Shown in pieces: positions 1-64,000 of a DNA stretch of 64,000 bases. The stretch covers positions 11,110 to 75,109 of the forward strand of contig DATIHF010000006.1 in NCBI GenBank assembly GCA_035480955.1. The letters are read 5' to 3'. Origin of the DNA: Candidatus Saccharimonadales bacterium (GTDB taxonomy: Bacteria > Patescibacteriota > Microgenomatia > Woykebacterales > RBG-16-39-9b). Within the stretch, counting starts at the first letter, position 1, and the number at the start of each line of letters is the position of its first letter. A program made the translations under genes and the position numbers. Under the pieces are notes generated by a model. That model made no database searches. It had not been told where the DNA came from and worked only from the letters and a program-made list of their open reading frames with translations.

Positions 1-436
1 AACCCTGTTTGGCTTTCAAAGCTCCAAGATCCTCTGATAGCCACATCTTGAAACTGATCAATTTCTTCACGTGTGTACCAATCTGAGTCTATCAATCCCA
101 ACAACAAGACAAGGTAGTGTGCTCTTTCTTCACCGCCCCAAATCTCATAGATGTCTCGACCAACTTGGCTTGACCCTGAGGTTAAGAAACCTTCAGCTGT
201 GTATCTTGCTTCCAAACTTTCAACCTCAAAGAAGCCTGGGACCATAACTTTCAAATTATCACTATAGTTAAAGTGGTCTGCTGTGACTCCCTCTCGAGCT
301 ATTTGAAATGGATCCCAAAATCTATTTGCCTTTCTCTTCTTATAGTTGTATCTCTCCGCCAAAACCCGTTTCTCACTCTCAACTGCAGCAAGTTTGCCTT
401 CGAGAGTGATTGGGTTTGCAAGTTGAGTAACCATGG
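1..436 (-). CDS. hypothetical protein (3' end runs off window start)
   Basis: Open minus-strand frame from ATG at 434-436 to the window edge (MVTQLANPITLEGKLAAVESEKRVLAERYNYKK...). Absent from the ORF track because no stop lies inside the window. Confidence 0.4.
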
Positions 437-508
437 ACTCTCCCTCCACGAGACTAACCGCAGTTAGACGCTTGATTGCTTGAAGACATTATAACAAAAA
501 TAAAGGGA

Positions 509-1327
509 TTAAACTTTGGACTTTCGCCAGCCAGCAGAAACCGCTTCAGACTCACTGCAAAACCATTTCTCACCTTTTGATTCGTCAATCGTGGTTTGCT
601 CGTAATAGCGCCCACCAGGAACATGGTAAATTTTCTCCCCAGAACTGCTGATATTGCCTTTGATCGTACATTGTCCAGAAGTCGGAGCGAGAGTTACTTG
701 GTAATTGGTGCTGGTCGCTCCCTGGACAGAGCAGGTGCTCCAGAGTCCAAGATTGTTGTCCCGTGCGTAGTTTTCTGCCTCTTGAAACTGTTTTTGAAAC
801 TTAACATCGGGTGGAAAAGTAGCGACTCGGGCAAACCCTTGCCTCACCAAGGTGTCGTTGATGAAATTATCACCAAGATAGACATAGCGCAGCAGTCGGC
901 CGTATCTATCCGTTTCAGAAACGTCTTTGACAAGTTTGACCTTTTTGCCTTCAACCAGCTCTTTATTTTTTGCGGAGGCTTCTTTGCCGTAACACTGTAC
1001 CGTCTTGCGCGGGTCGACTGTCTCGGGAGTGTCCATGCCAATATAGCGCACTTTTTGCCCACCTGAAATCTCGATCGTGTCCCCATCGACTACTTTGGTA
1101 ACCAAAACCCCGTCCGTTGTTTTCTCAGAGGTTTGAGAAGTCGAATTGGAGTTAGGCGAAGTTGGGTTAGAAGTTTGGGAAGTTGATTTAGTAGAATTTT
1201 CTTGTTTGGCAGAGTTAGCGGAATTTTCCGTAGTAAAATTTTGCCCGGCGAAAAAAGCGATGAGAATGAGGAAGAGAATCAAGAGTGGGAAGAAAAGTTT
1301 TTGTCTCATTGAGCCAATAATAGACAA
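509..1327 (-). CDS. secreted thermonuclease (staphylococcal-nuclease-like) with N-terminal signal/TM, S/T/N-rich linker and C-terminal Cys-containing domain
   Basis: VVDGDTIE...VRYIGMDTPE motif typical of the SNase catalytic core. Hydrophobic N-terminus. Low-complexity linker. Conserved C-terminal GEKIYHVPG...WFCSESEA..AGWRKS block. Confidence 0.75.
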   Translation of the reverse strand: MSIIGSMRQKLFFPLLILFLILIAFFAGQNFTTENSANSAKQENSTKSTSQTSNPTSPNSNSTSQTSEKTTDGVLVTKVVDGDTIEISGGQKVRYIGMDTPETVDPRKTVQCYGKEASAKNKELVEGKKVKLVKDVSETDRYGRLLRYVYLGDNFINDTLVRQGFARVATFPPDVKFQKQFQEAENYARDNNLGLWSTCSVQGATSTNYQVTLAPTSGQCTIKGNISSSGEKIYHVPGGRYYEQTTIDESKGEKWFCSESEAVSAGWRKSKV

Positions 1328-1366
1328 GTTTGCAGACTTTTTGAAGTTAGAGTTTAATTAGATTAA

Positions 1367-1864
1367 ATGAGGTTTGAAAATCCCAAGCTAAAAGTTGTAA
1401 TCATCGCAGCACTTTTGTTGATTGCCTTTTTGGCAATGTATCTAGCTCTGAGTGCGGGAGAAACTCATGCGCCAACCCAAACTGCGACTGCTTCTGCTTT
1501 AGCTAAAAATCAGCTCCAAGTTGGTAGCAAAACCATCAGTGTTGAGATGGCCCAAACCTCAAGTGAACTGCGGCAAGGTTTGTCTGACCGAGAGTCTTTG
1601 GAACAGAGTAGCGGAATGTACTTTATTTTAGGAAAAAGAGACTTCACGACTTTCTGGATGAAAGATATGCACTTTCCTCTCGACATCATATGGATTGATG
1701 GAGATAAAATAGTGGGAATTGTGAAAAACGCTCCTGTCCCAACTACAGGTAATATCCCAACCTTTCCTTCACCAGAGAAAGTAACGAACGTACTCGAGGT
1801 CAACGCTGGATTTACTCAAACCAACAATATAACTGTGGGTGATTTGGTAAAAATGGAAAACTAA
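1367..1864 (+). CDS. DUF192 (COG1430) family protein with signal/TM
   Basis: ISVEMAQTSSELRQGLSDRESL...GMYFIL...FWMKDMHFPLDIIWID resembles DUF192. Confidence 0.65.
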   Translation: MRFENPKLKVVIIAALLLIAFLAMYLALSAGETHAPTQTATASALAKNQLQVGSKTISVEMAQTSSELRQGLSDRESLEQSSGMYFILGKRDFTTFWMKDMHFPLDIIWIDGDKIVGIVKNAPVPTTGNIPTFPSPEKVTNVLEVNAGFTQTNNITVGDLVKMEN

Positions 1865-1969
1865 AGATGAGAAAGGATGAGGTAGAGGATTGCAACCGCA
1901 GTTGAGGCGCCAAAGATGAGACCCAAGACTGCACCAGCCCCACTGACAAAAATTTCAAAGAAATCTAGG

Positions 1970-2566
1970 TTAAGCTTTGACGGATTCATACTTTTTAGTT
2001 CCCAGGTGAAGGGCGATTCCTGAAGTAATCAATAGAGCACTTACCCAAACGAAAGCATAGTTGTCTTGCTCACCATTAGCGGTGTTTGGCAAAGTTGAGA
2101 TTGTTAAGACAGTTGGAGTCACAGGAGTGGCCGGAGTGGCAACTGCTGGGGTAGTCGGAGTTCCGACACCAGGAGTTTCCGGATTTGTAGTTTCATTTTT
2201 AGGTTTGTGACCACACCAACCTTCGTTGTCGTCTTCAAAGTCGTCATCGTTTCCACAACCATTGTTGCCGTCTTGATCAGCTTTATCGACTCCACCACCC
2301 ATACCAGGTTTATCTAAACCAGTGTTAAGACGGTCAGGACCCTTGCCATTGTTATCAGGGTCAGAGTTTGATTTACCTTGAGTGAGAGAACCACCCTGCT
2401 CAACAGAACGATCCTTTCCTGAGGGGTGAGCGTTATCACCAGAGTCTGGTGTGTCGTAAACAATTTCAGATTTATTTGAATGAGAGTTACTGGCAAATGC
2501 GGGAGTAGCCGCAATAGAGAAAGCGGCAATTAATGTAAGACTTATAGTTGTGAGTTTCTTAATCAT
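1970..2566 (-). CDS. secreted low-complexity surface protein with C-terminal sortase-type sorting signal (LPNTA + hydrophobic segment + KKYESVKA tail)
   Basis: N-terminal signal peptide MIKKLTTISLTLIAAFSIAATPAFA. G/D/N/P-rich body. LPNTA followed by a TM stretch and a basic tail. Confidence 0.55.
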   Translation of the reverse strand: MIKKLTTISLTLIAAFSIAATPAFASNSHSNKSEIVYDTPDSGDNAHPSGKDRSVEQGGSLTQGKSNSDPDNNGKGPDRLNTGLDKPGMGGGVDKADQDGNNGCGNDDDFEDDNEGWCGHKPKNETTNPETPGVGTPTTPAVATPATPVTPTVLTISTLPNTANGEQDNYAFVWVSALLITSGIALHLGTKKYESVKA

Positions 2567-2784
2567 TGAGGAAGATTATATCACAGCTCATAGTAGTTTG
2601 TCAACTATTATAGGTTGTGTCTCGCTCAGGAGTCGGCTAGTATCTTATAGAAAGTGGGGGGGCTATGGAGAGCAAAGGCGGCCGTGAAGAAGTAAAACGG
2701 GCGCCTTATTAATTTGGTTGCTTTGCTTTACTTCTATCCTGTAGTGTGTTAGGGTCGGTGCGTACCTTAACAAGAAGGAGTTAA

Positions 2785-3408
2785 ATGATGGATCCCTGGG
2801 AAGAAACCTGGGTTAACCATTACGCTGAACTTGGTGTTCCAATGTTCAGTGACGTAAAAGTTTGCAAAAAAGCTTATCGTAAGCAGGCGATGAAATATCA
2901 TACTGACGCGGGTTCTGAGCCAAACAACGCTCGGATGGTAAAACTGAATGCAGCCTTTGAGGTTTTGATCAAAAACCAGGCCAACAAGACACGCTACGAC
3001 CAATATTCCCGTGAAAATAAAATGAGAACAACCTCTGGAACAGGGGCTTCAGCTGGCAGTCCTGGTCCAAGCGGTACCAGAAGAACTCCACCAAGTTCGC
3101 CTAAACCCCCACCGGCATCACCTAAGGTATACAACCCGGTTATTCGAGTTGAGCACCTAGGGTCAAGATTGAAGACTACAACCGAAGGTGAGGCGATAGT
3201 TGAGAAGTTTGTCGTCCACCACGTCAGTGGAGAATTGCCTCCAAATCCACAGCTAGATATTGAGATTGAGGGAATTTTTGAAGAAGCTTTCAGTATCGAT
3301 CAATACCCCAAAAACCGCTTTCCGACGACTGTCGTCGTCAATATCACTCCCCAGTCGACTGGAAGCTATGTCGGCGCGATAAGCTTCCAGATCCTTGACC
3401 CAGCCTAA
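2785..3408 (+). CDS. J-domain protein (DnaJ-like N-terminal domain, HTD variant of HPD) with P/S-rich linker and unknown C-terminal domain
   Basis: YAELGVP..SDVKVCKKAYRKQAMKYHTDAG....LNAAFEVL....RYDQY matches J-domain helices II/III. AAGGAG RBS 5 nt before the ATG. Confidence 0.7.
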   Translation: MMDPWEETWVNHYAELGVPMFSDVKVCKKAYRKQAMKYHTDAGSEPNNARMVKLNAAFEVLIKNQANKTRYDQYSRENKMRTTSGTGASAGSPGPSGTRRTPPSSPKPPPASPKVYNPVIRVEHLGSRLKTTTEGEAIVEKFVVHHVSGELPPNPQLDIEIEGIFEEAFSIDQYPKNRFPTTVVVNITPQSTGSYVGAISFQILDPA

Positions 3409-3418
3409 GGAGGCGAGC

Positions 3419-4129
3419 ATGTCTGAGCAAATCGGTTTGGTCGTACGCAAATCCAGCGAGCCAAACAAAAAGTTGAATCCACAAGGGCAGGCTTACAAGC
3501 AAAAGACAAACCCTGTTTTGGATCTTGTTTTTGTGATCGATACGACAGGAAGTATGAGTGACAAGATTGACAGTTTGTTACGCAAATGCCAAACATTCGT
3601 TGATAAGCTAGCTAGCAGAAAGATCGACTGGCGGATTGCAATAGTTGCTTTCGGGGATCTAACAATCCCAGGAGACAAGATCGTCGCCGCTAGCTTTAGC
3701 AATAAGACAGAGACTGTCAAAGACACTCTAGCAAAAATTCCACGCTTTAACGGCGGTGGCAATGAGGGCGAGTCTTCCTTAGAGGCTCTTCAGAAAGCAA
3801 TGAGTGTATACCAATTCCGACCAAATGCTATCAAAGCTTTTATCTTGTTGACCGACGAGCCAGCTCTGAAGCACCAAAACAGCCCCGAGAGAGTCACAAG
3901 CAGTCTCAGGGAAAGAGGAATTTTGACTTTTGTGATCGCTCCACCACTTCAATACTATAAAGATATGGCCCAAACAACTGGTGGCAAATGGTTCCAGATC
4001 TCAGCGACAACTGACTTTGACTCTATAATCGATATGCTCATTGGGAGTTTGACCGAGGTTGTCGAAGAAGTACAAGAAATCGCCCAAGGAGATGTAGAGA
4101 AATACCTTCGACTTAAAGGAGGTCACTAA
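3419..4129 (+). CDS. von Willebrand factor A (vWA) domain protein with MIDAS-like motif
   Basis: LVFVIDTTGSMSDKI (DxTxS), IAIVAFGD, FNGGGNEGESSLEAL, AFILLTDE and TGGKWFQ are typical vWA/MIDAS blocks. Start moved from the ORF-track TTG at 3395 to the ATG at 3419 because TAAGGAGG overlaps the upstream stop codon. Confidence 0.75.
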   Translation: MSEQIGLVVRKSSEPNKKLNPQGQAYKQKTNPVLDLVFVIDTTGSMSDKIDSLLRKCQTFVDKLASRKIDWRIAIVAFGDLTIPGDKIVAASFSNKTETVKDTLAKIPRFNGGGNEGESSLEALQKAMSVYQFRPNAIKAFILLTDEPALKHQNSPERVTSSLRERGILTFVIAPPLQYYKDMAQTTGGKWFQISATTDFDSIIDMLIGSLTEVVEEVQEIAQGDVEKYLRLKGGH

Positions 4130-4131
4130 CC

Positions 4132-4160
4132 CTGGATTTTTCCGGGGTTATTTTTTGCTT
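4132..4160 (+). terminator. intrinsic terminator after the vWA gene
   Basis: CCCUGGA-UUUU-UCCGGGG hairpin (one G.U) followed by UUAUUUUUU. Confidence 0.45.
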
Positions 4161-4183
4161 AAATAAACTCAGTGTGCTATATA
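4155..4183 (+). promoter_or_regulatory. sigma70-like promoter of membrane-protein paralog A
   Basis: TTGCTT, 17-nt spacer, TATATA. Followed by the conserved GCACATTCACAA box that is also present upstream of paralog B. Confidence 0.4.
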
Positions 4184-4218
4184 GTCACTAGGCACATTCA
4201 CAACCCGATGGAGGGAGA

Positions 4219-4884
4219 ATGCCAAGCAATCGAGTCCGGGTCGATTATGCTCTAAAGGTCATTCCGAAAACTAGACCTCGCCCAACACCAGCTGGACCTA
4301 AAACACCAGTCTACACTTCTACTCCAGCACCAGCTCCAGTATCAATAAGTCCACCAAAGAAATCTGATTGGGATGATTACCCCCTGGGTAAAGTTGGGGC
4401 GTTAGTCTGGGCGATATTCATGCTATTGGTTTTTACAACCGTGATAAGCTACTTCGTCTATAAAGGAACCACAGACGATAGTCCTGATCAAACCTCAGGC
4501 AACAAGTCTTCTGCAGCTGCCTTCCCGACGACAAAAGTACCTGGATATGGCACAGTAACCATGTATCCAAGTAAAAAAATCACCACTGATAACCCTCGTA
4601 TTAACGAGAATACTGTAGCGGATACTTCAGTGCAATTTTGTTTCGTTAATTGGAATAGTAGCAAACCCAACGTTTGTACCTCTTCCTCTCAGATCGTCAA
4701 TGGACAGTATCAGGTATACACCTTACCTGAAGGCCAGTACTGGATATCAGGGGTTAGAAGTAACGGTGAAAAACAGTATGTAGACGGAACAGAGTGGATA
4801 AATGTTTCTGCTGGCTCAAGGTTTACTTTCCATTGCTGGCGTTACACAGAATATGGTAGTGAATGGTTTATCTGCGATGAGTAG
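4219..4884 (+). CDS. single-pass membrane protein, paralog A (cytoplasmic Pro-rich N-tail, TM, Cys-containing extracytoplasmic domain)
   Basis: N-terminal MPSNRVRVDYALKVIPK motif shared with the downstream paralog. TM at ALVWAIFMLLVFTTVISYFVY. GGAGGGAG RBS. Confidence 0.6.
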   Translation: MPSNRVRVDYALKVIPKTRPRPTPAGPKTPVYTSTPAPAPVSISPPKKSDWDDYPLGKVGALVWAIFMLLVFTTVISYFVYKGTTDDSPDQTSGNKSSAAAFPTTKVPGYGTVTMYPSKKITTDNPRINENTVADTSVQFCFVNWNSSKPNVCTSSSQIVNGQYQVYTLPEGQYWISGVRSNGEKQYVDGTEWINVSAGSRFTFHCWRYTEYGSEWFICDE

Positions 4885-4903
4885 TATAAGACAATTTTTT
4901 AGA

Positions 4904-4930
4904 CCCCGAAACTAGAGTTCGGGGTTTTTT
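4904..4930 (+). terminator. intrinsic terminator
   Basis: CCCCGAA-loop-UUCGGGG followed by UUUUUU. Confidence 0.7.
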
Positions 4931-4983
4931 CTTGCTTAATAGAGTAAAATGTACTTAAGCACATTCACAAAAAGAAGGAGAGT

Positions 4984-5580
4984 ATGCCAAGTAATCCAAT
5001 ACGGATAACTTATCGGTTGCGAGTTAAACCAGGCCGTTCAAAGCCAAGCAGAACACCTATTTTCGTTATCCTATTACTTTTCTCGTTGGCTCTTTTAGTC
5101 AGTTTTTTGGTTCTCAAGGGTCAGAGTTATCAAAGCTCTTCTGCGACAAGTTACACGGTGCCGGTTCATAGTTTCATAACGCCAAGCTTTGCAACCCCAA
5201 CTCCTACGTTTAACCAGCCGAGCGTAAACAAAAGTACTTCTTCAAACGAAGTTAAAGGGTCTTTGAAACTTTATTCCACTACTATCTTTTGTCGTAAAGA
5301 AGGTGATTGTAACCCCCCTGGACAAAATCGTTATGACACTTTTTGTTTAGGACCTGTGGGGCAAAGTCCAGGTCTGTTTAACTGTACTCGATACGAAAAC
5401 GGGTACCACATTATCCCGTCTATAATAGCAAGCGGCTTGTACGATATTACAGCGGAGGGGCTCAAAATTTATTTGAAAGTGGGACAGGTAAATATTGTTC
5501 CAGGTCTCACTTCGCTGGTTGACTGTACCATTTACGAATGGAGCGAACGACCAAGCACGGGTACTTGTACTGCTAGATAG
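4984..5580 (+). CDS. single-pass membrane protein, paralog B
   Basis: N-terminal MPSNPIRITYRLRVKPG motif and TM IFVILLLFSLALLVSFLVL. C-terminal domain is Cys-rich and differs from paralog A. AAGGAGAG RBS. Confidence 0.6.
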   Translation: MPSNPIRITYRLRVKPGRSKPSRTPIFVILLLFSLALLVSFLVLKGQSYQSSSATSYTVPVHSFITPSFATPTPTFNQPSVNKSTSSNEVKGSLKLYSTTIFCRKEGDCNPPGQNRYDTFCLGPVGQSPGLFNCTRYENGYHIIPSIIASGLYDITAEGLKIYLKVGQVNIVPGLTSLVDCTIYEWSERPSTGTCTAR

Positions 5581-5602
5581 TCGTACGGATAGAAGAGAGA
5601 TC

Positions 5603-5636
5603 AGGGCGTTCAACAAGTTATTGACCGCCCTTTTTC
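5603..5636 (+). terminator. intrinsic terminator
   Basis: GGGCG...CGCCC stem followed by UUUUU. Confidence 0.6.
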
Positions 5637-5700
5637 TTTGCTTGAATTTCGGTAAACTCAAAGCTTTCACCGCTCCAAAATTTCCTCTAAGAACCTATAG

Positions 5701-5729
5701 TTGAGCTTCTTTGTTTTATTTGCTATAAT
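5701..5729 (+). promoter_or_regulatory. sigma70-like promoter
   Basis: TTGAGC, 17 nt, TATAAT. AAAGGAG RBS before the ATG at 5756. Confidence 0.5.
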
Positions 5730-5755
5730 TTTTTCCCGACGAAAGGAGTCGATCC

Positions 5756-6025
5756 ATGAACCCTGAATTGACCATGCTGCAGTGGGATATCATCGCGATT
5801 GTACGAGAAGGCAACTGGCCTTCGGCAAAGAAGATTCGCGAGCAGCTGGAGAAACGTCATTCTCCCGAAGGTTTGAGCGAGCTCGACGAAATCCTCGACA
5901 TCATGGTTGGGGCAGGATGGATGCAACAAACTCACACTCCGAGAGGTTCGAAAGTCGCCGACCTGAACGAGCGTTATTTTACTGTAACCAAAATGGCGCT
6001 AATACTGTCTCTGGAAGCAGTGTAG
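5756..6025 (+). CDS. small helical protein, possible winged-helix DNA-binding regulator
   Basis: 89-aa helical protein with basic stretches. GC visibly higher than neighbouring genes. Confidence 0.4.
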   Translation: MNPELTMLQWDIIAIVREGNWPSAKKIREQLEKRHSPEGLSELDEILDIMVGAGWMQQTHTPRGSKVADLNERYFTVTKMALILSLEAV

Positions 6026-6038
6026 AAGGGAGTCTCTC

Positions 6039-6299
6039 GTGACGCAACTTGAGCAGCTGACGACGGTCCAGGTTTTCACCTTGGAGCACCTGCGGTTTTC
6101 TTCCGCGAACTGTGCAGAGATTCAGAAAGGGGTAGAGCAGCGTCTCCAAAAGCAGATCAAAAGTGCAGGAGTCTTCATGGCTCAACTGCACGAACTCAAA
6201 CATGCGGGACTGGTCACCTCGGACAAACTCGACGGCATCGCTGTCTACAACATAACCAGTTCAGGTCGAAGTCTGCTTCGAACAGCAACACCTGCTTGA
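6039..6299 (+). CDS. small putative winged-helix transcriptional regulator
   Basis: TTVQVFTLEHL...CAEIQKGVEQ...LHELKHAGLVTSDKLDGIAVYNITSSGRSLL resembles the PadR/MarR-like wHTH pattern. GTG start. Confidence 0.4.
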   Translation: MTQLEQLTTVQVFTLEHLRFSSANCAEIQKGVEQRLQKQIKSAGVFMAQLHELKHAGLVTSDKLDGIAVYNITSSGRSLLRTATPA

Positions 6300-6305
6300 A
6301 ATGCT

Positions 6306-6338
6306 CCGGGAAGTCCCACCAGATTTCCCGGTTTTTTT
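6306..6338 (+). terminator. intrinsic terminator
   Basis: CCGGGAA...UUCCCGG followed by UUUUUUU. Confidence 0.7.
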
Positions 6339-6380
6339 ATTCCTTGATAAACTCTTCACTAGACTCTAAAATAATTCTTC

Positions 6381-7040
6381 ATGATCAAAGTCACCAATCT
6401 CACCAAAACTTACAAAACCGGTGAAACTTCTTTCAATGCCCTTGACGATGTTTCATTGGAGATCCAAAAAGGTGAGTTTGTCGCAATTTTGGGTGCTTCG
6501 GGCAGTGGCAAATCCACTCTGATGCACCTCATTGGTGGCCTGGATAAGCCAACTAGCGGAACTATCGAAGTCGATGAGCAAAATCTCGGCAAACTCAATG
6601 ACGGCAAGCTGGCCCGCTACCGCAATGAAAAAGTCGGCTTTGTCTTTCAATTTTTCAATCTCTTGCAGGGAACCAGCTCGTTAAACAATGTCACCCTACC
6701 TTTGATTTACTCTCGAAAAAAGGTTAGCCGCAAACAAGCGGCCACCGCGATACTCACTGAAGTAGGACTCGCCGAAAAGCTCAAAAACCGTCCCAACCAA
6801 CTTTCCGGCGGCGAGCAGCAGAGAGTCTCGATCGCGAGAGCTCTGGTAAATAATCCCGAGATAATTTTGGCCGACGAACCCACGGGCAACCTTGACTCGA
6901 AAACTGGCTTAGCGATTTTTGAACTTTTGCGAGAACTCAACAAAAAAGGCAAAACGGTCGTGGTGGTGACTCATGACAATAATTTAGCCGAGAAAGCTGA
7001 CCGGGTCATCCGAGTTTCTGACGGGAGAATTGTTGAATGA
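6381..7040 (+). CDS. ABC transporter ATP-binding protein (MacB/LolD/FtsE-type)
   Basis: Walker [10 protein letters not shown], signature [15 protein letters not shown] and Walker [12 protein letters not shown]. Confidence 0.9.
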
Positions 7041-8254
7041 TAATAATTGATTCTTTCAGAATGGCTTTTGCCTCACTCTGGTCGAAAAAATCACGTAGTT
7101 TTCTCTCCATGCTTGGAATAATCATCGGGATCCTGACGGTTGCGAGTCTTTTATCCATTGGCTTCGGAGTCAAAAGTGAGGTAACCAAACAAATTGGAGA
7201 CTTGGGCACTAACTTGATTGTGGTTATTTCTGGCAAACAAACCCAGGACGGCAGCCCCAATCTTTCGGCTTCTTTGGGACAGAGTACTCTCACTGAAAAA
7301 GATTATCTCTCAATTCGCGACAATGTTGTGCAAGTGCAAAATCTATCAATGATGAATCTAATCTCAGGAACTGTTAAAAGAGATACAACTACCATGGACT
7401 CCTCGGTCTTAGTCGGCGGCTCACCTGGACTAGAGAAAGCTTTTACATTCAAACTAAAAGAGGGACGTTTCTTAAATCAGGCTGACGAGGATCAAAAACT
7501 CAAAAATGTCGTTATCGGCTCGAATGTAGTCGAAAAACTTTTCCCAGGAGAAGACCCCTTAGGCAAAACCCTCGAAACTCGCTCAACTCCTTTTACAATC
7601 GTCGGTATCTTGGAAAAGCGCGACACCGCTAGCAATCTCGGTGGGCCAGATTTCAATGCTCTGGTACAAATGCCAGTACACACCAGCTGGGAGCTCACCG
7701 GTAGCGAACAGCTTTTTCGTATCACCATGCAATCCAAAGATTCCGAATCCATTGATGCGGATAAAAAAGCGGTCAAAGAGGCCGTATTAAAAAGTCACAA
7801 AGGGGAGGAGGATTTCTCAGTTTTGACACAAGATGATCTTCTCAAAACAGTCGGCGGGATTTTAAATATCATCACCGCCATGCTTGGCGCGATCTCATTG
7901 ATTTCTTTGTTGGTCGGGGGGATTGGGATCATGAATATAATGTTAGTCTCGGTCTCAGAACGAACTCGGGAGATAGGGATTCGCAAAGCGGTTGGTGCCA
8001 CGCGAGACGCAATATTGCTGCAATTTTTGATTGAGAGTATTATTTTGACTCTCTTTGCTGGTTTGGTCGCGGTAGTGATCTTTGGAACAATCGTGAGTCT
8101 AATCCCCAAAGATTCACCAATTCCAATTCATCTCAATATCAATATTTTGCTCCTCGCCCTGGGTTTCTCGGGAGTGGTTGGAATAATCTTTGGAATCATC
8201 CCCGCAATTGGCGCTTCACGCAAAAATCCGATCGAAGCTCTGCGCTACGAGTAA
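7037..8254 (+). CDS. ABC transporter permease, FtsX/MacB-type (N-terminal TM, periplasmic domain, C-terminal FtsX 3-TM)
   Basis: ATGA start/stop overlap with the ATPase gene. Typical FtsX C-terminus GIGIMNIMLVSVSERTREIGIRKAVGA. Confidence 0.85.
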   Translation: MIIIDSFRMAFASLWSKKSRSFLSMLGIIIGILTVASLLSIGFGVKSEVTKQIGDLGTNLIVVISGKQTQDGSPNLSASLGQSTLTEKDYLSIRDNVVQVQNLSMMNLISGTVKRDTTTMDSSVLVGGSPGLEKAFTFKLKEGRFLNQADEDQKLKNVVIGSNVVEKLFPGEDPLGKTLETRSTPFTIVGILEKRDTASNLGGPDFNALVQMPVHTSWELTGSEQLFRITMQSKDSESIDADKKAVKEAVLKSHKGEEDFSVLTQDDLLKTVGGILNIITAMLGAISLISLLVGGIGIMNIMLVSVSERTREIGIRKAVGATRDAILLQFLIESIILTLFAGLVAVVIFGTIVSLIPKDSPIPIHLNINILLLALGFSGVVGIIFGIIPAIGASRKNPIEALRYE

Positions 8255-8317
8255 AATTCACCTTATAATAATCTAGCTTGTCTTGACAAAATCTCAGCAA
8301 TTTCTCATGCTTATTAT

Positions 8318-9028
8318 ATGAGCAAATTTTCTCCCACCGCTGCAATTTCGTTTGGCTGGAATAGCTTTACAAAAAATGTCGGGTTTTTGATTTTAGTTAC
8401 CCTTATCCCTTTGGGTTTTAGTTTAGTTTCTTTCACTCTCATTGCCTTAATAGATTATTTAGTAGGCAAGTCTTTAGCAGGTTTCGTAAATATTTTGCTC
8501 GTCCCAGCTTTTTATTATTTTTCTTTTGTTATTGCGCTTGGGACGATTAAGGCTATTTTGAATTTGCTGGATAAAGGTCAGGGTGATCTTTCTGATTTAC
8601 TCATCTACACAAAGAATTTCATGATGCTTCTCAACTATCTTTTTGCCTCTATTTTAGCGGGGCTGATCATCTTAGGTGGGTTTATCTTATTTATTATCCC
8701 AGGCATTTATTTTTCGATTAGGCTCAGCCAATTTACTTACTTTTTGATTGATAAAAATCTTGGACCAGTGGACGCAATCAAAGCAAGCTGGGAGGCAACC
8801 AAAGCTAGTATGTTGAATTTAATGGTCTTTGGATTTTTGTCCTTTTTGGTTATTTTGGCCGGTGCCATCCTCTTTGGAATTGGTTTGCTTGTTGCAGCGC
8901 CAATCGTCACCGTCGCTACCGTCTATGTCTACAGACAGCTAGCTGGAGCTAGCCAAATACAAACTCAAGATGCGCCTTCTCCAGTTCAACCTGTAGTACC
9001 AGTTGCAACACCACCGGCAGCGGGATAA
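8318..9028 (+). CDS. polytopic membrane protein, unknown function, Pro-rich C-terminus
   Basis: Several predicted TM helices. C-terminal DAPSPVQPVVPVATPPAAG. Confidence 0.5.
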   Translation: MSKFSPTAAISFGWNSFTKNVGFLILVTLIPLGFSLVSFTLIALIDYLVGKSLAGFVNILLVPAFYYFSFVIALGTIKAILNLLDKGQGDLSDLLIYTKNFMMLLNYLFASILAGLIILGGFILFIIPGIYFSIRLSQFTYFLIDKNLGPVDAIKASWEATKASMLNLMVFGFLSFLVILAGAILFGIGLLVAAPIVTVATVYVYRQLAGASQIQTQDAPSPVQPVVPVATPPAAG

Positions 9029-9034
9029 GCTAAT

Positions 9035-9760
9035 GTGAGAATGCAAACGGTTTTAATCTTTCTTGGAATACTCCTAGTTGGCTATATAATTGTTCAATTT
9101 TTTTACACTTCCCACTATTTTTCAGTTGGTTCAAAGCTCACAAAAACAACTTACGCACGCAAAACAACTTTAGGAAGTTCCAACAATCCAACTTTTAAAC
9201 TCTGGATTGCGGGGGACAGTGTCGGTGCTGGAGTGGGGGCAAGTAGTTTTGAGAATTCAGTGGCGGGACGGTTGGGCGAATATTTTGCCAAAGATCACCA
9301 GGTAATCTTTGAGAATGTTTCCGTAAGTGGTAATAAAGTCGAGGATGTAGTCTCTGGACCCTCCCCAAGCGAGAAACAAGATCTGATCGTGCTGATTGTC
9401 TCCTCTAACAATTTGTTTCGCTTTACTTCAATGAAGGATTTTGCCTCTAATGTACCCAAACTTTTTACCAAGTTTTCTCCACTAGCAGACAAAGTTATCT
9501 TGATCGGGCCGGGAAGAATCTCCAATTCAACCGCAATACCTCTGCCAATGAGACCACTTTATGTACTAGAGGGGCCAAAATATGCCAAGATTCTCAAAAG
9601 CGAAGCAGCAAAATTTAACAATGTAGTTTATGTAGATCCATTGGAACACCCACTTGAAGATAATAAATTTGGAAACATAGAAGCAGCGGATCATTTTCAC
9701 CCCAACGACTCTGGTCACAAATATTGGTTTGATTTAATTGTGGAAAGTTTGAGCAAATAG
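9035..9760 (+). CDS. SGNH/GDSL-family hydrolase
   Basis: KLWIAGDSVGAGVG (GDS block) and DHFHPNDSGH (DxxH block). Confidence 0.7.
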   Translation: MRMQTVLIFLGILLVGYIIVQFFYTSHYFSVGSKLTKTTYARKTTLGSSNNPTFKLWIAGDSVGAGVGASSFENSVAGRLGEYFAKDHQVIFENVSVSGNKVEDVVSGPSPSEKQDLIVLIVSSNNLFRFTSMKDFASNVPKLFTKFSPLADKVILIGPGRISNSTAIPLPMRPLYVLEGPKYAKILKSEAAKFNNVVYVDPLEHPLEDNKFGNIEAADHFHPNDSGHKYWFDLIVESLSK

Positions 9761-9764
9761 AAAA

Positions 9765-9810
9765 CGCCGGGCGGGTATAGCGAGATTCGCTATTTTAACC
9801 CAACCCGGCG
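9765..9810. terminator. nested hairpin between convergent genes (probable bidirectional terminator)
   Basis: CGCCGGG...CCCGGCG outer stem enclosing a TAGCGA-GAT-TCGCTA hairpin. U-rich flank on the minus strand. Confidence 0.45.
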
Positions 9811-9824
9811 CTTTCGTACCTGTA

Positions 9825-10700
9825 TTAGTGCGCTATGATAGTCACCAGATCCTTCACTGTTTGAACTTGCCAGAAGAGATCTTGATCAATGACGGGACGA
9901 CCTTGATCGTCGTAGACGGTGGTTTCGTTCACTCCATCGCCGTCGGTGTCGATCGTTTGGACCGCACCTTTATAAGAGGCGAGGACCAGATCCATGTTGC
10001 CTGGAAAGAGATCCAACAAGTACCGGAAGAGCTTCGCTCCACAGTAAATGTTGGTCTTTAACTCAGACCAGAGCTCCATCGGACAAATTGAGAGGTTGCA
10101 CCCTTGATAGATGCCGACACAGCCCGCTTCTGATGTGATTAGGGACTGACCATCTTTGACCAACACCGCGTTGGGATTTTGGTCTGGATCGAAGTGGTGA
10201 TACTTCGACTCAGTACACCCTAAAGCCATGAACCAGTTCTTCTCGTTCTCAGTGAACGAGATGTCGGTAAGTCCTAGCTCCCTCAACCCGAATTGCTCCG
10301 GGTGATAGAGAAACATATGGACTTGCAGAAAATTGTCGTATTGTTCACGACACGCAGGTGTGATGTTGAAGATATCCTCTTCACTTCCAACTGCAAGCTC
10401 CACCGGTTGCGGCGGACTAGCTGCCTCAAGACTCGGCGAAACAATCGACTGCACTTTCTTCGTCTCGGGCTGCAGGTAAAAAAACAGCACAAAGACGATG
10501 AAGAGGAACGCTGCGATCGTCATGAATGTCCCGATTCCCGGGTTTGCCGATTGCTTCTGCGGGATGCTCTTAAACAACCGACCTAGATCGCCCGTGATCG
10601 GACGATTTTTCCTGCTGCGTGCACCTTTGGCGGGGGCCATGATAATCCTCCTTAGGGATCCAACTAGTTGTTCAGGTACGAAAAAGCGGCTATTCGCCAC
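9825..10700 (-). CDS. membrane-anchored lytic-transglycosylase-like (SLT-like) protein
   Basis: N-terminal TM. GCTESKYH...EAGCVGIYQG...NIYCGAKLFRYLLDLF loosely resembles the SLT catalytic region. GC-elevated. Confidence 0.45.
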   Translation of the reverse strand: MANSRFFVPEQLVGSLRRIIMAPAKGARSRKNRPITGDLGRLFKSIPQKQSANPGIGTFMTIAAFLFIVFVLFFYLQPETKKVQSIVSPSLEAASPPQPVELAVGSEEDIFNITPACREQYDNFLQVHMFLYHPEQFGLRELGLTDISFTENEKNWFMALGCTESKYHHFDPDQNPNAVLVKDGQSLITSEAGCVGIYQGCNLSICPMELWSELKTNIYCGAKLFRYLLDLFPGNMDLVLASYKGAVQTIDTDGDGVNETTVYDDQGRPVIDQDLFWQVQTVKDLVTIIAH

Positions 10701-10812
10701 TTAAGTCATAAAAGTATAGCAGAAATGAAGCTAAATGTCAATCCCTATAGGATAGGTTTTGGTAAATTTCGAAGACTCAATTTATCAATCTCTTTAAGTA
10801 GGATTTTTTTGT

Positions 10813-11049
10813 TTACTGCTCTTTGAAGAAATTTTCCTCTAAAGAAACTGTGAAAAAAGATATCAAAATAACCAAGAGAACTACATCCACGACCAGCTCA
10901 AAAGCAATTCCCATACCTACTAAACCAGAGAGACCAATTACTTGAATATTGTAAAAATCAAAGGTGTTAGGGAAGAAGATCCGGTTGGCGACGACAACCA
11001 CAAATAGACTTAGAATAATCGCGAGAATCTTTGGGAAATGTTTTTTCAT
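10813..11049 (-). CDS. small two-TM membrane protein
   Basis: 78-aa hydrophobic ORF directly downstream of the receiver gene. Confidence 0.4.
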   Translation of the reverse strand: MKKHFPKILAIILSLFVVVVANRIFFPNTFDFYNIQVIGLSGLVGMGIAFELVVDVVLLVILISFFTVSLEENFFKEQ

Positions 11050-11060
11050 TTAAACTATCC

Positions 11061-11471
11061 CTATTCGAGTCCGAATTCTTTCAAATTGATCTTCATTGGC
11101 CCTTCGACGAAGAAGCGATCAATGGACTCTAAAACTTGAGAGGGGAGGTAGCGGGCTTTTAAAAGATAGCCTTGAGCGCCGATATCGACCGCTTGCTTGA
11201 TGATGGAACCTTGACCGAGATTGGTCAGTAAGTAAACTGGGGTAGAGCGATAAGGCTCGGGGGCTTGACGAAGCTTGCGGAGAACATCAATTCCTGTCTG
11301 TTTGGGAAGCATGATGTCCAGCAAAACCAAGTCATATTTCTCTGAGGTTGATTTTGCAACCCCTTCATCACCATCGGCGGCAATGACGATCTCGTAATCT
11401 CCTTTTTTTAGTTCACGAGCATAGATATCGCGGATAAAAACGTCATCTTCGATCAAAAGGATTTTTTTCAT
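11061..11471 (-). CDS. stand-alone response-regulator receiver (CheY-like)
   Basis: ILLIEDD...DLVLLDIMLPKQTGIDVLRKLR...LLTNLGQG matches the REC domain. No output domain. Confidence 0.85.
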   Translation of the reverse strand: MKKILLIEDDVFIRDIYARELKKGDYEIVIAADGDEGVAKSTSEKYDLVLLDIMLPKQTGIDVLRKLRQAPEPYRSTPVYLLTNLGQGSIIKQAVDIGAQGYLLKARYLPSQVLESIDRFFVEGPMKINLKEFGLE

Positions 11472-11486
11472 GGTTATAGATTTATT

Positions 11487-12053
11487 CTAACTTTCTTTTT
11501 TCTTTTTGACAATTTTTTTCTGTTTTGAGTAGTTGGTCACCGCGGCGATCGAACCAGCGGGAATTATATGCTGGATTCCTTCTGAGTCACGCAAGTAAAT
11601 CGTGCGAAAACCAACATGCTCGACGATCCCTCGTTTGCCAGCAATATCGACGTCATCGCCTTCGGAAAACTGATCCTCAGCTAAAATAAAGAAAGAAGTG
11701 ACAACATCACGGACGAGCTGTTGCGAGCCAAAACCAATCGCCAACCCAACTATTCCTGCACTCGCGACCAGGGGAGCGATATCAATACCCAGAACTGAGC
11801 AAGTTTCGATAACGGCAAAGGCAAGAATCAATACTGAGCCAAAGGCTTTAAAAACACTACTGAGCGTACGCAATCTTTTGCCACGCGGAGTCCCAACGGA
11901 GAGGAAACTCACCAGCGCTCTGGTGCCAACTTGAAGGAGCACCCAAGCAATGGCGGAGATGGCAAAGATCGTTAAAAGCGATAAAGTAGTCGGATTGAGG
12001 ACATTGTCGGATACCACACTTTTAAGCTTAGTAAACTTTACAGATAAGTTCAA
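11487..12053 (-). CDS. MscS-family mechanosensitive channel homolog (short form)
   Basis: PLVASAGIVGLAIGFGSQQLVRDVVTSFFILAEDQFSEGDDVDIAGKRGIVEHVGFRTIYLRD...IIPAGS matches the MscS pore helix and beta domain. Confidence 0.7.
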   Translation of the reverse strand: MNLSVKFTKLKSVVSDNVLNPTTLSLLTIFAISAIAWVLLQVGTRALVSFLSVGTPRGKRLRTLSSVFKAFGSVLILAFAVIETCSVLGIDIAPLVASAGIVGLAIGFGSQQLVRDVVTSFFILAEDQFSEGDDVDIAGKRGIVEHVGFRTIYLRDSEGIQHIIPAGSIAAVTNYSKQKKIVKKKKES

Positions 12054-12138
12054 CCCCTGTATGATTGGAACTGCAATGACGGACTATTCTGATTACCAAA
12101 ACGAGAAGGTAGTGGAAATTTCCTCTCCTCAAAAGTCC

Positions 12139-12675
12139 ATGGGAAAAGCCTCCATCATTATTTTTCTTTTGCTTTTTTTATTAGTAGTCGGATTACTTTC
12201 ACTCTCAGCCGGCTATTTTTTCGGTAAGGCAACCGCGACAAAACCAGAAGTTAAAAAGACTACCGTTAAAGCTCCCGCTGCCCCAGTCGGCAAAGACGTT
12301 TATTTTGACTCCGATGAAGGCTATTCGGTCACTTACCTAAAAGCTTGGAAAGCAGAGGGTAAAAATGGCACAACTGCAGGAGTAGTCGTAAAAAAAGATT
12401 CTTCTTCAGTTGAGCTCTCTATTGGGACCGAGCAGAGCTACACTTTATCGAAGGATCAAAAAAGTAAACTTTCGGCCACGAAAAAGGTTGATGTGACTAT
12501 CAACGGCAAAACACTTTCGATGAGCGAGTATTCTTTTAAAGACAGCTCTTTCATCACTTCAGCAACACTGCCGGCAACCACCAACTCGCCACAGGTTTCA
12601 ATATTGATCAAGGCAGAGAATCAAGAAAGCTATGATCAAGCCAAAGAAATCGTCCAGTCGTTAACCTTTCTCTAG
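12139..12675 (+). CDS. secreted/membrane-anchored hypothetical protein
   Basis: ORF-track start at 11950 overlaps the convergent MscS gene by about 100 nt. Internal ATG at 12139 precedes the hydrophobic segment IIIFLLLFLLVVGLLSL. Start uncertain. Confidence 0.4.
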   Translation: MGKASIIIFLLLFLLVVGLLSLSAGYFFGKATATKPEVKKTTVKAPAAPVGKDVYFDSDEGYSVTYLKAWKAEGKNGTTAGVVVKKDSSSVELSIGTEQSYTLSKDQKSKLSATKKVDVTINGKTLSMSEYSFKDSSFITSATLPATTNSPQVSILIKAENQESYDQAKEIVQSLTFL

Positions 12676-12681
12676 AAAACT

Positions 12682-13545
12682 ATGAAAATTAAGGCAAGAT
12701 ATAAAATAGCAGCAGTGGTAGTGATCTTTGCGTTTTTGGTTTTTTTGCCGCGCAAAGATGTTCTCAATAATTTGACCGCAGCTGTCAGCAAACCGACGGT
12801 GATCCAAAAAGTTAATACAATTTTTCAGAAAAAACCGACTACTGAAGAGCTTGCCGCAGCTCGAAAAGCCAAACAAGACCCACTTCTAGCTGAATTGACC
12901 CCGATTTTGGCAGTCAACAAAAACTACGCCATTGCAGTCTACGACATCAATAATAAAGAGCTTTTTGGGATCAACCAAGATACTCAGTTTCACGCGGCCT
13001 CAGTGATGAAACTTTTGGTCGCAACCACTGCCTACCGAGATATTGAGGCGGGCAAATATGATTTATCGAAAACTGTCGAATACAACCTAGAGCAAATGAT
13101 CAATCAAAGCAACAACAATTCCTGGGATTATTTCAACAATCTTCAAGGGTTTGATCATCAGCAGCAAGTCGCCGATCAGCTCGGTCTAGTAGGTGCCAAG
13201 GTCTGGGGTAACCAGATGACCACTCATGGGATCGCTCAGTTGCTACAACAACTCTACAATGGGCATATCATCTCTGACCAACATAGGGAGCAACTTTTTT
13301 CCTACATGCAAAACACTGAGACAGAGAATCGCATCACCAAAGGTCTACCGGCTGGAGTGACCTTTTACCACAAAACCGGCCATTACAACGGGGGAGTCCA
13401 TGACGCTGCCATCGTACTCCATCCGAAAAATCCCTTTATCATTGTTGTTTTTACCAATGACACCACTGGCACTCCTTGGGAAACCCGTTTTGCCTCTATA
13501 GCCCAAGCTACTCAAAAAGTTTACGCTTACTTTGACTCAATTTAG
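12682..13545 (+). CDS. class A beta-lactamase-like serine hydrolase
   Basis: SVMK (SxxK), HKTGHYNG (KTG) and overall PenP-like layout. N-terminal TM/signal. Confidence 0.65.
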   Translation: MKIKARYKIAAVVVIFAFLVFLPRKDVLNNLTAAVSKPTVIQKVNTIFQKKPTTEELAAARKAKQDPLLAELTPILAVNKNYAIAVYDINNKELFGINQDTQFHAASVMKLLVATTAYRDIEAGKYDLSKTVEYNLEQMINQSNNNSWDYFNNLQGFDHQQQVADQLGLVGAKVWGNQMTTHGIAQLLQQLYNGHIISDQHREQLFSYMQNTETENRITKGLPAGVTFYHKTGHYNGGVHDAAIVLHPKNPFIIVVFTNDTTGTPWETRFASIAQATQKVYAYFDSI

Positions 13546-13548
13546 ATA

Positions 13549-14094
13549 ATGCCAAAAATTTACACTAAAACCGGTGACTCTGGAGAAACTTCACTTTTCG
13601 GCGGCAAAAGAGTAAAAAAGTCTGACCCTAGAATTGAAGCAATTGGCAGTGTCGATGAGATCAATTCAACTCTCGGGATCTGTGCTTCAGAAACCCAAAA
13701 TTCTGAGATTAAAACCCTCGTCCACCAAATCCAGAATAAACTTTTTGAGATTGGGGCAGAATTAGCAAATCCTGAAGGAGTGGGGGAGCATTCTCAGAAA
13801 ATGATTTTGCAAGACTCCGACGTAGAATTTTTGGAAAAGCAAATTGACCACTATCAATCAGACCTTCCCGCCATGAATCAGTTTATTCTGCCTGGAGGGA
13901 CGAGAAGTGCTTCTTATTTTCACTTAGCTCGAAGTGTCACGAGACGAACGGAAAGATATTTAACTCAACTGGAAAACACCAACCCTGCAATTCAAAAATA
14001 TCTCAATCGTCTTTCCGATTTATTTTTTGTTCTCGCCAGAGCCGAGAACCACTCCGCTGGGGAAGAGGACAAACCCTGGCAAAAACCTCAGTAG
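13549..14094 (+). CDS. PduO-type ATP:cob(I)alamin adenosyltransferase
   Basis: IYTKTGDSGETSLFGGKRVKKSDPRIEAIGSVDEINSTLG is the canonical PduO/MMAB N-terminus. Confidence 0.85.
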   Translation: MPKIYTKTGDSGETSLFGGKRVKKSDPRIEAIGSVDEINSTLGICASETQNSEIKTLVHQIQNKLFEIGAELANPEGVGEHSQKMILQDSDVEFLEKQIDHYQSDLPAMNQFILPGGTRSASYFHLARSVTRRTERYLTQLENTNPAIQKYLNRLSDLFFVLARAENHSAGEEDKPWQKPQ

Positions 14095-14150
14095 CCCACT
14101 AAGTTTTTTTGACAGCCTCGACTCATGTATGAGAAAATTTAAAGTAAGAA

Positions 14151-15272
14151 ATGCCAAATTCCCTGCCAAAACTCCCTCCCAGCGCTCCCGCACAGATTTT
14201 CATACACCCTGAACATATCGAAGGAACTTTGAAAGTTCCAATTGAAAAAAAATCCCATCCGAATAAAGGAATAAATATCGTGGCCGCTTTTGTAATTGTG
14301 GGGCTAATCCTGATTCTAGCTGGAGCTTATTACATCATCCCGCGCACCCGAACTGTTGCTTTTGCGAGCAGTACGATTGAATCAGTGGGGGAGCTAAGTG
14401 GTAAAACCGATAAAGTTAACTCTTCTTTGACTAGTCTCTATCAATCTCTCACCCAAGGACAATCAGGGAGTGCGGGGACTACCCAAATCAGTGATCAGGT
14501 GCTGGGTTTACAGAGTGATCTTTCGAAAAAACTTTCTGATTCTTCACTTCTAACACTCTCCGCAGCCTACGAAGCAACCGGGAAAACTAAAGTAAAGGCT
14601 TTTTCAGTCCCAGATGAGGATCCCAATAAAGTTACCCGAGAGCAGAGGAGTTTGGCCAAGGAAATAGCCGATAAAAAGAAAGACGCTGAGGCGAGTTTGA
14701 GTGAGGCAACCGCTTTGACCAACGAAAATCTGTCCGGAAAAGCCGCTACACTTGAGACACAGCTATCCCAAGTCAATATCGATACCAAAGACTATCTTTC
14801 CGAAGCTGAAAAAACATCTCTATACTATGTCAATCTCTCCGACGCCTCAATCGAGCTCTACAATCTTTCCAGCAGTTTGGTCTCACCCAAAGATATCGCT
14901 GTCGCACTTCCCAAATTGACTGCTCTGAGAAGCAGCTTTGCTGATTATGATAGTGCAAAACTACCTGACCAGATGGATTCTCTCAATAAAGATGTTGTTG
15001 GAATATTTGATTTACTAATCGGCTTTTTCAAAGAAGTCAGCTCTGGCAATCAATCCGAGGAAGCACTCGCCGCTAGTTACCAAAACTTCCTCTCTTCAGC
15101 AAAGACTCTCGAGAGCCAAACTAGTGTTCACGAAATTAGCTTCTGGCAAAACAACGCAGCTTTTTCCAACTATAAAAATCTCACCAGCTCGCAAACTGAA
15201 GTGATCAAAAAAGCCCAGGAAGTCAAAAAAGAAAACAACTTCTTTGTGTTGTCCTGGTTTGGAGTTAACTAA
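14151..15272 (+). CDS. membrane-anchored hypothetical protein (helical, S/T-rich)
   Basis: TM at IVAAFVIVGLILILAGAYYII. Long low-complexity helical region. Confidence 0.5.
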   Translation: MPNSLPKLPPSAPAQIFIHPEHIEGTLKVPIEKKSHPNKGINIVAAFVIVGLILILAGAYYIIPRTRTVAFASSTIESVGELSGKTDKVNSSLTSLYQSLTQGQSGSAGTTQISDQVLGLQSDLSKKLSDSSLLTLSAAYEATGKTKVKAFSVPDEDPNKVTREQRSLAKEIADKKKDAEASLSEATALTNENLSGKAATLETQLSQVNIDTKDYLSEAEKTSLYYVNLSDASIELYNLSSSLVSPKDIAVALPKLTALRSSFADYDSAKLPDQMDSLNKDVVGIFDLLIGFFKEVSSGNQSEEALAASYQNFLSSAKTLESQTSVHEISFWQNNAAFSNYKNLTSSQTEVIKKAQEVKKENNFFVLSWFGVN

Positions 15273-15275
15273 TTT

Positions 15276-15863
15276 ATGCAATGGAAAATCTGTGTCTCCG
15301 GAGCAGCTGTCGGTGACTGCCTCAACGAGGAAACAATCGAAAAAGCCGAATTGCTCGGGCGCTCTATCGCCAAACATGATGCGGTACTGGTGACTGGCGC
15401 GACGACGGGAATTCCTTTTTACGCCGCTCGAGGGGCGAAAAAGGTTGATGGCGTCAGTATTGGCTTTTCTCCCGCCGCGACCTATCAAGACCACGTCAAA
15501 CGCTACCAACTACCGACGCGCTACATGGATTTGATCGTTTACACAGGTTTTGGCTACGCGGGGAGAAATTTGTTGTTAACCCGAAGTGCCGATGCGGTGA
15601 TCGTAGTTTGTGGTCGAATTGGCACTTTGAACGAATTTACTGTTGCCTTTGAAGATAAAAAACCCCTTGGTGTACTAACTGGTTCTGGCGGGATTGCCGA
15701 CGAGATCAAAGAGTTGACCGAGGTCGCCCACAAGCACGAGTGCCCAGTAATTTATGAAGATGATCCCGACAAATTGGTCGTCAATCTGATCCGTGATTTG
15801 GAAAGAACACGAGTAGCCGACAATGCTCGGGAGCGAGTAACCAAACCTGAAAAAACCGACTAG
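15276..15863 (+). CDS. TIGR00725/LOG-like Rossmann-fold (SLOG) protein
   Basis: VSGAA...VLVTGATTGIPFYAARGA...GRNLLLTRSADAVIVVCGRIGTLNEF fits the LOG/DprA-like SLOG pattern. Confidence 0.65.
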   Translation: MQWKICVSGAAVGDCLNEETIEKAELLGRSIAKHDAVLVTGATTGIPFYAARGAKKVDGVSIGFSPAATYQDHVKRYQLPTRYMDLIVYTGFGYAGRNLLLTRSADAVIVVCGRIGTLNEFTVAFEDKKPLGVLTGSGGIADEIKELTEVAHKHECPVIYEDDPDKLVVNLIRDLERTRVADNARERVTKPEKTD

Positions 15864-15865
15864 CA

Positions 15866-17059
15866 ATGGTTTCTAAATTTTCAATTTTTTTTCTCAAATA
15901 CAAATTTCAAATTGGAGCGGCTATTTTGCTTTTTACTACCTTGGCGTCTTTGACATTTTTGGTTAAAACTTCTCTTGAAAACCAGCAAAAAGAGCTAACG
16001 GCCGTTTCTAATGAGCAGAAAATTGCTTCTCTTTCGGCGCAAGTAAAAAGTTTGCTCAAGGTTAATAATCAACTACAAAATGAAGACACTCGGGCAACCC
16101 TGACAACGATCAATAATACAATCGAAAAATACGAAACAGTCAAAAATAAATCAGCCGACTATAAAAATCAGGGCGTTGATACAGCTAGCGTGGATTCTCA
16201 ATTTCCCACTGCAGTCGATCTTATCTTGCAGAAAAAATATTCTGAGGCAGACGCTCTTTTGACCAAACTTGATACTGATCTGGAAACTGCTCTCAAAGCC
16301 AAACAAGCTGCTGATGCCGCGAAGCCCAAGACAACGACCACCACGACAACCTCGACCTGCAGTAGTGTCCCGACGAGTGGTTATTGCCAGTTGAGTGTTA
16401 AAGTTGGGTCAACCAGTTTTTCAGTTTATCTCGTCGCGGGAAACGTCAGTTCCGTCTGGACCGATACTGCCAATTCCGACAACTGCGCGGACAACTGTCC
16501 CACTAAAGCTCTGGCGAGTTATGTTTCCGCTGATGGTGGCTACGCGGGGATCAACGGAACTTATTTTTGTCCTCCAGACTATAGCTCCTGTGCGGGAAAA
16601 GTGTCCTCTTTTGATTTTCCAGTTTACAATTCCAATCTGAAAAAATGGATCAATGAAGACAAACTTGCTTGGACCAACCGGGCCATGATGGCTTTTACTT
16701 CTAGCTCAGCAGTTTTTTATCCAACCGCCAATAGTTACTCGGGGCTGGGAGGGATCAAAGCAGGGATCGTTAATTTCCCGGGACTGCTTCAAAACGGACA
16801 AAATATTGTTGGAAACTACACTTTGACTTCTGCACAACAAACCAAGGGAAATCGTGGCGGAGTGGGGGTAAAAGGCTCAACTGTTTATCTGGTCATCACC
16901 AAGAGTGCTACAGTCAATGATTTGGCGGAGATCATGAAGAGTATGGGAATCAGCAATGCTTTGAATCTCGACGGGGGAGGATCAAGCGCGCTTTACTACA
17001 ACGGAAGCTACAAGGTCGGGCCAGGAAGAGCTTTGCCAAACGCTCTGATTTTGAAATAA
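15866..17059 (+). CDS. phosphodiester glycosidase (NAGPA/DUF2233) family protein, membrane-anchored
   Basis: C-terminal NALNLDGGGSSALYYNG..KVGPGRALPNALIL is the family hallmark. N-terminal TM, coiled coil and T-rich linker. Confidence 0.7.
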   Translation: MVSKFSIFFLKYKFQIGAAILLFTTLASLTFLVKTSLENQQKELTAVSNEQKIASLSAQVKSLLKVNNQLQNEDTRATLTTINNTIEKYETVKNKSADYKNQGVDTASVDSQFPTAVDLILQKKYSEADALLTKLDTDLETALKAKQAADAAKPKTTTTTTTSTCSSVPTSGYCQLSVKVGSTSFSVYLVAGNVSSVWTDTANSDNCADNCPTKALASYVSADGGYAGINGTYFCPPDYSSCAGKVSSFDFPVYNSNLKKWINEDKLAWTNRAMMAFTSSSAVFYPTANSYSGLGGIKAGIVNFPGLLQNGQNIVGNYTLTSAQQTKGNRGGVGVKGSTVYLVITKSATVNDLAEIMKSMGISNALNLDGGGSSALYYNGSYKVGPGRALPNALILK

Positions 17060-17141
17060 AATTAGCAGCCCACCATGCGTGTCCAGATGTGATCTAGAAA
17101 AACGAATCTTTGGGATCCGTTGCACTAGCGAGCTGCTAATT
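17060..17141 (+). repeat. 10-bp inverted repeat AATTAGCAGC/GCTGCTAATT flanking about 62 nt just after the stop codon (long stem-loop, possible terminator)
   Basis: Perfect 10-bp IR. U-rich sequence follows the 3' arm. Confidence 0.4.
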
Positions 17142-17271
17142 AATTTTATAAGACTATAAGCAATAAAGGTCAACAAACAAGCGAGACTAAACATTAGTTT
17201 GATAGAGATTGACATAAACTCTCTGCTTGAGTGTTTGACAAAGAACGAATTGTGGTTGAGAATGAAAGGTG

Positions 17272-18285
17272 ATGGAGCCTGAATTTGAAAGTGACGATTT
17301 AGGTCAAAAACGCGTCGTGATCGATCAACCCAAGTCACGGCCTTTGTGGCAAAAAATTCTCTTTATTATCATTGTCCTTGCGCTAATCGCTCTGGCTCTC
17401 TTTGGTCTGAGTAAACTTTTTGGGAGTAGCAAGAAAAGCTCTTCAGGTACTAAAGAAGCCACTAGCAGTGCGACAGAGAGTGCGACCGCTTCAACAACAA
17501 AAACAAACAAATCAACTTCCAACTCTTGTGCTCCCAACTCAGAATTTGTCAATCAAGATCAAGGTTATCAAGTCTGCTATCCTAGTGGTTGGGTAGAGAA
17601 AGAGCTAAAAGTTTCTGGTTTGAAAGTTGGCTTTGATCCAAAAAAAGTTGACGACACCACTGCCACAATAGTCGTTGAGATCACTGATGATTCAGCTGAT
17701 TTGGCAATACAAAATTTCAATGACAATTCTTCAAAGTTTGATTTCGGAACAGATAGCATTGATGGTCTCAAGGTTACTCAAACTACGATAACAAGAATGA
17801 AATCTGATCCTCTTTCCGCTACCTACCCAAAATCAATCCTGACTGCGACCACAACTCACGGGCGCACTTACGTTGCCACCTTGAACTCAACCGAGGCTGA
17901 TTTCTCCGCCAACCAAACTATTTACACCAATTTTCTCAAAAGCTGGAAGTTTTTAGACGATATTCCCAAACCTCCCTGGTCAAATTCGCGTAATATTATA
18001 GTTGATCAGCCTTGGACGGATTCCACAGTTGGTAATCCAGTCACGATCTCTGGGGAAGCGATCACCTTTGAGGCAGTACTAAATATTCGCATCAAAGACG
18101 CCAAAGGGACCACTTTGAAAGAAACTACTCTACAAACCCAGAGTGGGCAAGACCGCTCACCATTTTCCGGACAGGTGAGTTTTGATAAACCCAAGACTTC
18201 AACGGGAACTATCGAGGTCTACACAACCAGCGCCAAAGACAATAAAGAGCAAGACAAAGTTTCCATCCCCGTAAAATTCCAATAA
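17272..18285 (+). CDS. membrane-anchored protein with C-terminal Gmad2 Ig-like domain
   Basis: DQPWTDSTVGNPVTISGEAITFEAVLNIRIKDAKG...GTIEVYT matches Gmad2. TM near the N-terminus. ORF-track start is the GTG at 17269. Confidence 0.55.
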   Translation: MEPEFESDDLGQKRVVIDQPKSRPLWQKILFIIIVLALIALALFGLSKLFGSSKKSSSGTKEATSSATESATASTTKTNKSTSNSCAPNSEFVNQDQGYQVCYPSGWVEKELKVSGLKVGFDPKKVDDTTATIVVEITDDSADLAIQNFNDNSSKFDFGTDSIDGLKVTQTTITRMKSDPLSATYPKSILTATTTHGRTYVATLNSTEADFSANQTIYTNFLKSWKFLDDIPKPPWSNSRNIIVDQPWTDSTVGNPVTISGEAITFEAVLNIRIKDAKGTTLKETTLQTQSGQDRSPFSGQVSFDKPKTSTGTIEVYTTSAKDNKEQDKVSIPVKFQ

Positions 18286-18336
18286 ATTGAAATAAATTGC
18301 TAGATCAACTATACTCGCTTCCGGAAGGAGGCAGAT

Positions 18337-18615
18337 ATGTGGGCGATTCACGTTTCAAGGATTGAGGGTTACAGTTCGGAGCAAATAAATGAATCTCTCC
18401 ATAATGCTCTTGAAGCTGAGCACAGCTTAAAGTTGATATATTGGTTTGATCCAACAGATGGTGGTCGACAGAATCCCTGGTCAATGACATTTGAGAAGCG
18501 AGAACTGCGTTTTGATCCCACGCACGTTGTCTTCGCTCTCTACAGGCGATCATCTTTCCATTCAGATGAAAGGGTTTATCTGATCCAAGCGGAACCAATC
18601 GAGAAAGGAAACTGA
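18337..18615 (+). CDS. hypothetical small protein
   Basis: GGAGG RBS. 92-aa ORF coupled to the next gene. Confidence 0.45.
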   Translation: MWAIHVSRIEGYSSEQINESLHNALEAEHSLKLIYWFDPTDGGRQNPWSMTFEKRELRFDPTHVVFALYRRSSFHSDERVYLIQAEPIEKGN

Positions 18616-18616
18616 G

Positions 18617-18973
18617 ATGGTGGAGATCATCAACAGGGATGTCAATTTTGTCTCGGTCAGTGATGATATTGGTTTCCCAAGTCTGATCAAGTTTTTTGAG
18701 AAGAGAGAGCTAGAAATAATCAAAGCCTACTCTCAATCAAACCCAAAAGAAAACTTGGCAAAGAACGGGGAGATTTTTGTTTGTGAAACTTCGGAAGGTT
18801 TTGTTGTAAATATTAGGCAAACTCATGTAGTTACAGCTTACGTTACTAGACATCCAAACTATAAGTCTTCATTGTCAACCTTTGTTGTTCAAGCAAGGCC
18901 AAAAGGAAAGAAAAAAACAACCGAAGTTGCTTCCAAGAAAAAGTCCGTCCGCAAGCCAGCTAGAAAATCCTAG
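18617..18973 (+). CDS. hypothetical small protein with Lys-rich C-terminal tail
   Basis: 2-nt spacing to the upstream stop. C-terminal KGKKKTTEVASKKKSVRKPARKS. Confidence 0.45.
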   Translation: MVEIINRDVNFVSVSDDIGFPSLIKFFEKRELEIIKAYSQSNPKENLAKNGEIFVCETSEGFVVNIRQTHVVTAYVTRHPNYKSSLSTFVVQARPKGKKKTTEVASKKKSVRKPARKS

Positions 18974-18985
18974 TTGGCTCTTTTT

Positions 18986-19225
18986 TTAACCTTTTTCCCA
19001 ACGCTCTTTTTCGCCTTTCTCAACTTCCTCAGCCAATCCAGCTTCTTCGGGCTTTTCTTCAGTTTCTTCAAGATAAAGTCCAACAGCATGCTCTGCTTCA
19101 GTGGTATCGTTTATTTCAGGTGAGTCTTCGGCATCGGGCATGCTGCCAGAGACTGATTCCTCGCCTTTCATGTCTTCGGTCAAGTGCTTTTCCTTTTCGC
19201 CAGATGTGTAGATTATTTTTGCCAT
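18986..19225 (-). CDS. small acidic hypothetical protein
   Basis: 79-aa Glu-rich ORF. Weak evidence. Confidence 0.3.
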   Translation of the reverse strand: MAKIIYTSGEKEKHLTEDMKGEESVSGSMPDAEDSPEINDTTEAEHAVGLYLEETEEKPEEAGLAEEVEKGEKERWEKG

Positions 19226-19271
19226 TAACTAATTTTCCCTTAACTAACTATTGCTGTCAACAAACAGCCTC

Positions 19272-19300
19272 TTGATTTTTATAAGGGTCGGGACTATATT
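19272..19300 (+). promoter_or_regulatory. sigma70-like promoter
   Basis: TTGATT, 17 nt, TATATT. GGAGG RBS before the ATG at 19324. Confidence 0.45.
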
Positions 19301-19323
19301 TTTCAGACAAGGAGGAAATTTAT

Positions 19324-19755
19324 ATGATTAAAGGACTCGACGGTGTTACTATCGGAAGCAAAAATGCGACCGAATTAGCAAATTTCTACAAAGATAAAGT
19401 AGGTATTAAAATCAAAGAAGAATTCCAGATGGGTGAAAATCTCAATGCATTTGAGATGGACGCTGGTGAAGGCAGCAGCGTTATGATTATTGACATGCCC
19501 GATTATGCCGATAAAGCCTCCGAGGACAGTAGAGTTTGGCTAACTTTTGAGGTAGAGAATATCGAAAAATCAACCGAGGAGATCGATGGAAAAGGCGTCA
19601 AAAAGGTCAGAGACACTTTTCATATCGAAGGTTATGGGTATGTAACTACCTACTCAGACCCAGATGGCAACTCTTTTCAGATCGCCCAAGTGCGCGGTGG
19701 TGAAGAAGATCACAACGAGCATGACCATGATCACGAAGAAGGCCACGATCACTAA
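19324..19755 (+). CDS. VOC/glyoxalase-family protein with His-rich C-terminus
   Basis: Glyoxalase-like beta-alpha-beta-beta-beta layout. C-terminal HNEHDHDHEEGHDH. Confidence 0.6.
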   Translation: MIKGLDGVTIGSKNATELANFYKDKVGIKIKEEFQMGENLNAFEMDAGEGSSVMIIDMPDYADKASEDSRVWLTFEVENIEKSTEEIDGKGVKKVRDTFHIEGYGYVTTYSDPDGNSFQIAQVRGGEEDHNEHDHDHEEGHDH

Positions 19756-19774
19756 AGATTAATTTAACTTAAAA

Positions 19775-20131
19775 ATGGCTTACATTGTCGCAGGACTTAT
19801 CGTCAATTCATTATCACTATATGTAGCTGATCTCCTCATTGATGGGATAAAAATTGAAAATTTTGGAGCACTTGTAGTTTCTGCGATTGCCATCGCAATT
19901 GTTAACACTTTCATCAAACCACTAGCTCATCTGATCGCACTACCGATCACAGTAATTACATTGGGCCTTTTCGCACTTGTGGTAAACACTGCAATGCTTG
20001 GGCTAGCGGCTTGGTTTGTACCTGGTTTTCACATCAACGGCTTTTTTGATGCTTTCTGGGGAGCAATCATAATCTCGCTCGTCAGCCGGATCCTCTCGCT
20101 CTTCTTTGAGCCAAAAAAAGCTACTGCCTAA
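19775..20131 (+). CDS. DUF360 / phage-holin-4_2-like 4-TM membrane protein
   Basis: LIVNSLSLYVADLL...ALPITVITLGLFALVVNTAMLGLAAWFVPGFHINGF matches the DUF360 consensus. Confidence 0.65.
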   Translation: MAYIVAGLIVNSLSLYVADLLIDGIKIENFGALVVSAIAIAIVNTFIKPLAHLIALPITVITLGLFALVVNTAMLGLAAWFVPGFHINGFFDAFWGAIIISLVSRILSLFFEPKKATA

Positions 20132-20148
20132 CTTTTTAAAAGTAATAA

Positions 20149-20700
20149 ATGAAAAGAAGACTTTTTGTTGCCCTACCTCTAACAGACTCACTCCTCAATA
20201 TTTTTCTTGATTATCAAAAAACTCTGCCAATAGATGCAGTCAGGGCAACCAAAAGGGAAAATCTGCATTTGACGCTGGCTTTCCTTGGTTATGTCGAGGA
20301 GTCTCACGTGGGTAAGATAGAGGAAATACTTGCCAAAATCGCTTCCTCAACCAAATCATTTTCACTGCAGTATCAGTTTATCGCTCTTGCACCACCTCAG
20401 ATTGAGCCGCGAATGATCTGGGGAAGATTTCATATCAACGATAATTATGAAAAACTGGTTAATGAGATTTTTGCCAATGCCGAGAGCTACATTACAGAAG
20501 AAACTCGGATAGAAAAGATCCCTCATGTGACCATAGCCCGCTTCCGCGAGGGACTGGTCAATAAAGACTTGGTGCTGCAGCAACCGCAAGTAGTCGAACC
20601 AAACCTAACAATAGGCTCGATGATTCTATTTGAATCACAACCTGATGGCGACGGTCCAGTGTATTTGCCACTAGCAACTTTCAAACTACAGGGGAACTAA
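20149..20700 (+). CDS. thpR: RNA 2',3'-cyclic phosphodiesterase (2H phosphoesterase, LigT/ThpR)
   Basis: Two HxT/S motifs (HLTLAFLG and HVTIARF). Length about 180 aa. Confidence 0.8.
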   Translation: MKRRLFVALPLTDSLLNIFLDYQKTLPIDAVRATKRENLHLTLAFLGYVEESHVGKIEEILAKIASSTKSFSLQYQFIALAPPQIEPRMIWGRFHINDNYEKLVNEIFANAESYITEETRIEKIPHVTIARFREGLVNKDLVLQQPQVVEPNLTIGSMILFESQPDGDGPVYLPLATFKLQGN

Positions 20701-21398
20701 GGCGCAATAGTGAGGTGAACGAAGCTTTCCGCGGAAGCAACTCCCATTTTCTCACCAGCAGAATGATCAAAATCTTCCATTTCTTCTTTCATCCCGTCAC
20801 TAAACTGACTGGTGTGTTTTTTTAGAAGTTCAAGCTTTTTTGAAGCGGCGTCTGAAATATCAACTGAATAGTTGGCTTTCTCAAAATTAAACAGGAAAAG
20901 ATGTTCGACTTTGTGAGAAGAATTATTTGGAAAAGTGAGGAAGTCTCTGGCCATTGGGTAAACACAATCCAGTACTGCCTGACCAATCGCTCGATGATCT
21001 GGGTGATTGATGAAATTTTTCTCAACCGTATAAACCAAAGTCGGATCCCAGGTGAAAACCGCGTCAGGCTGGTACTCGCGAATAATCTTTACTAATTTTT
21101 CTTTCAGCTCTTGAGTGTTTTCTAGATGTGCGTCAGGATAGTCGAGGAACCAGGTATTCTCGAGTCCTAGAAATTCTGAGGCTTCAAGTTGTTCTTTTTT
21201 GCGGAGTTGGACTAACGCTTCCCCTGTCACATTTTGATCATGAGTACCTTTATCACCATTGGTTGCAATGACAATCGCAGCTTTAGCTCCCTGATCAATC
21301 CATTTAATGAGCGTGCCGCCACAAGAAAAATCCGCATCATCGGCATGAGCGGTAATAATTAAAACCTTTTTATTTTTTGGGTCAAACTCATTTTCCAT
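20697..21398 (-). CDS. PIG-L/LmbE-family N-acetylglucosaminyl deacetylase
   Basis: ITAHADDADFSCGGT and HPDH metal-binding motifs. Confidence 0.85.
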   Translation of the reverse strand: MENEFDPKNKKVLIITAHADDADFSCGGTLIKWIDQGAKAAIVIATNGDKGTHDQNVTGEALVQLRKKEQLEASEFLGLENTWFLDYPDAHLENTQELKEKLVKIIREYQPDAVFTWDPTLVYTVEKNFINHPDHRAIGQAVLDCVYPMARDFLTFPNNSSHKVEHLFLFNFEKANYSVDISDAASKKLELLKKHTSQFSDGMKEEMEDFDHSAGEKMGVASAESFVHLTIAP

Positions 21399-21413
21399 TT
21401 TTCCAATTATACC

Positions 21414-22772
21414 TTATTCCACATTCGCACAAGCGATTTTTATTGCTTCAGAAAAAGTGGGGTAGGCGTGGATCATTTCCGCCACGTCACTAGCATTGGC
21501 TTTTAGCTTTATTGCTAAAGTAAGTTCATGAATCATTTCTCCGGCTGATGGTGCGACTATCGAAGCGCCGATCAAAATTCCTTTTTCATCAGTGACGACT
21601 TTAACAAACCCATCAAATTCTTCAGAGGTATTGGCTCGTCCAAGGATGGAAATGGGAACGATGGCTTTTTTGATTTTTATTTTTTTCTCCAGCGCCTCTT
21701 TCTCAGTCAGACCAACTGCTGCAATCTCCGGGGAAGTGAAAACACAGCGCGGAACCGCCGAATAGTCCAGTTTAATTTTTTTACTGTTGAAAATATTGTT
21801 GGCCGCGATGTAGCTTTGATAATTGCCGGTGTGAGTAAATTGGTAAGGACCGACGATGTCTCCGGCAGCGTAAATATTTGGAGTGGTGGTTAGGAGAAAT
21901 TCGTTCACCTTTATTTGTTTGGGGTTGTATTCGACTCCTGCTTTTTCCAGTTCAATGTCGAGCACTGGTTTTTTTCCTGAAGCAAGCAAAATCTCGTCGA
22001 CCTCGACTTTGTCCAGGTGCCCACCAATTTCGAAAGAAACGATCTTTTTGTGACCAGCTTTGCGCACTTCCATGACTTTTGTTCCAGTGAGTACTTTGAC
22101 CCCAGCTCGTTCGAATAAATCCGCAGAGAGTTCACCGACTTCTTTGTCCTCCCGTGCCATCAAAGAGGGGAGTGCTTCGGCTAGATAAACTTCGGAACCA
22201 AAGGTAGAGAAAATCTGGGTAAATTCGAGCCCAACCGCGCCGCCACCAAGGATAAAAATCGATTTGGGCAGATGGTCAAAATCCACTGCTTCTTTGAAAG
22301 TAGAGAACCCAGTTTCTTTTAGTCCCGGGATCGGTGGAACCAAAACTTCTGTTCCAGTCGCAATCAAAAAATTCTTTGCCGAGTAAGTTTTTCCGCCTGC
22401 TTCGACTTCATGCGGGGAAAGAAACCAAGCGCGCTCTTTGATCAAAGTAATCCCTGCGTTTTTGAAAGCTTCTTCGCCTTCGGCAGCTCCAGTCCGGGAA
22501 ACCACCAGGTTTTTCCAGGCTTTGATTTTTTGGTAGTGGATCGTCGTCCCGGTGACACTAACACCAAACTTCCCGGCAAATTTAATATGCTCTAGAGTAT
22601 CTGCGACACTAAGTAAGGCTTTGGTCGGCACACAGGCCCAGTTGGGACACTCGCCACCAACTTTCTCTTTTTCAAAAACTGCGACTTTTTTGCCCAAATT
22701 CGCAGCAAAGTCAGCTCCAACTGAGCCGCCAGCCCCAGAACCTATTACAATTAAATCAAAATCGTATTTCAT
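21414..22772 (-). CDS. class I pyridine-nucleotide-disulfide oxidoreductase (Lpd/GR/MerA-like flavoprotein) with atypical CPNWAC redox centre
   Basis: GSGAGG FAD motif, GGECPNWACVPTK redox-active disulfide, second Rossmann GGGAVGLE and C-terminal HAYPTFSE dimerisation motif. Confidence 0.85.
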   Translation of the reverse strand: MKYDFDLIVIGSGAGGSVGADFAANLGKKVAVFEKEKVGGECPNWACVPTKALLSVADTLEHIKFAGKFGVSVTGTTIHYQKIKAWKNLVVSRTGAAEGEEAFKNAGITLIKERAWFLSPHEVEAGGKTYSAKNFLIATGTEVLVPPIPGLKETGFSTFKEAVDFDHLPKSIFILGGGAVGLEFTQIFSTFGSEVYLAEALPSLMAREDKEVGELSADLFERAGVKVLTGTKVMEVRKAGHKKIVSFEIGGHLDKVEVDEILLASGKKPVLDIELEKAGVEYNPKQIKVNEFLLTTTPNIYAAGDIVGPYQFTHTGNYQSYIAANNIFNSKKIKLDYSAVPRCVFTSPEIAAVGLTEKEALEKKIKIKKAIVPISILGRANTSEEFDGFVKVVTDEKGILIGASIVAPSAGEMIHELTLAIKLKANASDVAEMIHAYPTFSEAIKIACANVE

Positions 22773-23479
22773 CCGAAATTAATTGTCCCGTTGGCGAGTA
22801 AAATTAAGATCCAACCCAGCGCAACTAAGAGCAATCCAATAAAAAGTCTCATGTAACCACGGGACTCTTGGCGCCATTTTGAGAGTGAACCCAAACTGGT
22901 ACCAAAAACAGCCAGGAACAAAATAATGATCAAAGGCGCGACAAAGACGAGATTGTAGAGGACTAGTAAACCTAGCGCGGCCGCGTCAAAATTGAGCGAG
23001 AGGATTGTCAGAATCGCCAGGTAAGGAGCCCCGGTACAAGGAAGCTCGACTGCCGCAACGAAAATTCCCAAAAGAATCACTCCAATCACAGTGGTATTTT
23101 TCGCGAAACCCTCGATTTTTTGAGATAAACTCACCGGAATCCCCAGAGAAAAGCCTCTCTGGTACCAGAAGAAATCTTTTATCTCAACTAGTCCTGCCAG
23201 AACAATCAAAATGCCAACTAGAATTGAAAGATACTCAGTCACAAAAAGAGGAATCGCTCCGAGAAAGTAAACCAAACCAAGTCCGGCAACCAGGTAGGTC
23301 GCGAAAACCGCAAAGATGTAAAGTCCGCCGAGCAAAAGCATTCGAGAGACGCTACGACCTGAGCTCATCAGCATGGAAATTAATAGAATTAAAACCCCAA
23401 TGGCGCAGGGGTTGACCCCATCGATTGCGGCGGACGAGAGTACCAGAGCTAGAGTAGGCAAGTGTGTCTCAATACCCAC
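22769..23479 (-). CDS. ccdA: CcdA/DsbD-family transmembrane thiol-disulfide electron transporter
   Basis: AIDGVNPCAIGVLILL matches the DsbD_2/CcdA pattern, with a second conserved Cys (ELPCTGAPY). 6-TM. 4-nt overlap with the upstream gene. Confidence 0.75.
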   Translation of the reverse strand: MGIETHLPTLALVLSSAAIDGVNPCAIGVLILLISMLMSSGRSVSRMLLLGGLYIFAVFATYLVAGLGLVYFLGAIPLFVTEYLSILVGILIVLAGLVEIKDFFWYQRGFSLGIPVSLSQKIEGFAKNTTVIGVILLGIFVAAVELPCTGAPYLAILTILSLNFDAAALGLLVLYNLVFVAPLIIILFLAVFGTSLGSLSKWRQESRGYMRLFIGLLLVALGWILILLANGTINFG

Positions 23480-24176
23480 GAATAAATTTTCCTTTCAAGA
23501 TGGCAACTTTATAGCTTTCGCAAAGATGATCACTCTTCAATTTAGTTTCCGCAAACTCGATTATCAAACAGTCTCCCGGTGGGACATTACTCTCCGGAGA
23601 GAGGATATAGTTGCCGATGTCAGAAAGTTTGGTCTGAGTGATATTTTTGCCCACTACTTTGTAAACAAATCCTTGAAGTTGTCCCTTCTTTCCATCAGGA
23701 CAGCTTTCCCCATCAACTACGATCAATTTCCCATTGTTAGTCGGAACAGAGAAGTAACCTTGATCAAGTCGACCACCGATCACACTGATGAAAGAGCCGA
23801 AGGAAACCTCGTTTTTGTTTAAAACAACACCTTCGACATGCAAACGGCTATCATTGTGCTCATGCACTAGAGGCGTTCCAATTTTGTTGGAAAAGCCTTT
23901 TGGATCCACCAGATTAACCTTTTGTCCACAGAGCCAAATTTCAAAATCCATGTGCCAGTGGACTGGGCCACTCGTTGCGGAAACGCTGTTGAGATAAACA
24001 GTTGAGAAAGCCAAGAAAAAGGTGGTGAGAAGAATCGTTGCCACTAAAAGAGCGAAAAAATATTTTTTGAGATTTTCTCGGTTTTTGGTGAGAACAATGG
24101 CAAGTAAGACAACGACAATTACCAGAAAGGTGAAGAAAATTAGCGCAATGGACCAGCTTTCGATCTGGGCAGACAT
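23469..24176 (-). CDS. membrane-anchored extracytoplasmic protein with conserved His/Cys (HWHMD, HEHND, 4 Cys), unknown function
   Basis: Two N-terminal TM segments. Overlaps ccdA by 11 nt, so the three genes form one operon. Confidence 0.5.
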   Translation of the reverse strand: MSAQIESWSIALIFFTFLVIVVVLLAIVLTKNRENLKKYFFALLVATILLTTFFLAFSTVYLNSVSATSGPVHWHMDFEIWLCGQKVNLVDPKGFSNKIGTPLVHEHNDSRLHVEGVVLNKNEVSFGSFISVIGGRLDQGYFSVPTNNGKLIVVDGESCPDGKKGQLQGFVYKVVGKNITQTKLSDIGNYILSPESNVPPGDCLIIEFAETKLKSDHLCESYKVAILKGKFIRGY

Positions 24177-24236
24177 TGCCTTAACTATAACAAAATAGGC
24201 ATCTAGAGGCTAGGCTAACCCTCTTATCATATAGTC

Positions 24237-24265
24237 TTGACTCAACGGTTGCTTGCTAGTATCCT
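24237..24265 (+). promoter_or_regulatory. candidate promoter of GC-rich untranslated transcript
   Basis: TTGACT, 17 nt, TATCCT. Confidence 0.3.
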
Positions 24266-24271
24266 TTTTCC

Positions 24272-24690
24272 TAAGGAGAGCGGTTGGGAGAATAGCGGGA
24301 TCCTGGCAGTTGCCATGCTTGGTCGAATGCCATCGTGGCCTACATGGACCGTTCTCCTTTTTCAGGTTGTCAATCGGGGGTAGGAGACCGAGCGACGAAT
24401 AATTTCCTCCTGCATGCCGAGGGAAGGATGATGACATATGGATGTGTCACACTAGCCTGCAAAGGCATCCAAGGTAGCCCAAGGGGAATAGCGAGCATTG
24501 AGTCTTGCTCGCGACGTGGTGTAGCCTCGGCAAAGTTCTCCGGCTGAGACGCACCAGGACCAAATGCCCTGAGGTCCTCGGGTGAAAGCTCGATCAAATA
24601 AACTCTGCGGTAGAAGTACTAATCGTTCACGTTCGTGCCAAGGCAGACCCCGTCTGACTCCTACCAGTCAGGGTCTGCCTCTTTTATTTG
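24272..24690 (+). ncRNA. candidate structured RNA of about 420 nt, class unassigned (GC-rich hairpin-rich island ending in a strong intrinsic terminator)
   Basis: Local GC clearly above surroundings. Only short mutually overlapping ORFs. Helices seen by eye: GGAGAGCGGU/ACCGUUCUCC closing 24276-24360, GGCA-GU-UGCC, and CCAUG/CAUGG. 3' hairpin GGCAGACCC...GGGUCUGCC plus U-tract at 24642-24689. Confidence 0.35.
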
Positions 24691-24722
24691 CAAAAGATCT
24701 CAATCTAGCTTAAAGTTTTACT

Positions 24723-24908
24723 ATGGACGAAACACACAATCTTCACCAAGCCGAAGGGGTCAAACACTTTTGCAAAAATTGCGGCAAAGAAGTCAAAGAG
24801 GGGACCCACTTCACCAAAGAGAACGAGAAATATTGCTGCGAGACTTGCTGCTCCCTTGGTCCACGCGAAGAGCTCCTCAAATCCGCCAACGTCTGCCAAT
24901 TCTGTTGA
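24723..24908 (+). CDS. small Cys-rich metal-binding protein (TRASH/zinc-ribbon-like)
   Basis: FCKNCGKEV...YCCETCC...CQFC, eight Cys in 61 aa. Confidence 0.5.
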   Translation: MDETHNLHQAEGVKHFCKNCGKEVKEGTHFTKENEKYCCETCCSLGPREELLKSANVCQFC

Positions 24909-25037
24909 CAAGCAAGCTTACTTTTGCTAAATTAAAGCTAATGAAAACTAGAGTTTCATTCTTTAACTACTTTAAGTCCGCCGCAACCGGCGAGCTTGTC
25001 GTGGTCTAAAGAGAAACTTTAGTTCCAGTTGGCAAAG

Positions 25038-25060
25038 ACTCGCTCAAGGGCGAGTTTTTT
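25038..25060 (+). terminator. intrinsic terminator
   Basis: GACUCGC-UCAAGG-GCGAGU followed by UUUUUU. Confidence 0.6.
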
Positions 25061-25103
25061 AGTGCGTTAGGAGAGCACTGTGGGAGAGAGCTTCGGTCAT
25101 CAC

Positions 25104-25343
25104 ATGCCCTATTGTATCCACAAGAAGCTACAGGACCGGCTGGAGAAACTGCAAGACAAACTCGACAAGCTCTGTGACAAGAGAGTCAAAAATATCAAAG
25201 ACACCGAGAGCTGCCTCAAAATCGCTTTTGAGATCGGACAGCAGAGAGTCAATCTGGTGAAAGGAAATTGTCCGGTGTGCGGGGTCAATCAAAATATAGA
25301 GGAGAAGAGCACTGAGAGGAGGGCAGCGAATTTTGTCGGGTGA
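25104..25343 (+). CDS. small coiled-coil protein with C-terminal CPVCG zinc-knuckle
   Basis: ORF track starts at the GTG at 25080. The ATG at 25104 gives MPYCIHKKLQDRLEKL...GNCPVCGV. Confidence 0.4.
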   Translation: MPYCIHKKLQDRLEKLQDKLDKLCDKRVKNIKDTESCLKIAFEIGQQRVNLVKGNCPVCGVNQNIEEKSTERRAANFVG

Positions 25344-25509
25344 CCTGCAAACCAAATACTCGCCAAAGATCGAGCATCGGATCAGTTGCAAGAAAGAGGA
25401 TCTCGAACTACTCAAATATCCAAAACTGAGTAAGAAGTTGTTGAGATGCAAAAACTGCGGAAGAAAAGTACCTTACTTCTCTGACAACATCATGGAGCAG
25501 TTTGGATGA
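25333..25509 (+). CDS. putative small zinc-ribbon protein (TTG start, overlaps the preceding gene by 11 nt in another frame)
   Basis: AGGAGG lies 9 nt before the TTG. Product LSGDLQTKYSPKIEHRISCKKEDLELLKYPKLSKKLLRCKNCGRKVPYF. Below the ORF-track length cut-off. Confidence 0.3.
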   Translation: MSGDLQTKYSPKIEHRISCKKEDLELLKYPKLSKKLLRCKNCGRKVPYFSDNIMEQFG

Positions 25510-25519
25510 GAATTTAAAT

Positions 25520-25551
25520 GAGCACCGGCGTCTAGTCTGTGCTCTTTTTTT
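25520..25551 (+). terminator. intrinsic terminator
   Basis: GAGCAC...GUGCUC followed by UUUUUUU. Confidence 0.65.
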
Positions 25552-25686
25552 ATTTTTTTTAACCAAGCAAGCACCAGTAAGATTCTAAAAGTTAGTTTTC
25601 TATCTATTTATACTGAGTTGACGAGCCCCCGCAGAATTGGTTAAAAATAGTCGAGGAGAAGGGGGACTTTCCGTCGGAGTTTTATC

Positions 25687-26094
25687 GTGTCTGCAGTAGC
25701 ACACACCAGCCTAAGCACCCGTCCTACACGTCACGAGATCACCACCCCAGAACACCGAAGAACACTCAAATCAATGCGACACAAAGACCACTGCAGGAGG
25801 GACAGAGCTCCACTGCTGCGGCGGTATCGTGACCACACTCTACTCATCTGCCGACGCTGCCGCGTCCGAACCGTCCAGATGAGTGCGGATGAGATTGCGG
25901 CCTCGAAGCTGATCATGCATCGACGCCCAGGGTGTTCCCAACTCTTTCCACCGAAGATCGGGTACGTCTACGGCGCCGGAAGATGCTTCATTTGCCAGGA
26001 ATGCCGACGAGCAGCACCTATCCCACCATTGAGTGAGTTGATAGTTGCAGAAGAGAGAGCATCAACAAAGAGAATTCCCCAACGGGCAGCCTAA
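25687..26094 (+). CDS. GC-rich Arg/Cys-rich hypothetical protein (possible zinc-binding), compositionally foreign
   Basis: GTG start. Roughly 55-58 % GC by eye. CRRCRV...GCSQ...CFICQEC. Terminator 26084-26109 overlaps the stop. Confidence 0.35.
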   Translation: MSAVAHTSLSTRPTRHEITTPEHRRTLKSMRHKDHCRRDRAPLLRRYRDHTLLICRRCRVRTVQMSADEIAASKLIMHRRPGCSQLFPPKIGYVYGAGRCFICQECRRAAPIPPLSELIVAEERASTKRIPQRAA

Positions 26095-26109
26095 CCAACT
26101 GCCCTTTTT
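26084..26109 (+). terminator. intrinsic terminator
   Basis: GGGCAG...CUGCCC followed by UUUUU. Confidence 0.6.
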
Positions 26110-26148
26110 CTTGCCTAAAAACTCTGCTTGGGTTATTATCTGCAAGTC

Positions 26149-27312
26149 ATGGAAACTATCATTTGTCCCCACTGCAAAAAAGAAGTCGAGCTCTCCAAAG
26201 CTCTCTTTCACGAAGTTGAAGAAAAAATTTCCCACGATCTGAAGGCAAATCAATCCAAAGAGATGGAGAAAATTCAAAAGGAAACTGAAGAGCGGGTCCG
26301 CTCTGAAGTAGAGAAAAGAACCGAGTTTCAACTAAAAAACCAAAGTAAAGAAACTGAAGAACTCAAAACCAAAAACGACAAACTTTACGCTGATCTACTG
26401 GAAATGAATAAAAATATCCGCGAGCTGAAAGAAGCAGAAAAGGACGCCAAACTCGAGCAAGAAAAAAGATTAAACGAACAACTGGAAAAGTTTTCCCAAG
26501 ATTTTGAACAAAAATCCAAGTTAGAGAAAATGGAGCTGGAAAAGAAATTAACCGACACCCAGAAAGCTCTGGAAGAAGCCCAAAGAAAAACCAAGCAGGG
26601 GAGTCAACAGCTCCAAGGTGAGGTGCTCGAACTCGACCTCGAAACTCAACTCCTGCAGGCTTTTCCTGATGATTTAGTCAAAGATGTTCCGAAAGGCATC
26701 CGCGGCGCCGACGTGGTGCAGTTTGTTCGCAACAAACAGGGCCGAGAGGCGGGTTCAATCATCTGGGAGGCCAAAAGAGCCAAGTGGAATCAAAACTGGC
26801 TCTCCAAATTAAAGGATGATATGCGCAGTGCTGGTTCCTCCGAAGCAGTGCTAGTCGTCGAGGATTTGCCGGACAAAGTAAAAAATTCTGGTCTGGTCAA
26901 TGGGGTTTGGGTGACTTCTTATCGAGATTTTTTGACGGTTGCCTCAACGCTGCGACTTTTGTTGATGAAGGTTGCTGCTGCCAAATCCGCGGCCGAGAAC
27001 AAAGACGAGCGGCTTGAGGATCTTTATCAATACATCACTTCAGACGGTTTTCGACACCGTCTCGAATCCCAAATTGAGAGTTTTATCGCTATGAAAACCG
27101 ATTTGGAAACTGAGAAAAGAGCGATGGAGCGGCTCTGGGCAAAAAGAGAAGTCCAGCTTTCCCGACTAGAGAAAAACACCAGCAATATTTTTGGGGAGCT
27201 GCAGGGGATCGCGGGAGAAAGTCTGGGAACCATCAAGTCCCTGCAGGGCCCAGAGGATTATTCGGAAGAAACCCAGGAAGAGCTTTTCACCGAGACACTC
27301 GCAGAGCATTGA
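26149..27312 (+). CDS. DUF2130-family protein (N-terminal CPHC zinc ribbon, long coiled coil, C-terminal RmuC/PD-(D/E)xK-like domain)
   Basis: METIICPHCKK start is typical of DUF2130. E/K-rich coiled coil. GADVVQFV...GSIIWEAKRAK nuclease-like core. Confidence 0.75.
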   Translation: METIICPHCKKEVELSKALFHEVEEKISHDLKANQSKEMEKIQKETEERVRSEVEKRTEFQLKNQSKETEELKTKNDKLYADLLEMNKNIRELKEAEKDAKLEQEKRLNEQLEKFSQDFEQKSKLEKMELEKKLTDTQKALEEAQRKTKQGSQQLQGEVLELDLETQLLQAFPDDLVKDVPKGIRGADVVQFVRNKQGREAGSIIWEAKRAKWNQNWLSKLKDDMRSAGSSEAVLVVEDLPDKVKNSGLVNGVWVTSYRDFLTVASTLRLLLMKVAAAKSAAENKDERLEDLYQYITSDGFRHRLESQIESFIAMKTDLETEKRAMERLWAKREVQLSRLEKNTSNIFGELQGIAGESLGTIKSLQGPEDYSEETQEELFTETLAEH

Positions 27313-29182
27313 GGATCACGATAACATCTATCACTTCCTGCAGTATTGCGCCTTTCACTGGAGAAATAAAGCCAAAAGCGGCGAAACCCATCGCGATGAA
27401 AGAGGCACCCATCCCAAACCAAATCCCGCCTTTGGCAATACTCAAAACTTTTTTACCAATTCTCAAAAGATGGTTGAGTTTGGCTAGATTATTTTCAACA
27501 AAGACAATATCAGCTGATTCACTGGAAATACTGCTACCACCTTCTCCCAAGGCGATTCCGACGGTTGCGGAGGCCAGGGCAGGAGCGTCATTGAAACCAT
27601 CACCCACCATAACTACGTCTTGGAATTTCTTCTTCAGCTCGAGGATAAAGGCGACTTTCTCGTCCGGCAGACTTTGAGCTTTGACCAGGTCGATCCCGGT
27701 CTGCGCGGCGACCTGCTCTGCAACAGTCGGAGAGTCTCCGGTAAGCATCGCCACTTGTTCGATCCCCAAAGTCTTCAACTCGGCAATTGTTTCTTTGATT
27801 TCCGGGCGGATCTGGTCTGCGAAGACGAGGCTGCCAACTATTTTTTGATCAACTCCGACGAAACTAACCATTTTCCCTTTTGAGCTCTGCTCTTCTTTAA
27901 ATTTGATCTGCTCGGGAGTGAATTTTAAACCCATATTTTTCAGGTGTTTCATACTGCCAACTGAAACGGCGTTCTTTTCAACAAAACCGGCGACTCCTTT
28001 GCCAAAAGTTTCTTTAAAATCTTTCGGGAAAGAAAGTTTGATTTTTTTCTCATTTGCAGCACTTACGATTGATTTGGACAGAATATGGGCCGAGAGTCTT
28101 TCAACTGAGGCAGACAAACGTAAAATTTCTGCTGAGTCAATTTTCTCGAAGGTTTTGACTTCCTCGACCGCGGGCATTCCGAAAGTCAGAGTCCCAGTTT
28201 TATCAAAAACTACTGCTTTGGCGGCACCAATTTTCTCAATCGCAATACCGTTTTTGACAATGATTCCTTTTTTAGCGGCTTTATTGATACCGCCCATGAT
28301 CGCAATCGGAGTGGCCAGAATCAGCGGGCAGGGGGTCGCGACCACCAAAACCGCCAGGACATTGGTCGTATCTTGGGTGAGTAAATAAGTGAAGCCCGCA
28401 ACCAAGAGAGTCACCGGGGTGAAGATCGCTCCGTAACGGTCAGCGAGCCGAACTAAAGGAGCTTTTGATTCCTGCGCTTCACGCACTAAACGAACAATCT
28501 GCTCGTATTTACTGTCTGAAGCTTTGCGGATCGTTTGAATTTTGATTGGGTTATCGAGATTAACACTTCCGGAAAGTAGGGCGGCATTGGACATTTTTTG
28601 GGTCGGGACTGGCTCACCAGTGAGAGCTGCCTCATTGATCGAGGTTTCTCCTTCAACTATTACCGCATCCACTGGTATGAGCTCACCAGGTTTGACCAAA
28701 AGAATGTCACCCACTCGCACTTGCTCAACACTCACATCAGTGACGCTTTCACCTTTGACTAGATGGGCGACCCGCGGAGCCGCGGCGGCTAATTTTTTTA
28801 AAGCATCCGAAGCGCTTCTCAAGGCATAATCTTCCAAGGCTCGGCCGCCAGAGAGCATGATAACCACGATCGCTCCTGCCAGGTATTGACCCAGTAGCAA
28901 CGAAGTAACAATTGCCAAGATCGCAATAACATCGGCACCAAAATTTTTCTTGAGCAACTCTTTCAGAGTGTCATAGGCGAGAGGAATCCCACCCAAAATT
29001 AAAACTAGTTGAAAAAATAAATTGGCAACTTGTTTCTGACCAGAGGCAAGCTCAAACAAACCTATTATTAATAAAACAAAAGAAAAGCTAAAAACTGGGT
29101 ATTTTTTTATCCACTCTGGCGAGCCGGGGAAAAATCGGGAATTTTCTTGCAAACTAGTATTTCCTTTCTTTTTTATTACCAA
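27287..29182 (-). CDS. P1B-type heavy-metal-translocating P-type ATPase (TPCP TM6 motif, no N-terminal metal-binding domain)
   Basis: DKTGTLT phosphorylation site, MVGDGFNDAPAL hinge, TGEPVP and VATPCPLILATP TM6 motif. 631 aa beginning directly with TM helices. Confidence 0.9.
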   Translation of the reverse strand: MVIKKKGNTSLQENSRFFPGSPEWIKKYPVFSFSFVLLIIGLFELASGQKQVANLFFQLVLILGGIPLAYDTLKELLKKNFGADVIAILAIVTSLLLGQYLAGAIVVIMLSGGRALEDYALRSASDALKKLAAAAPRVAHLVKGESVTDVSVEQVRVGDILLVKPGELIPVDAVIVEGETSINEAALTGEPVPTQKMSNAALLSGSVNLDNPIKIQTIRKASDSKYEQIVRLVREAQESKAPLVRLADRYGAIFTPVTLLVAGFTYLLTQDTTNVLAVLVVATPCPLILATPIAIMGGINKAAKKGIIVKNGIAIEKIGAAKAVVFDKTGTLTFGMPAVEEVKTFEKIDSAEILRLSASVERLSAHILSKSIVSAANEKKIKLSFPKDFKETFGKGVAGFVEKNAVSVGSMKHLKNMGLKFTPEQIKFKEEQSSKGKMVSFVGVDQKIVGSLVFADQIRPEIKETIAELKTLGIEQVAMLTGDSPTVAEQVAAQTGIDLVKAQSLPDEKVAFILELKKKFQDVVMVGDGFNDAPALASATVGIALGEGGSSISSESADIVFVENNLAKLNHLLRIGKKVLSIAKGGIWFGMGASFIAMGFAAFGFISPVKGAILQEVIDVIVILNALRVSR

Positions 29183-29226
29183 AGTTTCTTTAATTTAAAA
29201 CCCTACGAAGTTAAATTACAAGAACA

Positions 29227-29355
29227 ATGGAAAACTTACCACCGCTTCAAAGACAAAATAATACTTTTGTTCCCAGTTTGATCGTTTTTCTGCTCTCTCT
29301 GGTTTTGATTTTTGCGGCTTACTTCTTGCTCTTTCGCTTTATCGTCCTTGGCTAA
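29227..29355 (+). CDS. possible 42-aa single-TM small protein (unannotated sORF)
   Basis: ATG...TAA frame giving MENLPPLQRQNNTFVPSLIVFLLSLVLIFAAYFLLFRFIVLG in the spacer divergent from the P-type ATPase. No clear SD. Confidence 0.25.
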   Translation: MENLPPLQRQNNTFVPSLIVFLLSLVLIFAAYFLLFRFIVLG

Positions 29356-29396
29356 CTTGCTTTCTCCTAATTTCTCTGAGAAACTAGTAAAAGTAG

Positions 29397-29987
29397 ATGC
29401 CAACAACAATCTTTTTCGTGCGCCATGGCCAAAGTGAAAATTTGGAAAAAATAAATTACGGCCGCATGCCTGGCTATCCTTTATCAGAAACTGGGACCGC
29501 CCAAGCCGAGGCGGACGGAAAATATTTTGCTGATAAAAAGATAACGGCCATTTTTACCTCTCCTTTGGAAAGGTCCTTTCAAACCGCGGACATCATTGCC
29601 AAAGCTTGCCCCTCGGCAACTGTGGAGCATGTCTTTGATCTCAATGAAGCTGAGGCGACTCACTGGCAGGGAATGAAAGTAGAGGAGCTTTTCACCAACA
29701 GTTTTTACGAAACTTTTGTCAACGATCCAGATGCAGATATCGGCACGGAAAATCTCACTGAAGTGGCCGCTCGTATGGAAAAAACACTCCAGGAAATCCT
29801 CTCAAAACACAAAGGGCAAAATATTGTCTGCGTTTCCCATGAATTTCCAATTCTTGCGCTAAAACTCAAACTTGAAGGCAAGCCTTTGCAGAGTATGAAA
29901 ACTTATCACCTGCCGATGGGCGGAGTGCTTTCGTTTACTTTTGACGATTCCGGAAAATTTGTTAAAACCGAAGAAGTCAGCGTCTGA
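29397..29987 (+). CDS. histidine phosphatase (phosphoglycerate-mutase-like) family protein
   Basis: FFVRHGQSE (RHG catalytic motif) and later SHEF. Confidence 0.8.
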   Translation: MPTTIFFVRHGQSENLEKINYGRMPGYPLSETGTAQAEADGKYFADKKITAIFTSPLERSFQTADIIAKACPSATVEHVFDLNEAEATHWQGMKVEELFTNSFYETFVNDPDADIGTENLTEVAARMEKTLQEILSKHKGQNIVCVSHEFPILALKLKLEGKPLQSMKTYHLPMGGVLSFTFDDSGKFVKTEEVSV

Positions 29988-30369
29988 AAAGGCGTTTGTT
30001 GATGGCGCGGATAGGGAAAAGCGGATCAAAAGAGCGGATTGAAAAATTCCTCAAACTTCTTCTAGACCTTCCCTTTGACCAATCTTTTTCTCTTCTTAAA
30101 ATCTCATTCATCCGATCACAAGCTTTATCAATCGCTGCGTACATGTCACCTGCTTGATCAGAAATCTTCAAAGTTTTCTTGGGGATTTTCACCACAATAT
30201 TGACGATGAAGTCTGTTTCTTTATCTTTGTGCGCTTTCTCCGAGCGCAGCTCAATCTCAGTCCTAATAATCTCAGGGAAATAGCGATAAAATTTTTGGGA
30301 TTTTTTGGTCGCGTAGTCTTGCAGGGCCTGATTTTCGTTTAGGTGTTTACCTTTGACAACGATACTCAT
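29977..30369 (-). CDS. hpf: ribosome hibernation promoting factor / RaiA family
   Basis: MSIVVKGKHLNENQALQDYATKKSQKF...IELRSEKAHKDKETDFIVNIVVKIPKK matches YfiA/HPF. Confidence 0.85.
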   Translation of the reverse strand: MSIVVKGKHLNENQALQDYATKKSQKFYRYFPEIIRTEIELRSEKAHKDKETDFIVNIVVKIPKKTLKISDQAGDMYAAIDKACDRMNEILRREKDWSKGRSRRSLRNFSIRSFDPLFPIRAINKRLFRR

Positions 30370-30509
30370 CTGATGAAAAGTATAATTTGTCTGTCCCTTG
30401 ATTTCAAGAAAGAAGCGAGCAAATTTTTTGAAAGATTGACTTTCCGCAGGAAAGCGAGCGCGAAGCGATTGACAACCAAGCGGCTTTTTCGATAGGCTAA
30501 AGAGAGCCC

Positions 30510-31247
30510 ATGCAAGACGCTACTGCTACCACTCAAATTTCCACTGAAGCTTTTCCTATACAAGAGCCGATCGTGCTCACCCCCGGACTTGACGAAAAAG
30601 TCAAAAAAAGTAAGCCAAAAACCGGTAGGGGAGCTTTTTCAACTCTCGGTATCCTCCTCGCCGGCTGGTTTTTTGGTAATTTGATTTTGGTGGGACTTCT
30701 TTCGATCGTTGTCATGGTCTCGGCCTCTTCTACTGGATTGATCAAAGTTCCTTTTTTCACCGAAAATTTTTTTGGAAAAAGCTTGTCCACTAGCGTCGTG
30801 GCGGACGCTACCGGTCTAGAGTCTGCCGAAGCAAAAATAGCGGAAATCAACACTCTCTCCTCAAATAAAACCATCAAAAGCCTACAGTTCACACAAGATG
30901 AGATCAACGCTCTTTTTGCCAATCAAGTCGAACAGAAGGGTAGTTTTCCACTTTATGATCCCAAGATTGTTATCAAAGATGGAAAGTTTGTTTTCAGTGC
31001 CAAGATGATTCAGACAAATGCTCCAGTTACCATCGCCGGCAACGTCACTTCTTCGGGTCTAATTGCCAATATCGAGCTCACTTCAGCAAAATTTGGCAAA
31101 GTCTCCCTGCCGACTTTTCTAGCCAGCAATTTATTTGATTCTTACTTGTCACAAATTGGCCTGAGTCTCTCAGGTAGCCAAGTGCCGGCCAAGCAAATCA
31201 CCCTGGAAAACGGATCGGTGACCCTGGTCTCTGTTTCCAAACCCTAA
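30510..31247 (+). CDS. membrane-anchored hypothetical protein
   Basis: TM at GILLAGWFFGNLILVGLLSIVVMV. Possible TTGACA-17-TAGGCT promoter upstream. Confidence 0.5.
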   Translation: MQDATATTQISTEAFPIQEPIVLTPGLDEKVKKSKPKTGRGAFSTLGILLAGWFFGNLILVGLLSIVVMVSASSTGLIKVPFFTENFFGKSLSTSVVADATGLESAEAKIAEINTLSSNKTIKSLQFTQDEINALFANQVEQKGSFPLYDPKIVIKDGKFVFSAKMIQTNAPVTIAGNVTSSGLIANIELTSAKFGKVSLPTFLASNLFDSYLSQIGLSLSGSQVPAKQITLENGSVTLVSVSKP

Positions 31248-31289
31248 CTCTCATTTGAGAAAAAACTCGCAATCGAATAAACTTAAAAT

Positions 31290-31652
31290 ATGCAGCCTGC
31301 CATCTCAATCAGCTCATACCTGATTAGCTTGCCTTTGGAATTTCTCAACTGGTGGTTCGTCGAGGCAACTTTCAACCTTTTCAAAATTCTCCGTTTCGTC
31401 CTAGCTGCCGCCCTTCGTTTGTTGGGAGTCGAGTTGCTTTTGAAAACTTTTTTCAAACCCTGGAAAAATGAATACCGAGAAGGGTTGACCCGCTTTGCCC
31501 TTTTCATGGGTATGGGGATCAAAACTTTTATTTTATTTTTTGATTTTTTGTTTTTCTCAGCTTTGATTTTTCTGGAAGGGCTCATTTTAGTAGCTTGGCT
31601 TGCTTTTCCACTGCTTGTAATCTGGGGGGTCTATGCTGCAATTTTCACCTAG
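31290..31652 (+). CDS. small polytopic membrane protein (overlaps the start of the Clp-type ATPase gene by 20 nt)
   Basis: Hydrophobic 120-aa ORF. The antisense ORF 31283..31585 is Lys-rich as expected for the reverse of Phe/Leu codons. Confidence 0.5.
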   Translation: MQPAISISSYLISLPLEFLNWWFVEATFNLFKILRFVLAAALRLLGVELLLKTFFKPWKNEYREGLTRFALFMGMGIKTFILFFDFLFFSALIFLEGLILVAWLAFPLLVIWGVYAAIFT

Positions 31653-34089
31653 TACCAGCAGAGTTTGGCAAGCCGCGACCTTTTGCCTCATCTACAGCTC
31701 ACTTTTGGGGATAATCATCAGACTCTCGGCTTTCATACTTTTGCTGACGACTATCTTGTTACTTCTCACCAATGGCACCAAATTTTTCCCGCCGCTGCTT
31801 TTTTCTCTTTTGTCACTTCTGATTATGTTTGAATTTTTCTATCGTTTTAAAGTCAGCCGCGAAAAGCCCCGCTTCAGCGTCGAAGAAATAAAAGAAACTA
31901 CCAATTTAGCTGATTTAGTTACGCTCCCGCTGGCCAAACTGCTTCTTTCTCACCCTGCTTGGAGCGAAACAAAAAGTCTCATGAATGCGCTGAGTTTTTC
32001 GGAAAGTGTCAAATTTGTCCTTTACCGGTCAGGAATCTCACGGGACAACTTGGGAGCTCTTTTTGCCAACGGGGAAGAGATAAACTTGAACGGCGCGCTG
32101 CAGACTGCGGCAGATATTTCCGCGAAAGAAGGTTGGGTCTACATCGATGAGCTCTCACTGGTCTCAGCTTTGTTCAGCAAATCTGCTCTCCTACAGAAGC
32201 TCCTTTTTGACCGAAACCTCAAGCAAAATGACCTAGACAATATCCTACACTGGGCCCGGGAAGCGCAAAAAGTTTATCTCGAAGATCGACCTTTTTGGGA
32301 ACTTTCGACTTCCTCCTTGGGACTAGGACTAGCGGAGGTTTGGATGGGTGGTTGGACTCTGGAGACTGAAAAATACACCAAGGATATCAACACCGAAGTA
32401 CTCAAAAGAAGTGAGGAATATTTTTTGGTCGGTCGGGGCAAAGAAGTCTCCCAACTTGAACAAGTACTTCTGCGAACCAGCAAGAGAAATGCGATTTTGC
32501 TGGGTGAGCCGGGTCTGGGAAAAACGACAATTGTTTATTCTCTCGCGAGAAAATCCGTGATTGGGGAGCTTCCGGTCGAGCTCTCTTACAAACGCTTCAT
32601 GGAGCTGGATCTCACCTCAATCAATGCTTCAGCGAACGAGGGAGAGATCGAGCAGAGACTCAAAAATATTTTGGTTGAGGTTTCCCATGCTGGGGACGTC
32701 GTGCTTTTTGTTCCCAACATTGAGAACCTCGCTGGCGCGCTTGAAGGCGGAAAGTTTGATATCTCAGGACTGCTTTCTCAGACTTTGAAAGATATTAACT
32801 TGCAAGTCATTGGAACTTCCACACGAGCAGCCTTCCATAAATACATCGAGGACAAAGCAGTTTTTGCCGATTCCTTCGAGGTCATTGACGTGACCGAGCC
32901 AAATACAGACGAGGCGATCAGAATATTGGAAGAAGCAACTCATCTGATTGAAAGTAAAACTGGTGTGAAGATTACTTACAAAGCGATTCTGAAAGCAGTT
33001 GAGCTCTCGGAACGCTACCTAATTGACAAAGTTTTGCCAGGTAAAGCGATCAACCTGGTCGATGAGGCAGCGGCCAATATCGCTCTTTCCGGGAAAAAAT
33101 TGCTGGAAGAGTCCGACATTGAACATATAATTTCTGATAAAGCGAAGGTCCCGGCTGGACTTGCTACTGGAGAAGAGAAAGATAAATTACTCCAGCTTGA
33201 AAAAGTCCTCCACCAGAGAATCGTCTCCCAAGATGAGGCCATCTCGGCTATCTCTCAAGCTGTCAGGCGGGCGAGAACTCTCAAACGAGACAGCAAAAAA
33301 CCAATCGGAGTTTTCCTTTTTCTGGGACCAACTGGAGTGGGAAAGACCGAGACTGCCAAAGCTCTCGCGGAGGTTTACTACGGATCAGAAGAGCGGATCT
33401 TGCGCTTTGACATGAGTGAATTTAACCAGGAAAACAGTGTTTATCGACTCATCGGCTCTCCTCCTGGCTCATCAGAATTTAAAGAAGGCGGCCAGCTCAC
33501 TGAAGCAGTCCGGGTCAATCCTTTTAGTTTGATCCTATTGGATGAGCTGGAAAAAGCCCACAGCAAAGTTTTGGAAATTTTCTTGGCAATTTTCGATGAG
33601 GGAAGGATCACTGACTCTTCAGGACGACCAATTTCTTTTACCAATACAATAATAATTGGAACGTCCAATGCGGGAGCAGAGTATATCCGCGAGCAAATCA
33701 ACAGCGGTAACCCAGCAGATCTGAAAAAATCTTTAATTGAGAAGCTTTTGACTGAAAATACTTTTCGTCCTGAGTTTATCAACCGTTTTGATGATGTGAT
33801 CGTCTATCGACCACTGGATCAGATCGAAGTCACCAAAGTAGTCGAAATGCTTTTGAACAATCTAGCTCGCCGCTTAGAGAAACAAGATTTAACAGTGAAA
33901 TTCACTCCAGCTCTTGTAACCTTTCTAGCCAAAATAGGCTACGATCCACAGTTTGGCGCTCGACCACTCCAGCGAGCGATCCAGGATCAAGTTGAAGCAA
34001 AAATTTCCCAGGCAATACTAGAGGGCAAACTCGCTCGGGGAGCCAAAACCACTGTTACAGCAGCCAACGACCAAGTCACTTTAAGTTAA
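31633..34089 (+). CDS. Clp/Hsp100-family double-AAA+ ATPase with N-terminal transmembrane anchor
   Basis: AAA-1 LLGEPGLGKTTIV. AAA-2 FLGPTGVGKTETAKALA, LLDELEKAH and RPEFINRFDDVIVYRPL. About 60 N-terminal residues form two TM helices, followed by a Clp_N-like repeat. Confidence 0.85.
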   Translation: MLQFSPSTSRVWQAATFCLIYSSLLGIIIRLSAFILLLTTILLLLTNGTKFFPPLLFSLLSLLIMFEFFYRFKVSREKPRFSVEEIKETTNLADLVTLPLAKLLLSHPAWSETKSLMNALSFSESVKFVLYRSGISRDNLGALFANGEEINLNGALQTAADISAKEGWVYIDELSLVSALFSKSALLQKLLFDRNLKQNDLDNILHWAREAQKVYLEDRPFWELSTSSLGLGLAEVWMGGWTLETEKYTKDINTEVLKRSEEYFLVGRGKEVSQLEQVLLRTSKRNAILLGEPGLGKTTIVYSLARKSVIGELPVELSYKRFMELDLTSINASANEGEIEQRLKNILVEVSHAGDVVLFVPNIENLAGALEGGKFDISGLLSQTLKDINLQVIGTSTRAAFHKYIEDKAVFADSFEVIDVTEPNTDEAIRILEEATHLIESKTGVKITYKAILKAVELSERYLIDKVLPGKAINLVDEAAANIALSGKKLLEESDIEHIISDKAKVPAGLATGEEKDKLLQLEKVLHQRIVSQDEAISAISQAVRRARTLKRDSKKPIGVFLFLGPTGVGKTETAKALAEVYYGSEERILRFDMSEFNQENSVYRLIGSPPGSSEFKEGGQLTEAVRVNPFSLILLDELEKAHSKVLEIFLAIFDEGRITDSSGRPISFTNTIIIGTSNAGAEYIREQINSGNPADLKKSLIEKLLTENTFRPEFINRFDDVIVYRPLDQIEVTKVVEMLLNNLARRLEKQDLTVKFTPALVTFLAKIGYDPQFGARPLQRAIQDQVEAKISQAILEGKLARGAKTTVTAANDQVTLS

Positions 34090-34158
34090 TTCTTCCAAAT
34101 TTTGATCTTGAAAGGTATAATACAAAGGTTCATAAACTAATTCCAAGGAGGGAGAGTT

Positions 34159-34479
34159 ATGCACTGGTTCTTAACCAAAACTGTTAAGGCACTCGTGCTT
34201 GCCATACTGACAGCTGTAAGTTGTGGTTTACTTGTGTCGCTCTTCATACTATTGACCTCAACAGAAAGCTGGAACCAAATGAAAACTCTGGTGGTGGTAG
34301 TCTCCTTTTTCTTGTTCGTGGGCATTTTCACAGTGTTGATGATTGATTTAAGTGAAAACCCTACAGCAGAATTGTATGAACCAGTAAAACCGATTAAGAA
34401 AAAGGCAGACGCAGACGTTTTGATTGAAGATGTCCTAGACTTTCTTAACGAGAATAATCCCACATTAAAGAAGAAATAA
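34159..34479 (+). CDS. small 3-TM membrane protein
   Basis: AAGGAGGGAG RBS. Hydrophobic 106 aa. Confidence 0.5.
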   Translation: MHWFLTKTVKALVLAILTAVSCGLLVSLFILLTSTESWNQMKTLVVVVSFFLFVGIFTVLMIDLSENPTAELYEPVKPIKKKADADVLIEDVLDFLNENNPTLKKK

Positions 34480-34513
34480 GATGATCAAATGTGAAGTCGG
34501 AGAGTTACCACGC

Positions 34514-34549
34514 TGAGCCGTTAACTGAAGAAAGTTGCGGCTCTTTTTT
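34514..34549 (+). terminator. intrinsic terminator
   Basis: GAGCCG-17-nt loop-CGGCUC followed by UUUUUUU. Confidence 0.5.
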
Positions 34550-34602
34550 TATTTTTTACTCCTTTTGTTATAATAGCCACGATCAATCCTGAAGGAGGCG
34601 TG

Positions 34603-34899
34603 ATGAAGGCGATCAGCGAAGGCAGAGCGATTCTTTTCGAAAGCTACTGTCGAGAAGAAGGAAAGATCATCGGTCGACAGATCTTTGCTCAGAAAACCAC
34701 TCTCGATGGCTACCGTATCGTAGTTGTTGGAGACTCAATCTATTACGCTTCAGCACTTAACAAGAGGGATTTAAGAAAGCTCTTGACGACTGACTTGGGT
34801 GCAAATGAACAAATCGTCTGCTTCCTACAAAGAAGAGAAAATTTCATTGTCGGGTTTGAAAAACGTGTCATAAATCAAATCGTCGAAAGAGCAGTGTAA
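34603..34899 (+). CDS. hypothetical small protein
   Basis: TATAAT about 25 nt upstream and GAAGGAGG RBS. 98 aa. Confidence 0.45.
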   Translation: MKAISEGRAILFESYCREEGKIIGRQIFAQKTTLDGYRIVVVGDSIYYASALNKRDLRKLLTTDLGANEQIVCFLQRRENFIVGFEKRVINQIVERAV

Positions 34900-34962
34900 G
34901 GAACAATCCAGAAAAGAAGCGGTGAGCAAAGAGAAAGTTTTTCTGAGACCAAGGCAGTACTG

Positions 34963-35208
34963 ATGCACCACTTCGGAATCAACTCTCAAGTTAGAGCGGC
35001 CAGGATTGTGGAAGAGCGTAGTGAAAACACATTCGTACTAGCTCAACCACAGACTTACAACTGCGAAGTGGGCAACTATGATGTTGCTAAACTAATTGAT
35101 AGTAGAGAACCAGAGCAGTGGCTCATCTGTACGATTTTCGATGGGGCAGTAATACAGATCAAAAGGGAGTCGAGAGGAAAGATCATCAAAGCAACAGACC
35201 AAGTTTAA
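34963..35208 (+). CDS. hypothetical small protein
   Basis: 81-aa ORF. Confidence 0.35.
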   Translation: MHHFGINSQVRAARIVEERSENTFVLAQPQTYNCEVGNYDVAKLIDSREPEQWLICTIFDGAVIQIKRESRGKIIKATDQV

Positions 35209-35301
35209 CCACTTGGTCTTTTTTTTAACCCATAGCATTGAATAGTATTTAAAATTCTGTTAAAATAATCTTGAAATCAAGCGCATTTCAAGGAGGAGAG
35301 C

Positions 35302-35655
35302 GTGAACACTCCCGAGGCAGTTCGCACTTTGTCAAAGATTGCTGAACATCTTGTGATGGACGCCAGAGGAACAGAGTTAAAGTACGAGACAGGCGATTTC
35401 CAACGTATTCTTCAATACAGCGTTCACACTGACGTTGTTCTTGTGGAAGACTGGACCTCCCATTCCCACAGAATAGGAAGATACAGATGGGAAGGGTTCA
35501 AGGGTTTCGAGCCAGAAGATGGAAATGCAGTTGTTCTCATCTTTGAACACGGTGGCTGGCAAACTCGAGTGAGACTTGGACGTATTAATGGTCCAGAGGT
35601 GAGTGTCTATCATATAGCACCTACTCTGATAGCTCATGAGGGCACCGTCTCCTGA
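35302..35655 (+). CDS. hypothetical small protein
   Basis: CAAGGAGGAG RBS before the GTG start. Confidence 0.45.
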   Translation: MNTPEAVRTLSKIAEHLVMDARGTELKYETGDFQRILQYSVHTDVVLVEDWTSHSHRIGRYRWEGFKGFEPEDGNAVVLIFEHGGWQTRVRLGRINGPEVSVYHIAPTLIAHEGTVS

Positions 35656-35672
35656 GGAAGGGGAGAAAGTGA

Positions 35673-35750
35673 ATGGATTCCAACCGTATCGGAACATTGG
35701 TGTTCATCACGATCATCATCGTCATAGTGATAGCGTACCAAACGAGATGA
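35673..35750 (+). CDS. 25-aa single-TM peptide (MDSNRIGTLVFITIIIVIVIAYQTR)
   Basis: GGGGAGAAAG RBS 6 nt upstream. Entirely hydrophobic core. Confidence 0.3.
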   Translation: MDSNRIGTLVFITIIIVIVIAYQTR

Positions 35751-35772
35751 TGGTCACTGGAGGTCTAAGCCC

Positions 35773-35859
35773 ATGAGAAAGATCAACTGGGACGTGGTCG
35801 GGCTCTTACTTGGTCTCGTCTCTTTGGTCGCGATCATCGTGGTCAGCAATATCCTGTAG
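35773..35859 (+). CDS. 28-aa single-TM peptide (MRKINWDVVGLLLGLVSLVAIIVVSNIL)
   Basis: GGAGG RBS. Directly follows the previous peptide. Confidence 0.3.
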   Translation: MRKINWDVVGLLLGLVSLVAIIVVSNIL

Positions 35860-35867
35860 GAGGGGCC

Positions 35868-36011
35868 ATGATCAACAAGGTCTTCGCTTTCTTGCAAGCA
35901 ATGAAGAAAAGGATGGATAGAGAGAACGAAGAGCACTTCCCAGGGTTCATCGCGATCGCCGCAGTGTTACTCGCGATTTTTCTCGCGACAACCTACAACA
36001 CCTTCGGCTAG
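35868..36011 (+). CDS. 47-aa single-TM peptide (MINKVFAFLQAMKKRMDRENEEHFPGFIAIAAVLLAIFLATTYNTFG)
   Basis: AGGAGGGG RBS. Terminator 36039-36074 follows. Confidence 0.3.
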   Translation: MINKVFAFLQAMKKRMDRENEEHFPGFIAIAAVLLAIFLATTYNTFG

Positions 36012-36038
36012 ACAATAAATCAGCAATGGACAAACCAT

Positions 36039-36074
36039 GACTCCCTCGCAACCGCTTGGGAGTCTTTCTTTTTC
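36039..36074 (+). terminator. intrinsic terminator
   Basis: GACUCCC...GGGAGUC followed by UUUCUUUUU. Confidence 0.6.
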
Positions 36075-36118
36075 CGAACATTGACCAAAAGTTCTACAAG
36101 TACTAAGATAGGCTTTCT

Positions 36119-37462
36119 ATGGGGATGAAACTGACCAGCAAAGCTCGCGCAAAAAAACTCTTTACTCCACTGACTGCCAATGGTCAAAAACCATTAGCTG
36201 AAAGAATCCGTCCAACTAACCTTGAGGGCTTTGTCGGTCAAGAGCATTTGGTCGGGCAGGGGAAACTGATCTCCACTTTACTCCGACAAGACAAAATCCC
36301 TTCTCTAATTTTCTGGGGGCCACCAGGCTCGGGTAAAACAACTCTCGCGAAAATCATCGCCCACGAAACCAAATCTTTTTTTGAATTCCACTCTGCAGTC
36401 GAGGTCGGCGTCAACGACATCAAAATAGTTATTAACGAATCTAAGGAGAGGCTTGAACTTACTCAGCAAAGGACGATTCTTTGCATTGACGAGATCCATC
36501 GCTGGAACAAATCCCAACAAGCGATCCTGCTGCCTTTTGTCGAAGACGGAACAATCATTCTTATCGGCGCAACCACCGAAAATCCTTCTTTTGAAGTCAT
36601 CGGCCCACTGCTTTCTCGCAGCAAAGTTGTCATTCTCGAAAGATTGGAAGAAGCAGACATCAAGAAACTAGTTCAACACGCCCTGCGCGATAAAACTCAT
36701 GGGTTGGGCAATTCAAAAGCAAAACTGGAACCAGAGGCCATGCAACTTTTGTTGGACGCCTCGAACGGGGATGCGAGGACGACCCTCAACGCTCTGGAAA
36801 TTGCTGTTAATCTCACTTCGCAACGAAACGGCGAGAGGAAAGTTACGGTTGAGAAAATCGAGCAAGCTTTGGGCAGTAAAAAACTGCTTTACGATAAAAC
36901 TGGAGAAGAACACTACAATGTCATCTCGGCTTTCATCAAAAGTTTGCGCGGCTCTGACCCTGACGCGGCGGTCTATTATCTGGCGAGAATGCTGGAGGCA
37001 GGAGAAGATCCAGAATTTATCGCGCGAAGAATGATAATTTTAGCCAGCGAAGACGTCGGCAACGCTGACCCCAAAGCTCTGCAGGTTGCGGTTGCGACCG
37101 CCCAAGCCCTACAATTTGTCGGTTTACCAGAAGCGGCCATTAATCTCGCTCAAGCGGCAACTTATCTAGCCACCACACCGAAAAGCAACGCTAGCTACAT
37201 GTCACTGCGCTTTGCACAATCAGACGTCAGAGCCACTCTCAACGAACCAGTGCCGCTGCATCTACGCAACGCAGTCACTGATCTGATGAAAGATGTGGGC
37301 TACGGAAAAGGTTATAAATATGCTCATGATTATGAAGGTGGGGTAGTGGAGCAGCAATTTCTTCCCGACAGCCTCAAAAATAAAAAGTACTACCATCCCA
37401 AAAAAATTGGGTATGAGAAATATATCAAAGAACATCTCGAAAAAATCAATTCCAATAATTAG
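36119..37462 (+). CDS. rarA: replication-associated recombination protein A (RarA/MgsA AAA+ ATPase)
   Basis: [29 protein letters not shown] and C-terminal MgsA helical domain. Confidence 0.9.
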
Positions 37463-37504
37463 CATTGCTGTTTTGTTTGCTTTTTCTTTGTTAAAATTAA
37501 ACAA

Positions 37505-37978
37505 ATGAAGTTTAACCAAGTCACTTGGTATTCCAAATTGATTGCTCTAATTCTTTTTGTTGCTCTGCCATTCATTGGTTTTTACTTGGGAATGCAATAC
37601 CAAGAGCTTACTCACCCTACAACAGAGGTGCAAACAACTACTGTTTCAAACAGCTTTACAGCCACCACCTCTGCAAATACCACAAATGATCAAAGTAATA
37701 TTTCCATAAAAACAGATCAGGTTAGTGTTAACGCAGTTGAGAAAAATGGGTTAGTGACTTACTCGGGCACAGTACAGCTTCCAACTCCTTGTACAAATCT
37801 CAATGTTGATGCGACTGCTTCTCGAACTGATCCTTCGGTAGTCAGTATTCAACTAACTACTCAACCAACAGATACCGTTTGTGCACAAGTAGTAACTCCG
37901 AAACCATTTTCTGGGGAAGTGGCCGCTCCAAAGGGAGTTCAAATTCACGTTTTCTACAACGGTTCACAGATAAAGTAG
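37505..37978 (+). CDS. membrane-anchored hypothetical protein
   Basis: N-terminal TM, T/S-rich linker, two Cys. Confidence 0.5.
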   Translation: MKFNQVTWYSKLIALILFVALPFIGFYLGMQYQELTHPTTEVQTTTVSNSFTATTSANTTNDQSNISIKTDQVSVNAVEKNGLVTYSGTVQLPTPCTNLNVDATASRTDPSVVSIQLTTQPTDTVCAQVVTPKPFSGEVAAPKGVQIHVFYNGSQIK

Positions 37979-37991
37979 CGCTTTAGCGCGT

Positions 37992-38345
37992 TTATTTTCT
38001 TTCCAACTCCTGCAGTCTTTCGTCTGAAATTCCAAAATGATGGGCGATTTCGTGTTTGACTGTGTCCGTGACGACATTTTTGATCGCTTGTGGGTCGCCG
38101 TGAGAAACCCACATGATCGGTCCCTGAAAAATAGAAATTTTATCTGGCACGGCTAGATTGTAACCTCTCCCGCGAGAGGTGAGGGGAACTCCTTGATAGA
38201 GTCCCAGAAGCAGCCTTCCTCGAGCAAACTCTGGAGCAGGCCAAGCTTCGACGACTAGATCAACATTGTCCAGTTTATCTTTAAAAAATTTTGGTAAAGC
38301 TTCGACCGCCTCGACCACTAGTTTTTCAAACTCTTCTTGTTTCAT
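37992..38345 (-). CDS. zincin-like metallopeptidase family protein (HExxH)
   Basis: GLYQGVPLTSR...IFQGPI...VKHEIAHHFGISDERL. Start placed at an internal Met because the ORF-track N-terminal 48 aa look spurious. Confidence 0.55.
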   Translation of the reverse strand: MKQEEFEKLVVEAVEALPKFFKDKLDNVDLVVEAWPAPEFARGRLLLGLYQGVPLTSRGRGYNLAVPDKISIFQGPIMWVSHGDPQAIKNVVTDTVKHEIAHHFGISDERLQELERK

Positions 38346-38409
38346 TTGCTCAATAATAACACCCTTGGATATAATAAAATAATCTGTCTCTAGTGTTGGG
38401 AGGAGGCCC

Positions 38410-38700
38410 ATGACCACCCAAGTCGACCCAGAACAAGAGGAGAGGGCGGAAAAAGAAATAGAGGAGATCGTCGTCCGTAAAGAGATCAAAGTAGACTATG
38501 TGAGAAACGGGCACCATTTTGAGTTTGTCTACCCACTCGTTGGTCTCACTGTAAAAGAAGCAATCGAGAGACTGAGAGTCTATCTTAGTAGAGAAGAGGC
38601 TCTGATTGTGAAGGCTCCCTACTATCTCAACAGAGAACTAGTCAAACACTCAAGTGAGAGAATAATCGAAGAGGGAGATATCTTGAATGTCGATCCGTAA
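38410..38700 (+). CDS. hypothetical small acidic protein
   Basis: GGAGG RBS. 96 aa. Confidence 0.45.
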   Translation: MTTQVDPEQEERAEKEIEEIVVRKEIKVDYVRNGHHFEFVYPLVGLTVKEAIERLRVYLSREEALIVKAPYYLNRELVKHSSERIIEEGDILNVDP

Positions 38701-38771
38701 AGATTGCACGATAACGAAAAAAGCTCTCCAAAAATTCTGGAGAGCTTTCTTTTTTTTGTTCTGTTCAAATG

Positions 38772-39248
38772 TTACTTAACTGTGAAAGAGTAGGTCCCGT
38801 TTTTGCAAGTTCCATCCTCTAGACAATAAGAGTAGGCGACTTTGTAGGCTCCGGCGTCAGCGACTGCTACTGGAACGATCAGGGTTTTTCCATCTTTGGA
38901 GACAATATTGGCCCCGGGTACGACGTCAACTCCTTTGGCGGTCGCGACTTTGATTTCCGAACCACCTTTGACAGCCTTTTTGAAAGTTATTGAGACTTGG
39001 TTTGGTTTGGTCGAGACGGTTGAGTTTGGCTCGGGAGTGATACTGGTAATGTTGCTGTCATTGTTGTACTCAGCGTTTTTATCTTCTGATTTTTCCGCGC
39101 TAGAGGTGCTAGATCCGTTTAAATTTACATCTTCTTTCTTAGTTTCGTTTTTATTTGAGGATTGGTTTTTATTGATCAGGTAACCTATACCAAGCAACAC
39201 AAGGATTGCAATTGCAGCGATAATAATTTCTCTTGAAGTGATTTTCAT
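38772..39248 (-). CDS. secreted CopC-like (cupredoxin-fold) domain protein
   Basis: Signal/TM, then PEPNSTVSTKPNQVSITFKKAV...SKDGKTLIVPV...AGAYKVAYSY...GTYSFTVK resembles the CopC/YtkA beta-sandwich pattern. Confidence 0.55.
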   Translation of the reverse strand: MKITSREIIIAAIAILVLLGIGYLINKNQSSNKNETKKEDVNLNGSSTSSAEKSEDKNAEYNNDSNITSITPEPNSTVSTKPNQVSITFKKAVKGGSEIKVATAKGVDVVPGANIVSKDGKTLIVPVAVADAGAYKVAYSYCLEDGTCKNGTYSFTVK

Positions 39249-39455
39249 ATTTGCTTCTTAGTAAATACAGAGCGCTTTAGCGTCTGTTTAAATTCTAATT
39301 ATTCCCAGCGGAGCAGAGTAGGAAATCCTCCTTGTAAATTAGTCTAGACAAGTTAAATCTTTTTGTCAAATCTTATAAGTCGCTTAAAAATCACTCATAG
39401 TAAACTTGCAATTTCTCTCAATTCTAGGGATAATTTTCGTGGAAAGGAGACTCTC

Positions 39456-39863
39456 GTGAGAGTGCTGGTTGTCGGTAGCATTGGCAAGAGAGGCGAGACA
39501 CGGATTGATTTCCTGGTAGGAGAATTGGGAGCACGAGACATCGAGGTAGTCAAAGTTAGGACAAACTACGGCAATCGTGATTGGCGAGAACACTTCGATG
39601 AGGTGAAAATATACTTGAAGAATTCACAAAGATATTTTGAAGAGAACTCAATTGATGTCGTGGTCGCGGATCTATCAGCTGCCTCAGATGGTAGAACCCA
39701 CCAGTTGATGATTGCCAATCAACGAGGGATTCCTACTTTTGGTTTTGCCCAAGTGGTAGTGGACACTCCCTGGAGATTAGTCGATGTCGACAGGCTATTC
39801 ACAAATATCAACGATCTTGTCGCTGCATTGCGCTCCTACGAGAAAACTATTGCCGCTGACTGA
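39456..39863 (+). CDS. hypothetical protein (GTG start after AAAGGAG)
   Basis: ORF track starts at 39363. The SD-preceded GTG at 39456 gives VRVLVVGSIGKRGETRIDFLV... Confidence 0.4.
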   Translation: MRVLVVGSIGKRGETRIDFLVGELGARDIEVVKVRTNYGNRDWREHFDEVKIYLKNSQRYFEENSIDVVVADLSAASDGRTHQLMIANQRGIPTFGFAQVVVDTPWRLVDVDRLFTNINDLVAALRSYEKTIAAD

Positions 39864-39917
39864 CCCTCGGCGGTTTTTTCTTGCACTACAAGCTATAATT
39901 GATCTCGGTGGTATCGG

Positions 39918-40535
39918 GTGGGAGAAAGGACTCCCAAGTTGGCAATCAAGACAGAGCAGAAAGTAGTCTGTCCCGTTTGTCTAAAGCCAAAAAACAAACT
40001 AACAAATCGCCACCCAATCAGTCGAGTTCTTGTTTGTAGTAATTGTTTTAAAAAACTCACTAACTTCAAACCAAAATTGAGGAGAGGGGTCTGTAGTCTC
40101 TGCGGTAAGGGACCAAGACTTATTCATTATAAAAATGAAAGTTGTGGGCGATGTTATAGGAATAGGATAGCTAAAGAGAGATTTCCGTCATGTAGCGAGT
40201 GTGGCACAGTGATAAGCCGCGCGAAGAGAATACATCCGGATACCAAGGCTGTACTCTGCCTGAAGTGCTATTTCAAGGCAAGCGGCACTTACGACCCAAT
40301 AGGTCGGTGTTTTCTGTGCAAGAGAGATCAGATGCGGCTTCCCATGCTTGACTCAGAATCCAAGGAGAGGATTTGTATGAGATGCTACTCGAAAGGAAAG
40401 GGGCCTAAATATGGTCATCGATGGGGCAAATGCAGCAAATGTGGAAATTCTCCGAGACTCATCTACGGAAAGGCTCTAGACTACTGTCTGACCTGCTATC
40501 GCAAACATCTTAATTACGAACAACCGAGGTACTAG
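39918..40535 (+). CDS. basic protein made of five tandem CxxC...CxxCY zinc-ribbon repeats
   Basis: Repeating C-x2-C-G-x2-PRLI-x6-8-C-x2-CYR units, e.g. CSLCGKGPRLIHYKNESCGRCYRN and CSKCGNSPRLIYGKALDYCLTCYRK. 20 Cys in 205 aa. GTG start. Confidence 0.55.
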   Translation: MGERTPKLAIKTEQKVVCPVCLKPKNKLTNRHPISRVLVCSNCFKKLTNFKPKLRRGVCSLCGKGPRLIHYKNESCGRCYRNRIAKERFPSCSECGTVISRAKRIHPDTKAVLCLKCYFKASGTYDPIGRCFLCKRDQMRLPMLDSESKERICMRCYSKGKGPKYGHRWGKCSKCGNSPRLIYGKALDYCLTCYRKHLNYEQPRY

Positions 40536-40543
40536 AAACGTCA

Positions 40544-40580
40544 ACCGGTAGCCAACTAAACGCTACCGGTTTTTTTTTTG
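40544..40580 (+). terminator. intrinsic terminator
   Basis: ACCGGUAGC...GCUACCGGU followed by U10. Confidence 0.7.
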
Positions 40581-40610
40581 CCTTTTTCCACGGAGTCTAT
40601 ATATAATATT

Positions 40611-41270
40611 ATTGTGTACGCCATTACTGCCATAGTCGCCTGTACAATCGCTTTTTTTGTCTACCAATACTGGAAATACAAAGCCTCGGACAACGGTGCG
40701 CCTTATGTCGCGATCGAACACCCAGTTGTCGAGCATATTTTGCAGTTAGCGCAGATCGAGCCGGACGATGTGCTTTATGATCTCGGGAGCGGGGATGGGC
40801 GAGTGCCGATTGCCGCTGCGCTAAACTACAATATCAAAGCCGTGGGGATTGAGATTGACCGTTTTCGCCACTGGTATGCTCTCTACCAGCGTTTTATCCT
40901 CAGACTCGGTAATCGAGTGACTTTCATTAATAAAAATATTTTTAATGTAAACTTGTCTGAGGCAACGATTTGTTTTGTTTATTTGACTCAACAAGCCAAC
41001 GAAGGTTTGGAGGATAAATTTTTAAAAGAATTGGGTGAGGGGACTCTGATAATTTCTCCTTCTTTCCAATTCCCCGGCTGGACTCCAGTCTACGTTGATG
41101 AAAACCCCACCCTTCATACTCCGTGGGGCCCAACTTATTTTTACGAAATCGGCACGTCAAACCCAAAAGTGGCTGAACAAACTGCAGTGGCAACCCCGCC
41201 AGTTCAACCCGAAGTTGAGCAAGCGCGGCAAGCTCCTAATTTAACCCCACCCACACAACCAAACCCCTAG
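40611..41270 (+). CDS. class I SAM-dependent methyltransferase with N-terminal TM helix
   Basis: VLYDLGSGDGRVPIAAA (motif I) and ICFVYL (motif II-like). ORF track starts at the TTG at 40578. First GTG is at 40611, immediately after a TATATAAT box. Confidence 0.65.
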   Translation: MVYAITAIVACTIAFFVYQYWKYKASDNGAPYVAIEHPVVEHILQLAQIEPDDVLYDLGSGDGRVPIAAALNYNIKAVGIEIDRFRHWYALYQRFILRLGNRVTFINKNIFNVNLSEATICFVYLTQQANEGLEDKFLKELGEGTLIISPSFQFPGWTPVYVDENPTLHTPWGPTYFYEIGTSNPKVAEQTAVATPPVQPEVEQARQAPNLTPPTQPNP

Positions 41271-41319
41271 CTTTTGGTATATTAATGTATAATACCTAGG
41301 TTCAGTAAAGGAGTTTGTC

Positions 41320-42072
41320 ATGGCCGAGGACCCAACCAAGCCAGGCAATGAGAATCGGGAAGAGCCCTCTGGAGAAAGAACTCGCCGAGTAACGGAACAA
41401 GACCAAGCAAGGGAAAAGAAAACCAAGATTAGTTTTTGGCAAAAGCTGAAGCACAGTTTCTCGCTAAGAAGTTACTCAAAATCTACTCTGCTAATGATCG
41501 CCGGGGGCCTAGTAGTATTAGGTCTCGCAATTTTATTAGCTGTACACAATATTTACTTCAGTAGCGACAGTAGCGCAGCTTCAGGGCAAGTTCCGTTCAT
41601 CAGAGCAACCGCAACACTGACACCGAGACCGACACCTACTCCTAATTACGAAGAAGAGATCGAAAGAGGGGTAATTGACTCGGTAAATTACCGACGGGAG
41701 CTGACCATGTTGCCACCCTTGAAACTCGCAACTGCTTATGTACTTTATGCGAGGGACTATCTCAACCCACCGGCAACGCCACAACCGAATCAATTTGAGA
41801 TAGATGGTCTGCCTCCTTGTGAGGATGTTTGCACCTTTGACATGCCCACACCGAGCGGCATCTCAGTCATCTTTGCAAAAGTCAGAGAGATCAAGCAAAA
41901 CGTGGTCGAGAAAACAATGGATATGATTGAGGAGAAAAGTTTTAGCAGCGACGTCATCTATCTCTGTCAGTCAGGTAATATTGGCGTTGGTGCTATGAAA
42001 GTTGACACTCGCCTCTATTACGTAGTGATTCTCGTCAACAAACTGAGCAAATGCAACCTGCATCAGCAGTAA
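41320..42072 (+). CDS. membrane-anchored hypothetical protein
   Basis: TM at LLMIAGGLVVLGLAILLAV. Confidence 0.5.
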   Translation: MAEDPTKPGNENREEPSGERTRRVTEQDQAREKKTKISFWQKLKHSFSLRSYSKSTLLMIAGGLVVLGLAILLAVHNIYFSSDSSAASGQVPFIRATATLTPRPTPTPNYEEEIERGVIDSVNYRRELTMLPPLKLATAYVLYARDYLNPPATPQPNQFEIDGLPPCEDVCTFDMPTPSGISVIFAKVREIKQNVVEKTMDMIEEKSFSSDVIYLCQSGNIGVGAMKVDTRLYYVVILVNKLSKCNLHQQ

Positions 42073-42260
42073 CTCTTTACTGGTATTGTCCTAGAAATGG
42101 AAGACGCGGAGCAATCGAGATCGAAGAGATAACAACTACTGCAAAAATCATACAGCAGTTGAGAGGCGCTCATAGCACAAAGGATCGAGATTGTTTTTTC
42201 GATCCAGCAGAACTGACATTAACAACAAAAGATGAAAGAGGTTTTATCTTAGTCGATTAG
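42051..42260 (+). CDS. hypothetical small protein
   Basis: 69-aa ORF followed by the terminator at 42260-42291. Confidence 0.3.
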   Translation: MQPASAVTLYWYCPRNGRRGAIEIEEITTTAKIIQQLRGAHSTKDRDCFFDPAELTLTTKDERGFILVD

Positions 42261-42353
42261 GACGGACTCAATTTTGATTCCGTCCTTTTTTATTGGAGAT
42301 TGATGACTTTTGTTGTATTATTTCATTTAGTGAGTGGTTCCGAGGAGGGTTTG

Positions 42354-42710
42354 ATGACCAACGAATTCGAAGGTGTTGGCCCGAGAGCAAATCCTAATAC
42401 CCGAGAGTTTCGCACAATTCGGACAAGCGAAGAGAGAAAATCCACTCAGAGTGGGACAAATGGAACCAAAGGCCCGGCAACTGGCTTCACAGCCAAATGC
42501 AGCGAGAAACCAGTTCTACAAAACGCATGCCCACGGTGTAATACCTCGGATCTGTTGCCAGGAAAAGATCAGGACGGAAGATTTTTTTTCTGCATTAATT
42601 GCAACTACCGTCAGGAGAAGATCTATTACGGTAATTTCGTCGCTGCAGAACAAGAGGTCAGTTACAAAAGAAGACGACCACCCTCACATGGTAAATCTAT
42701 GCTTGGATGA
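42354..42710 (+). CDS. hypothetical protein with C-terminal C4 zinc ribbon
   Basis: GAGGAGG lies 5 nt before the ATG at 42354. CPRCNTSD...CINCNY. Terminator 42713-42741. Confidence 0.4.
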   Translation: MTNEFEGVGPRANPNTREFRTIRTSEERKSTQSGTNGTKGPATGFTAKCSEKPVLQNACPRCNTSDLLPGKDQDGRFFFCINCNYRQEKIYYGNFVAAEQEVSYKRRRPPSHGKSMLG

Positions 42711-42738
42711 ACGCCTATATCTCTCGATAGGCGTTTTT

Positions 42739-43143
42739 TTATCTATCTTTCAGTCTAAAAACAAATTTAAGAGCTGACCAGTCCTCATCAATGGCAGCAA
42801 CTTTCACATCAACTAATGAATTTTCCAAACCGATAGTCCGAACAATATTCTCGTTCAAATCTTTAGGGATTTTTGAAGAACCTTTTGGCCAGCCGACCCA
42901 TAAGTTTCCGTTTTTAGCCAAATGGGATTTTAATTTTGGAAAAGTCTCGTGCAGCTCAGCTTTTTCTGTAACAAAAGAAATAATAAAATCTAAATTCGAT
43001 TCAGGCTTTTCAAAAATTTTAAAAGTGATAGGAGAGTCTGCAATTTCTTTTTCAAAAGAAAGAGGGGAATTGTCAAAATAGACTCTGCTGCCCTCTTTCA
43101 AACCCAACTTTTCAACTAAAGACTTACCAGAATAGCCTGCCAT
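42739..43143 (-). CDS. DUF3052 family protein
   Basis: N-terminal MAGYSGKSLVEKLGLKEGSRVY is characteristic of DUF3052. Confidence 0.65.
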   Translation of the reverse strand: MAGYSGKSLVEKLGLKEGSRVYFDNSPLSFEKEIADSPITFKIFEKPESNLDFIISFVTEKAELHETFPKLKSHLAKNGNLWVGWPKGSSKIPKDLNENIVRTIGLENSLVDVKVAAIDEDWSALKFVFRLKDR

Positions 43144-43934
43144 AGCCGTATTATCACACTATAATCTTTATTTTTCAAGGCTAAAAGCGCGTCTTTTGCT
43201 TGATAGATCAGTCTAATTTATCAATTATAGGGTAAAAATGGACCCCTCAGGGGGAGGAGGCGAAAGGGGTAAAACCCTTGAATGTACTGATACAGCAGCC
43301 AATATGAGCAATTTGAGTGCGATAAATAAATTTAAGAATTTAGGACAGAGAAAAAACAGGGAATTTTGAATACGATTTTGAAAGCTAAAAAGTTTTCAGT
43401 TAGCGCAGTAGGAAAGTGAGAGGAAAATTTCAAAACAGCTCTCGGTGGGGAGCTTAACTCCACGTCGCATAAGATACATTGTGCGACGTAATAGCAAATA
43501 GCCTTTAGGAGCTCTTTCTAATGAAGAGAAGGGGCGCACAGATATCACAGATTAATTGGAAATTAATTTGTTTTTTATTTTCACTTCATCCTCTGTGCAC
43601 TTCCTACATTACTTAAGATCTAAAAACGCCTCCTAGGCCCTTTTAAGGGCTTGCTACTATTAGCCTTGGAAATACCTTTAGTCGGACTCTTGGGTAGACA
43701 CTCATCGGAGAGAGTCAAATTTGCTTGTTATTTAGGTTTAAATTGATAGTTTTCTAGCTATAAATTATGACATCTCAGGCATGCAATTAGCACTCGTTTT
43801 ATAGCTCTGCAAAGTTATCCACAAAAGATACCTCAGTCTAATGTAAGAAGGGCGCATTAAAAAACTAAAGGAGGGTCGCACTACACTAGAGAAGAGTGGG
43901 GCGAAAGTTTTGTTTGGCTCCAGCTCGTCCAAAG

Positions 43935-43957
43935 CCGAAAGGTCTTTCGGGTTTTTT
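43935..43957 (+). terminator. intrinsic terminator inside the ORF-free region
   Basis: CCGAAA-GGUC-UUUCGG followed by GUUUUUUG. Confidence 0.5.
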
Positions 43958-44229
43958 GCGATCGGACTTCTTCATCTAGACCCTATAGTATTACTTTCCA
44001 CACGTGGAAACAACTATATCATACTATATCATCATGTCTTATAGTATTGTTGTACCTTTTCTCCTTTTTACCCCCACTACTCCTCCACTCTGACAGAGCG
44101 TCGCAAAAATTTTTTCCTCTTCTTTCAAATAAAAATTAATTGTCAGTAAATAGATCCGCTGATCAAGCTTTCAAGTACTGCAATTAAAAAAAGCTAGTCT
44201 CTTAAAACCCTCACCCCCTCCCTGTTATC

Positions 44230-44268
44230 AAAAAAAATGGGCCCCGGGAAAACAAGTTTCTCGGGGCC
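44230..44268 (-). terminator. intrinsic terminator for the minus-strand transcript
   Basis: GGCCCCG...CGGGGCC hairpin with an A8 run on the plus strand, giving a U-tract on the minus strand. Confidence 0.6.
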
Positions 44269-44296
44269 GACAGGCTATTCAATTGTAAGACTCTGG

Positions 44297-44658
44297 TCTA
44301 AAACCCCGCTAGCGAAGCTTAGGTTTTAGAGTCCAGGGCCTGAAGTTCACTGTCGAGACCGCGGCATTCTTCGGCCAGATGTCGCTGCTCTTCTGGATTC
44401 TGAGCAGACTGGCCGAGTACATTACCGCTCAACGATACAGCGATTCCTCGTCTACCAACAGAGGGTTCGTCATCCCTCCATGGTGTTTTTGGCGGAGGCG
44501 GGGGTGGCTCCCCGGGTCCACGCGTCTGCCAATAACGAGGTCTATAATCCATCGTCCATATCCTCACGGGGAACTCGCCCAAACCCAGGGGCGGATCTAT
44601 CGGTTCCTTCCTCTGTAAATCCCTCAATTGGGTTCTTTCCCCCTCCCTTCTAAAACCC
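44297..44658. repeat. 10-nt direct repeats TCTAAAACCC (44297-44306 and 44649-44658) bracketing a GC-rich 350-bp segment, plus the complementary GGTTTTAGA at 44322-44330
   Basis: Exact 10-mer duplication. The central element can pair with either copy. Confidence 0.5.
44319..44627 (-). CDS. GC-rich Pro-rich hypothetical ORF (doubtful)
   Basis: TTG start. GPGEPPPPPPKTPW low complexity. Overlapping ORF on the opposite strand. Composition atypical for this genome. Confidence 0.25.
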   Translation of the reverse strand: MRDLQRKEPIDPPLGLGEFPVRIWTMDYRPRYWQTRGPGEPPPPPPKTPWRDDEPSVGRRGIAVSLSGNVLGQSAQNPEEQRHLAEECRGLDSELQALDSKT

Positions 44659-44699
44659 GAAGGATCTGAAAAGGATTTTAGTACTTTGAAAAAGGGGTG

Positions 44700-45473
44700 T
44701 CAAATGCCCCAGGTTGTGGTGACAATAAGAAGAAGAAATACACTAAACGCAACAAAAACATACTCAAAGGTCGCTCGGCGGGTCAGATCCTTATCAAGCA
44801 TATGATGCATGATGCCCAGCACAACATAAACCATCGCGGTCATTGCCAGCCCAATCTTTGGTGGGTCAAGTGGCCAAAAAGACAAGGCCGCGGACAGCTG
44901 AGCAACAATCAACCCGGCGACTAAACTGTAGAGTATTAATTCTCGACTCAAAGTTTCTTCAAGCTCGACTTGCCACAATGCTTGAGCAAAAAGCAAAGAA
45001 CCGAACCCAAAACTTATCAAAGTTAGCGCCCACCACGGCAGTCCTAATCCATAAATCAAAGAAAAGAAAGCAAAGGAAACAAATAAAGTCACGAGATAGC
45101 CCACTGTCCGAGCTGCTCGCAAAAGTGGGATGTTTCGCTCCGCGGAGACATTAAAAATATTTTCTGCCAGCAAATTGGTATAAAGAACAACTCCGTAAAC
45201 CACACAGAGAAGAAGTCTGATCTCAGTCGAAGGGTTGAATTGATTGATAAAAAGGGCAAAACTCAGTGTTAGAAAAGTGGGCAAAACAAATAAAGTGATG
45301 AATTCAAAACCTTTCAGGTCTTTGAAAATCGACCAGACCGAAAGCAGATAGCTGGCCACGACTAACCCAGCAAGTAAATAGAGTTTGATATTAGCCTCAG
45401 CGAGTGGAAAAAAGAAAAGTCCTCCGGAGAGAACGATCGTTACGATTGTGATCTTTACGCGCTTGGTCAGCAT
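44700..45473 (-). CDS. polytopic membrane protein, unknown function
   Basis: About 8 predicted TM helices, downstream of ruvC. Confidence 0.55.
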   Translation of the reverse strand: MLTKRVKITIVTIVLSGGLFFFPLAEANIKLYLLAGLVVASYLLSVWSIFKDLKGFEFITLFVLPTFLTLSFALFINQFNPSTEIRLLLCVVYGVVLYTNLLAENIFNVSAERNIPLLRAARTVGYLVTLFVSFAFFSLIYGLGLPWWALTLISFGFGSLLFAQALWQVELEETLSRELILYSLVAGLIVAQLSAALSFWPLDPPKIGLAMTAMVYVVLGIMHHMLDKDLTRRATFEYVFVAFSVFLLLIVTTTWGI

Positions 45474-45482
45474 AGTTGGCGG

Positions 45483-46034
45483 CTAGATTTTAGCATTTCC
45501 TTTTGCCGCTGTCACTTGCTGCTCTTTGAGAACATGGCAAATCGCCAAGGCCAGCGCGTCATAGGCATCGTCACGAAAGCGGTAAACGTCTTTGCCAGCT
45601 TGGTTTTTGGCAGTGTGTAGCTCCTTCATACCCAGATGTTTCAAAACGGCATCCTGCACCTGTTGTTTGTCGCTTCTACCGTGACCTGCGACCATTAATT
45701 TCATTGTCAGACCAGTATATTCATGGATTGGTAAGTGTTTCTCCGCAGCTGCCAGAGAAATCGCCCCAATCGCTTGTCCGACATTGATCGCGGTGGTGAC
45801 ATTGGCTCCAAAGAAAATCTTTTCCATCGACATCAAATCTGGTTTGTACTCAGCAATCAATTTGCTAATTCCCTCCTTCAAGGTCAGCAAACGATACGGC
45901 ATTTCCCGATTTTTGTCAGTCAGGATACACCCGTAATTGCGGGCGATAAATTTCGTTTTGCTGTCACTACCCTCAACTTTGAGAACTCCCCAACCAGTGG
46001 TGGCAGTTCCCGGATCAATTCCGAGAATTAACAT
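45483..46034 (-). CDS. ruvC: crossover junction endodeoxyribonuclease RuvC
   Basis: MLILGIDPGTATTGWGVL N-terminus. RNase H-like fold with catalytic Asp/Glu. Confidence 0.9.
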   Translation of the reverse strand: MLILGIDPGTATTGWGVLKVEGSDSKTKFIARNYGCILTDKNREMPYRLLTLKEGISKLIAEYKPDLMSMEKIFFGANVTTAINVGQAIGAISLAAAEKHLPIHEYTGLTMKLMVAGHGRSDKQQVQDAVLKHLGMKELHTAKNQAGKDVYRFRDDAYDALALAICHVLKEQQVTAAKGNAKI

Positions 46035-46036
46035 AA

Positions 46037-46291
46037 TTATTTGTTAAGCAGTTTATATATTACCACGGAAAACATTGGGATTATTATTACTGACACAATG
46101 GGAATCCCCAGAAACCAAAAGTACAGCGACCGATAACCACATCCAATCTCAGAAAATTCGCCATATGAGACACAAGTTCTAACAAAAAGAAGATAGATTA
46201 AAACCAGAATAGCAATATCTAGAATCAATGCACCAACAAGAACACCAAATATCTTTAAAAAAGAAGGCTCTTTGATTGCTTTAGATTCCAT
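46037..46291 (-). CDS. small membrane protein
   Basis: 2-TM, 84 aa. Confidence 0.4.
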   Translation of the reverse strand: MESKAIKEPSFLKIFGVLVGALILDIAILVLIYLLFVRTCVSYGEFSEIGCGYRSLYFWFLGIPIVSVIIIPMFSVVIYKLLNK

Positions 46292-46549
46292 CTAGTTTTT
46301 TCTCAAAAAGCTGTAAACTAGCTGGGACAGGACCGGGATTGCGATTACCCAAATTACCACAAACATCACCCAATTGAGATTACTCGTGTTAAAACAGTCC
46401 CAACCGCGACAACCACCTATTCGATAATAATAGTAATAAATCACGCTCGACCAAGCAAAAACAATAACCAAACTAATTAAAACTGAATAGATTACCTGCT
46501 GATTTAGCAAAGGGGGTTTTTGTTCAATACTTGCTGAGTTGTCCGCCAT
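46292..46549 (-). CDS. small membrane protein
   Basis: 2-TM, 85 aa, abuts yebC. Confidence 0.4.
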   Translation of the reverse strand: MADNSASIEQKPPLLNQQVIYSVLISLVIVFAWSSVIYYYYYRIGGCRGWDCFNTSNLNWVMFVVIWVIAIPVLSQLVYSFLRKN

Positions 46550-47307
46550 TAAGAAACCTCCATATTTTCTTCTAGCATTTCCTCTGAAATGTCAAAATTG
46601 GCGTAAACTTTCTGGACATCATCAAGCTCTTCAAGCTTTTCCACTAAAGAAAGGACGCTTTTGGCTTGAGAGTCTTGAGTGATTTTTACTGTTGTAGTTG
46701 GCTCTTTGACTACTTCAGAACTAACTACCAGGTAACCTTCTTTCTCAACTGCTTCTTTAACCTTCAGCAACTGCTCAGGAGAAGAAAAAATAGTTGCCTC
46801 TTCTCCATGAGTGTCGATATCCTCTGCCCCACTATCAGCGGCCAGCAAAAAAAGTTCATCCGGGTCTTTTTCACTCAGATTTACCACCAGCTCGCCTTTT
46901 GGTTTGAAAAGATAGGCAACACTACCTGGACCAGCGAGATTGCCATTGTTGCGATCGAGAGTCGAGCGTACGTCAGAAGCGGAGCGCATTTTATTGTCAG
47001 TAACAACTTCGATGATCAACGCAACTCCAGCGGGACCAAAACCTTCGTAAGTTACCTCTTCCAAGGCTTTCTCACTTCCCTCTCCGGTTGCGCGAGAGAC
47101 GGCTCGATCAATGTTGTCTTTGGGCATATTGATCGCCCGAGCGGCTTCAATTGCCAATCTCAGTTTGAAATTGGCATCTGGATTGCCACCGCCTTCTTTA
47201 GCGGCAATGGTGATTGCCCGACCAGCTTTGGTAAAAGCTTGGCCACGCTTAGCATCATTAGCCCCTTTTTGTCGTTTAATAGTCGACCATTTACTGTGAC
47301 CTGACAT
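46549..47307 (-). CDS. yebC: YebC/PmpR-family transcriptional regulator
   Basis: MSGHSKWSTIKRQKGANDAKRGQAFTKAGRAITIAAKEGGGNPDANFKLR is the canonical YebC N-terminus. Classic yebC-ruvC arrangement. Confidence 0.9.
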   Translation of the reverse strand: MSGHSKWSTIKRQKGANDAKRGQAFTKAGRAITIAAKEGGGNPDANFKLRLAIEAARAINMPKDNIDRAVSRATGEGSEKALEEVTYEGFGPAGVALIIEVVTDNKMRSASDVRSTLDRNNGNLAGPGSVAYLFKPKGELVVNLSEKDPDELFLLAADSGAEDIDTHGEEATIFSSPEQLLKVKEAVEKEGYLVVSSEVVKEPTTTVKITQDSQAKSVLSLVEKLEELDDVQKVYANFDISEEMLEENMEVS

Positions 47308-47505
47308 TTTTCTTAAAATGCGATTCGCGTAACTTAGCGAACGACATTTATTGACCTTTCTTGTGGGAAACTACAGAGCGCGAAGCGATCTATAGTCGAC
47401 CACTGACTGTGTCCACTCATAACAAGCTTATTTTAACACAAGAATTGAACTTTCTAAGCGCTTCCCTCTTGACAGCTCTGGTAAAAATACCATGTAATAA
47501 ACTCT

Positions 47506-48351
47506 ATGAGTAGCCAAGATGAACTAGATCCCCGCTTTCAAGAAGCCATAAACGCCGCCCTCGTTGGAGAGTGGCAAAAAGCCGCGGAATTAAATTCCCA
47601 ACTTTTTGACGAGTATCCTGAAGACGTCAACGTTCTCAATCGTCTCGGCCATGCTTACAGCGAGCTCGGACAAGTCAATAAAGCCAGCTCTACTTTCAAA
47701 AAGGTTTTGGAACTTGACCCTTATAATCCAATCGCCAAGAAAAATATTGATAAACTCTCGACTCTCCGCGGGGCAAATTTGAAACCAAAAGAAGGAACTA
47801 GGGTGATCGATGTTGACATGTTTCTCGAAGAGCCAGGCAAAACAAAAACTATTGAGGTGGTAGATCTGGCGATGCCGAGAGTACTGATCCAACTAAGAGT
47901 CGGTGACACCGTACTACTCAATAATAATAAAAACGACGTTTCCATTGTCTCTGAGGAGGGGAAAAGATTGGGCAAACTGGAAAGTTCCTGGGGCAACGAG
48001 ATTTCTTCGGCGCTCTCTTTGGGAAGTGATTTTTCCGCAATTGTGAAAGCGATCAATGTCGGCAAAGATCCCAAGGGTTCAACTTTTTCTGTTTTTGTCA
48101 GAGAAACAAAACGCTCGAAAAAAATCGTTCAACCAATTTTCCCGATTGATTCTAACTTCACTCCTTTTGTTCGTGAAGAGACAGTTTCTTATATCAAAGA
48201 AGAGCCTAGTGTCCCACCAGAGTCAGGAGAAACAGCAGAAGCAGATTCTAGTGAGGAATTACCCAAAGAAGATCTCCCCCAAGAAGCCAATGAACTTCTT
48301 CCCGAGCCAGAATTAGTCGAGGACGAGGAAGAATACAAAGAAATCAAATAA
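47506..48351 (+). CDS. hypothetical protein with N-terminal TPR-like helices and acidic C-terminus
   Basis: AAELNSQLFDEYPEDVNVLNRLGHAYSELGQVNKASSTFKKVLELDPYNPIA resembles a TPR. Confidence 0.5.
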   Translation: MSSQDELDPRFQEAINAALVGEWQKAAELNSQLFDEYPEDVNVLNRLGHAYSELGQVNKASSTFKKVLELDPYNPIAKKNIDKLSTLRGANLKPKEGTRVIDVDMFLEEPGKTKTIEVVDLAMPRVLIQLRVGDTVLLNNNKNDVSIVSEEGKRLGKLESSWGNEISSALSLGSDFSAIVKAINVGKDPKGSTFSVFVRETKRSKKIVQPIFPIDSNFTPFVREETVSYIKEEPSVPPESGETAEADSSEELPKEDLPQEANELLPEPELVEDEEEYKEIK

Positions 48352-49287
48352 TTAAGTCAATTCATCTTCTTCAGGACTTACTTCAATCGGTGGTGTAGGA
48401 ATTGCTGGTTCTGATGTCGCCACTGGAGCGCTCGCCGCTTGCGGCTTTGGTACTTCGACTTTGGGGGCTTCAACTTTTGGTGCAGGTGGTGGGGTTGCCT
48501 CAACTTTCTTGGTCTCCTCTACTTTGGGAGGCGCGGGAGTTTCTACTTTTTTTGGCTCCTCAACTTTCGGTGCGGGTGCTTCTTTTACTTCAACTTTTTC
48601 AACTTTGGGTAACTCTTTTTTAGGCTCTTCTTTTGGTGCCGCTGGTTTTGGTTTCGGTGGTTCTTTCTTCTCTATTTTCGGTTTTTCTTGAGAAACTTTT
48701 TGCTCAATTTCTTTTGGCTCTTCTTTGTGCTCAGGTTTTTCAGCAATAGGAGAAGGAGTTTCTGTAACTTCAGTTTCTTTACTTTTCACATTCTCCAGAG
48801 CTCCCCAAGGAGCGTTCAAATTACCCGCAGGGATTTGTAGGACAACTTCAGATCCAATCTCTGCTCCAAAATGCTCTACCGCCGCTGGTAGGACTTTGTA
48901 AGAGCCTTCTGGAGTGACAACCTTCCACTTCCCTTCTTTTTTAGCTAAAATTCCGCTCGTCTTCTGACGTTTGACATGTTCAACCTGCTTAAAGCGTTTT
49001 TCCCTATTTTTTCCTTCTTCAACTAGTTTCAGAGTGTCGCCCACAACGAGCAGACTTTTACTAGCGTAATTGGCAGGAACTGGATAGACCTCACCTGACT
49101 CGCTTTTCATCGCTTCCCCATCAAAGACTCCGACAATTCCGGGAAGATTGTCGGGGGTTTTTGAGTTTTGTGGTGCGCTACCTTCCTTGCCGGTTTCCAA
49201 ATCAGCAAGCAATTGTTTGGCGAGTTTGATGCTAGATTCAGCCGCACCCAGGGCTTGGCTTATTAGTTCAATATTTTTACTACTCAT
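48352..49287 (-). CDS. hypothetical protein with C-terminal PK/PAPKVE-rich repeat tail
   Basis: Repeated (E)PKKVE(A)P(A)P units. Directly downstream of the VirD4-like ATPase. Confidence 0.5.
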   Translation of the reverse strand: MSSKNIELISQALGAAESSIKLAKQLLADLETGKEGSAPQNSKTPDNLPGIVGVFDGEAMKSESGEVYPVPANYASKSLLVVGDTLKLVEEGKNREKRFKQVEHVKRQKTSGILAKKEGKWKVVTPEGSYKVLPAAVEHFGAEIGSEVVLQIPAGNLNAPWGALENVKSKETEVTETPSPIAEKPEHKEEPKEIEQKVSQEKPKIEKKEPPKPKPAAPKEEPKKELPKVEKVEVKEAPAPKVEEPKKVETPAPPKVEETKKVEATPPPAPKVEAPKVEVPKPQAASAPVATSEPAIPTPPIEVSPEEDELT

Positions 49288-49306
49288 CTCAAAAACCTCC
49301 TTTTAT

Positions 49307-52300
49307 TTATTGTTTTAATTGGGTCGGTGGAAAGCGGAAAATTTCCACTTCCCCACTTTTTCCTGCTATTGCAGGCTCTTTTTTCTCTTCATTCTGCCCA
49401 CCAACTAACCCAGTCGGCAGGTTTTGATTAAGATTTTCCGGAGTAATTTTTGCTTGTTCTTGCTCTTGCCTAGAGATTGCCCCAGGGTCTGGGTAAGATT
49501 CTGTTCCTTCCAGATTTTGATTGAGCTCTTCAAAACTTTCTACCACGGGAATATTTTTATTAAGATCAACATTGTCTTTCGGCGGCAGAAAAGCGGTGTC
49601 AACACTGTTCAAACTAATTGCAGATGGTTGCGGTGGTGCTTGAGGTGTTTGTATTTGTGGTTGGGTGGTTTCTGGAGCAGGAATTGGCGCCGCAACCGGA
49701 GTTTGTGGTGCAGGAGTGCTTTGTGGTTGTTGAAGAGCCTCTGGTACGAATGTCGGTGGGGTTGGTGCACTAACAGGAGCTTTCAAACTTTCCTCGACCA
49801 GTAAATCTGCCAAGGGAGATCCACCTGAAGTGGCTGGTTGTCCAAAAGCGGGTGTTGTTCTAGCTGGAGCAGGAGTGGCGGCCGCAGCGGCAGCGGCACG
49901 AGCTTCTTCGACGGCCCAGGCGGGCGGCTGAGGTGGCTGGCCGGGAATGAATTTCGTCTCCGTCCATTTTTTGATTAATTTCTCTACCTTTTCGACTTCC
50001 TTACCAAACTTGATGCGGGAGAGCTGAATTGCTTTAGTTGTCATTGCCGTAGCATCAGTTGGAGGTGCGAGAGAGACGGCCGAGAATGGTTTTGATCCCT
50101 GATCGTCAATTTGCAGTTTAATATACATTTCGAATCGACCGAGGTTGATAAAATCATTTTCCAAAAAGACCGGTGAGAATTCTCTTTCCAAAAAGTGCGC
50201 GTCCTGATTCCCAACTCCAAAGACAATCGTGGTACCAACGTTTCCAAAAATAGCATCCCGGACAGTTTCCGGCATTTGCTCGATATACTGATGCGTAATA
50301 ACCAAATCCAATCGGTATTTTCTCGCTTCAGAGAGTATCACTGCAAACGAATCTGTCGCAAAGTTTTGGAACTCGTCAGCGTAAAGGAAGAAATCTTGGC
50401 GACTCTCTTCTGGAATATCGACTCGGCGCATGGCGGCAAACTCCAACTGGGAAACAATCATCGCTCCGAGCAGTGAAGTGTTGTTCGCACCGATACGACC
50501 TGAAGCCAAATTGACGAAGAAAAGTTTTTTGTTATTGATAATATCGTCAACTTTGATCGTGGATTTTGGCTGCCCAACAATATTTCTGATCAGCTCACTG
50601 TTTAAGAACTGTCCAACTTTGTTTTGAATTGGTGCGATCGCTTCGGTGATGAGTCGGTCGTTTTGCTCCAATTTGGCAAACTCGGTTAGCCAGAAGTCTT
50701 TCATTTGCGGATCTTTGATGAGCCCCACGATATATCTGCGGTAGCCTTTATCAACCAAAAGTCGAGTGATCGACAACAGTGAGGTGTTTGGCACCTCGAG
50801 AAGTGTCAAAATACAATTTTTCAAAATGTACTCAAGTCGAGGTCCCCAGCTGTTGGCAAAGTATTTTTTGAAAACGTCAACCAGGGTGTCGGCCATCAGC
50901 GTCCTCTGTCTTGGGTCGACCATCTCCAACATGTTCAATGAGACCGGGTGATCCGCATCAGCTGGATTGAAAATGACTACATCTTCAGCTCGGTTTTCCG
51001 GAACAAATTCAAGCAGCTCGTCAATTAATTGTCCATGGGGATCCAAAACCGCCACTCCCTCACCGTTGCGCATATCTTGAATAATCATGTTTTTGATCAA
51101 AGTAGACTTACCCGTACCAGTTTTTCCAATAATATACATGTGTTTTCGTCTGTCGGGCTTTTTAATTCCGAACGTTTGTTCGTGATCGCGGAAATAAGTT
51201 TTACCCAAATAAGTCACCGCTGAAGTCGGGATATTGAGCGGTGGTTCGCCTTTTTTAGAATGAGTCCAGGCAATCGTAGGTGTCTCAACTGAAAGATTTG
51301 GCAAGTGGAATATCGAGGCCAGCTCTTCGATCGTTAAGACATAGTCGCCACTAGCTCCTTCGGGAAAACTCCTATCACGGTAGCTTTTTACCATAGAAGC
51401 GGTGGTCGGACTGTCCGGATCAGGTTCAAAAGCATTTAAGGAGGCGGTGGAAAATTGTTTGAAAGAAGCAATTGCTGAGGAGAGTTTAGCCTGAGCTTCC
51501 TCTTTGGTGTCAGCAACGGCAACAACACGTATTTTTGTTTCAAAACCGATCTTGGAAAGTTTATTCTCAATCATTTTCAGATCAAGTTCTTGTCCAGCCG
51601 AAAGTCTAGGCGCGAGCTCCGCCCGAGCCGGAAGCGGCGGCTCTTTGGGACCGGACATCATGTAAGGAAGGATATTTGTTCCGACTGAGAGAATATGCTT
51701 ACCGACATCAATTGCGATATCTCCAGGAGCCAGAGAAACGGGATGTTTACCCTCTCTAACCATTTTCACGTAGTCATGGCCGCGATCTTGCCAAAAGTCA
51801 TCGATTGGCCGCACCATAATTTGCACCCAAATTTGTTCAGTTTTTCGCACGCTACCTAGTGCACTGGTAATTGCCGCTAGCGGATCCACCTCAAAGTCAC
51901 GGAAAGTTTTGATTGGAAAAATAAAATCTTTGGCGAGAGCCAGCTCTGTTCCGATGACCACAGCATTGTCACTAACGCTTTTAGAATAATCAACTGCTTC
52001 TCGGATCTCAGCATCAGGATATTGTGCGTAGATTTGGCTTTCAACGAAACTTTTGAAACCTCTTGGGGTAAAACAGTAAAAATTGATTCCAGAGGAAGAG
52101 CTGGCCATCTCTAGTGAGATGTGTTCTTGCAAGTCTGGAGTAAAACGCAGTAAACCGTGGAGCGACGCGAACATCTGCTCAGCCGCTATTGGCAGTTTTT
52201 CATTTTCTTTGGGAAGTCGAATAGAAAGGAGTACTCCCTCCCCAATTGCTTCTTTCTTACTATCCCCTTTTTCCTGCGATAAGGCAGAACGGTAAGCCCA

Positions 52301-52348
52301 GAAAAAAGCGATTATTACGATAACTAAAATGCCGCCTATTACTAGCAT
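49307..52348 (-). CDS. membrane-anchored TraD/TrwB/VirD4-like (FtsK-HerA superfamily) P-loop ATPase with long P/Q/A-rich C-terminal tail
   Basis: N-terminal TM. Walker A IIGKTGTGKSTL, VLDPHGQLIDEL and Walker B FFLYADEFQNF. Roughly 250-aa low-complexity C-terminus. Confidence 0.65.
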   Translation of the reverse strand: MLVIGGILVIVIIAFFWAYRSALSQEKGDSKKEAIGEGVLLSIRLPKENEKLPIAAEQMFASLHGLLRFTPDLQEHISLEMASSSSGINFYCFTPRGFKSFVESQIYAQYPDAEIREAVDYSKSVSDNAVVIGTELALAKDFIFPIKTFRDFEVDPLAAITSALGSVRKTEQIWVQIMVRPIDDFWQDRGHDYVKMVREGKHPVSLAPGDIAIDVGKHILSVGTNILPYMMSGPKEPPLPARAELAPRLSAGQELDLKMIENKLSKIGFETKIRVVAVADTKEEAQAKLSSAIASFKQFSTASLNAFEPDPDSPTTASMVKSYRDRSFPEGASGDYVLTIEELASIFHLPNLSVETPTIAWTHSKKGEPPLNIPTSAVTYLGKTYFRDHEQTFGIKKPDRRKHMYIIGKTGTGKSTLIKNMIIQDMRNGEGVAVLDPHGQLIDELLEFVPENRAEDVVIFNPADADHPVSLNMLEMVDPRQRTLMADTLVDVFKKYFANSWGPRLEYILKNCILTLLEVPNTSLLSITRLLVDKGYRRYIVGLIKDPQMKDFWLTEFAKLEQNDRLITEAIAPIQNKVGQFLNSELIRNIVGQPKSTIKVDDIINNKKLFFVNLASGRIGANNTSLLGAMIVSQLEFAAMRRVDIPEESRQDFFLYADEFQNFATDSFAVILSEARKYRLDLVITHQYIEQMPETVRDAIFGNVGTTIVFGVGNQDAHFLEREFSPVFLENDFINLGRFEMYIKLQIDDQGSKPFSAVSLAPPTDATAMTTKAIQLSRIKFGKEVEKVEKLIKKWTETKFIPGQPPQPPAWAVEEARAAAAAAATPAPARTTPAFGQPATSGGSPLADLLVEESLKAPVSAPTPPTFVPEALQQPQSTPAPQTPVAAPIPAPETTQPQIQTPQAPPQPSAISLNSVDTAFLPPKDNVDLNKNIPVVESFEELNQNLEGTESYPDPGAISRQEQEQAKITPENLNQNLPTGLVGGQNEEKKEPAIAGKSGEVEIFRFPPTQLKQ

Positions 52349-52568
52349 TAGCTCTTTTCTCTCCTTTTAAAGATAGGTTTATGATAGCTCTTTTTGGCTT
52401 CAAAGTCAATTGAATTTTGGGGTGTAGAAATGACAAAACTCCCCCGAAGGAGAGTCTTGTCTTTAGGAGAGGCTATTTTGGCCTCTCCTCGGAAGAAAGG
52501 AGAGAGATCGAGGATATTTTAGCAATTTTTGGTCCAAAAGTCAACTATCTGAGCGGTTACAACACTTT

Positions 52569-53618
52569 CTAGTAAGACAAACGGTTAGCTACATCTTGAC
52601 CAATTATTATTTTTATATCAACCCCATTTTGATTGCTCTGTTGTTTTATACTCGTCTGTTTGAATAGGGTTTTTAGTCTCTCGGTAAGGGCGAATTTTTG
52701 TTGGCCCACCAAAAGCTGGCTCTGCTTCTGAGTTTGGTCACTTGCAGTCACTGAAACCACATTGCCTCCCAAATTGGTAACGATATTCTTGACAACGTTT
52801 CCGATCCCTTCTTCTCCACTGGCATTGACTATCTCTACTGAAGACCCCTCATTAGCAATTTTGGAATCCTGAAACTTAACTCCAAGAGCAGATTTCAAAT
52901 TTTGTGAATCGATAAAATTGTCACTAGTCAGATAAGAATTTGTGTCAATAAAATCAAATCTTGCTGGTTCAAGTTTTTTAACTTCGGTTGTCAGAGTGTA
53001 AAAATCTCCAATTGTCAGACTGGTAAAAACCTGCCTGTCTAGGAAGTCTTTGTTACTTTTTACTTTAAAAAAATCAGAAGGAGTATAGAGCTTTGTAAAA
53101 AGCTGGTCTAAAAAGCTAGAGCTAATCCAGTTTTTTGGACTCTCAACTACAAAATATCCATCGATCAGATACCCAGTTGAGACGGTCAATGCTGAGGAAA
53201 GTTTATCGATGTTGTTTATTTTTCCGTTTTTAAACTCTACAAGAGCGCCAAGACTCTTATCCTCAGAATTAGTTCCAACTAACGTTGAAGATGGGAATTT
53301 GAGGAGTATTGCTTTGTTCGCTCCCTTTTCGTAACTTGCCAAAGCAATCTCTTCTACTCTACTAGAGTCTTCAGTAATAAGTAATAAATTTACTCTTTTA
53401 TCAAGTTTTACACTAGCATTTTTGTAATTCTCTGTTGGTAGATTTTGGAAAGGTTTTACTAATTTAGAAAAAATCACCGGGAGATTGATCAAAAAAATTA
53501 GTACAAAAATCCCCACTAAAAAAAGGGCGGAAAGTTTTATAGTTTTCCCTAGCCTCTTCTTTCGTTTCTCTTGATTTTTGTTCTTGGCGAAATTCTGAGC
53601 TTGTTGGTCAATGATCAT
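52569..53618 (-). CDS. membrane-anchored LytR_C-domain (LCP-related) cell-envelope protein
   Basis: N-terminal TM. C-terminal VEIVNASGEEGIGNVVKNIVTNLGGNVVSV matches LytR_C. Confidence 0.55.
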   Translation of the reverse strand: MIIDQQAQNFAKNKNQEKRKKRLGKTIKLSALFLVGIFVLIFLINLPVIFSKLVKPFQNLPTENYKNASVKLDKRVNLLLITEDSSRVEEIALASYEKGANKAILLKFPSSTLVGTNSEDKSLGALVEFKNGKINNIDKLSSALTVSTGYLIDGYFVVESPKNWISSSFLDQLFTKLYTPSDFFKVKSNKDFLDRQVFTSLTIGDFYTLTTEVKKLEPARFDFIDTNSYLTSDNFIDSQNLKSALGVKFQDSKIANEGSSVEIVNASGEEGIGNVVKNIVTNLGGNVVSVTASDQTQKQSQLLVGQQKFALTERLKTLFKQTSIKQQSNQNGVDIKIIIGQDVANRLSY

Positions 53619-53628
53619 AATTCCAAAT

Positions 53629-55344
53629 CTATAAATTGATTTTTTCCAGACTAGCGTGTAGTTCTTCCAAATGATCCTTTTTCATCTCCCCTTCTCTGAT
53701 CGCTGAGAGTTTTTGGGCCGTTAGTAGATGAGCTACTTGATGACCAGACAATACTCGAGGAACGATAACGTAGTCAGCCCCGTGTCGGTAAAATTTTACG
53801 GCCCACTCCCTCTCCGCCGCCGTCACAAAAACGATTGGTTTGCTGCCTGAATCCTTTAAATTATGTAACAATTCCTCTGTATCGTCTGGGTCAAAAATAG
53901 TCGAAATAATCAACACTGCCTTTTCAATATTTGCTTCCTCCCAAATCTCCGGATCAGTGACATCGCCAAAAAGAAAATCAACCTGCGCTTCTTTCAATGA
54001 ATTGATAATCGTTGGATTGAAATCCACGACCAAAACTTTTTTTCCTTGTTTTTTTAGCTGCTTTAAAACTTCCCAACCCAAGCGATCGCAACCAATTAAA
54101 ACCACATGGTCTTCTAACTCTGTTTTAACATTTTTCTCGGCAAAGACTTCTTTCACTTCGACAAATCTCAAATATTTCTCTACCGAACGATAAATTTTGG
54201 TTGCATAAACTAGAAGGTAGGACGAGACACCGAAAGTGATTAGTGCTGTTAGTGTTAGCACTGAAACGGTCTCACTCGAAACGACGTGCTGTTTGTAAGC
54301 AAGAAATAAAATTATCAAAGAAAACTCGGAGATCTGAGCGAGAGACACCCCGCTTAAAAAAGCGGTTCGCCGCTTAAAACCTAGCCGAGCAAGGCTAACT
54401 AAAACAATCAGGGGCTTGATCATTAGCACAAAAGCCGACAAAAGTAAGGCTTCGAACAAAATCTTAAACTGAAAGGTGACGACGATTTGACTACCCAAAA
54501 TTATAAAGAAAATAACTATGAAAAAGTCCCGCAAGGGACGTACTCGAGCGGCAATTTGATGCTCCTGCTTCAAAGACGCTAATCCTAGACCTGCTAGAAA
54601 AGCACCAATTTCTAAAGAAAAGTTTAATTTCGCCGAGATCGCTGCGATCAAAAGAACCCAAGCAATACTTGTCAAAAAAAGCAGTTCTAGATTTACCGCT
54701 ACCCTCTCAAAAAGATAAGGCAAAACTTTTCGACTTAGTAAGTAAATCAGTGAAACTAAAATTGACCCAACAGCGATGGTTATGAAAAAACTACTGACAT
54801 TGAAATCCCCTTTTGAACCAAGAGCGGGAAGCAAAATCAAGAGAATAATTGCGGCCAAATCCTGTAGGAGAAGTATTGCAACGGTTAATTTGCCATAGAG
54901 AGAGTCGAGATCTCTTTTTTCCGAAAGTATTTTGACAACAATAACTGTGCTAGAGAAAGCTAGTGCCGCTGCAATATAAAAACTCGCCAAAGCCGAAAAA
55001 CCCAAAAGTATTGCCAGGAAATAGCCCACAAAAGCGGTGCCAAAAATCTGTAAAAACCCAGCGATGAGTGCTTTGCCGCTAAATTCTTTAAACTCACTGG
55101 TTTTTATTTCCAAACCAACCAAAAAGAGCAAAAAGCTCAGACCCAGGTCTCGCATCAGAGCAAAGGAAGTGTCAGCGGAGCTTTTGAAAAGGAAAGGACC
55201 CAGTATCAGTCCGGTGAGGATATAGGCAATAATCAATGGGAGTCGAAAGAAAGTCGCCCAGGCTCCAAAGAAGGCTGCTAAGGCAATGACAATTCCCAGA
55301 GCTAAAAGTGCATCGGCAGGGTTCATAGTAATATTATAACTCAA
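53629..55344 (-). CDS. CPA2-family cation:proton antiporter with C-terminal TrkA-N (RCK) domain (Kef-type)
   Basis: 12-13 TM Na+/H+ exchanger core. HVVLIGCDRLGWEVLKQLKKQGKKVLVVD Rossmann fold. Confidence 0.85.
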   Translation of the reverse strand: MSYNITMNPADALLALGIVIALAAFFGAWATFFRLPLIIAYILTGLILGPFLFKSSADTSFALMRDLGLSFLLFLVGLEIKTSEFKEFSGKALIAGFLQIFGTAFVGYFLAILLGFSALASFYIAAALAFSSTVIVVKILSEKRDLDSLYGKLTVAILLLQDLAAIILLILLPALGSKGDFNVSSFFITIAVGSILVSLIYLLSRKVLPYLFERVAVNLELLFLTSIAWVLLIAAISAKLNFSLEIGAFLAGLGLASLKQEHQIAARVRPLRDFFIVIFFIILGSQIVVTFQFKILFEALLLSAFVLMIKPLIVLVSLARLGFKRRTAFLSGVSLAQISEFSLIILFLAYKQHVVSSETVSVLTLTALITFGVSSYLLVYATKIYRSVEKYLRFVEVKEVFAEKNVKTELEDHVVLIGCDRLGWEVLKQLKKQGKKVLVVDFNPTIINSLKEAQVDFLFGDVTDPEIWEEANIEKAVLIISTIFDPDDTEELLHNLKDSGSKPIVFVTAAEREWAVKFYRHGADYVIVPRVLSGHQVAHLLTAQKLSAIREGEMKKDHLEELHASLEKINL

Positions 55345-56226
55345 TTAGAGCTTCGCCAATACTTTTTTCAGCTCATCGGGCAAATTTGAGGTAAATTTAA
55401 GTTTTTTCTTGCTCGTTGGCTGGACAAAGGCAAGCTCTCCAGCATGAAGAAATTGCCTGGAAAGAAGCATTTTTCCTCCGTAAAGTTTATCCCCGACTAT
55501 TGGATGTCCCAAATGGGAGAGATGGACTCGGATTTGGTGGGTCCGGCCAGTCTTCGGGGTTAGCTCAACTAGTGTAAAATTGGAAAAACGCTCGACGACC
55601 TTATAGTCGGTTACGGCTTCTTTGCCACTCTCACCTACAATAAATTTCTGCTTAAATTTAGGGTGTCTTTGTATACTTCCCTTTATTTCCCCTTTTTCCT
55701 TCTCCACTCTTCCGCCTACCAAGGCAAGATATTTTTTCTCGACAACCCTTTTTTTAAACTGCTCTTTCAGAGCTTCAAGTGAATCTTGATTCTTTGCAAC
55801 CACTAGCAAACCTGAAGTGTTTTTATCAAGACGGTGGACGATCCCTGGGCGGTTTGACTCTTGATCAAAAGAACCCAAATGAGAAAGCAGTGCGTTCACG
55901 ACTGTACCACTAGGATGGTCAAGTGTTGGGTGAGTCACGAGGCCGGCTGGTTTATCTATTACTAACAAATCTTTGTCTTCATAAACAAAGTCCAGTGGGA
56001 TATTTTCCGCTTTCAAAGAAACTTCTTTCTCGACTGGTATCTCAACGACTATTTTGTCACCCTTCCTGACTTTATAGGAAGGCTCTAAGGAAGCTTCATT
56101 AACTCGAATAAAGCCTTCCTTGATCAATTTATTGGCTTTGGAACGGGAAAGAACTTTGATTTGGGAGGAAACAAACTGGTCCAGACGATCCAATTTTGGT
56201 TTGACGGAAACTTTGAGAACTTGCAT
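55345..56226 (-). CDS. rluD: RluA-family 23S rRNA pseudouridine synthase with S4 domain (RluD-like)
   Basis: S4 N-terminus. HRLDKNTSGLLVVAKN catalytic motif. Confidence 0.8.
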   Translation of the reverse strand: MQVLKVSVKPKLDRLDQFVSSQIKVLSRSKANKLIKEGFIRVNEASLEPSYKVRKGDKIVVEIPVEKEVSLKAENIPLDFVYEDKDLLVIDKPAGLVTHPTLDHPSGTVVNALLSHLGSFDQESNRPGIVHRLDKNTSGLLVVAKNQDSLEALKEQFKKRVVEKKYLALVGGRVEKEKGEIKGSIQRHPKFKQKFIVGESGKEAVTDYKVVERFSNFTLVELTPKTGRTHQIRVHLSHLGHPIVGDKLYGGKMLLSRQFLHAGELAFVQPTSKKKLKFTSNLPDELKKVLAKL

Positions 56227-56624
56227 CAGCTGTTGCCGGCAGAGAGAGTACTTTTATTGAGGAACACTTTGACTTCAGAGAGGACTTGATCTGGATTCAT
56301 GGCGCTTTTTATGAGGTAGCCGCTTGCTCCTAAGGCAAAACCTTCTTTGATGATTGAATCTTGTCCTAAGTTGGTCAAGAGAACTACCGGCCCATTTTTT
56401 TGCTTGGGAGGTTTATTTTTCAGGTTACGCAAGATTTCCAAACCATCCATCTTGGGAAGCATAATATCCAGAAGAACTAGCTCGTAGCCTCCTTCAGTCA
56501 TTTTGTTGAGACCCTCTTCTCCATCAACTGCGAGTGAAACATCATAATTTTCCCCTTTGAGGAGCTCGTCATAAAGCTCTCGGAGAAATTCATCATCTTC
56601 AACTACTAAAATTCTCTGTGCCAT
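56226..56624 (-). CDS. stand-alone response-regulator receiver (CheY-like), paralog of 11061..11471
   Basis: ILVVEDD...LVLLDIMLPKMDGLEILRNLK...VLLTNLGQDSIIK. Confidence 0.8.
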   Translation of the reverse strand: MAQRILVVEDDEFLRELYDELLKGENYDVSLAVDGEEGLNKMTEGGYELVLLDIMLPKMDGLEILRNLKNKPPKQKNGPVVLLTNLGQDSIIKEGFALGASGYLIKSAMNPDQVLSEVKVFLNKSTLSAGNS

Positions 56625-56710
56625 AATTGTTTCAGAGCAATTATATCGAGCGCATACAATCTCATTATCTTATCTAAATTACCTTAAGCTCGATATAGAC
56701 TTTATATGTA

Positions 56711-57052
56711 TTATCCCCTTTTAACTTTCTTTTGACAAGACAAACACAGGCTCGCGGTGGGCATAATTTTCAGTCTTTCTTCCTCGATCTTGTCACCAGA
56801 GGACAAGCAAATACCATAAGTCCCCGCTTCGATTCGTTTTAGGGCTCTTTCCACGTCAATCAACTCTTTTTTGAGCTCTTCGGCGGTAGCGAAAATCCGA
56901 TCGTGCTCCTCGATCTCGGTAATTGTGTCATCCAAAACAGCGGTTTCACGGTCGGTCTTTGCGTAGGGATCTTCTTTTTTTAAATAGATGATCTGCTTGC
57001 TAAGTTTTTCTTTTTGTTCAACTAATATCTTTTCAAAAATCTCGGTATTCAT
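56711..57052 (-). CDS. DksA/TraR-family C4 zinc-finger protein
   Basis: Coiled-coil N-terminus. C-x2-C...C-x2-C (CLSSGDKI...CLSCQKK). Confidence 0.7.
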   Translation of the reverse strand: MNTEIFEKILVEQKEKLSKQIIYLKKEDPYAKTDRETAVLDDTITEIEEHDRIFATAEELKKELIDVERALKRIEAGTYGICLSSGDKIEEERLKIMPTASLCLSCQKKVKRG

Positions 57053-57869
57053 TGTTTCTCCTTTTGCGAAAACGTCCTAAACCAAAACCATATTTTCCTG
57101 CCTTGGCGCGATCCGCACTAAAGTCTCTAAATTGGTAAAAGTATAAAGAAAATCCCGCTAAAACTGCAAGCAAGAAGCTTGCGATATTTCCCAGTTTTAC
57201 GCCTAAAAGATAGGTCGAGTCTCCCCGGAAAAATTCAAAAATAAACCTTCCGACACTGCTCCAGAACAGAAAGTAAAGAAAAGTCTCCCCGGCTCTGTAA
57301 GTTGAAGGCTCTTTGAGTCGTTTTTTGTAAAAGCGGTAGAGAACTATAAAAAGAATTAGAGTAAAAAGAGCTTCATAAAGCTGTACTGGGTGTCTTTTCC
57401 CCTCCAGATTAACCAGGACGACTCCCCAGGGTAGTCGGGTCAGGCTACCATAATCATTGCCCGCCAGGAAACTTCCGATTTTAGCTAAAATTGTTGCGGC
57501 CATGATCGCGAGGGCTCCAATGTCGGCAATTGCCAAAATACTCCAGCGCCATCTCCGTAATAAAAATATACTCACCAAGGCAACCGCGATCGCACTCCCG
57601 TAAAAAGCAAAGCCGCCCTCCCAAAAATAAAGAATTGTGCGCAAATCAGAGGCAAAAAGATGGAAATTTATGATTGCGTAGTAAATCCTTCCGCCGATTA
57701 CCGCTGCAAGTAAATTGGCAATTGAGAAATCCATCAATTTTTCTTCTTGAAAACCTTGTTTTTTCCCTTCGCGCCAGATTATGTAAGTTGCCGCGGCAAA
57801 AGCTAGGGCAAGGAAGAAACCATAAGAATAGGCAGTAATTGGTCCGACTTTGAAAAGAATTGGATACAT
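57033..57869 (-). CDS. lgt: prolipoprotein diacylglyceryl transferase
   Basis: Lgt signature region, 7 TM, about 278 aa. Confidence 0.8.
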   Translation of the reverse strand: MYPILFKVGPITAYSYGFFLALAFAAATYIIWREGKKQGFQEEKLMDFSIANLLAAVIGGRIYYAIINFHLFASDLRTILYFWEGGFAFYGSAIAVALVSIFLLRRWRWSILAIADIGALAIMAATILAKIGSFLAGNDYGSLTRLPWGVVLVNLEGKRHPVQLYEALFTLILFIVLYRFYKKRLKEPSTYRAGETFLYFLFWSSVGRFIFEFFRGDSTYLLGVKLGNIASFLLAVLAGFSLYFYQFRDFSADRAKAGKYGFGLGRFRKRRNNEYRDF

Positions 57870-57899
57870 GACTAGTAATCTATTATAACAAGAAACCTT

Positions 57900-59120
57900 C
57901 TAGAAACTTTTGGCTCTTCTGGGTCTGAGACGGTAAATCCCAAAAGTAAAAACCACCAAACCAAGCGTCAAAAGCACACTTCTGACTCCAAACAAATCCC
58001 CGATTGCTCCAGAAAGCAGAACTGGTAGAGCGGCCACCCCACTGATAAATGTAGACAAGAGCCCATAAGCTCTCCCCCGCAAACCCTCGGGGGTATTTTT
58101 TTGGAAACTTGTCGTCACTGGGATTGTGACCAGGGCATTGCCGATCCCCAGAACAAAAATTAAAAACAAAGAAGTAATTTGTAAAACTCGCCCGACACTG
58201 CCCCGATCCAAAAATGCTAGTAGCAAAAAAGTCACTCCTAATCCTAGCAGTCCAGTGTTGATCAGACTTCTCTCGGTGAAACGCTCACCGAAATTACTAA
58301 GAAAAAACGAACCTACGACCATACCCACCACTGCCGGAGCTATGACGACTGCGGAAGCGTAACGCACGTCTAAATTTAGAATCTTATCGACATATCCTGG
58401 TCCAATTGTTGCTAAAATGAAAAAAATTGTCGTGGTCAGTGTCAGGAAAAATATTGAATCTCTGACTATTTTGTTTTTGAAAATAAAGATGATCCCTTCG
58501 AAAAAATTCTGCATCAGACTTGTGTGTGAAACTCTAGATTCTGACTGAATATTTTTCGGAAGTAGTAAATTTAAGACAAAAGAAAAAATAAATAAGAACA
58601 AAATCGCAAAGAGAGTGTAGTCTTCACCAACCAACTTTAAAGCAAATCCTCCTGCTAAAAACCCAATTATTAGAGAGAGCTGCAGAGTCAAAGAAAATAA
58701 GCTATTCGCCGAAATCAATTGTTTTTCTTCAACAATTGCGGGGATTGCGGAGCCTTCAGCGGGAACAAAAAAGGTAGTAGCAATAGCAAGTGCGACAACG
58801 GCGAGGAAAACAAAATAAGTTTGTCCTAGGAATAAAATCAAGAAAACTAGTACTACTGATCGGAGTAAATTAGTGAAAAGCAAAACCCTCTTGAGATTTA
58901 GCTGGTCAACATAAACTCCTGCTAAATAGCCAAAGATAATTGAAGGTAAGGTAAAGCAAAGAATTAAAATACTAACGGCAGTATTTTTCTTGGTAATTTC
59001 ATAAACTTTGAGGGTTAGAACAAAATAGAGTGCGTTTAGACCTATTTGTGAGGTAATTTGCGCAAACCAGAGGTATAGGAAATTTAAATTAGAAAAAACC
59101 TTGGGAAAGATTTTCTTAAT
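57900..59120 (-). CDS. MFS transporter (12-TM) with apparent ATT start codon
   Basis: The ORF-track TTG start at 58883 removes TM1-3. The in-frame upstream extension reads (ATT)KKIFPKVFSNLNFLYLWFAQITSQIGLNALYFVL... AAAGAGGAG sits 7 nt before the ATT at 59118-59120. The frame opens right after the pepA TAG stop, with no ATG/GTG/TTG upstream of 58883. Confidence 0.6.
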   Translation of the reverse strand: MKKIFPKVFSNLNFLYLWFAQITSQIGLNALYFVLTLKVYEITKKNTAVSILILCFTLPSIIFGYLAGVYVDQLNLKRVLLFTNLLRSVVLVFLILFLGQTYFVFLAVVALAIATTFFVPAEGSAIPAIVEEKQLISANSLFSLTLQLSLIIGFLAGGFALKLVGEDYTLFAILFLFIFSFVLNLLLPKNIQSESRVSHTSLMQNFFEGIIFIFKNKIVRDSIFFLTLTTTIFFILATIGPGYVDKILNLDVRYASAVVIAPAVVGMVVGSFFLSNFGERFTERSLINTGLLGLGVTFLLLAFLDRGSVGRVLQITSLFLIFVLGIGNALVTIPVTTSFQKNTPEGLRGRAYGLLSTFISGVAALPVLLSGAIGDLFGVRSVLLTLGLVVFTFGIYRLRPRRAKSF

Positions 59121-59147
59121 CGGTTGACTCCTCTTTAAATCAAATGA

Positions 59148-60572
59148 CTAAAGTTGGTCAATTAATTTTAGTAGAGTTTGGACCCCAACACCAGTAGGTC
59201 CTTTGGCGAGATAGGGTTTCTCACCTTCATTCCAGGCAGTGCCGGCAATATCAAGATGAGCCCAGGCGACTTTGTTATCGATAAATTCTTGCAAGAACAC
59301 TGCCCCCGCGATCACTCCTGCTCCTCTGCTGGGAGGAACATTGGCCAAATCGGCAACCTCGCTGCGTAAAAATTCTTTGTGTTCCGGGTAAAGGGGCAAT
59401 TGCCACATCCTTTCCCCCACTTCTTTACCGCTTTGGATCACTTGATCAATAAACTCTTGATTGTTTCCCAAAATTGCTGTGGCCTCATAACCAAGTGCAA
59501 CAATCGCCGCCCCAGTGAGAGTTGCCAGGTCAACGATCTTTTGCGCACCTTGTTTTTGGGCAAGCAGTAGCCCATCAGAGAGTACAACTCTGCCCTCAGC
59601 ATCGGTATTGATTACTTCAATGCTCTTACCGTTGCTTGCTTTGACAACATCACCAGGTTTGAGGGCGCCCCCGCCAGGAAGGTTTTCTGTAAGGGGGGTA
59701 ACTCCAACAACATTAATTTTGGGTTTTAAGATCCCAACAAGTTTCATGAAGCCAATTGTCGCGGCTGCACCGGCCATATCCATTTTCATATCGTGCATTT
59801 TTTCTGAAGGTTTTATTGAAATTCCCCCTGAATCAAAGGTGATTCCTTTACCCACTACTCCAAGAGTTGGAGCATCTTTGCCGTAAAGATACTTCAGGGA
59901 GACCATGTAGGAAGGTTCGTGACTTCCTTTGGCAATACCCAGAAAAGCCCCCATTCCCTCTCGAGCCGCCTGTTTTTCATCATAAACTTCGATTTTTAGT
60001 TTTTGTTCACGGGCGATCTTTTTCGCTTCCTCAACCAAATGAGATGGAGTCAAAAGATTGGCAGGTTGAGCAACTAAGGCTCTGACCCAGTTGGTTGTTT
60101 CTGCGGCACTCTGAGCTTTTTTAATTTCAGATGAGGAGAATTTCCCAATTATCATTAACTCTTCGAACTTTCCTGGCTTTTCTTTCCCGGTTTTGGCAAC
60201 TCCTGGATCAAATTCTCCCAAGACTACCCCTTCGATGATCAGACTTGGTTGAGAATAAATTTTTGCGTCAAATGCAATTTTTTTAACTTTATTTTTGAGT
60301 AAACGTCGCGCAGCGGCTCCGGCAACATTGCGCCCGATTCGCGCATCGAATTCACCTTTTTTACCAGCACCAACTAACAATATTTTCGGGGTTGAGGACC
60401 CAGCGGGAATGAGAAAAGTTTCGTAAAGTTTTCCACTAAAGTCGTTCTCTGTCAGATTTGCGGTAGTTTTGACGACATTTTGTAGAAAATTTTTATCTCC
60501 TTCAAAAATAGGGAAAACAAGGGCTTCGGTTTGAATTTCTTCAATTGGAGACTCTGTAGAGATAATCTTCAT
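59148..60572 (-). CDS. pepA: leucyl aminopeptidase (M17)
   Basis: NTDAEGRVVLSDGL signature and metal ligands. Confidence 0.9.
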   Translation of the reverse strand: MKIISTESPIEEIQTEALVFPIFEGDKNFLQNVVKTTANLTENDFSGKLYETFLIPAGSSTPKILLVGAGKKGEFDARIGRNVAGAAARRLLKNKVKKIAFDAKIYSQPSLIIEGVVLGEFDPGVAKTGKEKPGKFEELMIIGKFSSSEIKKAQSAAETTNWVRALVAQPANLLTPSHLVEEAKKIAREQKLKIEVYDEKQAAREGMGAFLGIAKGSHEPSYMVSLKYLYGKDAPTLGVVGKGITFDSGGISIKPSEKMHDMKMDMAGAAATIGFMKLVGILKPKINVVGVTPLTENLPGGGALKPGDVVKASNGKSIEVINTDAEGRVVLSDGLLLAQKQGAQKIVDLATLTGAAIVALGYEATAILGNNQEFIDQVIQSGKEVGERMWQLPLYPEHKEFLRSEVADLANVPPSRGAGVIAGAVFLQEFIDNKVAWAHLDIAGTAWNEGEKPYLAKGPTGVGVQTLLKLIDQL

Positions 60573-60688
60573 TGCAGGAGGAATTTTAACAAACTAATCC
60601 TTATTTGACAATCTTTTTTCTAAATTTTATTGCTTTTTTATTACAAATCTCTAAAGTAATTTTCGACTAAAAATTTTACTGTTAAGTC

Positions 60689-62920
60689 ATGGATTCTTAC
60701 TACTATTTATCTAGAAAATTAAATCGAGAAAAATTCTTTAAAAAAAGCAAATTTAATTTTAAATCTTTTGTGAAAATAGTTGGGATTTGTTTGATTTTTT
60801 TGGTCTTTCTTTCTGTAGTTACTTTGTCAATTTTTAGCACTGGTGTACTAGCAGAATATCAAAATTATTTTTCCGAACCTAAGATGCTCTCCTATAATGT
60901 GAACAATTTAACAATTTTTGATCGCAATGGAGATGTGCTTTACCGAACTCCAGGACGCTACAATACCCAACTAATCCCTTTGAAGGATATCTCCCCCAAT
61001 TTAGTTAAAGCAACTCTCGCAACTGAAGATAAAGATTTCTACAAACATAACGGTTTTTCCATAAAATCCATTGCCAGAGCCCTACTCACCGATGTCAAAA
61101 ATCAAGATCTCTATAAACAAGGTGGTTCAACTATCACCCAACAGCTTTCCCGAACTTTCTTTTTAAACAACGACAAATCTCTCGTCCGCAAAGTTAAAGA
61201 GCTGGTCTTGGCAACCGAGATTGAAAGAAGATATTCAAAGAACCAGATTTTGGATTTTTATTTAAACAATGTTTACTACGGCTCAGGAGCTTATGGGGCA
61301 CCGGAAGCTTCGAGAGTTTATTTCAACAAAGATGTCAAAGATCTCACCCTCTCAGAAAGCAGTCTCCTCGCAGCTCTCCCCTCTGCACCAACAGAGCTTT
61401 CCTTGATCAGTGGCGATAAGGAAAGGGCCTTTCAGAGACAGGCGTATATTTTAAATACCTTAGCTAAAAAAGGAGACTATTCTCCCAAAGAAATCGAAAC
61501 TGCTAAAGTAGAAAAACCGACTATCAATACAGCTGAACCAGTTTATGCTGACGCTCCTCATTTTTCGGTAATGGTCAAAAACCAACTGAAAGCCCTGTTT
61601 CCAAATATTGATATTAATAATTCTGGTTTGAGAGTTTACACAACGATTGATAAAAAACTCCAAAACAAAGCGGAAGATTTGGTAAAAGAAAGGGTCAAAG
61701 CCCTCGCTGGAAAAAATGTCACCAATGGTGCTTTTCTATCCACCAACCCCCAAACTGGTGAAATTTTGGCTCTGGTGGGTTCAGTTGATTTTTCTCAACC
61801 GCAATGGGGCAGCGTCAACGTCCTCACCTCTCCCCGCTCTCCTGGTAGTTCAATCAAGCCCTTGGTTTATGCTAGCGCGATCGACTCAAAAGCAATTGCA
61901 ACTACCACAGTTTTACACGACGAAAAGACTACTTACAAAAATGAGTGGGAGACCTACACTCCAGTGGACTCTGATGGAAAAACTAGAGGAATAGTATCTC
62001 CGCGGATTGCCCTTGCCAATTCCCTAAACATACCAGCGGTTGAAGTAATTTCGAAAAATGGCTTAGCCAGGACTCTACAGACTGTTAATCATCTGGGAGT
62101 CACTGGTTTGAAACAACCGACTGATTACGGTCTCTCTTTTGTCCTCGGTGGTGAAGAAGTCAAAGGCCTCGATATGGCTGCTAGCTACGCTGTTTTTGCC
62201 AACGGAGGCAACCTGATCAAACCTTGGGGTATCAAAGAAGTCAAAGATCGCTTTGGCAAAGAGCTCTGGTCACAAAAGGTTGAAAAAACCCAAGTCTTAA
62301 ATCCCCAAATTAGCTATATCATCACTAATATCCTTTCGGATAACAAAGCTAGAGAGTTACTTTTTGGCCCACATAATCCTTTGGATATCGGTCGAGCGGC
62401 GGCAGTAAAAACCGGCACTGGGGAAGATTTCAAAAATGCTTGGACGATCGGCTACACACCCAGCCTACTGGCTTTGGTTTGGGTGGGTAACAACGATGGC
62501 TCTCCAATGAAAGACATTTGGGGGTTAGAATCAGCGGCCTTAATTTGGAATCGTTTTATGACTTACTCTCTGTCGGGGACCAAAGTTGAGCAATTTGACC
62601 CACCCTCTGGTCTGCAACAGATTTCTGTCTGTGCACTAGACGGGAGCAAGGCGGTTTCTGGACAACCCACTTTGAAAGAAATATCACTTTCTGGGGAAGA
62701 ACCGACTGACTACGGAAAGTGTGGATTTATGAAAATGCAACAAGATGAACAAATCGCCAAAGCCGAGGCCGAAAAACAACAGCAACTCTTGCAATTACAG
62801 GAAAACCAACCGTCAGAACCTTTACCTCCAGATCAAAATAGCCCAGGGACCGGTAACAGCTTACCTTCAGACGGTCAGGATAGTGGTCCAGGAGTGGGTA
62901 CAGATAAACCTAAACAATGA
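60689..62920 (+). CDS. class A penicillin-binding protein (bifunctional glycosyltransferase/transpeptidase, PBP1A-type)
   Basis: GT51 motifs EDKDFYKHNGFS and GGSTITQQL. Transpeptidase SSIKP (SxxK) and KTGTGED (KTG). N-terminal TM. Confidence 0.9.
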   Translation: MDSYYYLSRKLNREKFFKKSKFNFKSFVKIVGICLIFLVFLSVVTLSIFSTGVLAEYQNYFSEPKMLSYNVNNLTIFDRNGDVLYRTPGRYNTQLIPLKDISPNLVKATLATEDKDFYKHNGFSIKSIARALLTDVKNQDLYKQGGSTITQQLSRTFFLNNDKSLVRKVKELVLATEIERRYSKNQILDFYLNNVYYGSGAYGAPEASRVYFNKDVKDLTLSESSLLAALPSAPTELSLISGDKERAFQRQAYILNTLAKKGDYSPKEIETAKVEKPTINTAEPVYADAPHFSVMVKNQLKALFPNIDINNSGLRVYTTIDKKLQNKAEDLVKERVKALAGKNVTNGAFLSTNPQTGEILALVGSVDFSQPQWGSVNVLTSPRSPGSSIKPLVYASAIDSKAIATTTVLHDEKTTYKNEWETYTPVDSDGKTRGIVSPRIALANSLNIPAVEVISKNGLARTLQTVNHLGVTGLKQPTDYGLSFVLGGEEVKGLDMAASYAVFANGGNLIKPWGIKEVKDRFGKELWSQKVEKTQVLNPQISYIITNILSDNKARELLFGPHNPLDIGRAAAVKTGTGEDFKNAWTIGYTPSLLALVWVGNNDGSPMKDIWGLESAALIWNRFMTYSLSGTKVEQFDPPSGLQQISVCALDGSKAVSGQPTLKEISLSGEEPTDYGKCGFMKMQQDEQIAKAEAEKQQQLLQLQENQPSEPLPPDQNSPGTGNSLPSDGQDSGPGVGTDKPKQ

Positions 62921-63995
62921 CTTGCTTAATTTCTTTAGGAGCCTTAGTCAGTACTACTGGCCCCTCTTTTGTGACTAAAACCATATCCTCGATCCTCACT
63001 CCGCCCCAAAGAGGTTCATAAATTCCCGGCTCAACTGTAATAACATTTCCCTCTTCCAATTTTTCTTTTGTTCTGAAGTTGACCATGGGTAGTTCGTGAA
63101 CCGCTAGTCCAACTCCGTGTCCAACACTGTGGCCAAAAGCAAATTTGGAGTTTTCGTTTAGAAAAGTCCTAGCCGCTAGATCAACATTTTTATTTGCGTT
63201 GCCGACTTTTACTTGCTCAATACCTTTTTTTTGTGCTTCCAAAACAAGATTGTAAACTTCTGCTTGTTTTTTGCTTGGCGAACCAAGAAAAACAACCCGA
63301 GAAATATCTGAGCAGTAACCTTGGTAAACGCCTCCCCAATCAAGCAAAATTTGATCGCCTTTTTTTAACTTTCTTTCCCCTGCCGAGTAGTGAACTTTTG
63401 AAGAGTTTGGGCCTGAAGCAACGATAAAAGGATCCCAAGCGTTTTTCTCTGCACCCAAATCTTTCATAAACTTTTCCAATTCCACAGCAATTTCTTTTTC
63501 AGTTTGGCCTACTTTGATATTTTTTAAAATGTGCTTGAAAGCTTGGTCAGAAATAAAAGCTGCCTTTTGCAATAATCTTATTTCATTAGAATCTTTTTTG
63601 GCTCTTAGTTTTTCAATTAAATTTGTAGTTGAAACAAGCTTTTTTGCACTAGAGTGTTTCTTGAAATTTTTAAATTGGGCAACTGAAAGATCCTCTCCTT
63701 CAAAACCAATCCGGCTCCCCTCTACTTCGGTAAAGAGTTTCTCCCAGAAATTTTCATCACGACCAATCTCTCGCATTTGAAAATGTGGGACTTTTTCGAG
63801 TGCTTCTTCGGTGTAGCGACTATCAGTAATCAAAAATGCTTTTTTTTGGGTAATCAATAAATAGCCTGATTCGCTGTCCGCTGCCCAACCAGTTAGGTAG
63901 TGACGGTTTATAGTAGAAGACACCAACACTGCGTCTAGCTTCTTAATTTCTAGCTTTTCGCGAAGTAGTTTGAGACGATTAGTTGAGCGTTGCAT
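62910..63995 (-). CDS. M24B Xaa-Pro aminopeptidase/dipeptidase
   Basis: Creatinase-N-like N-terminus. HSVGHGVGLAVHE and later Glu ligands of the pita-bread fold. Confidence 0.85.
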   Translation of the reverse strand: MQRSTNRLKLLREKLEIKKLDAVLVSSTINRHYLTGWAADSESGYLLITQKKAFLITDSRYTEEALEKVPHFQMREIGRDENFWEKLFTEVEGSRIGFEGEDLSVAQFKNFKKHSSAKKLVSTTNLIEKLRAKKDSNEIRLLQKAAFISDQAFKHILKNIKVGQTEKEIAVELEKFMKDLGAEKNAWDPFIVASGPNSSKVHYSAGERKLKKGDQILLDWGGVYQGYCSDISRVVFLGSPSKKQAEVYNLVLEAQKKGIEQVKVGNANKNVDLAARTFLNENSKFAFGHSVGHGVGLAVHELPMVNFRTKEKLEEGNVITVEPGIYEPLWGGVRIEDMVLVTKEGPVVLTKAPKEIKQVIV

Positions 63996-64000
63996 CTTTA

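Follow-up and report, generated by a model that had tools for sequence, protein, structure and literature searches.

A conserved J-domain and vWA gene pair with a variant HPD motif at a Patescibacteria locus: a candidate adaptor module for Hsp70

The window, the whole stretch of DNA analysed here, comprises 64,000 nucleotides of contig DATIHF010000006.1 from a Candidatus Saccharimonadales assembly (GCA_035480955.1). It contains two adjacent genes encoding a J-domain protein and a cytoplasmic von Willebrand factor A (vWA) protein, followed by genes for two single-pass membrane proteins (Table 1). The J gene is an intact reading frame preceded by a strong AAGGAG. The N-terminal part of its product matches the Pfam DnaJ family PF00226 at aa 11-72 over the complete profile (positions 1-63 of 63), with an E value of 6.5e-9 and 36.2 bits, which passes the curated J-domain threshold of 27.8. 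A preliminary description of this DNA had proposed a J domain in which the HPD tripeptide is replaced by HTD, and both the Pfam match and the codon itself bear this out: the J domain spans aa ~9-80, and H39-T40-D41 is encoded by cat ACT gac at positions 2899-2907, with ACT at 2902-2904. The protein is therefore without the HPD tripeptide that marks functional Hsp70 co-chaperones. His39 and Asp41 are kept, as are the helix II and III residues Y31, R32/K33 and F58, which we take from the mutagenesis literature to be the equivalents of residues needed in E. coli DnaJ.

Table 1. Features of the J/vWA locus (positions within the window)
Feature	Position	Strand	Description
Class-C J-domain protein gene	2785..3408	+	207 aa (206 aa if the second Met is the start)
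Junction	3406..3421	+	TAA 3406-3408 within TAAGGAGG 3406-3413; ATG 3419-3421, 5 nt downstream
Cytoplasmic vWA protein gene	3419..4129	+	236 aa; PF00092, VWA_4, VWA_2
Terminator-like hairpin	4127..4150	+	10 pairs and T-run; consensus scan; directly after the vWA stop
Single-pass membrane protein gene	4219..4884	+	Tag MPSNRVRVDYALKVIPK, Pro-rich linker, TM ~aa 54-76
Second single-pass membrane protein gene	4984..5580	+	Same N-terminal tag, MPSNPIRITYRLRVKPGR; TM ~aa 21-45

The J domain is followed by a Pro/Ser-rich linker (about aa 82-113) and a C-terminal domain of ~95 aa (aa ~113-207). The linker and the separate domain had been correctly anticipated, but the latter is not the unrecognised 100-aa domain of the preliminary description: it is an Ig-like beta-sandwich, common to nearly all J partners of the family, and it retains the positions that are conserved there. 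The protein has none of the G/F, zinc-finger and C-terminal domains that characterise DnaJ, this single sandwich forming the whole C-terminus. Moreover, the class A DnaJ model TIGR02349 matches only aa 12-86, with 45.6 bits against a cut-off of 377, and all NCBIfam DnaJ matches are confined to the J domain and lie far under their cut-offs. Sequence searches with the beta domain against the PDB gave no match, and a word-based search for homologues of the J protein returned only the query, the homologues being recovered by exhaustive HMMER search. A profile of the beta domain matched 161 proteins, and among the 120 matches listed nearly all have PF00226, the handful of exceptions being short and probably truncated gene calls. 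An apparently conserved acidic loop in the beta domain was considered as a ligand for the metal ion-dependent adhesion site (MIDAS) of the vWA protein and rejected, conservation of the residue not extending across the alignment.

With regard to the second gene, its product has the vWA (Rossmann-like) fold and matches PF00092 with an E value of 3.2e-14. The MIDAS-like DTTGS and LLTDE blocks pointed out in the preliminary description (aa 41-45 and 143-147) align with the integrin alpha-M blocks DIVFLIDGSGS and VVITDGE and are invariant in 22 members of the family, which supports its reading of a vWA domain. The MIDAS residues are D41-x-T43-x-S45 and T145-D146-E147, so that both the D-x-S/T-x-S pattern and the downstream Asp (D146) are present and a metal site is predicted by alignment. 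The family has invariant motifs of its own, namely TDEPA and GGGNxGES (loop G112-G113-x-N115-x-G117-E118-S119), and the invariant GGGNEGES loop is a candidate for the Thr-equivalent of the predicted MIDAS. An N-terminal extension of ~30 aa, of low confidence in the model, is likely disordered, and a conserved C-terminal helical tail ends in G-x-V-x-K-Y-L-x-L-K. One source names a member of this family 'YegL'.

The Shine-Dalgarno sequence TAAGGAGG overlaps the stop codon of the J gene, as had been described, an arrangement that fits translational coupling of the vWA gene. A 4-nt overlap of the two genes is frequent among relatives (5438-6004/6001-6768 at locus L007, 4345-4899/4896-5627 at L015). 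The hairpin behind the vWA gene suggests that the pair forms a bicistronic unit, with the qualification that the hairpin comes from a consensus scan, in which the region has no more such sites than expected after shuffling.

The pairing is conserved well beyond the window. The preliminary description had envisaged a dedicated two-gene module, and in first look-ups a J gene lay immediately upstream of the vWA homologue in four of five cases. The vWA family was found at 92 non-identical loci, from Patescibacteria, Dormiibacterota, Chloroflexota and Clostridia where the J gene is present; a J gene is directly adjacent in 60 and fused in one, its position being upstream in 47, downstream in 13 and fused in the remaining case. 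The flanks were too short at 14 loci, while 18 loci of Anaerolineae/Chloroflexota type lack a J gene despite adequate flanks, which indicates that the vWA protein can work without a J gene nearby. Loci with only distant vWA domains had a J gene in none of 47 cases. The fusion (L147) is a single 560-aa ORF in which Pfam recognises DnaJ, an Hsp70 fragment and VWA. Across relatives of several phyla the two genes are adjacent and co-oriented, and the typical J partner consists of a J domain, a linker and the ~95-aa Ig-like beta-sandwich, to which some add a C-terminal transmembrane segment (TM) and ectodomain (L009, L017, L026, L043, L044, L123 and L139). All-against-all clustering of the neighbouring ORFs, which is noisy owing to antisense ORFs in high-GC contigs, found only the J and vWA genes to be common across phyla. 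The metagenome scan was seeded with the vWA alignment, the Patescibacteria-type J alignments being too divergent, and phage and plasmid collections contained no member of the family. A conserved, dedicated J-vWA module is thus very likely. It also appears to be undescribed: a literature search found no published account of it, in agreement with the preliminary description, which knew of no system with this pairing.

This conservation bears on the possibility that HTD arose in an otherwise ordinary DnaJ through faulty sequencing or assembly, and that the adjacency to the vWA gene is coincidental. Nothing speaks for such an artefact except the prior rarity of HPD variants. The ACT codon, together with the whole 1345-nt segment, is identical in the NCBI MAG GCA_964508465.1 and in the Logan assemblies SRR9179560 and SRR9179563, so that neither a one-off assembly error nor the sequencing error that the preliminary description had itself raised as an objection accounts for it. 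With the codon identical in four assemblies from at least two sequencing runs, the characteristic DnaJ domains missing and the adjacency kept in 60 of the 78 loci with adequate flanks, an artefact is extremely improbable.

The HTD motif is exceptional within its own family. HPD is found in 60 of the 66 distinct J proteins of the J/vWA loci, and the J family as a whole therefore looks like a working Hsp70 co-chaperone. The eroded forms, mostly from Patescibacteria-type relatives, are HTD, HAD, HED, HDD, HPR or outright loss. To judge from these sequences, the motif is eroded several times, and repeatedly in the Patescibacteria-type clade that includes the window. The earlier idea of a degenerate J domain used as an adaptor is supported to the extent that erosion recurs in this clade, but not as a description of the family, most of which keeps HPD. 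Variants with a vWA neighbour comprise HTD in the window, HED (L102), HDD/NPD (L147), HPR (L179) and HAD (L177, with a vWA-like gene represented on the contig by its first 23 codons only).

The significance of the substitution can be considered in the light of work on other J domains. In molecular dynamics simulations, P34 orients H33 and D35, which contact Hsp70 (PMC13012618), and even conservative HPD changes abolish Hsp70 activation (review PMC13254874). HTD may therefore abolish Hsp70 activation altogether, and under the current scheme (PMC13254874) the protein is, by its sequence, a type IV or pseudo-J-domain protein (JDP). One reading of this is that the J-like protein here is a decaying remnant in which the Pro-to-Thr change killed the co-chaperone function, so that the gene now drifts and only the vWA protein is functional. 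It would account for the identity to the nearest relative, which is 35% for the J protein and 58% for the vWA protein and shows that the J partner evolves faster while the MIDAS is invariant; for a J domain that scores 36 bits against Pfam where other partners score 45-73; for the outright loss of HPD in the relatives P0248, P0251, P0258 and P0262; and for the vWA neighbour missing from two of the HPD-lost lineages checked (L095 and L178, the latter on a short contig), as well as for the 18 family loci, those of the Anaerolineae among them, at which the vWA gene occurs without J. It is nevertheless improbable, given the intact frame with its strong AAGGAG and coupling to the vWA gene, the retention of His39, Asp41, the helix II/III residues and the conserved beta-sandwich positions, and the existence of four independent variants (HTD, HAD, HED and HDD) that replace only Pro and keep H and D, a pattern that indicates constraint rather than drift. 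Since the retained His and Asp are the contacts with Hsp70, the HTD J domain is probably not simply dead but either weakened or put to a new use, as a tether or scaffold that does not stimulate Hsp70.

The membrane proteins encoded downstream are single-pass proteins with K/R/P-rich N-termini, consistent with the Pro-rich tails that had been ascribed to them. Both begin with the tag MPSNxVxVxxxLxVKP, written MxSNxVxVxxxLxVKP for the Patescibacteria-type loci as a whole, which precedes a Pro-rich stretch and the TM. The first, which may be an accessory or a client of the module, has a Cys-containing, beta-rich ectodomain, while the second has a different ectodomain and is 48% identical to the first over the initial 25 aa only. 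The tag adjoins J/vWA genes in six independent loci (the window, L007, L012, L013, L095 and L179), all tag-bearing membrane proteins belonging to Patescibacteria-type loci, and a regular-expression search of 1.36 Mb of six-frame translation gave a single other match, which is internal; these statistics are soft because the motif was defined after it had been sighted. At the N-termini of the vWA proteins, a tag-like strand (alternating-hydrophobic regular expression) occurs in 8 of 89, against a background of 5.6%. As this is no enrichment, no such tag is claimed for the vWA N-terminus. The suggestion that the pair acts on its membrane-protein neighbours has fared unevenly: the J-vWA pair is conserved and the tag recurs in five other loci, but homology searches found no homologues of the two proteins in most related loci, where they are not conserved as families, and in the window the hairpin separates their genes from the vWA gene.

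A different possibility is that the vWA protein is itself the client and the J protein its dedicated chaperone for assembly or metal loading, or its inhibitor, with no further target and no relation to the membrane proteins. The strict adjacency and coupling would suit such a relationship, as would the absence of a third component conserved across phyla, and the low-confidence vWA N-terminal extension differs between J-paired and J-less lineages, a difference that recognition by the J partner would lead one to expect. The fully invariant MIDAS, on the other hand, implies that the vWA protein has a ligand of its own, and a target linked to the membrane is indicated by the fusions of J-beta proteins to a TM and ectodomain and by the tagged membrane proteins that recur beside the pair. 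The vWA protein as sole client is accordingly an improbable reading.

With regard to the Hsp70 partner, the preliminary description had reported that the window contains no Hsp70 gene, and indeed none is present among the ORFs longer than 550 aa, nor does any frame contain a PROSITE Hsp70 signature. A 631-aa ORF suspected of being DnaK proved to be a P-type ATPase. The housekeeping dnaK/dnaJ context that had been named as an opposing finding is thereby refuted for the window. None of the J-vWA loci contains an Hsp70 gene either, so that the use of the housekeeping DnaK is an assumption. The pair stands among ordinary housekeeping or transport genes in both the window and Dormiibacterota. Two small wHTH proteins and an upstream LPXTG-like protein had no match in related loci by homology searches, neither the window nor those loci whose neighbours carry Pfam annotation have an AAA+ gene beside the pair, and genes for PP2C phosphatases or Ser/Thr kinases are absent from the neighbourhood in the window and from related loci.

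The composition of the pair also recalls conflict systems. Kaur et al. 2020 (PMC7159879) describe systems of this kind near the membrane that bring together vWA, Hsp70, GrpE and a DnaJ fused to a beta-sandwich (FNIII) protein. Examples are the MoxR-vWA ternary systems and the GAP1-N2 GTPase systems, the latter with Hsp70/GrpE and DnaJ fused to FNIII repeats. The J-vWA pair might be the sensing or thresholding part of an anti-phage or conflict system built on vWA and chaperone components. In Peribacillus, a distant vWA (L045) is fused to Hsp70 beside a Colicin-DNase/WHH nuclease and a dynamin-like GTPase; an integrase, a transposase and a HEPN/DUF499 gene flank one locus (L005/L006); and two loci lie near type IV secretion genes. 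Such a role is nonetheless very unlikely. Six proteins compared with PADLOC-DB v2 gave only sub-threshold matches (TerY, E 0.032; others, E 0.02 or weaker), no gene of the effector, GTPase, MoxR, STAND or protease kind is conserved beside the pair, and the housekeeping or transport surroundings, like the absence of the family from phage and plasmid collections, argue against it.

The interpretation that we favour, and consider somewhat more probable than not as a whole, is a membrane-proximal pair of adaptors that targets Hsp70. The flexible Pro/Ser linker would tether the J domain to the Ig-like beta-sandwich, which is likely the partner- or client-binding part, and the beta-sandwich, together with the vWA protein, would either make up a specific complex on the inner side of the membrane or act on one. 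The J domain would, in most lineages, recruit the housekeeping DnaK (Hsp70) and trigger its ATPase at this site, after which the partner bound at the MIDAS would be remodelled, assembled or released by Hsp70. By analogy, the logic would be that of the MoxR (AAA+)-vWA pairs, with Hsp70 and a J protein replacing the AAA+ ATPase. In some lineages the link to the membrane may be intrinsic, through a J-beta-TM-ectodomain fusion, and in Patescibacteria-type loci it may come from separate membrane proteins with a short N-terminal tag resembling a beta-strand. The domains, the conserved pairing, the HTD motif and the recurrent tag are observed; that the proteins interact physically, employ Hsp70 and localise to the membrane, and what they do in the cell, we infer.

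A more specific version of this scheme, which is unlikely, holds that the Ig-like domain or the vWA protein captures the tags of the membrane proteins and recruits Hsp70, constituting an unrecognised membrane-proximal system, and that the Pro-specific erosion of HPD is a selected switch. In Patescibacteria, the switch would turn an ATPase-stimulating co-chaperone into a non-stimulating Hsp70 tether or an Hsp70-independent scaffold, and the family would then supply a natural set in which canonical and type IV J proteins can be matched, each beside the same partner.

The site of Hsp70 action is set by J-domain proteins, and MoxR AAA+ chaperones commonly use vWA/MIDAS proteins as their target adaptors. 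A J-vWA operon would be a new wiring of Hsp70 to a specific target, found in the poorly known phyla CPR/Patescibacteria, Dormiibacterota and Chloroflexota. As the family holds canonical HPD together with independent variants (HTD, HAD, HED, HDD, HPR) beside the same partner gene, it constitutes a matched test set. More speculatively, CPR live attached to host cells, and a membrane-linked module with variable ectodomains may bear on their surface biology.

Several known systems resemble the pair in part. TerY/YegL-type proteins are likewise small, standalone cytoplasmic vWA proteins with a MIDAS. However, the TerY match (E 0.032, 11.7 bits) is not significant, the kinase and phosphatase of the TerY-P triad are not adjacent here, and the present vWA family is distinguished by its invariant GGGNxGES and TDEPA motifs. 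The E. coli proteins DjlA and, with HscC, DjlB/DjlC are comparable as specialised J proteins that target Hsp70 to clients at the inner membrane face, and DjlB and DjlC tolerate the HPD variant HPE (PMC13254874). There is, however, no sequence relationship beyond the J domain; DjlA is anchored through a TM at its N-terminus and lacks both an Ig-like domain and a vWA partner, while DjlB/C adjoin their own Hsp70 (HscC), unlike the window locus.

The type IV JDPs, such as Pam16/Tim16, DNAJB13 and Plasmodium proteins, share with the window protein a recognisable J fold with an altered HPD, and are presumed unable to stimulate Hsp70, scaffolding, regulatory or tethering roles having been proposed for them (PMC13254874). 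Here, by contrast, only Pro is replaced, most relatives are canonical and the partner gene is still present; furthermore, unlike in Pam16-Pam18, no paired canonical J protein lies near the bacterial window protein.

The GAP1-N2 GTPase systems of Kaur et al. 2020 (PMC7159879) also have a J domain fused to a beta-sandwich, vWA proteins in related neighbourhoods and an association with the membrane. They differ in that no GTPase, GAP1, Hsp70, GrpE or tubulin gene occurs in the window or related loci, in having FNIII repeats instead of a single ~95-aa sandwich, and in their taxa, the present pair belonging to Patescibacteria and Dormiibacterota. Finally, the MoxR-vWA pairs (RavA-ViaA, CbbQ-CbbO, NorQ-NorD, BchI-BchD and the ternary systems of PMC7159879) likewise place a chaperone component beside a cytoplasmic MIDAS vWA protein, the presumed binder of the target peptide or protein, and they too show tight gene linkage in many phyla, with some membrane-proximal versions. 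Whereas those pairs have a MoxR/AAA+ gene, and the ternary systems a further component, the J/vWA pair has no adjacent MoxR/AAA+ gene and no conserved ternary component or effector; its link to the chaperone machinery is the J domain, and the motor would therefore be an Hsp70 encoded elsewhere.

The gene upstream of the vWA gene encodes a J-domain protein whose match to Pfam DnaJ (E 6.5e-9; 36.2 bits against a cut-off of 27.8) covers all 63 profile positions, and whose loop tripeptide is H39-T40-D41, read from the codons cat-ACT-gac at 2899-2907. Beyond the J domain, a Pro/Ser-rich linker leads to a C-terminal domain of about 95 residues. The preliminary description, which had reported this HTD, an SD overlapping the J-gene stop codon, a vWA protein encoded next and no Hsp70 gene in the window, is confirmed in all particulars. 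No Hsp70 is among the large ORFs of the window (above 550 aa), which specify a P-type ATPase, a Clp-type AAA+ protein, a type IV coupling protein, a Na+/H+ exchanger and a PBP, and PROSITE Hsp70 signatures are absent in all frames. Neither a signal peptide nor a TM segment was seen in the vWA protein, whose identical NCBI counterpart is filed under Candidatus Saccharimonadales (CPR/Patescibacteria). Terminator-like hairpins also follow the 4219 gene and the tandem small genes, the latter a strong one; such sites are no more numerous in this region than expected from shuffling. The small proteins are not kept beside the J–vWA pair in other loci.

Features of the window and of related loci (L-handles, fetched loci)
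Feature	Locus	Position	Strand	Remarks
Secreted-looking protein, G/D/N/P-rich	window	1970-2566	-	198 aa; divergent from J gene; C-terminal hydrophobic segment; weak LPXTG-anchor match, E 0.011
Sigma-70-like promoter match at the preceding gene	window	2604-2575		perfect match
J-domain protein	window	2785-3408	+	207 aa; Pfam DnaJ match at residues 11-72
J-gene stop TAA	window	3406-3408	+	within TAAGGAGG; vWA ATG at 3419
vWA protein	window	3419-4129	+	236 aa; matches VWA, VWA_4, VWA_2
vWA N-terminal extension	window	3419-3520		
Terminator-like hairpin with T-run	window	4127-4150		directly 3' of vWA stop
Tag of membrane protein 4219-4884	window	4219-4270		
Tag of membrane protein 4984-5580	window	4984-5035		
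Two tandem small proteins	window	5756-6025, 6039-6299	+	89 + 86 aa; winged-helix/PadR-like matches weak (best E 0.001)
Strong terminator-like hairpin	window	6306-6331		3' of tandem small proteins
MacB-type ABC transporter pair	window	6381-8254		follows the hairpin
ClpB/ClpC-type double AAA+ chaperone	window	31633-34089	+	818 aa; sole large chaperone gene within window
Type IV coupling protein	window	49307-52348		far from the pair
J–vWA fusion ORF	L147	1053-2735		560 aa; metagenome contig Ga0181520_10005086
Second J protein	L147	3335-5371		678 aa; one TM; just downstream of fusion
Tag	L013	2777		MPSNKVTVSVQLKVKPKP; directly upstream of J
Tag	L012	827		MPGNRVNVRLVVKPK; upstream of J
Tag	L007	6747		MEGNKVVIQVRARV; overlaps vWA stop
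Tag	L179	5402		MDGNPAKVVIQLTVKPKP; downstream of vWA
Tag	L095	3147		MPSNKVTVKIRLDV; upstream of degenerate J-like gene

An artefact was considered as an explanation. GCA_964508465.1 (an NCBI MAG) and the Logan assemblies of two separate runs, SRR9179560 and SRR9179563, carry the 1345-nt segment, ACT codon included, without a single difference, and each of the three matches the window at 99.95% identity or more across the overlap. Since the same codon is present in other assemblies of the same population, a one-off assembly error is ruled out; this agreement, coming from one population, does not bear on the age of the change.

Relatives of the vWA protein number more than 620 at about 45-60% identity and form with it a well-defined family, with the invariant blocks VIDTTGSM, FGDLT, GGGNxGESSLEA and TDEPA and a conserved C-terminal tail, GxVxKYLxLK. 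Its MIDAS blocks align with those in integrin alpha-M, and the AF2 model is a confident vWA fold (pLDDT 84, pTM 0.81) with a helical C-terminal tail, residues 1-17 scoring below 50 and those up to about 30 remaining weak. A DnaJ-domain gene lies directly upstream on the same strand in four of the first five relatives looked up, the fifth (Anaerolineae) having a multi-TM protein in its place. The pairing was then surveyed in 80 loci from species-representative genomes and 80 from metagenomes, scanned with purpose-built J-domain, vWA-family and beta-domain HMMs. Across 92 non-identical vWA-family loci, the J gene is directly upstream in 47, directly downstream in 13, fused in one ORF in one (L147, which also has a downstream J gene and is counted twice), absent despite adequate flanks in 18, nearly all of Chloroflexota/Anaerolineae type, and absent with flanks too short to judge in 14. 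Distinct loci with a J gene thus make up 60 of the 78 with adequate flanks, and the association proposed from the window alone is kept in relatives; a J gene is missing from all 47 loci whose only vWA domains are distant ones. The J and vWA reading frames of many relatives share a 4-nt overlap, and in the L147 fusion Pfam recognises DnaJ (aa 4-68), an Hsp70 fragment (profile 229-300; aa 104-178) and VWA (aa 357-505). By their records, the sequences come from Saccharimonadales, Levyibacteriota, Shapirobacteria, Woykebacteria and other Patescibacteria, as well as from Dormiibacterota (many), Chloroflexota, Clostridia and one Pseudomonadales MAG. J and vWA are the sole genes common to the phyla, the remaining neighbours being lineage-specific. 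The J–vWA module is real and conserved.

A conflict or defence system was considered as an alternative; neither protein has a specific NCBIfam family match or a PADLOC model match. In two JGI loci (L005/L006; Ga0633504_0004478, Ga0683577_0000215), a phage-type integrase upstream of the pair, an rve transposase downstream and HEPN_Swt1/DUF499 nearby hint at occasional mobility. Type IV secretion genes (PrgI-like, TraC-like, VirB4/DUF87) adjoin the pair in L004 (2261-6099), and a T4SS pilin lies beside it in L009 (9114-9422). In Peribacillus kribbensis DSM 17871 (L045:2066-8801), a distant vWA relative (27% identity) is joined to the C-terminus of an Hsp70 (688 aa). A second Hsp70-like gene lies ahead of this fusion, and a Colicin-DNase/WHH nuclease and a dynamin-like GTPase come after it, an arrangement that looks like a GTPase/Hsp70-type conflict system.

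In nearly all J partners a linker connects the J domain to a beta-rich domain of about 95 residues that is alignable across the set. The AF2 model of this domain in the window protein is all-beta with six long strands (pLDDT 80.8, pTM 0.68). Its profile matched 161 proteins, and nearly all of the 120 matches listed carry PF00226; the few listed without it are short and probably truncated gene calls. Several partners (e.g. L009, L017, L026, L043, L044) end in a TM segment, some with large ectodomains, as in L123 (1032 aa, with Laminin_G_3) and L139 (PD40 repeats), which would place the J and beta domains on the cytoplasmic membrane face.

In DnaJ, H33 and D35 touch Hsp70 directly and P34 orients both, according to simulations (PMC13012618). 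Changes in HPD, even conservative ones, abolish stimulation, and J proteins with an altered HPD are termed type IV or pseudo-JDPs, their meaning being stated to be unresolved (PMC13254874). HPD is present in 60 of the 66 distinct J proteins of the fetched loci. The others are the window protein (HTD), L102 (HED) and the downstream protein of L147 (HDD), all with a vWA neighbour; the L147 fusion (NPD); the J-like protein of L095, which has lost the tripeptide and has no vWA neighbour; and a truncated ORF in L162, whose vWA neighbour was not scored. An exhaustive search of 1.84 billion representatives found the nearest relative of the window J protein to be just 35% identical, and the full J-plus-beta architecture in about 15 representative clusters. 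Among 15 aligned J-plus-beta sequences, seven are non-HPD, counting the window: its J-protein relatives P0245 (HAD), P0253 (HPR), P0251 and P0258 (GVD), and P0248 and P0262 (motif deleted). A vWA gene adjoins P0253 and the HPD-bearing P0242, and after P0245 (HAD) the contig breaks off 23 codons into a gene whose start resembles a vWA N-terminus. No vWA gene is found on the 63-kb contig of the strongly degenerate P0248 or in the 246 nt downstream of P0251. In these few cases, mild Pro-only variants appear to keep the vWA partner, and the two wrecked motifs checked lack a vWA neighbour. That the window J protein is a decaying remnant was considered alongside these cases; HTD is genuine, but a lineage-specific exception rather than a family hallmark.

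The N-terminal extension of the vWA proteins (about 30-45 aa, of low model confidence) falls into distinct sequence types. Examples in J-paired lineages are a strand-like GxVISVGxG...IKVQG or MSKIVPNPS..KVVRMEIGQDS, and in unpaired lineages a Lys-rich MGKTGKKLFxNLLGSGKNE or MKWKKRVNPFARPE (MKWKKRVNPF...). This is suggestive of covariation between extension type and J-gene adjacency.

The membrane proteins 4219 and 4984 have no homologue in related loci, and their families are not conserved. Their first 17 or so residues are nevertheless alike (48% identity over 25 aa, with similarity nowhere else), following the consensus M-x-S/G-N-x-V/I-x-V/I-x-x-x-L/V-x-V-K-P. This tag also heads membrane proteins beside J/vWA genes in five further independent loci, and to our knowledge it has not been described. 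The tagged proteins, seen in Patescibacteria-type loci, share a layout of tag, K/P-rich (Pro-rich) stretch and TM and are otherwise dissimilar, the exception being the homologous pair from L013 and L179 (E 3e-12). In L179 the gene caller missed the tagged gene: the public 158-aa call at 5431-5907(-), as against a 245-aa tagged membrane protein at 5402-6136(+), is probably wrong. The tag regex has one further match only, internal, in 1.36 Mb of six-frame translation, a rarity that is a strong lead rather than proof because the motif was defined post hoc. As a TM segment and an ectodomain are fused to the J-beta protein in some lineages, the tagged proteins look like the detached membrane half of the same assembly.

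The best-supported reading is that J and vWA would form an Hsp70-targeting adaptor pair acting at the membrane, with the J domain weakened or repurposed in the window lineage. What the data show directly are the protein domains, their pairing and fusion, the HPD counts and the repeated occurrence of the tag. By inference, the two proteins would bind each other and draw on the housekeeping DnaK, the soluble version would also be located at the membrane, and any biological role is putative. That the vWA protein is the sole client was also considered.

No description of a J–vWA operon was found in the literature searched, itself incomplete, so that "undescribed" is provisional; as far as can be told, the module is unnamed. 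The operon is widespread, and its canonical and variant J partners offer a natural test set. The closest published arrangements are MoxR–vWA systems and GAP1-N2 GTPase systems with Hsp70, GrpE and an FNIII-DnaJ protein (PMC7159879). The defining components of the GAP1-N2 GTPase systems are absent at the J–vWA loci, as are those of the MoxR–vWA pairs, although the logic of the latter is analogous. Since both domains and this general logic are familiar, the module, which pairs a chaperone component with a vWA adaptor, is not categorically new.

Follow-up and report, generated by a model that had tools for sequence, protein, structure and literature searches.

Two kinds of N-terminal signal come closest to the one described here. 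The YSIRK/GS motif (PF04650) and the ESPR (PF13018) are both short, basic motifs that lie before a hydrophobic export segment, and each recurs among surface proteins that have nothing in common in their exported parts. In Patescibacteria/CPR and in Gram-positives, lineage-specific tandem arrays of paralogous single-pass envelope proteins are a general pattern. For the exposed domains, the comparison was with CarboxypepD_reg-like and transthyretin-like (prealbumin-like) beta-sandwiches, represented by PF13620, SdrD_B and SpaA. Genes A and B, which lie side by side in a 64-kb stretch of DNA from an uncultured Candidatus Saccharimonadales (TM7) bacterium (the window), can be set against each of these. 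As in YSIRK/GS and ESPR proteins, a short basic N-terminal motif precedes a hydrophobic segment and is joined to exported parts that differ between the two proteins, and its aromatic-x-aliphatic-basic core (YALK in A, YRLR in B) is that of YSIRK. By contrast, A and B match neither profile, the distance from motif to hydrophobic segment is variable and long, the anchor is apparently uncleaved, the C-terminus carries no LPXTG or beta-barrel, and the motif is seen only in two proteins from a single lineage. As in the paralogue arrays, the copies are adjacent, have their own expression signals, and combine a conserved anchor end with a fast-evolving exposed domain, although there are only two of them. 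The core string NGxYxhxxLxxGxYxIs...G...V.V..G of both ectodomains can be aligned, if weakly, to CarboxypepD_reg/SdrD_B repeats, from which they differ by an additional four (A) and six (B) Cys residues.

The two genes have separate terminators, ribosome-binding sites (GGAGG before gene A, AAGGAG before gene B) and ATG starts, as judged from the ORF list and the sequence. Their products share one layout: a basic/Pro-rich tail, one transmembrane (TM) helix, a stalk region of Ser/Thr/Pro type and a C-terminal domain that contains Cys (Table 1). They are best read as two co-regulated, signal-anchored envelope proteins with a common cytoplasmic docking peptide. The pair is real and, apart from its orphan status, is an ordinary old tandem duplication. 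A protein identical to A is annotated in NCBI as hypothetical, from Candidatus Saccharimonadales, and comparison with two other assemblies showed differences at 2 of 12,322 bases, none of them in genes A or B. GC composition gave no sign of an island (41–47% across 1–20 kb). Other envelope proteins are encoded nearby, one of which has a C-terminal sortase-type LPNTA anchor. The conserved flanking genes include DUF192, SNase and MacB-type ABC genes.

Table 1. Features of the A/B locus and its neighbours (positions in the window; res, residues).
Feature	Position	Strand	Basis or remark
J-like protein gene	2785-3408	+	Pfam DnaJ E=6.5e-9; NCBI gene call
vWA protein gene, cytoplasmic	3395 or 3419 to 4129	+	Pfam VWA E=3.5e-14
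Terminator hairpin T1, end of vWA gene, then T-run	4127-4150	+	10-bp stem, 5 GC pairs
Gene A promoter	4155-4183	+	TTGCTT -35-like, 17-nt spacer, extended -10 TGCTATATA
12-mer GCACATTCACAA, copy 1	4192-4203	+	Near expected transcript start; 15 nt before gene A ATG
Gene A	4219-4884	+	221 aa; ORF + RBS
Gene A N-peptide, res 1-25	4219-4293	+	Pro-rich tether next
Gene A TM helix, res 55-84	4381-4470	+	AF2; S/T-rich stalk next
Gene A ectodomain, res ~105-221, predicted beta-rich, 4-Cys	4531-4881	+	AF2 low confidence; Cys count
Gene A terminator hairpin T2, then T-run	4901-4927	+	10-bp stem
Gene B upstream	4932-4950	+	TTGCTTAA (4932-4939), -10-like TAAAAT (4945-4950)
12-mer GCACATTCACAA, copy 2	4959-4970	+	8 nt past TAAAAT, 13 nt before gene B ATG
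Gene B	4984-5580	+	198 aa; ORF + RBS
Gene B N-peptide, res 1-25	4984-5058	+	Directly before TM helix
Gene B TM helix, res 26-49	5059-5130	+	AF2; S/T/P stalk next
Gene B ectodomain, res ~88-198, 6-Cys	5245-5577	+	Cys count; AF2 pLDDT ~30
Gene B internal repeat D4	5374-5397 / 5515-5538	+	Repeat scan
Terminator T3 and partial third unit boundary	5603-5660	+	Hairpin 5603-5631, T-run + TTGCTTGAA, TAAACTCA
Downstream promoter	5701-5729	+	Promoter scan
Small wHTH-like protein 1	5756-6025	+	Own promoter/terminator unit
Small wHTH-like protein 2	6039-6299	+	Weak PadR match E=0.001
Terminator past wHTH genes	6306-6331	+	Terminator scan

A sequence-only reading of this DNA had proposed that the two proteins share an N-terminal motif. 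Both ORFs do start MPSNx[VI]R[VI]xYxL[KR]VxP (MPSNRVRVDYALKVIP in A, MPSNPIRITYRLRVKP in B), and residues 1–25 align by BLASTP with 12/25 identical and 18/25 positive positions (E=2e-4); none of 2000 shuffles gave an N-terminal similarity as good (z=7.8). When the window was translated in all six frames, the motif appeared in these two ORFs only, in both of which the peptide continues past the motif as [KR][ST][RK]PxxTP. Positions 6, 8, 10, 12 and 14 are hydrophobic and alternate with mostly basic residues, which is the pattern of an amphipathic strand. AlphaFold2 (AF2, run with a single sequence for A and a two-row alignment for B) assigned the N-peptide no secondary structure, at low confidence, in either protein. 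In B the N-peptide abuts the TM helix (a tether of 0 residues), whereas in A the tether is about 30 residues long. Because of this alternating hydrophobic/basic pattern, the extreme N-terminal position and the non-conserved distance to the membrane, we infer a docking role for the peptide.

Each protein has a single Kyte-Doolittle peak (19-residue maxima of 2.36 in A, from residues 59–62, and 3.19 in B, from residue 26) and an AF2 helix, in agreement with the one TM helix that had been claimed. The AF2 models are confident at these helices only, with a pLDDT of about 90 in both helix cores. The hydrophobic segments are 23–24 residues long, a conserved KG comes next, and the helix end is alike in the two proteins (S[YF][FL]V[YL]KG). 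Net charge on the N-terminal side is +5 (A, residues 1–54) and +7 (B, residues 1–25), as compared with -2 (A) and 0 (B) past the helix. On the basis of the positive-inside rule together with the even Cys counts, the topology is predicted to be N-in/C-out. This supports the proposed single-pass arrangement with the Cys domain outside, and an assignment of A and B as putative type II signal-anchor proteins. Several other classes were considered and rejected. The first residues of the helix are GALVWAIF in A and PIFVILLL in B, with no Gly-Phe junction and no Glu at +5 as in a type IV pilin-like protein, where a leader ending in Gly precedes F/M-T-L-x-E; neither SNRVRVDYALK (A) nor SNPIRITYRLR (B) contains an adjacent Arg pair, let alone the S/T-R-R-x-F-L-K of a Tat substrate; and lipoprotein and sortase-substrate readings were ruled out from the sequence.

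Alternatively, the N-terminus could be a signal-sequence extension of the YSIRK/GS or ESPR kind that steers or paces Sec/SRP/YidC export to a site, in which case the hydrophobic segment might be cleaved and the C-terminal domains released. The motif does sit at the extreme N-terminus before the sole hydrophobic segment, is basic like an n-region, and has a Y-x-L-[KR] that recalls YSIRK; a neighbourhood with other envelope proteins, one LPNTA-anchored, would also be in keeping with it. However, the N-terminal fragments of A and B had no Pfam match at E<=10, YSIRK_signal and ESPR included, and the motif lies about 40 residues (A) or 10 residues (B) from the hydrophobic segment, whereas this distance is fixed and short in YSIRK and ESPR proteins. 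In addition, inspection by eye found no Ala-x-Ala-type signal-peptidase site past the helix in either protein, where the hydrophobic segment runs straight into KG, and the C-termini (FICDE in A, CTAR in B) lack LPXTG. We consider such a signal extension unlikely.

The C-terminal domains had been described as Cys-containing and diverged, and both points held. Cys numbers are even, with four in A (141, 153, 206, 219) and six in B (103, 109, 121, 134, 181, 195), and the two ectodomains show no significant local alignment (z=-0.3); global alignment gave z=2.4, a score that 26 of 2000 shuffles equalled or bettered. In statistical terms the two ectodomains are only candidate homologues. In the MAFFT global alignment, four Cys and the S-x-x-V-x-KG helix end line up between A and B. 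The AF2 model of A contains beta strands across residues 138–218 at low confidence (ectodomain pLDDT below about 60), which suggests that the ectodomains are beta-rich; the ectodomain of B is effectively without a model (pLDDT ~30). Each is probably a small, disulfide-bonded domain. When 1.84 billion representative proteins were searched with an A+B profile, three multi-repeat CarboxypepD_reg/SdrD_B proteins were matched at E 2e-14 to 3e-6, values that are summed over repeats, a single repeat scoring only 9–17 bits. A fourth match (P0007, 123 aa, E=7.7e-4) covered the TM/stalk columns only. Both ectodomains weakly match one CarboxypepD_reg-type repeat profile at corresponding places, in what is a circular test, and an hhalign comparison of the two ectodomains with CarboxypepD_reg repeats put the probability at 29%. 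Curated Pfam models, including PF13620, matched neither ectodomain at E<=10, and Foldseek with model A returned only meaningless matches (E>=0.19); the ectodomain models of both proteins are of too low quality for a structural comparison. The ectodomains may thus be said to resemble CarboxypepD_reg/transthyretin-like beta-sandwiches weakly.

The similarity of A and B extends upstream, as had also been proposed: stretches of 92 and 83 nt align with z=12.1, and 0 of 2000 shuffles aligned as well. This region contains the repeat families D7 (4143–4162 / 4920–4939, 90% identity), D3 (4189–4213 / 4956–4980, 80%) and D1 (4215–4248 / 4980–5013, 74%), the copies of which are 765–777 nt apart. Each gene is preceded by the same series of elements, which begins with a terminator hairpin and its T-run, continues with TTGCTTAA and a -10-like hexamer, and ends with the 12-mer GCACATTCACAA. 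The exact 12-mer occurs at just two sites in the window, at 4192 and 4959, in both cases 8 nt past the -10-like hexamer. The distance from TTGCTTAA to the 12-mer, earlier put at about 20 nt, fits gene B (19 nt) but not gene A (29 nt). From the -10 hexamer through the 12-mer, the two genes are identical at 19 of 26 positions without a gap.

In the gene A promoter, the TTGCTT element is part of TTGCTTAA (4155–4162) and the extended -10 lies at 4175–4183, a layout that matches other promoters here, for example TTGACA-17-TGCTATACT before 9825–10700. At gene B, TTGCTTAA and TAAAAT are only 7 nt apart, so that the gene is left without a properly spaced -35/-10 pair, and a promoter scan found no sigma-70-like site before it. 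Independent transcription of gene B is uncertain for this reason. The terminators carry one common tail and fold at -16.1 kcal/mol (T1; z=-4.3, 0/200 shuffles equally stable), -14.0 kcal/mol (T2; z=-2.7) and -17.1 kcal/mol (T3; z=-3.1). Beyond T3, the third degenerate copy of the element was recognisable where it had been claimed: the hairpin is followed by TTTTCTTTGCTTGAA (5632–5646), that is, the T-run plus TTGCTTGAA, and then by TAAACTCA (5653–5660), which matches 4164–4171 upstream of gene A, within an alignment to 4147–4171. The 5' leaders of genes A and B are not significantly folded as RNA (z -0.07 and -0.69) and match nothing in Rfam; structured RNA is therefore not the cause of their conservation.

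A terminator-promoter-gene unit was thus duplicated in tandem, as the sequence-only reading supposed, but its view of the event as recent did not survive. Over the 15 common motif codons, pS is 0.81 (12.3 sites) versus a pN of 0.31, and 4/8 codons for identical residues differ synonymously (Ser AGC/AGT, Leu CTA/TTG, Val GTC/GTT, Pro CCG/CCA). Beyond the 5' module, blastn detected no DNA similarity between the units. Since synonymous sites are saturated and the gene bodies fail local alignment, the duplication is old, and because it is old the likeness of the peptide and of the upstream blocks points to purifying selection rather than to a young age. Both are most likely kept by selection, "conserved" here meaning conserved in a single comparison of two sequences that spans 25 residues and some 12 synonymous sites. 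Protein similarity was not recovered past residue 25, where local alignment is not significant, and whole-protein paralogy consequently rests on the 5' module that the two have in common, on their like architecture and on their position. Only in the 5' module are the two units significantly similar in both DNA and protein, and local gene conversion confined to that module could have contributed the upstream likeness.

The exhaustive A+B profile search described above brought up no family member beyond the two proteins themselves, and word-seeded searches of 5.8 billion clusters returned A, B and the J-like protein of the upstream gene each as a match to itself only. The protein, genome, metagenome and viral collections that were searched yielded neither an orthologue nor a third paralogue nor a strain variant. 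A degenerate DNA pattern of the motif (about 37 bits) matched 5 genome_contigs, 5 metagenome_contigs and 0 viral_contigs; these matches were rejected as relatives, being short or internal ORFs from unrelated phyla in about the number expected by chance, and the source genome lies outside these collections. Likewise, neither A nor B had a tblastn match in phages or a useful match in NCBIfam or PADLOC, and the PADLOC defence models matched six proteins of the locus only at E>=0.02. A search for a DGR template repeat (blastn, word 7) found no repeat of the 3' halves of the two units in the window, which bears no sign of ongoing diversification or phase variation. That the exposed domains are under diversifying selection or serve as a phage or immune target, as the sequence-only reading supposed, is conjecture; the two ectodomains do not align codon by codon. 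Literature searches on J-domain/vWA neighbourhoods and on Saccharibacteria N-terminal motifs turned up nothing relevant.

The explanation we favour, to which we give an even chance, is that A and B are paralogous signal-anchored envelope proteins derived from an old duplication of the unit, with the docking peptide and the common signals under purifying selection. The whole unit (terminator tail, promoter, leader, gene and terminator) would have been tandemly duplicated long ago, and the outer part, comprising the Ser/Thr/Pro stalk and the beta-rich domain, would since have diverged almost beyond recognition, with purifying selection keeping the 25-residue peptide, the TM helix end and the blocks T-run-TTGCTTAA and -10/GCACATTCACAA. 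The N-peptide may then act as a short linear motif on a tether of variable length that docks both proteins to one common partner in the cytoplasm, to have them placed, assembled or turned over. The common leader element would provide one transcriptional input for both genes, and the divergent ectodomains would have different binding targets at the cell surface.

The J-like and vWA genes upstream form a separate transcription unit closed by the terminator at 4127–4150. The J-like protein has HTD where CbpA has HPD in the alignment, and with His-Thr-Asp in place of His-Pro-Asp it was rejected as a standard J-domain co-chaperone; it also has an additional C-terminal domain of ~90 residues. The vWA protein retains a DxTxS MIDAS-like motif, and its matches in phages and plasmids are distant vWA domains in large unrelated proteins with no J-domain neighbour. 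A PDB sequence search with the C-terminal domain of the J-like protein and with the vWA protein gave no matches. It has been suggested that the N-peptide is a tag for this pair, which would hold, deliver or anchor A and B as clients. The genes are adjacent and on the same strand, the extra domain of the J-like protein and the MIDAS-like motif could serve such a role, and the J-gene upstream region (TTGCTTTGCTTT, AGTGTGT) faintly resembles that of gene A. The peptide itself, a basic-hydrophobic strand, resembles a DnaK/DnaJ client, the classic DnaK-binding pattern being a hydrophobic core with flanking basic residues. Yet the J/vWA unit is separately closed by a strong terminator, HPD is required for Hsp70 stimulation in the J proteins that have been studied, and the search with the J-like protein found that protein only, so that there is no related locus in which co-occurrence could be seen. 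We regard a client tag for the pair as doubtful. A bolder version, in which the 25-residue strand would be the cytoplasmic handle by which a lineage-specific J-like (HTD)/vWA client chaperone or anchor module recognises, holds or positions a few surface proteins of an epibiotic Patescibacterium, and GCACATTCACAA would tie together the client regulon, is a slightly longer shot.

A further possibility is that A and B are membrane-tethered sensors that sequester the downstream wHTH regulators in the style of an anti-sigma factor or anti-repressor, with GCACATTCACAA as an autoregulated operator. In its favour, the two membrane protein genes have a pair of genes for small wHTH-like proteins behind them, and the 12-mer is conserved at the promoter/leader of both genes and at gene B falls within a 16/18 palindrome (4948–4965). 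Against it, no similarity was detected between the two wHTH-like proteins although the N-peptides are nearly alike, the 12-mer is missing from the wHTH promoter and the remaining window, a peptide of 16–25 residues is much shorter than known anti-sigma domains, and the wHTH genes have a promoter and terminator of their own. These points make a sensor role improbable. Conservation at the level of nucleic acid, whereby the 5' module was maintained by gene conversion or as an mRNA translation element and the peptide is functionless, is highly improbable: similarity does continue unbroken past the leader and through roughly 30 bases of coding sequence (D3 and D1; 76% over 51 nt) and a small hairpin over codons 3–10 is possible in both coding starts, but the differences in the motif concentrate at synonymous positions, the hairpins are in different registers, and the leaders fold no better than shuffled sequence.

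It is probably through their surface proteins that Saccharimonadales interact with the host bacterium, and to our knowledge almost nothing is known about surface-protein sorting in these reduced-genome epibionts; nor do we know of a characterised regulon in the group. Because the family comprises two members from one population, generalisation beyond it is barred. Should the N-peptide prove to be a docking or targeting tag, A and B would constitute a small, easily testable example of surface-protein sorting in Saccharimonadales, and the conserved 12-mer would offer a handle on transcriptional regulation. The main value of the locus is as a clean, verified example of an old duplication that conserved anchor and signals while leaving the exposed domain free to change.

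Genes A and B, two tandem genes in a Candidatus Saccharimonadales (TM7/Patescibacteria) metagenome-assembled genome, encode signal-anchored envelope proteins with a conserved cytoplasmic N-terminal peptide (the N-peptide) and conserved cis-elements. The same locus is present in two other assemblies, where only 2 of 12,322 bases differ, and an NCBI entry named Candidatus Saccharimonadales is identical to the gene A protein. The proteins begin MPSNRVRVDYALKVIPKTRPRPTP (A) and MPSNPIRITYRLRVKPGRSKPSRTP (B), and in a six-frame scan of the 64 kb this motif occurred only in these two ORFs. The sequence-only reading had proposed the shared motif, and it was borne out by BLASTP (12 of the first 25 residues identical, 18 positive, E=2e-4) and by a shuffle test (z=7.8). 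Each protein contains one hydrophobic helix (A, residues 55–84; B, 26–49; pLDDT about 90 at each core) and one Kyte-Doolittle peak. The N-tails carry a net charge of +5 (A) and +7 (B), the post-helix segments −2 and 0, and there are 4 and 6 cysteines in the C-terminal parts, respectively. Together these features match an N-in/C-out signal-anchor protein, with the C-terminal domain exposed and probably disulfide-bonded. The single helix, charge asymmetry and Cys-holding C-terminal parts therefore confirm the earlier description of single-pass proteins with Cys-containing ectodomains.

Coordinates of genes and hairpins around A and B
Feature	Position	Strand	Details
J-domain protein	2785-3408	+	HTD at catalytic HPD site, residues 39-41 (nt 2899-2907)
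Hairpin	4127-4150	+	-16.1 kcal/mol, z=-4.3 vs shuffled controls, then T-run
Gene A	4219-4884	+	ORF, 221 aa, ATG start, GGAGG ahead
Hairpin	4901-4927	+	-14.0 kcal/mol, z=-2.7 vs shuffled controls, then T-run
Gene B	4984-5580	+	ORF, 198 aa, ATG start, AAGGAG ahead
Hairpin	5603-5631	+	-17.1 kcal/mol, z=-3.1 vs shuffled controls, then T-run
wHTH-like proteins (89, 86 aa)	5756-6025, 6039-6299	+	common promoter 5701-5729, terminator 6306-6331

Upstream of the two genes, the right hairpin arm, T-run and TTGCTTAA are identical at 18 of 20 positions, and TTGCTT(A/G)AA directly continues the T-run of all three hairpins. From the −10 hexamer on, A and B align without gaps (TATATAGTCACTAGGCACATTCACAA versus TAAAATGTACTTAAGCACATTCACAA, 19/26 identical); the 12-mer GCACATTCACAA, exact in both genes and 8 nt past the hexamer in both, was found nowhere else in the window. 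Past gene B the boundary is repeated as TTTTCTTTGCTTGAA, 6 nt, TAAACTCA, corresponding to 4147–4171, and this is the trace expected from tandem duplication of a terminator-to-terminator unit. The entire upstream alignment of A and B scores z=12.1. Duplicated upstream regions and a third partial copy, both previously proposed, hold.

The promoter of gene A is convincing (TTGCTT, 17 nt, TGCTATATA) and matches the style of other promoters of the genome. The distance from TTGCTTAA to the −10 hexamer differs by 10 nt between A and B, so that a promoter scan found no properly spaced −35/−10 pair before gene B, whose independent transcription is therefore uncertain. The 12-mer, near the transcript start, suggests that A and B may be commonly regulated. 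In gene B it lies within a 16/18 palindrome, AATGTACTTAAGCACATT (4948–4965), and gene A has similar half-sites, AGTGTGC (4171–4177) and GCACATT (4192–4198), 14 nt apart versus 4 in B, a spacing greater by one helical turn. The palindrome and half-sites could be an operator, although the two regions align ambiguously. Upstream of the J-like gene (2718–2760), TTGCTTTGCTTT and AGTGTGT faintly resemble the region ahead of gene A; the two may have a common promoter or regulatory flavour, a likeness without statistical support.

Outside the 5′ module (the shared upstream blocks, leader and first codons), no DNA similarity of the A and B units was detected. The ectodomains gave local z=−0.3 and global z=2.4, with no local protein alignment past residue 25. 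Over the 15 motif codons after the ATG in this one pair, synonymous differences are saturated (10 over 12.3 sites, pS=0.81) and non-synonymous change is moderate (pN=0.31); codons differ at 4 of the 8 identical motif residues. Because synonymous sites are saturated and similarity ends with the 5′ module, the duplication is old: tandem duplication and surface exposure stand from the sequence-only reading, its term 'recent' does not, and the diversifying selection it proposed is a conjecture. The N-peptide seems, from one pair of sequences, to be conserved at the protein level, and selection on cis-elements would best explain the non-coding blocks (90% and 100% identical), with local gene conversion as the alternative. 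Conservation of the 5′ ends solely at the nucleic-acid level is an unlikely rival, opposed by the apparent protein-level conservation and by leaders in which neither significant RNA structure nor an Rfam match was found. A small hairpin is possible over motif codons 3–10 (4225–4251 in A, 4989–5011 in B); the two stems differ in register, and the leaders are no more stably folded than shuffled sequence.

In the N-peptide, hydrophobic residues at positions 6, 8, 10, 12 and 14 alternate with mostly basic ones behind a free N-terminus, a probable amphipathic-strand pattern. The first 25 residues abut the helix in B and are separated from it by about 30 residues in A. We propose that the N-peptide would be a tethered short linear motif docking A and B to a common soluble partner, which fits better than part of an export signal because of the strand pattern, free N-terminus and unconserved membrane distance.

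In one rival, suggested by the sequence-only reading, the N-peptide would mark A and B as clients of the J-like/vWA pair upstream, which is closed by the terminator at 4127–4150. The HPD tripeptide of DnaJ/CbpA is needed for Hsp70 stimulation; the J-domain protein has HTD there, and its C-terminal domain of ~90 residues has no Pfam or PDB match. The vWA protein encoded next is cytoplasmic and bears a DxTxS motif. The sole tie of the neighbour genes to A and B is adjacency, and a dedicated J-like/vWA handle system is improbable; it would be more interesting if supported by multimer prediction or related genomes. A further rival is an export-signal extension acting in the manner of YSIRK or ESPR, and neither protein fits those Pfam profiles. 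Sequestration of the wHTH proteins by A and B likewise has adjacency to recommend it, and those two proteins have no detectable mutual similarity.

The second wHTH-like protein weakly matches PadR and 'VpaChn25_0724 family phage protein' models, and a MacB-type ABC transporter lies downstream of the pair. No defence-system or phage signal and no GC island were found at the locus. On the minus strand, 1970–2566 encodes a Gly/Asp/Asn-rich secreted protein whose C-terminus carries LPNTANG followed by a hydrophobic segment and basic residues, forming a sortase-type cell-wall anchor; its match to Pfam Gram_pos_anchor is weak (E=0.011). Its transcription is divergent and starts from a perfect TTGACA-18-TATAAT promoter (2604–2575). 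Two independent assemblies of the same population break near this block: an NCBI contig begins at 2563, and a 3.5-kb Logan contig covers 2546–6058, a span that runs precisely from the J-like gene through vWA, A and B to the first wHTH gene. These breaks (2546/2563 and 6058) may mean that the borders of the block vary between strains or that coverage changes there. Among housekeeping genes, 49307–52348 (minus strand) encodes a 1013-aa protein with a TrwB/VirD4-type coupling-protein domain, a class belonging to type IV secretion or conjugation-like machines.

For the outer domains, no Pfam model matched A or B at E<=10, structure predictions were of low confidence, and Foldseek with model A found nothing. 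The A+B profile matched a 123-aa protein, P0007, at TM/stalk columns only (E=7.7e-4); beyond it and A and B themselves, the only significant matches were three multi-repeat CarboxypepD_reg/SdrD_B proteins, aligned at the core NGxYxhxxLxxGxYxI...V.V..G (9–17 bits per repeat). The repeat profile in turn, in a circular test, found matching places in B (128–182) and A (158–182), and hhalign of the ectodomains against CarboxypepD_reg repeats gave 29% probability. One may reasonably guess at a small beta-sandwich of transthyretin-like type. Gene B contains an internal direct repeat (5374–5397 and 5515–5538, 75% DNA identity; LFNCTRYE and LVDCTIYE, 47 residues apart), and the end of gene A has the similar FHCWRYTEYG (4825–4854); such strings may represent a Cys-containing strand motif that recurs in the ectodomains.

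A, B and the J-like protein each matched only themselves among 5.8 billion protein clusters, and the A+B profile, run without prefilter against 1.84 billion representative proteins, found no further family member. A degenerate motif DNA pattern gave only chance-level matches, all in unrelated organisms, across one genome per species for 185,579 species, JGI metagenomes and viral contigs; no phage homologues were found. As these searches gave no relatives, A and B form an orphan family. The defining features of YSIRK, ESPR, pilin, Tat, sortase-substrate and DGR-target proteins, tested or read, are absent from the pair. A and B work most like lineage-specific envelope paralogues, both keeping the anchoring end while the exposed domain drifts: an ordinary kind of arrangement, verified here in a new, private family.

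Follow-up and report, generated by a model that had tools for sequence, protein, structure and literature searches.

The window, i.e., the whole analysed stretch of 64,000 nucleotides, carries at positions 24237-24690 a segment that a preliminary description had presented as GC-rich, dense in hairpins, untranslated, and equipped with its own promoter and terminator. The segment is confirmed as described, with a promoter, about 418 nt without a conserved ORF, and an intrinsic terminator. Public gene calls place no gene in 24177-25079. The G+C content is 0.51-0.54 over 24200-24700 against about 0.39-0.47 in both flanks, so the segment is indeed GC-rich, with a modest rise. The ORFs are short (75 aa at most), mutually overlapping, and located on both strands, just as had been stated.

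A sigma-70-like promoter was recovered by promoter scan on the plus strand at 24237-24265, where it had been placed before, with the -35 box TTGACT at 24237-24242, a 17-nt spacer, and the -10 box TATCCT at 24260-24265. The predicted transcription start is at about 24272. The predicted ncRNA transcript of about 418 nt (24272-24689, plus strand) is delimited by this promoter and by an intrinsic terminator at 24642-24689, and it has no Rfam match and no conserved ORF. The terminator is the long plus-strand hairpin already noticed at the end of the segment. Its stem GGCAGACC.../...GGUCUGCC occupies 24642-24679, the loop box CUCCUACC lies at 24658-24665, and the U tract UCUUUUAUUU follows at 24680-24689. 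The terminator scan missed the hairpin because its loop or inner stem is longer than the 8-nt loop limit of the scan. Several G-U pairs in the helices fit the plus strand only.

A Cys-rich ORF for a protein of 61 aa begins at 24723, at a distance of 33 nt from the U tract, which agrees with the earlier report of such a gene shortly after the terminator. It is conserved (55% identity), and its product is called TRASH-like from the motif CxxC...CCxxCC...CxxC, not from a database match. The gene has its own conserved promoter, TTGACA/TTGCAA-17/18-TA(A/G)AGT, 6-10 nt before the ATG in seven lineages, four of them without the RNA; in the seven lineages it has no Shine-Dalgarno sequence and is leaderless. 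Genes for small membrane proteins, along with His-rich and P-type-ATPase operons, also lie nearby, and together with the TRASH-like protein they give the neighbourhood a metal/redox character.

Three homologues of the segment were found at syntenic loci (designated L005, L098, and L116), and with the window, which belongs to a Candidatus Saccharimonadales MAG, they represent four related uncultured Saccharimonadales lineages. No coding signal was detected by tblastx among the four homologues, as the matches were confined to the island hairpin described below and occurred in all frames; a 70-aa ORF on the plus strand had no protein homologue among 5.8 billion proteins, and the small proteins of L005 had no match in the segment. 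A protein-coding gene was rejected on these grounds. A P-type ATPase pseudogene was rejected too, as tblastn with three ATPases recovered the ATPase gene of the window itself (27440-28768) as the sole match and left 24177-25100 without any; in relatives, the ATPase gene precedes the homologous operon. A repeat or mobile element was ruled out by the lack of a second copy within the 64-kb window and by the same genomic position in four lineages. A second GC-rich block at 25687-26094, considered as a paralogous RNA, is instead a real protein gene with three distant homologues and seven conserved Cys.

Homologues and architecture of the predicted RNA

The homologues are 420-515 nt long, and all four sequences have in common the promoter, a 5' helix P1, a hairpin loop with G/A-GUAGGAG, a multi-hairpin middle, and a terminator loop with C/U-UCCUACC. 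The counterpart promoters in L005, L098, and L116 are TTGACA/TTGACT-17-TAATAT/TAACAT/TAAAAT at the equivalent place, and 280-395 nt separate the G/A-GUAGGAG loop from the terminator loop. The order of elements was shown to be fixed as helix sequences change: P1, hairpin KH, a multi-hairpin middle that is variable and GC-rich, helix P-pre, the island (in three of four), a short hairpin, a single-stranded run, and the terminator. In the four lineages the RNA is always upstream of the Cys-rich gene and co-oriented with it; in L005 and L098, a different gene, for a small membrane protein, lies between the two.

All elements given here are on the plus strand. In P1, AAGGAGAGCGGU (24273-24284) pairs with ACCGUUCUCCUU (24348-24359) in the MFE fold. 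This is the previously proposed helix GGAGAGCGGU/ACCGUUCUCC, which proved to extend to 12 bp. The window's P1 duplex beats 998 of 1000 shuffles, and the p values for the four RNAs are 0.002, 0.054, 0.003, and 0.105. P1 begins 1-5 nt from the predicted start in all four, and in L005, L098, and L116 it is position-equivalent with a different sequence. Hairpin KH (24369-24396) has the stem GUC..UCGG / CCGA..GAC and a 10-nt loop, GGGUAGGAGA, with the conserved box GGUAGGAG at 24379-24386. This box lies in a hairpin loop in 4/4 homologues (stems more stable than those of shuffled flanks, p = 0.049, 0.003, 0.011, and 0.007), and the stem sequences vary by lineage.

The middle domain includes the hairpin GACAUAU-GG-AUGUGUC (24433-24448), present in both the MFE and the centroid fold of the window sequence, and the hairpin GCGAGCA...UGCUCGC (24491-24512; whole feature 24491-24517) of the MFE fold, which overlaps the conserved motif CGCGACGU at 24510-24517. 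Direct reading of the sequences revealed the ACGACGU motif also in L005 and L098. Helix P-pre (24518-24555) is formed in the MFE fold by GGUGU (24518-24522) and GCACC (24551-24555) and encloses a hairpin at 24526-24548; by hand curation, L005 and L116 have GGUGG/CCACC as the counterpart, and L098 has GAGCA/UGCUC. The island hairpin AGGAC-CAAAUGCCCUGAG-GUCCU (24556-24578) is the best-conserved sequence block and lies inside the covariance-model match. The pattern CCAGGACCAAnnGCnCUG..GUCCU is common to the window, L005, and L116, and the conserved 13-nt loop is accordingly present in three of the four lineages. In the post-island hairpin CGGG-UGAAAG-CUCG (24579-24592), two of four pairs are changed on both sides in the model-derived alignment, the innermost pair being CG, UA, and UG across three sequences. 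The conserved single-stranded stretch CAAAUAAACUCUG (24595-24607) aligns with CAAAUAACUCUG in L116 and CAAAAAAGCUG in L005.

Several hairpins are capped by GNRA and UUCG tetraloops, as read directly from the sequences. The overall fold is multi-branched with the terminator hairpin at its end, and no pairing occurs between the 5' and 3' ends. Two further helices of the preliminary description fared less well. The hairpin GGCA-GU-UGCC would need an impossible 2-nt loop, and GGCA pairs in the fold with UGCC further downstream; CCAUG and CAUGG are complementary as claimed, and their helix is missing from the MFE fold.

The KH loop box and the terminator loop box are complementary over 7-8 bp in all four RNAs, with a predicted loop-loop duplex of -12.2 to -15.1 kcal/mol. 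In each of the four homologues the terminator box falls within the loop, a placement matched by only 0-4 of 1000 shuffles. Six of the seven pairs are invariant, and there is no compensatory double mutant. Judging from conserved complementarity only, the KH loop may pair with the terminator loop, and each box could instead bind something else; closure within one molecule and contact between molecules could both work. No antiterminator pairing against the terminator stem was seen by inspection, and the only conserved complementarity is that of loop to loop.

Homology was cross-validated with models. A profile HMM trained on sequences other than the window had 24554-24689 as its best non-training match (E = 0.026). 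Covariance model R1, from which the window was left out, matched 24546-24691 with E = 3.8e-4 in 1.3 Mb (runner-up E = 0.35), and for model R2, made from L098 and L116, L005 was the best non-training match (E = 0.18). The window's 5' domain was not found by the 5' model, and the window is assigned to the family by its 3' domain, its two boxes, its overall architecture, and synteny. A full-length automatic alignment (MAFFT) with RNAalifold was unreliable at this divergence, and models of single domains and a core alignment anchored by hand, with AT spacers, were used instead. In the model-derived alignment of the 3' domain, 86% of cells are paired compared with 78% in shuffles (0 of 500 reach 86%), and five pairs are changed on both sides (1 of 500 shuffles); with four lineages only, these covariation statistics are weak. 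The core curated by hand comprises 52 position-equivalent pairs; 97.6% of it is paired and 35 pairs have changes on both sides, figures that are descriptive only because helices were chosen per sequence. Folding of the window gave a z-score of -1.68 on the plus strand (-1.18 on the minus strand), and the homologues gave +1.20, -1.90, and -2.30. Single-sequence stability is thus not convincingly better than that of shuffles, and the case for more than chance comes from the homologue comparison.

Distribution and search for known RNA families

In a regex scan of 1.54 Mb, the box combination with a terminator tail occurred at three other, unconfirmed places (L016; L059/L069, which share one sequence; and window position 39515). 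The boxes there are looser versions, and R1 had no match to L016, L059, or L069. A metagenome scan with the island pattern gave no match, the pattern requiring CUGA and thus being blind to CUGG of the L116 type; a second one, with a pattern of the 5' end and KH, gave 15 matches, all in unrelated high-GC coding DNA. Two viral scans yielded no real match. Searches by nhmmer, regex, and covariance model detected the RNA at none of 80 loci of GTDB representative genomes, which were reached through a 235-aa neighbour protein and span CPR and DPANN lineages. L115, a close relative of L005, keeps the Cys-rich gene and has no RNA at the locus; the RNA therefore is dispensable or moves. The co-occurrence of RNA and Cys-rich gene, raised in the preliminary description, holds in one direction: in the four lineages the RNA always lies upstream of the gene, and the gene does occur without the RNA, which stands beside only four of about 10 related Cys-rich loci.

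The comparison with Rfam proposed earlier was carried out and no family matched. With 4227 families of Rfam 15, the window had no match at gathering thresholds and 24100-24800 none at E≤10, and L005, L098, and L116 had no known family at E≤1. RNase P RNA (RF00010/RF00011) did not reach the covariance-model threshold in the window or in the homologues. The RNase P CR-I box (GGAAAGUCC/GAGGAAAGUCC, P4 pseudoknot) was not found with up to two mismatches in 24237-24690; its 20 matches elsewhere in the window equal chance expectation. ARAGORN predicted no tRNA or tmRNA in the window, and no tmRNA family of Rfam matched. There was likewise no Rfam match to 6S or SRP RNA, and the multi-branched fold differs from the single rod with central bubble of 6S RNA. 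These results are consistent with the earlier failure to recognise RNase P P4, tmRNA, or SRP RNA by eye. None of the Rfam riboswitch classes (cobalamin, M-box, NiCo, Mn, and others) matched even at E≤10, nor did the covariance models of OLE, ROOL, GOLLD, raiA, and HEARO. Among CsrB/Rsm-type RNAs, the only match was that of the 16-nt hairpin at 24433-24448 to RsmV, which is meaningless, its 9 bits being far below the cut-off of 100. No paper describing the RNA was found, and neither Rfam 15 nor the literature searched contains such an ncRNA class specific to Saccharibacteria or Patescibacteria.

Interpretation of the locus

Positions 24272-24689 on the plus strand probably represent the gene for a stable, independently transcribed, structured ncRNA with a predicted transcript of about 418 nt, belonging to a small, previously undescribed family. 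An independent, novel ncRNA was one of the alternatives offered in the preliminary description, and it is supported by the promoter and terminator kept in four lineages, the lack of an Rfam family and of a coding signal, position-equivalent helices with different sequences, and the cross-validated homology. In this RNA, P1 sequesters the 5' end, and pairing between the KH loop and the terminator loop would tie the 3'-terminal hairpin to the 5' domain and make the fold closed and nuclease-resistant. A partner, protein or RNA, may be contacted through the conserved 13-nt loop and the single-stranded run. The RNA would work in trans, as a scaffold or regulator, rather than as the leader of the gene that follows. 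The only hint of a function is its constant position beside the metal/redox gene neighbourhood.

The other alternative in the preliminary description was a metal-sensing leader using the terminator as its expression platform. Such a cis-regulatory leader, sensing a metal or metabolite and controlling read-through to the Cys-rich gene (window and L116) or to the small membrane-protein gene (L005 and L098), is disfavoured and seems unlikely. The terminator does end 33 nt before the Cys-rich ORF, the neighbourhood is metal/redox-related, in L005 and L098 a Shine-Dalgarno sequence precedes the next gene, whose only promoter element is a -10-like box lacking a clear -35, and a genuine leader-peptide attenuator one gene further on means that attenuation is used at this locus. 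Against this, the leaderless Cys-rich gene has a promoter of its own directly upstream in seven lineages, four of which have no RNA, and a read-through transcript would bury the leaderless start codon; this arrangement, together with L115 keeping the gene without the RNA, argues against a riboswitch leader. The gene directly downstream differs among the four lineages and is not constant in class, no Rfam aptamer matches, and known riboswitches are far shorter than 420-515 nt. The complementarity, moreover, targets the terminator loop and not a stem strand, and so cannot serve as an antiterminator.

It is quite improbable that the segment has no function and is the GC-rich leftover of a decayed or foreign gene, caught by chance between promoter-like and terminator-like sequences. 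Such an origin would suit the weak folding z-scores, the rare and patchy distribution, and a G+C content unlike that of the genome. It is opposed by the tblastn result, which shows that the segment does not derive from the P-type ATPase lying at the neighbouring position in relatives, by the lack of protein-level similarity among the homologues or to database proteins, and by a promoter, P1, both loop boxes, and a terminator kept in four lineages whose neighbour proteins are about 55% identical and whose helix sequences have changed. Saccharibacteria have tiny, strongly reduced genomes, and a gene of 420-515 nt kept with promoter, terminator, and architecture under these circumstances is unlikely to be idle. 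A diverged housekeeping RNA (RNase P, tmRNA, 6S, or SRP) beyond the reach of Rfam models, also considered previously, is very improbable. The length of about 420 nt fits the size range of RNase P RNA and tmRNA, the RNA has its own promoter and terminator, and divergent RNAs are a known trait of CPR bacteria, Saccharibacteria among them. Yet no signal of these RNAs was obtained from Rfam in the window and three homologues, from ARAGORN, or from the search of the segment for a GGAAAGUCC-type CR-I box; the 5' end is not paired with the 3' end, and an RNA so patchy, absent from the locus in L115 and found beside only four of about 10 related Cys-rich loci, is unlike a housekeeping RNA. A leaderless mRNA for one or more small proteins is hardly credible. 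L005, L098, and L116 begin with CAUGC, which puts an AUG at the predicted start, leaderless genes are common at the locus, and one gene caller predicted an 83-aa ORF in L005. The 5' ORFs, however, would encode unrelated peptides of 8, 18, and 33 aa, the window has no 5' AUG, and tblastx found no conserved frame; the 83-aa product of L005 is Arg/His-rich, seemingly of low complexity, and unmatched in the window.

Comparison with known systems

Large structured bacterial RNAs without an assigned function are rare, and OLE, ROOL, GOLLD, and the IscB/TnpB guide RNAs each revealed unexpected biology once solved. The family described here is small and patchy and may be a niche accessory RNA. OLE is an RNA of about 610 nt from Bacillota that adjoins small membrane-protein genes and has been connected with tolerance of metal ions and stress. 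Like OLE, the Saccharimonadales RNA is a bacterial ncRNA that is large, GC-rich, and composed of many hairpins; it forms a transcription unit of its own, flanked by small membrane-protein and metal-related genes. It differs in having no Rfam OLE match, in coming from another phylum, in being shorter, and in that no partner genes like oapA, oapB, or oapC were identified.

Riboswitch and attenuator leaders (M-box, NiCo, cobalamin) resemble the locus in having a structured 5' element and a terminator just before a metal-related gene. They differ in that no aptamer matches here, the downstream gene is inconstant, leaderless, and provided with its own promoter, and the complementarity is to the terminator loop and not to the stem. 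The phi29-type pRNA uses two mutually complementary loops for head-to-tail ring assembly; it is about 120-170 nt long and phage-encoded, with a 4-nt complementarity. Two loops of one RNA are complementary in both cases, but the Saccharimonadales RNA is chromosomal, much larger, and without phage context.

ROOL and GOLLD are likewise large structured RNAs with loop-loop complementarity; they measure about 580-800 nt against 420-515 nt here, do not match in Rfam, and differ from the present RNA in that the latter is not associated with phages or tRNAs (viral scans negative). Their conserved kissing complementarities, first read as tertiary contacts, are intermolecular bridges that build homo-oligomers, and the architecture of OLE also includes a kissing loop; all three RNAs were recently found to assemble into multimers (PMC12286853). 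Multimerisation of the Saccharimonadales RNA is pure conjecture. Rather doubtfully, the complementary loops GGUAGGAG/CUCCUACC might act between molecules and give head-to-tail dimers, rings, or larger RNA-only bodies; alternatively or additionally, the RNA might form an OLE-like membrane-associated RNP with the small membrane or Cys-rich proteins encoded next to it, working in the metal homeostasis of these ultra-small episymbiotic bacteria. The loop-loop complementarity in any case provides a directly testable structural hypothesis, that of closure within the molecule or assembly between molecules.

Predicted transcription unit and genomic setting

The segment at window positions 24237-24689 on the plus strand (predicted transcript 24272-24689) lies between a divergent minus-strand three-gene redox/membrane operon (first gene 23469-24176) and a Cys-rich ORF of 61 aa (24723-24908, +). 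As the preliminary description had it, the segment is GC-rich (0.51-0.54 over 24200-24700 vs about 0.39-0.47 in the flanks), carries only overlapping ORFs of no more than 75 aa on both strands, has a TTGACT-17-TATCCT promoter (returned by a promoter scan at 24237-24265, +), and closes with a long hairpin (24642-24679, +) and then UCUUUUAUUU. The first helix named there is genuine and lengthens to 12 bp, while the hairpin read as GGCA-GU-UGCC is impossible, as its loop would have only 2 nt. The single-sequence fold was not convincingly better than that of shuffled sequences (z = -1.68 on the plus and -1.18 on the minus strand), so the original observation alone was suggestive, not conclusive.

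The interval 24177-25079 is without any gene in the public annotation of the same contig. The contig is also present in GCA_964508465.1 and three Logan assemblies, and a flanking protein is 100% identical to one from a Candidatus Saccharimonadales MAG. At about 24313-24314 the window reads GCC where four public contig copies (L001-L004) read GCCC; this 1-nt deletion, in the variable part of the RNA enclosed by helix P1, is the sole difference across 24200-25080.

The suspected novelty is not removed by any known family. When the whole window was run through cmscan with the 4227 families of Rfam 15, nothing reached gathering thresholds, and at E<=10 the sole match within 24100-24800 was a 16-nt RsmV hairpin with 9 bits vs a cut-off of 100. 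ARAGORN predicted neither tRNA nor tmRNA, the CR-I box of RNase P was not found within the element, and the paper library searched contained no description of this RNA. The element forms a new predicted RNA family, at present placeable in no functional class and based on only four lineages with patchy presence.

Protein-coding and pseudogene readings were rejected. In tblastx, the homologues gave only short island matches in several frames at once, which indicates nucleotide and not protein conservation. The 70-aa plus-strand ORF has no homologue in a collection of 5.8 billion proteins, and an 83-aa gene called in the homologous locus L005 is Arg/His-rich, low-complexity-looking, and unmatched in the window. 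In relatives the operon is preceded by a P-type ATPase, of which no trace was found in the element region. A second GC-rich block (25687-26094, +; 58-60% GC) looked like RNA and is actually the gene of a conserved Cys-rich protein of 135 aa. Translation would begin at GTG, 7 nt after a GGAG ribosome-binding site, and the terminator is at about 26084-26110. Among 1.84 billion representative proteins, just three distant homologues turned up (29-33% identity), with seven conserved Cys in common; no Pfam or NCBIfam family matches the protein above threshold.

The operon at 21414-24176 (-) codes for a His-rich membrane protein of 235-270 aa, an SfLAP-like membrane protein, and a pyridine-nucleotide disulfide oxidoreductase. 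In relatives (loci compared: L005, L011, L012, and L015) the operon starts with a P-type cation ATPase of about 900 aa and includes an ATP-cone gene, both missing from the window operon. The 235-aa family has invariant GPVHWH and HEHND.R.H motifs and is widespread in CPR bacteria and DPANN archaea.

Directly 3' of the Cys-rich gene, window 24905-25063 (+) is organized like a leader-peptide transcription attenuator, with homologues at L098:1673-1800, L115:664-790, L116:887-1035, L099:1338-1465, and L011:41-184 (-). A TTGACA-17-TAAATT promoter is followed by a near-leaderless ORF of 22 codons (24940-25008; MKTRVSFFNYFKSAATGELVVV*), which is Phe/Tyr-rich and kept in six lineages, by a hairpin across the stop codon, and by the terminator CUCGCUCAAGGGCGAG with U6. 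GGCGAGC in the ORF is identical to the 3' strand of this terminator, so an antiterminator could form. Matches to Rfam Phe_leader are weak (31.7 bits in L098 and 20.5 bits in the window; cut-off 55), and the genes 3' of the attenuator encode small zinc-ribbon proteins, not phe genes.

Homologues and shared architecture

Even the nearest relatives of the flanking 235-aa protein share no more than about 55-58% identity with it. Their loci, together with those of Cys-rich protein homologues, yielded three further copies of the element: L005 (about 2678-2196, -; Logan SRR255284xx; also L006, L008, and L009), L098 (about 557-1036, +; JGI 3300065473), and L116 (about 99-612, +; ENA ERZ4903072). All three have a G+C content of 56-59%, whereas their loci have about 35-45%. 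On the 5' side each has a TTGACA/TTGACT-17-TA(A)nAT promoter, and each closes with an intrinsic terminator. Overall similarity is low, and nhmmer with the window sequence alone misses L005, yet collinear conserved blocks are present. A profile HMM of the 3' domains of these three copies only had window 24554-24689 as its best non-training match (E=0.026). Covariance model R1, from the same 3' domains, recovered window 24546-24691 with E=3.8e-4 in a search space of 1.31 Mb on both strands, the next match having E=0.35. Model R2, trained on the L098 and L116 5' domains, had L005 at the right place as its best non-training match (E=0.18) and failed to recover the window, whose 5' domain is divergent in sequence. 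Searching big collections by exact pattern was a crude approach, and the initial pattern proved overly strict. A regular expression for the two complementary loop boxes (150-600 nt apart, U-rich tail) was scanned over 1.54 Mb; the four RNAs aside, its hits were confined to three unconfirmed places, each with looser boxes (L016; L059 and L069, with one shared sequence; window 39515). R1 matches none of L016, L059, and L069.

The RNA begins with P1, a helix of 11-12 bp starting 1-5 nt from the predicted start (window 24273-24284 with 24348-24359). Its sequence is entirely different in the window vs the other three, among which compensatory differences occur. Hairpin KH follows (24369-24396; box 24379-24386), with a 9-10-nt loop containing GGUAGGAG, or AGUAGGAG in L116. 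On direct reading, the middle is variable and GC-rich, with several hairpins, some with GNRA or UUCG tetraloops. Helix P-pre (24518-24522 with 24551-24555) precedes an island hairpin, AGGAC-[CAAnnGCnCUGnn]-GUCCU (24556-24578), common to the window, L005, and L116 and replaced at the same position by a different hairpin in L098. A hairpin of 4-5 bp (24579-24592) and the conserved single-stranded run CAAAUAA(A)CUCUG (24595-24607) lead to the terminator hairpin. Its loop always has (C/U)UCCUACC (window 24658-24665), its outer stem is conserved, and its inner stem is different in each lineage.

R1 itself, with no manual fitting, produced an alignment in which 86.1% of cells are paired, vs 77.8% in shuffles (equalled by 0 of 500), and five pairs are changed on both sides (1 of 500 shuffles); sliding the partners by 1-3 columns lowers pairing to 26-53%. 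With the boxes forced unpaired, hairpin-loop placement was obtained in 8 of 8 cases. Equally stable hairpins arose from shuffled flanks 49, 3, 11, and 7 times per 1000 for KH and 0, 4, 0, and 0 times for the terminator, and the P1 duplex gave p = 0.002, 0.054, 0.003, and 0.105 against shuffles. A hand-anchored core alignment has 52 position-equivalent pairs, 97.6% paired and 35 changed on both sides, and is a descriptive table and not an unbiased test, as its helices were chosen per sequence. G-U pairs are compatible with the plus strand only, e.g., three in the KH stem of L116. Whole-molecule z-scores are weak (L005 +1.20, L098 -1.90, L116 -2.30).

Leader or independent gene

The element is located 5' of the Cys-rich gene, in the same orientation, in L005, L098, and L116. 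It directly adjoins that gene in the window and L116, and one small non-homologous membrane-protein gene stands between them in L005 and L098. It is quite unlikely that the element is a riboswitch or attenuator leader. The Cys-rich gene has its own promoter (TTGACA/TTGCAA, 17-18-nt spacer, TA(A/G)AGT), which is kept in seven lineages, four of them without the RNA. Only 6-10 nt separate the promoter end from the ATG, and there is no Shine-Dalgarno sequence. The mRNA of the Cys-rich gene is therefore predicted to be leaderless or almost leaderless, and read-through from the RNA would be of no use to this gene. Moreover, the immediate 3' neighbour of the RNA is not the same across lineages, and L115, a close relative of L005, keeps the Cys-rich gene and is without the RNA. 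The element is therefore read as an independent, accessory ncRNA gene.

At the L115 locus both the RNA and the second small membrane-protein gene are absent, a presence/absence polymorphism, and R1 and R2 match nothing there. The order in L115:1-435 is upstream protein, small membrane protein, terminator, and then directly the Cys-rich gene, whose protein is about 80% identical by eye to that of L005. The Cys-rich gene (locus at window 24688-24908, +) is missing from the public annotation. At least eight lineages nevertheless have the protein conserved, at 43-65% identity. With CxxC...CCxxCC...CxxC it is TRASH-like by motif, with only a weak zinc-ribbon match in Pfam.

Loop-loop complementarity and proposed mode of action

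The KH loop motif GGUAGGAG is perfectly complementary to CUCCUACC of the terminator loop. The predicted duplex has -15.1 kcal/mol in the window, -14.1 in L005, -12.7 in L098, where G-U stands in place of one G-C pair, and -12.2 in L116, where the end pair is lost (G to A) and A-U gained at the opposite end, still giving 8 bp. Since true compensatory double changes are absent (six of seven pairs are invariant), a contact is inferred from the conserved complementarity of the two hairpin loops and not proven. The complement is in the terminator loop, not the stem, so an antiterminator role is impossible and a tertiary (or quaternary) contact is suggested.

The comparison shows a conserved predicted transcription unit and a helix order kept while stem sequences turn over. 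Also conserved are the two mutually complementary loops, the 13-nt loop, and the single-stranded run. The RNA may fold compactly and stably, with both ends tied in by P1 and by the contact between the loops, and with the invariant unpaired blocks as putative interaction surfaces. The RNA is always found in a metal/redox gene neighbourhood and would be trans-acting, probably with a role as regulator or protein-binding scaffold that is tied to this neighbourhood. Pairing between molecules is given a low probability. The kissing loops of ROOL and GOLLD, initially detected by covariation, turned out to be intermolecular bridges (PMC12286853), and the complementary loops of the element could equally act in that way.
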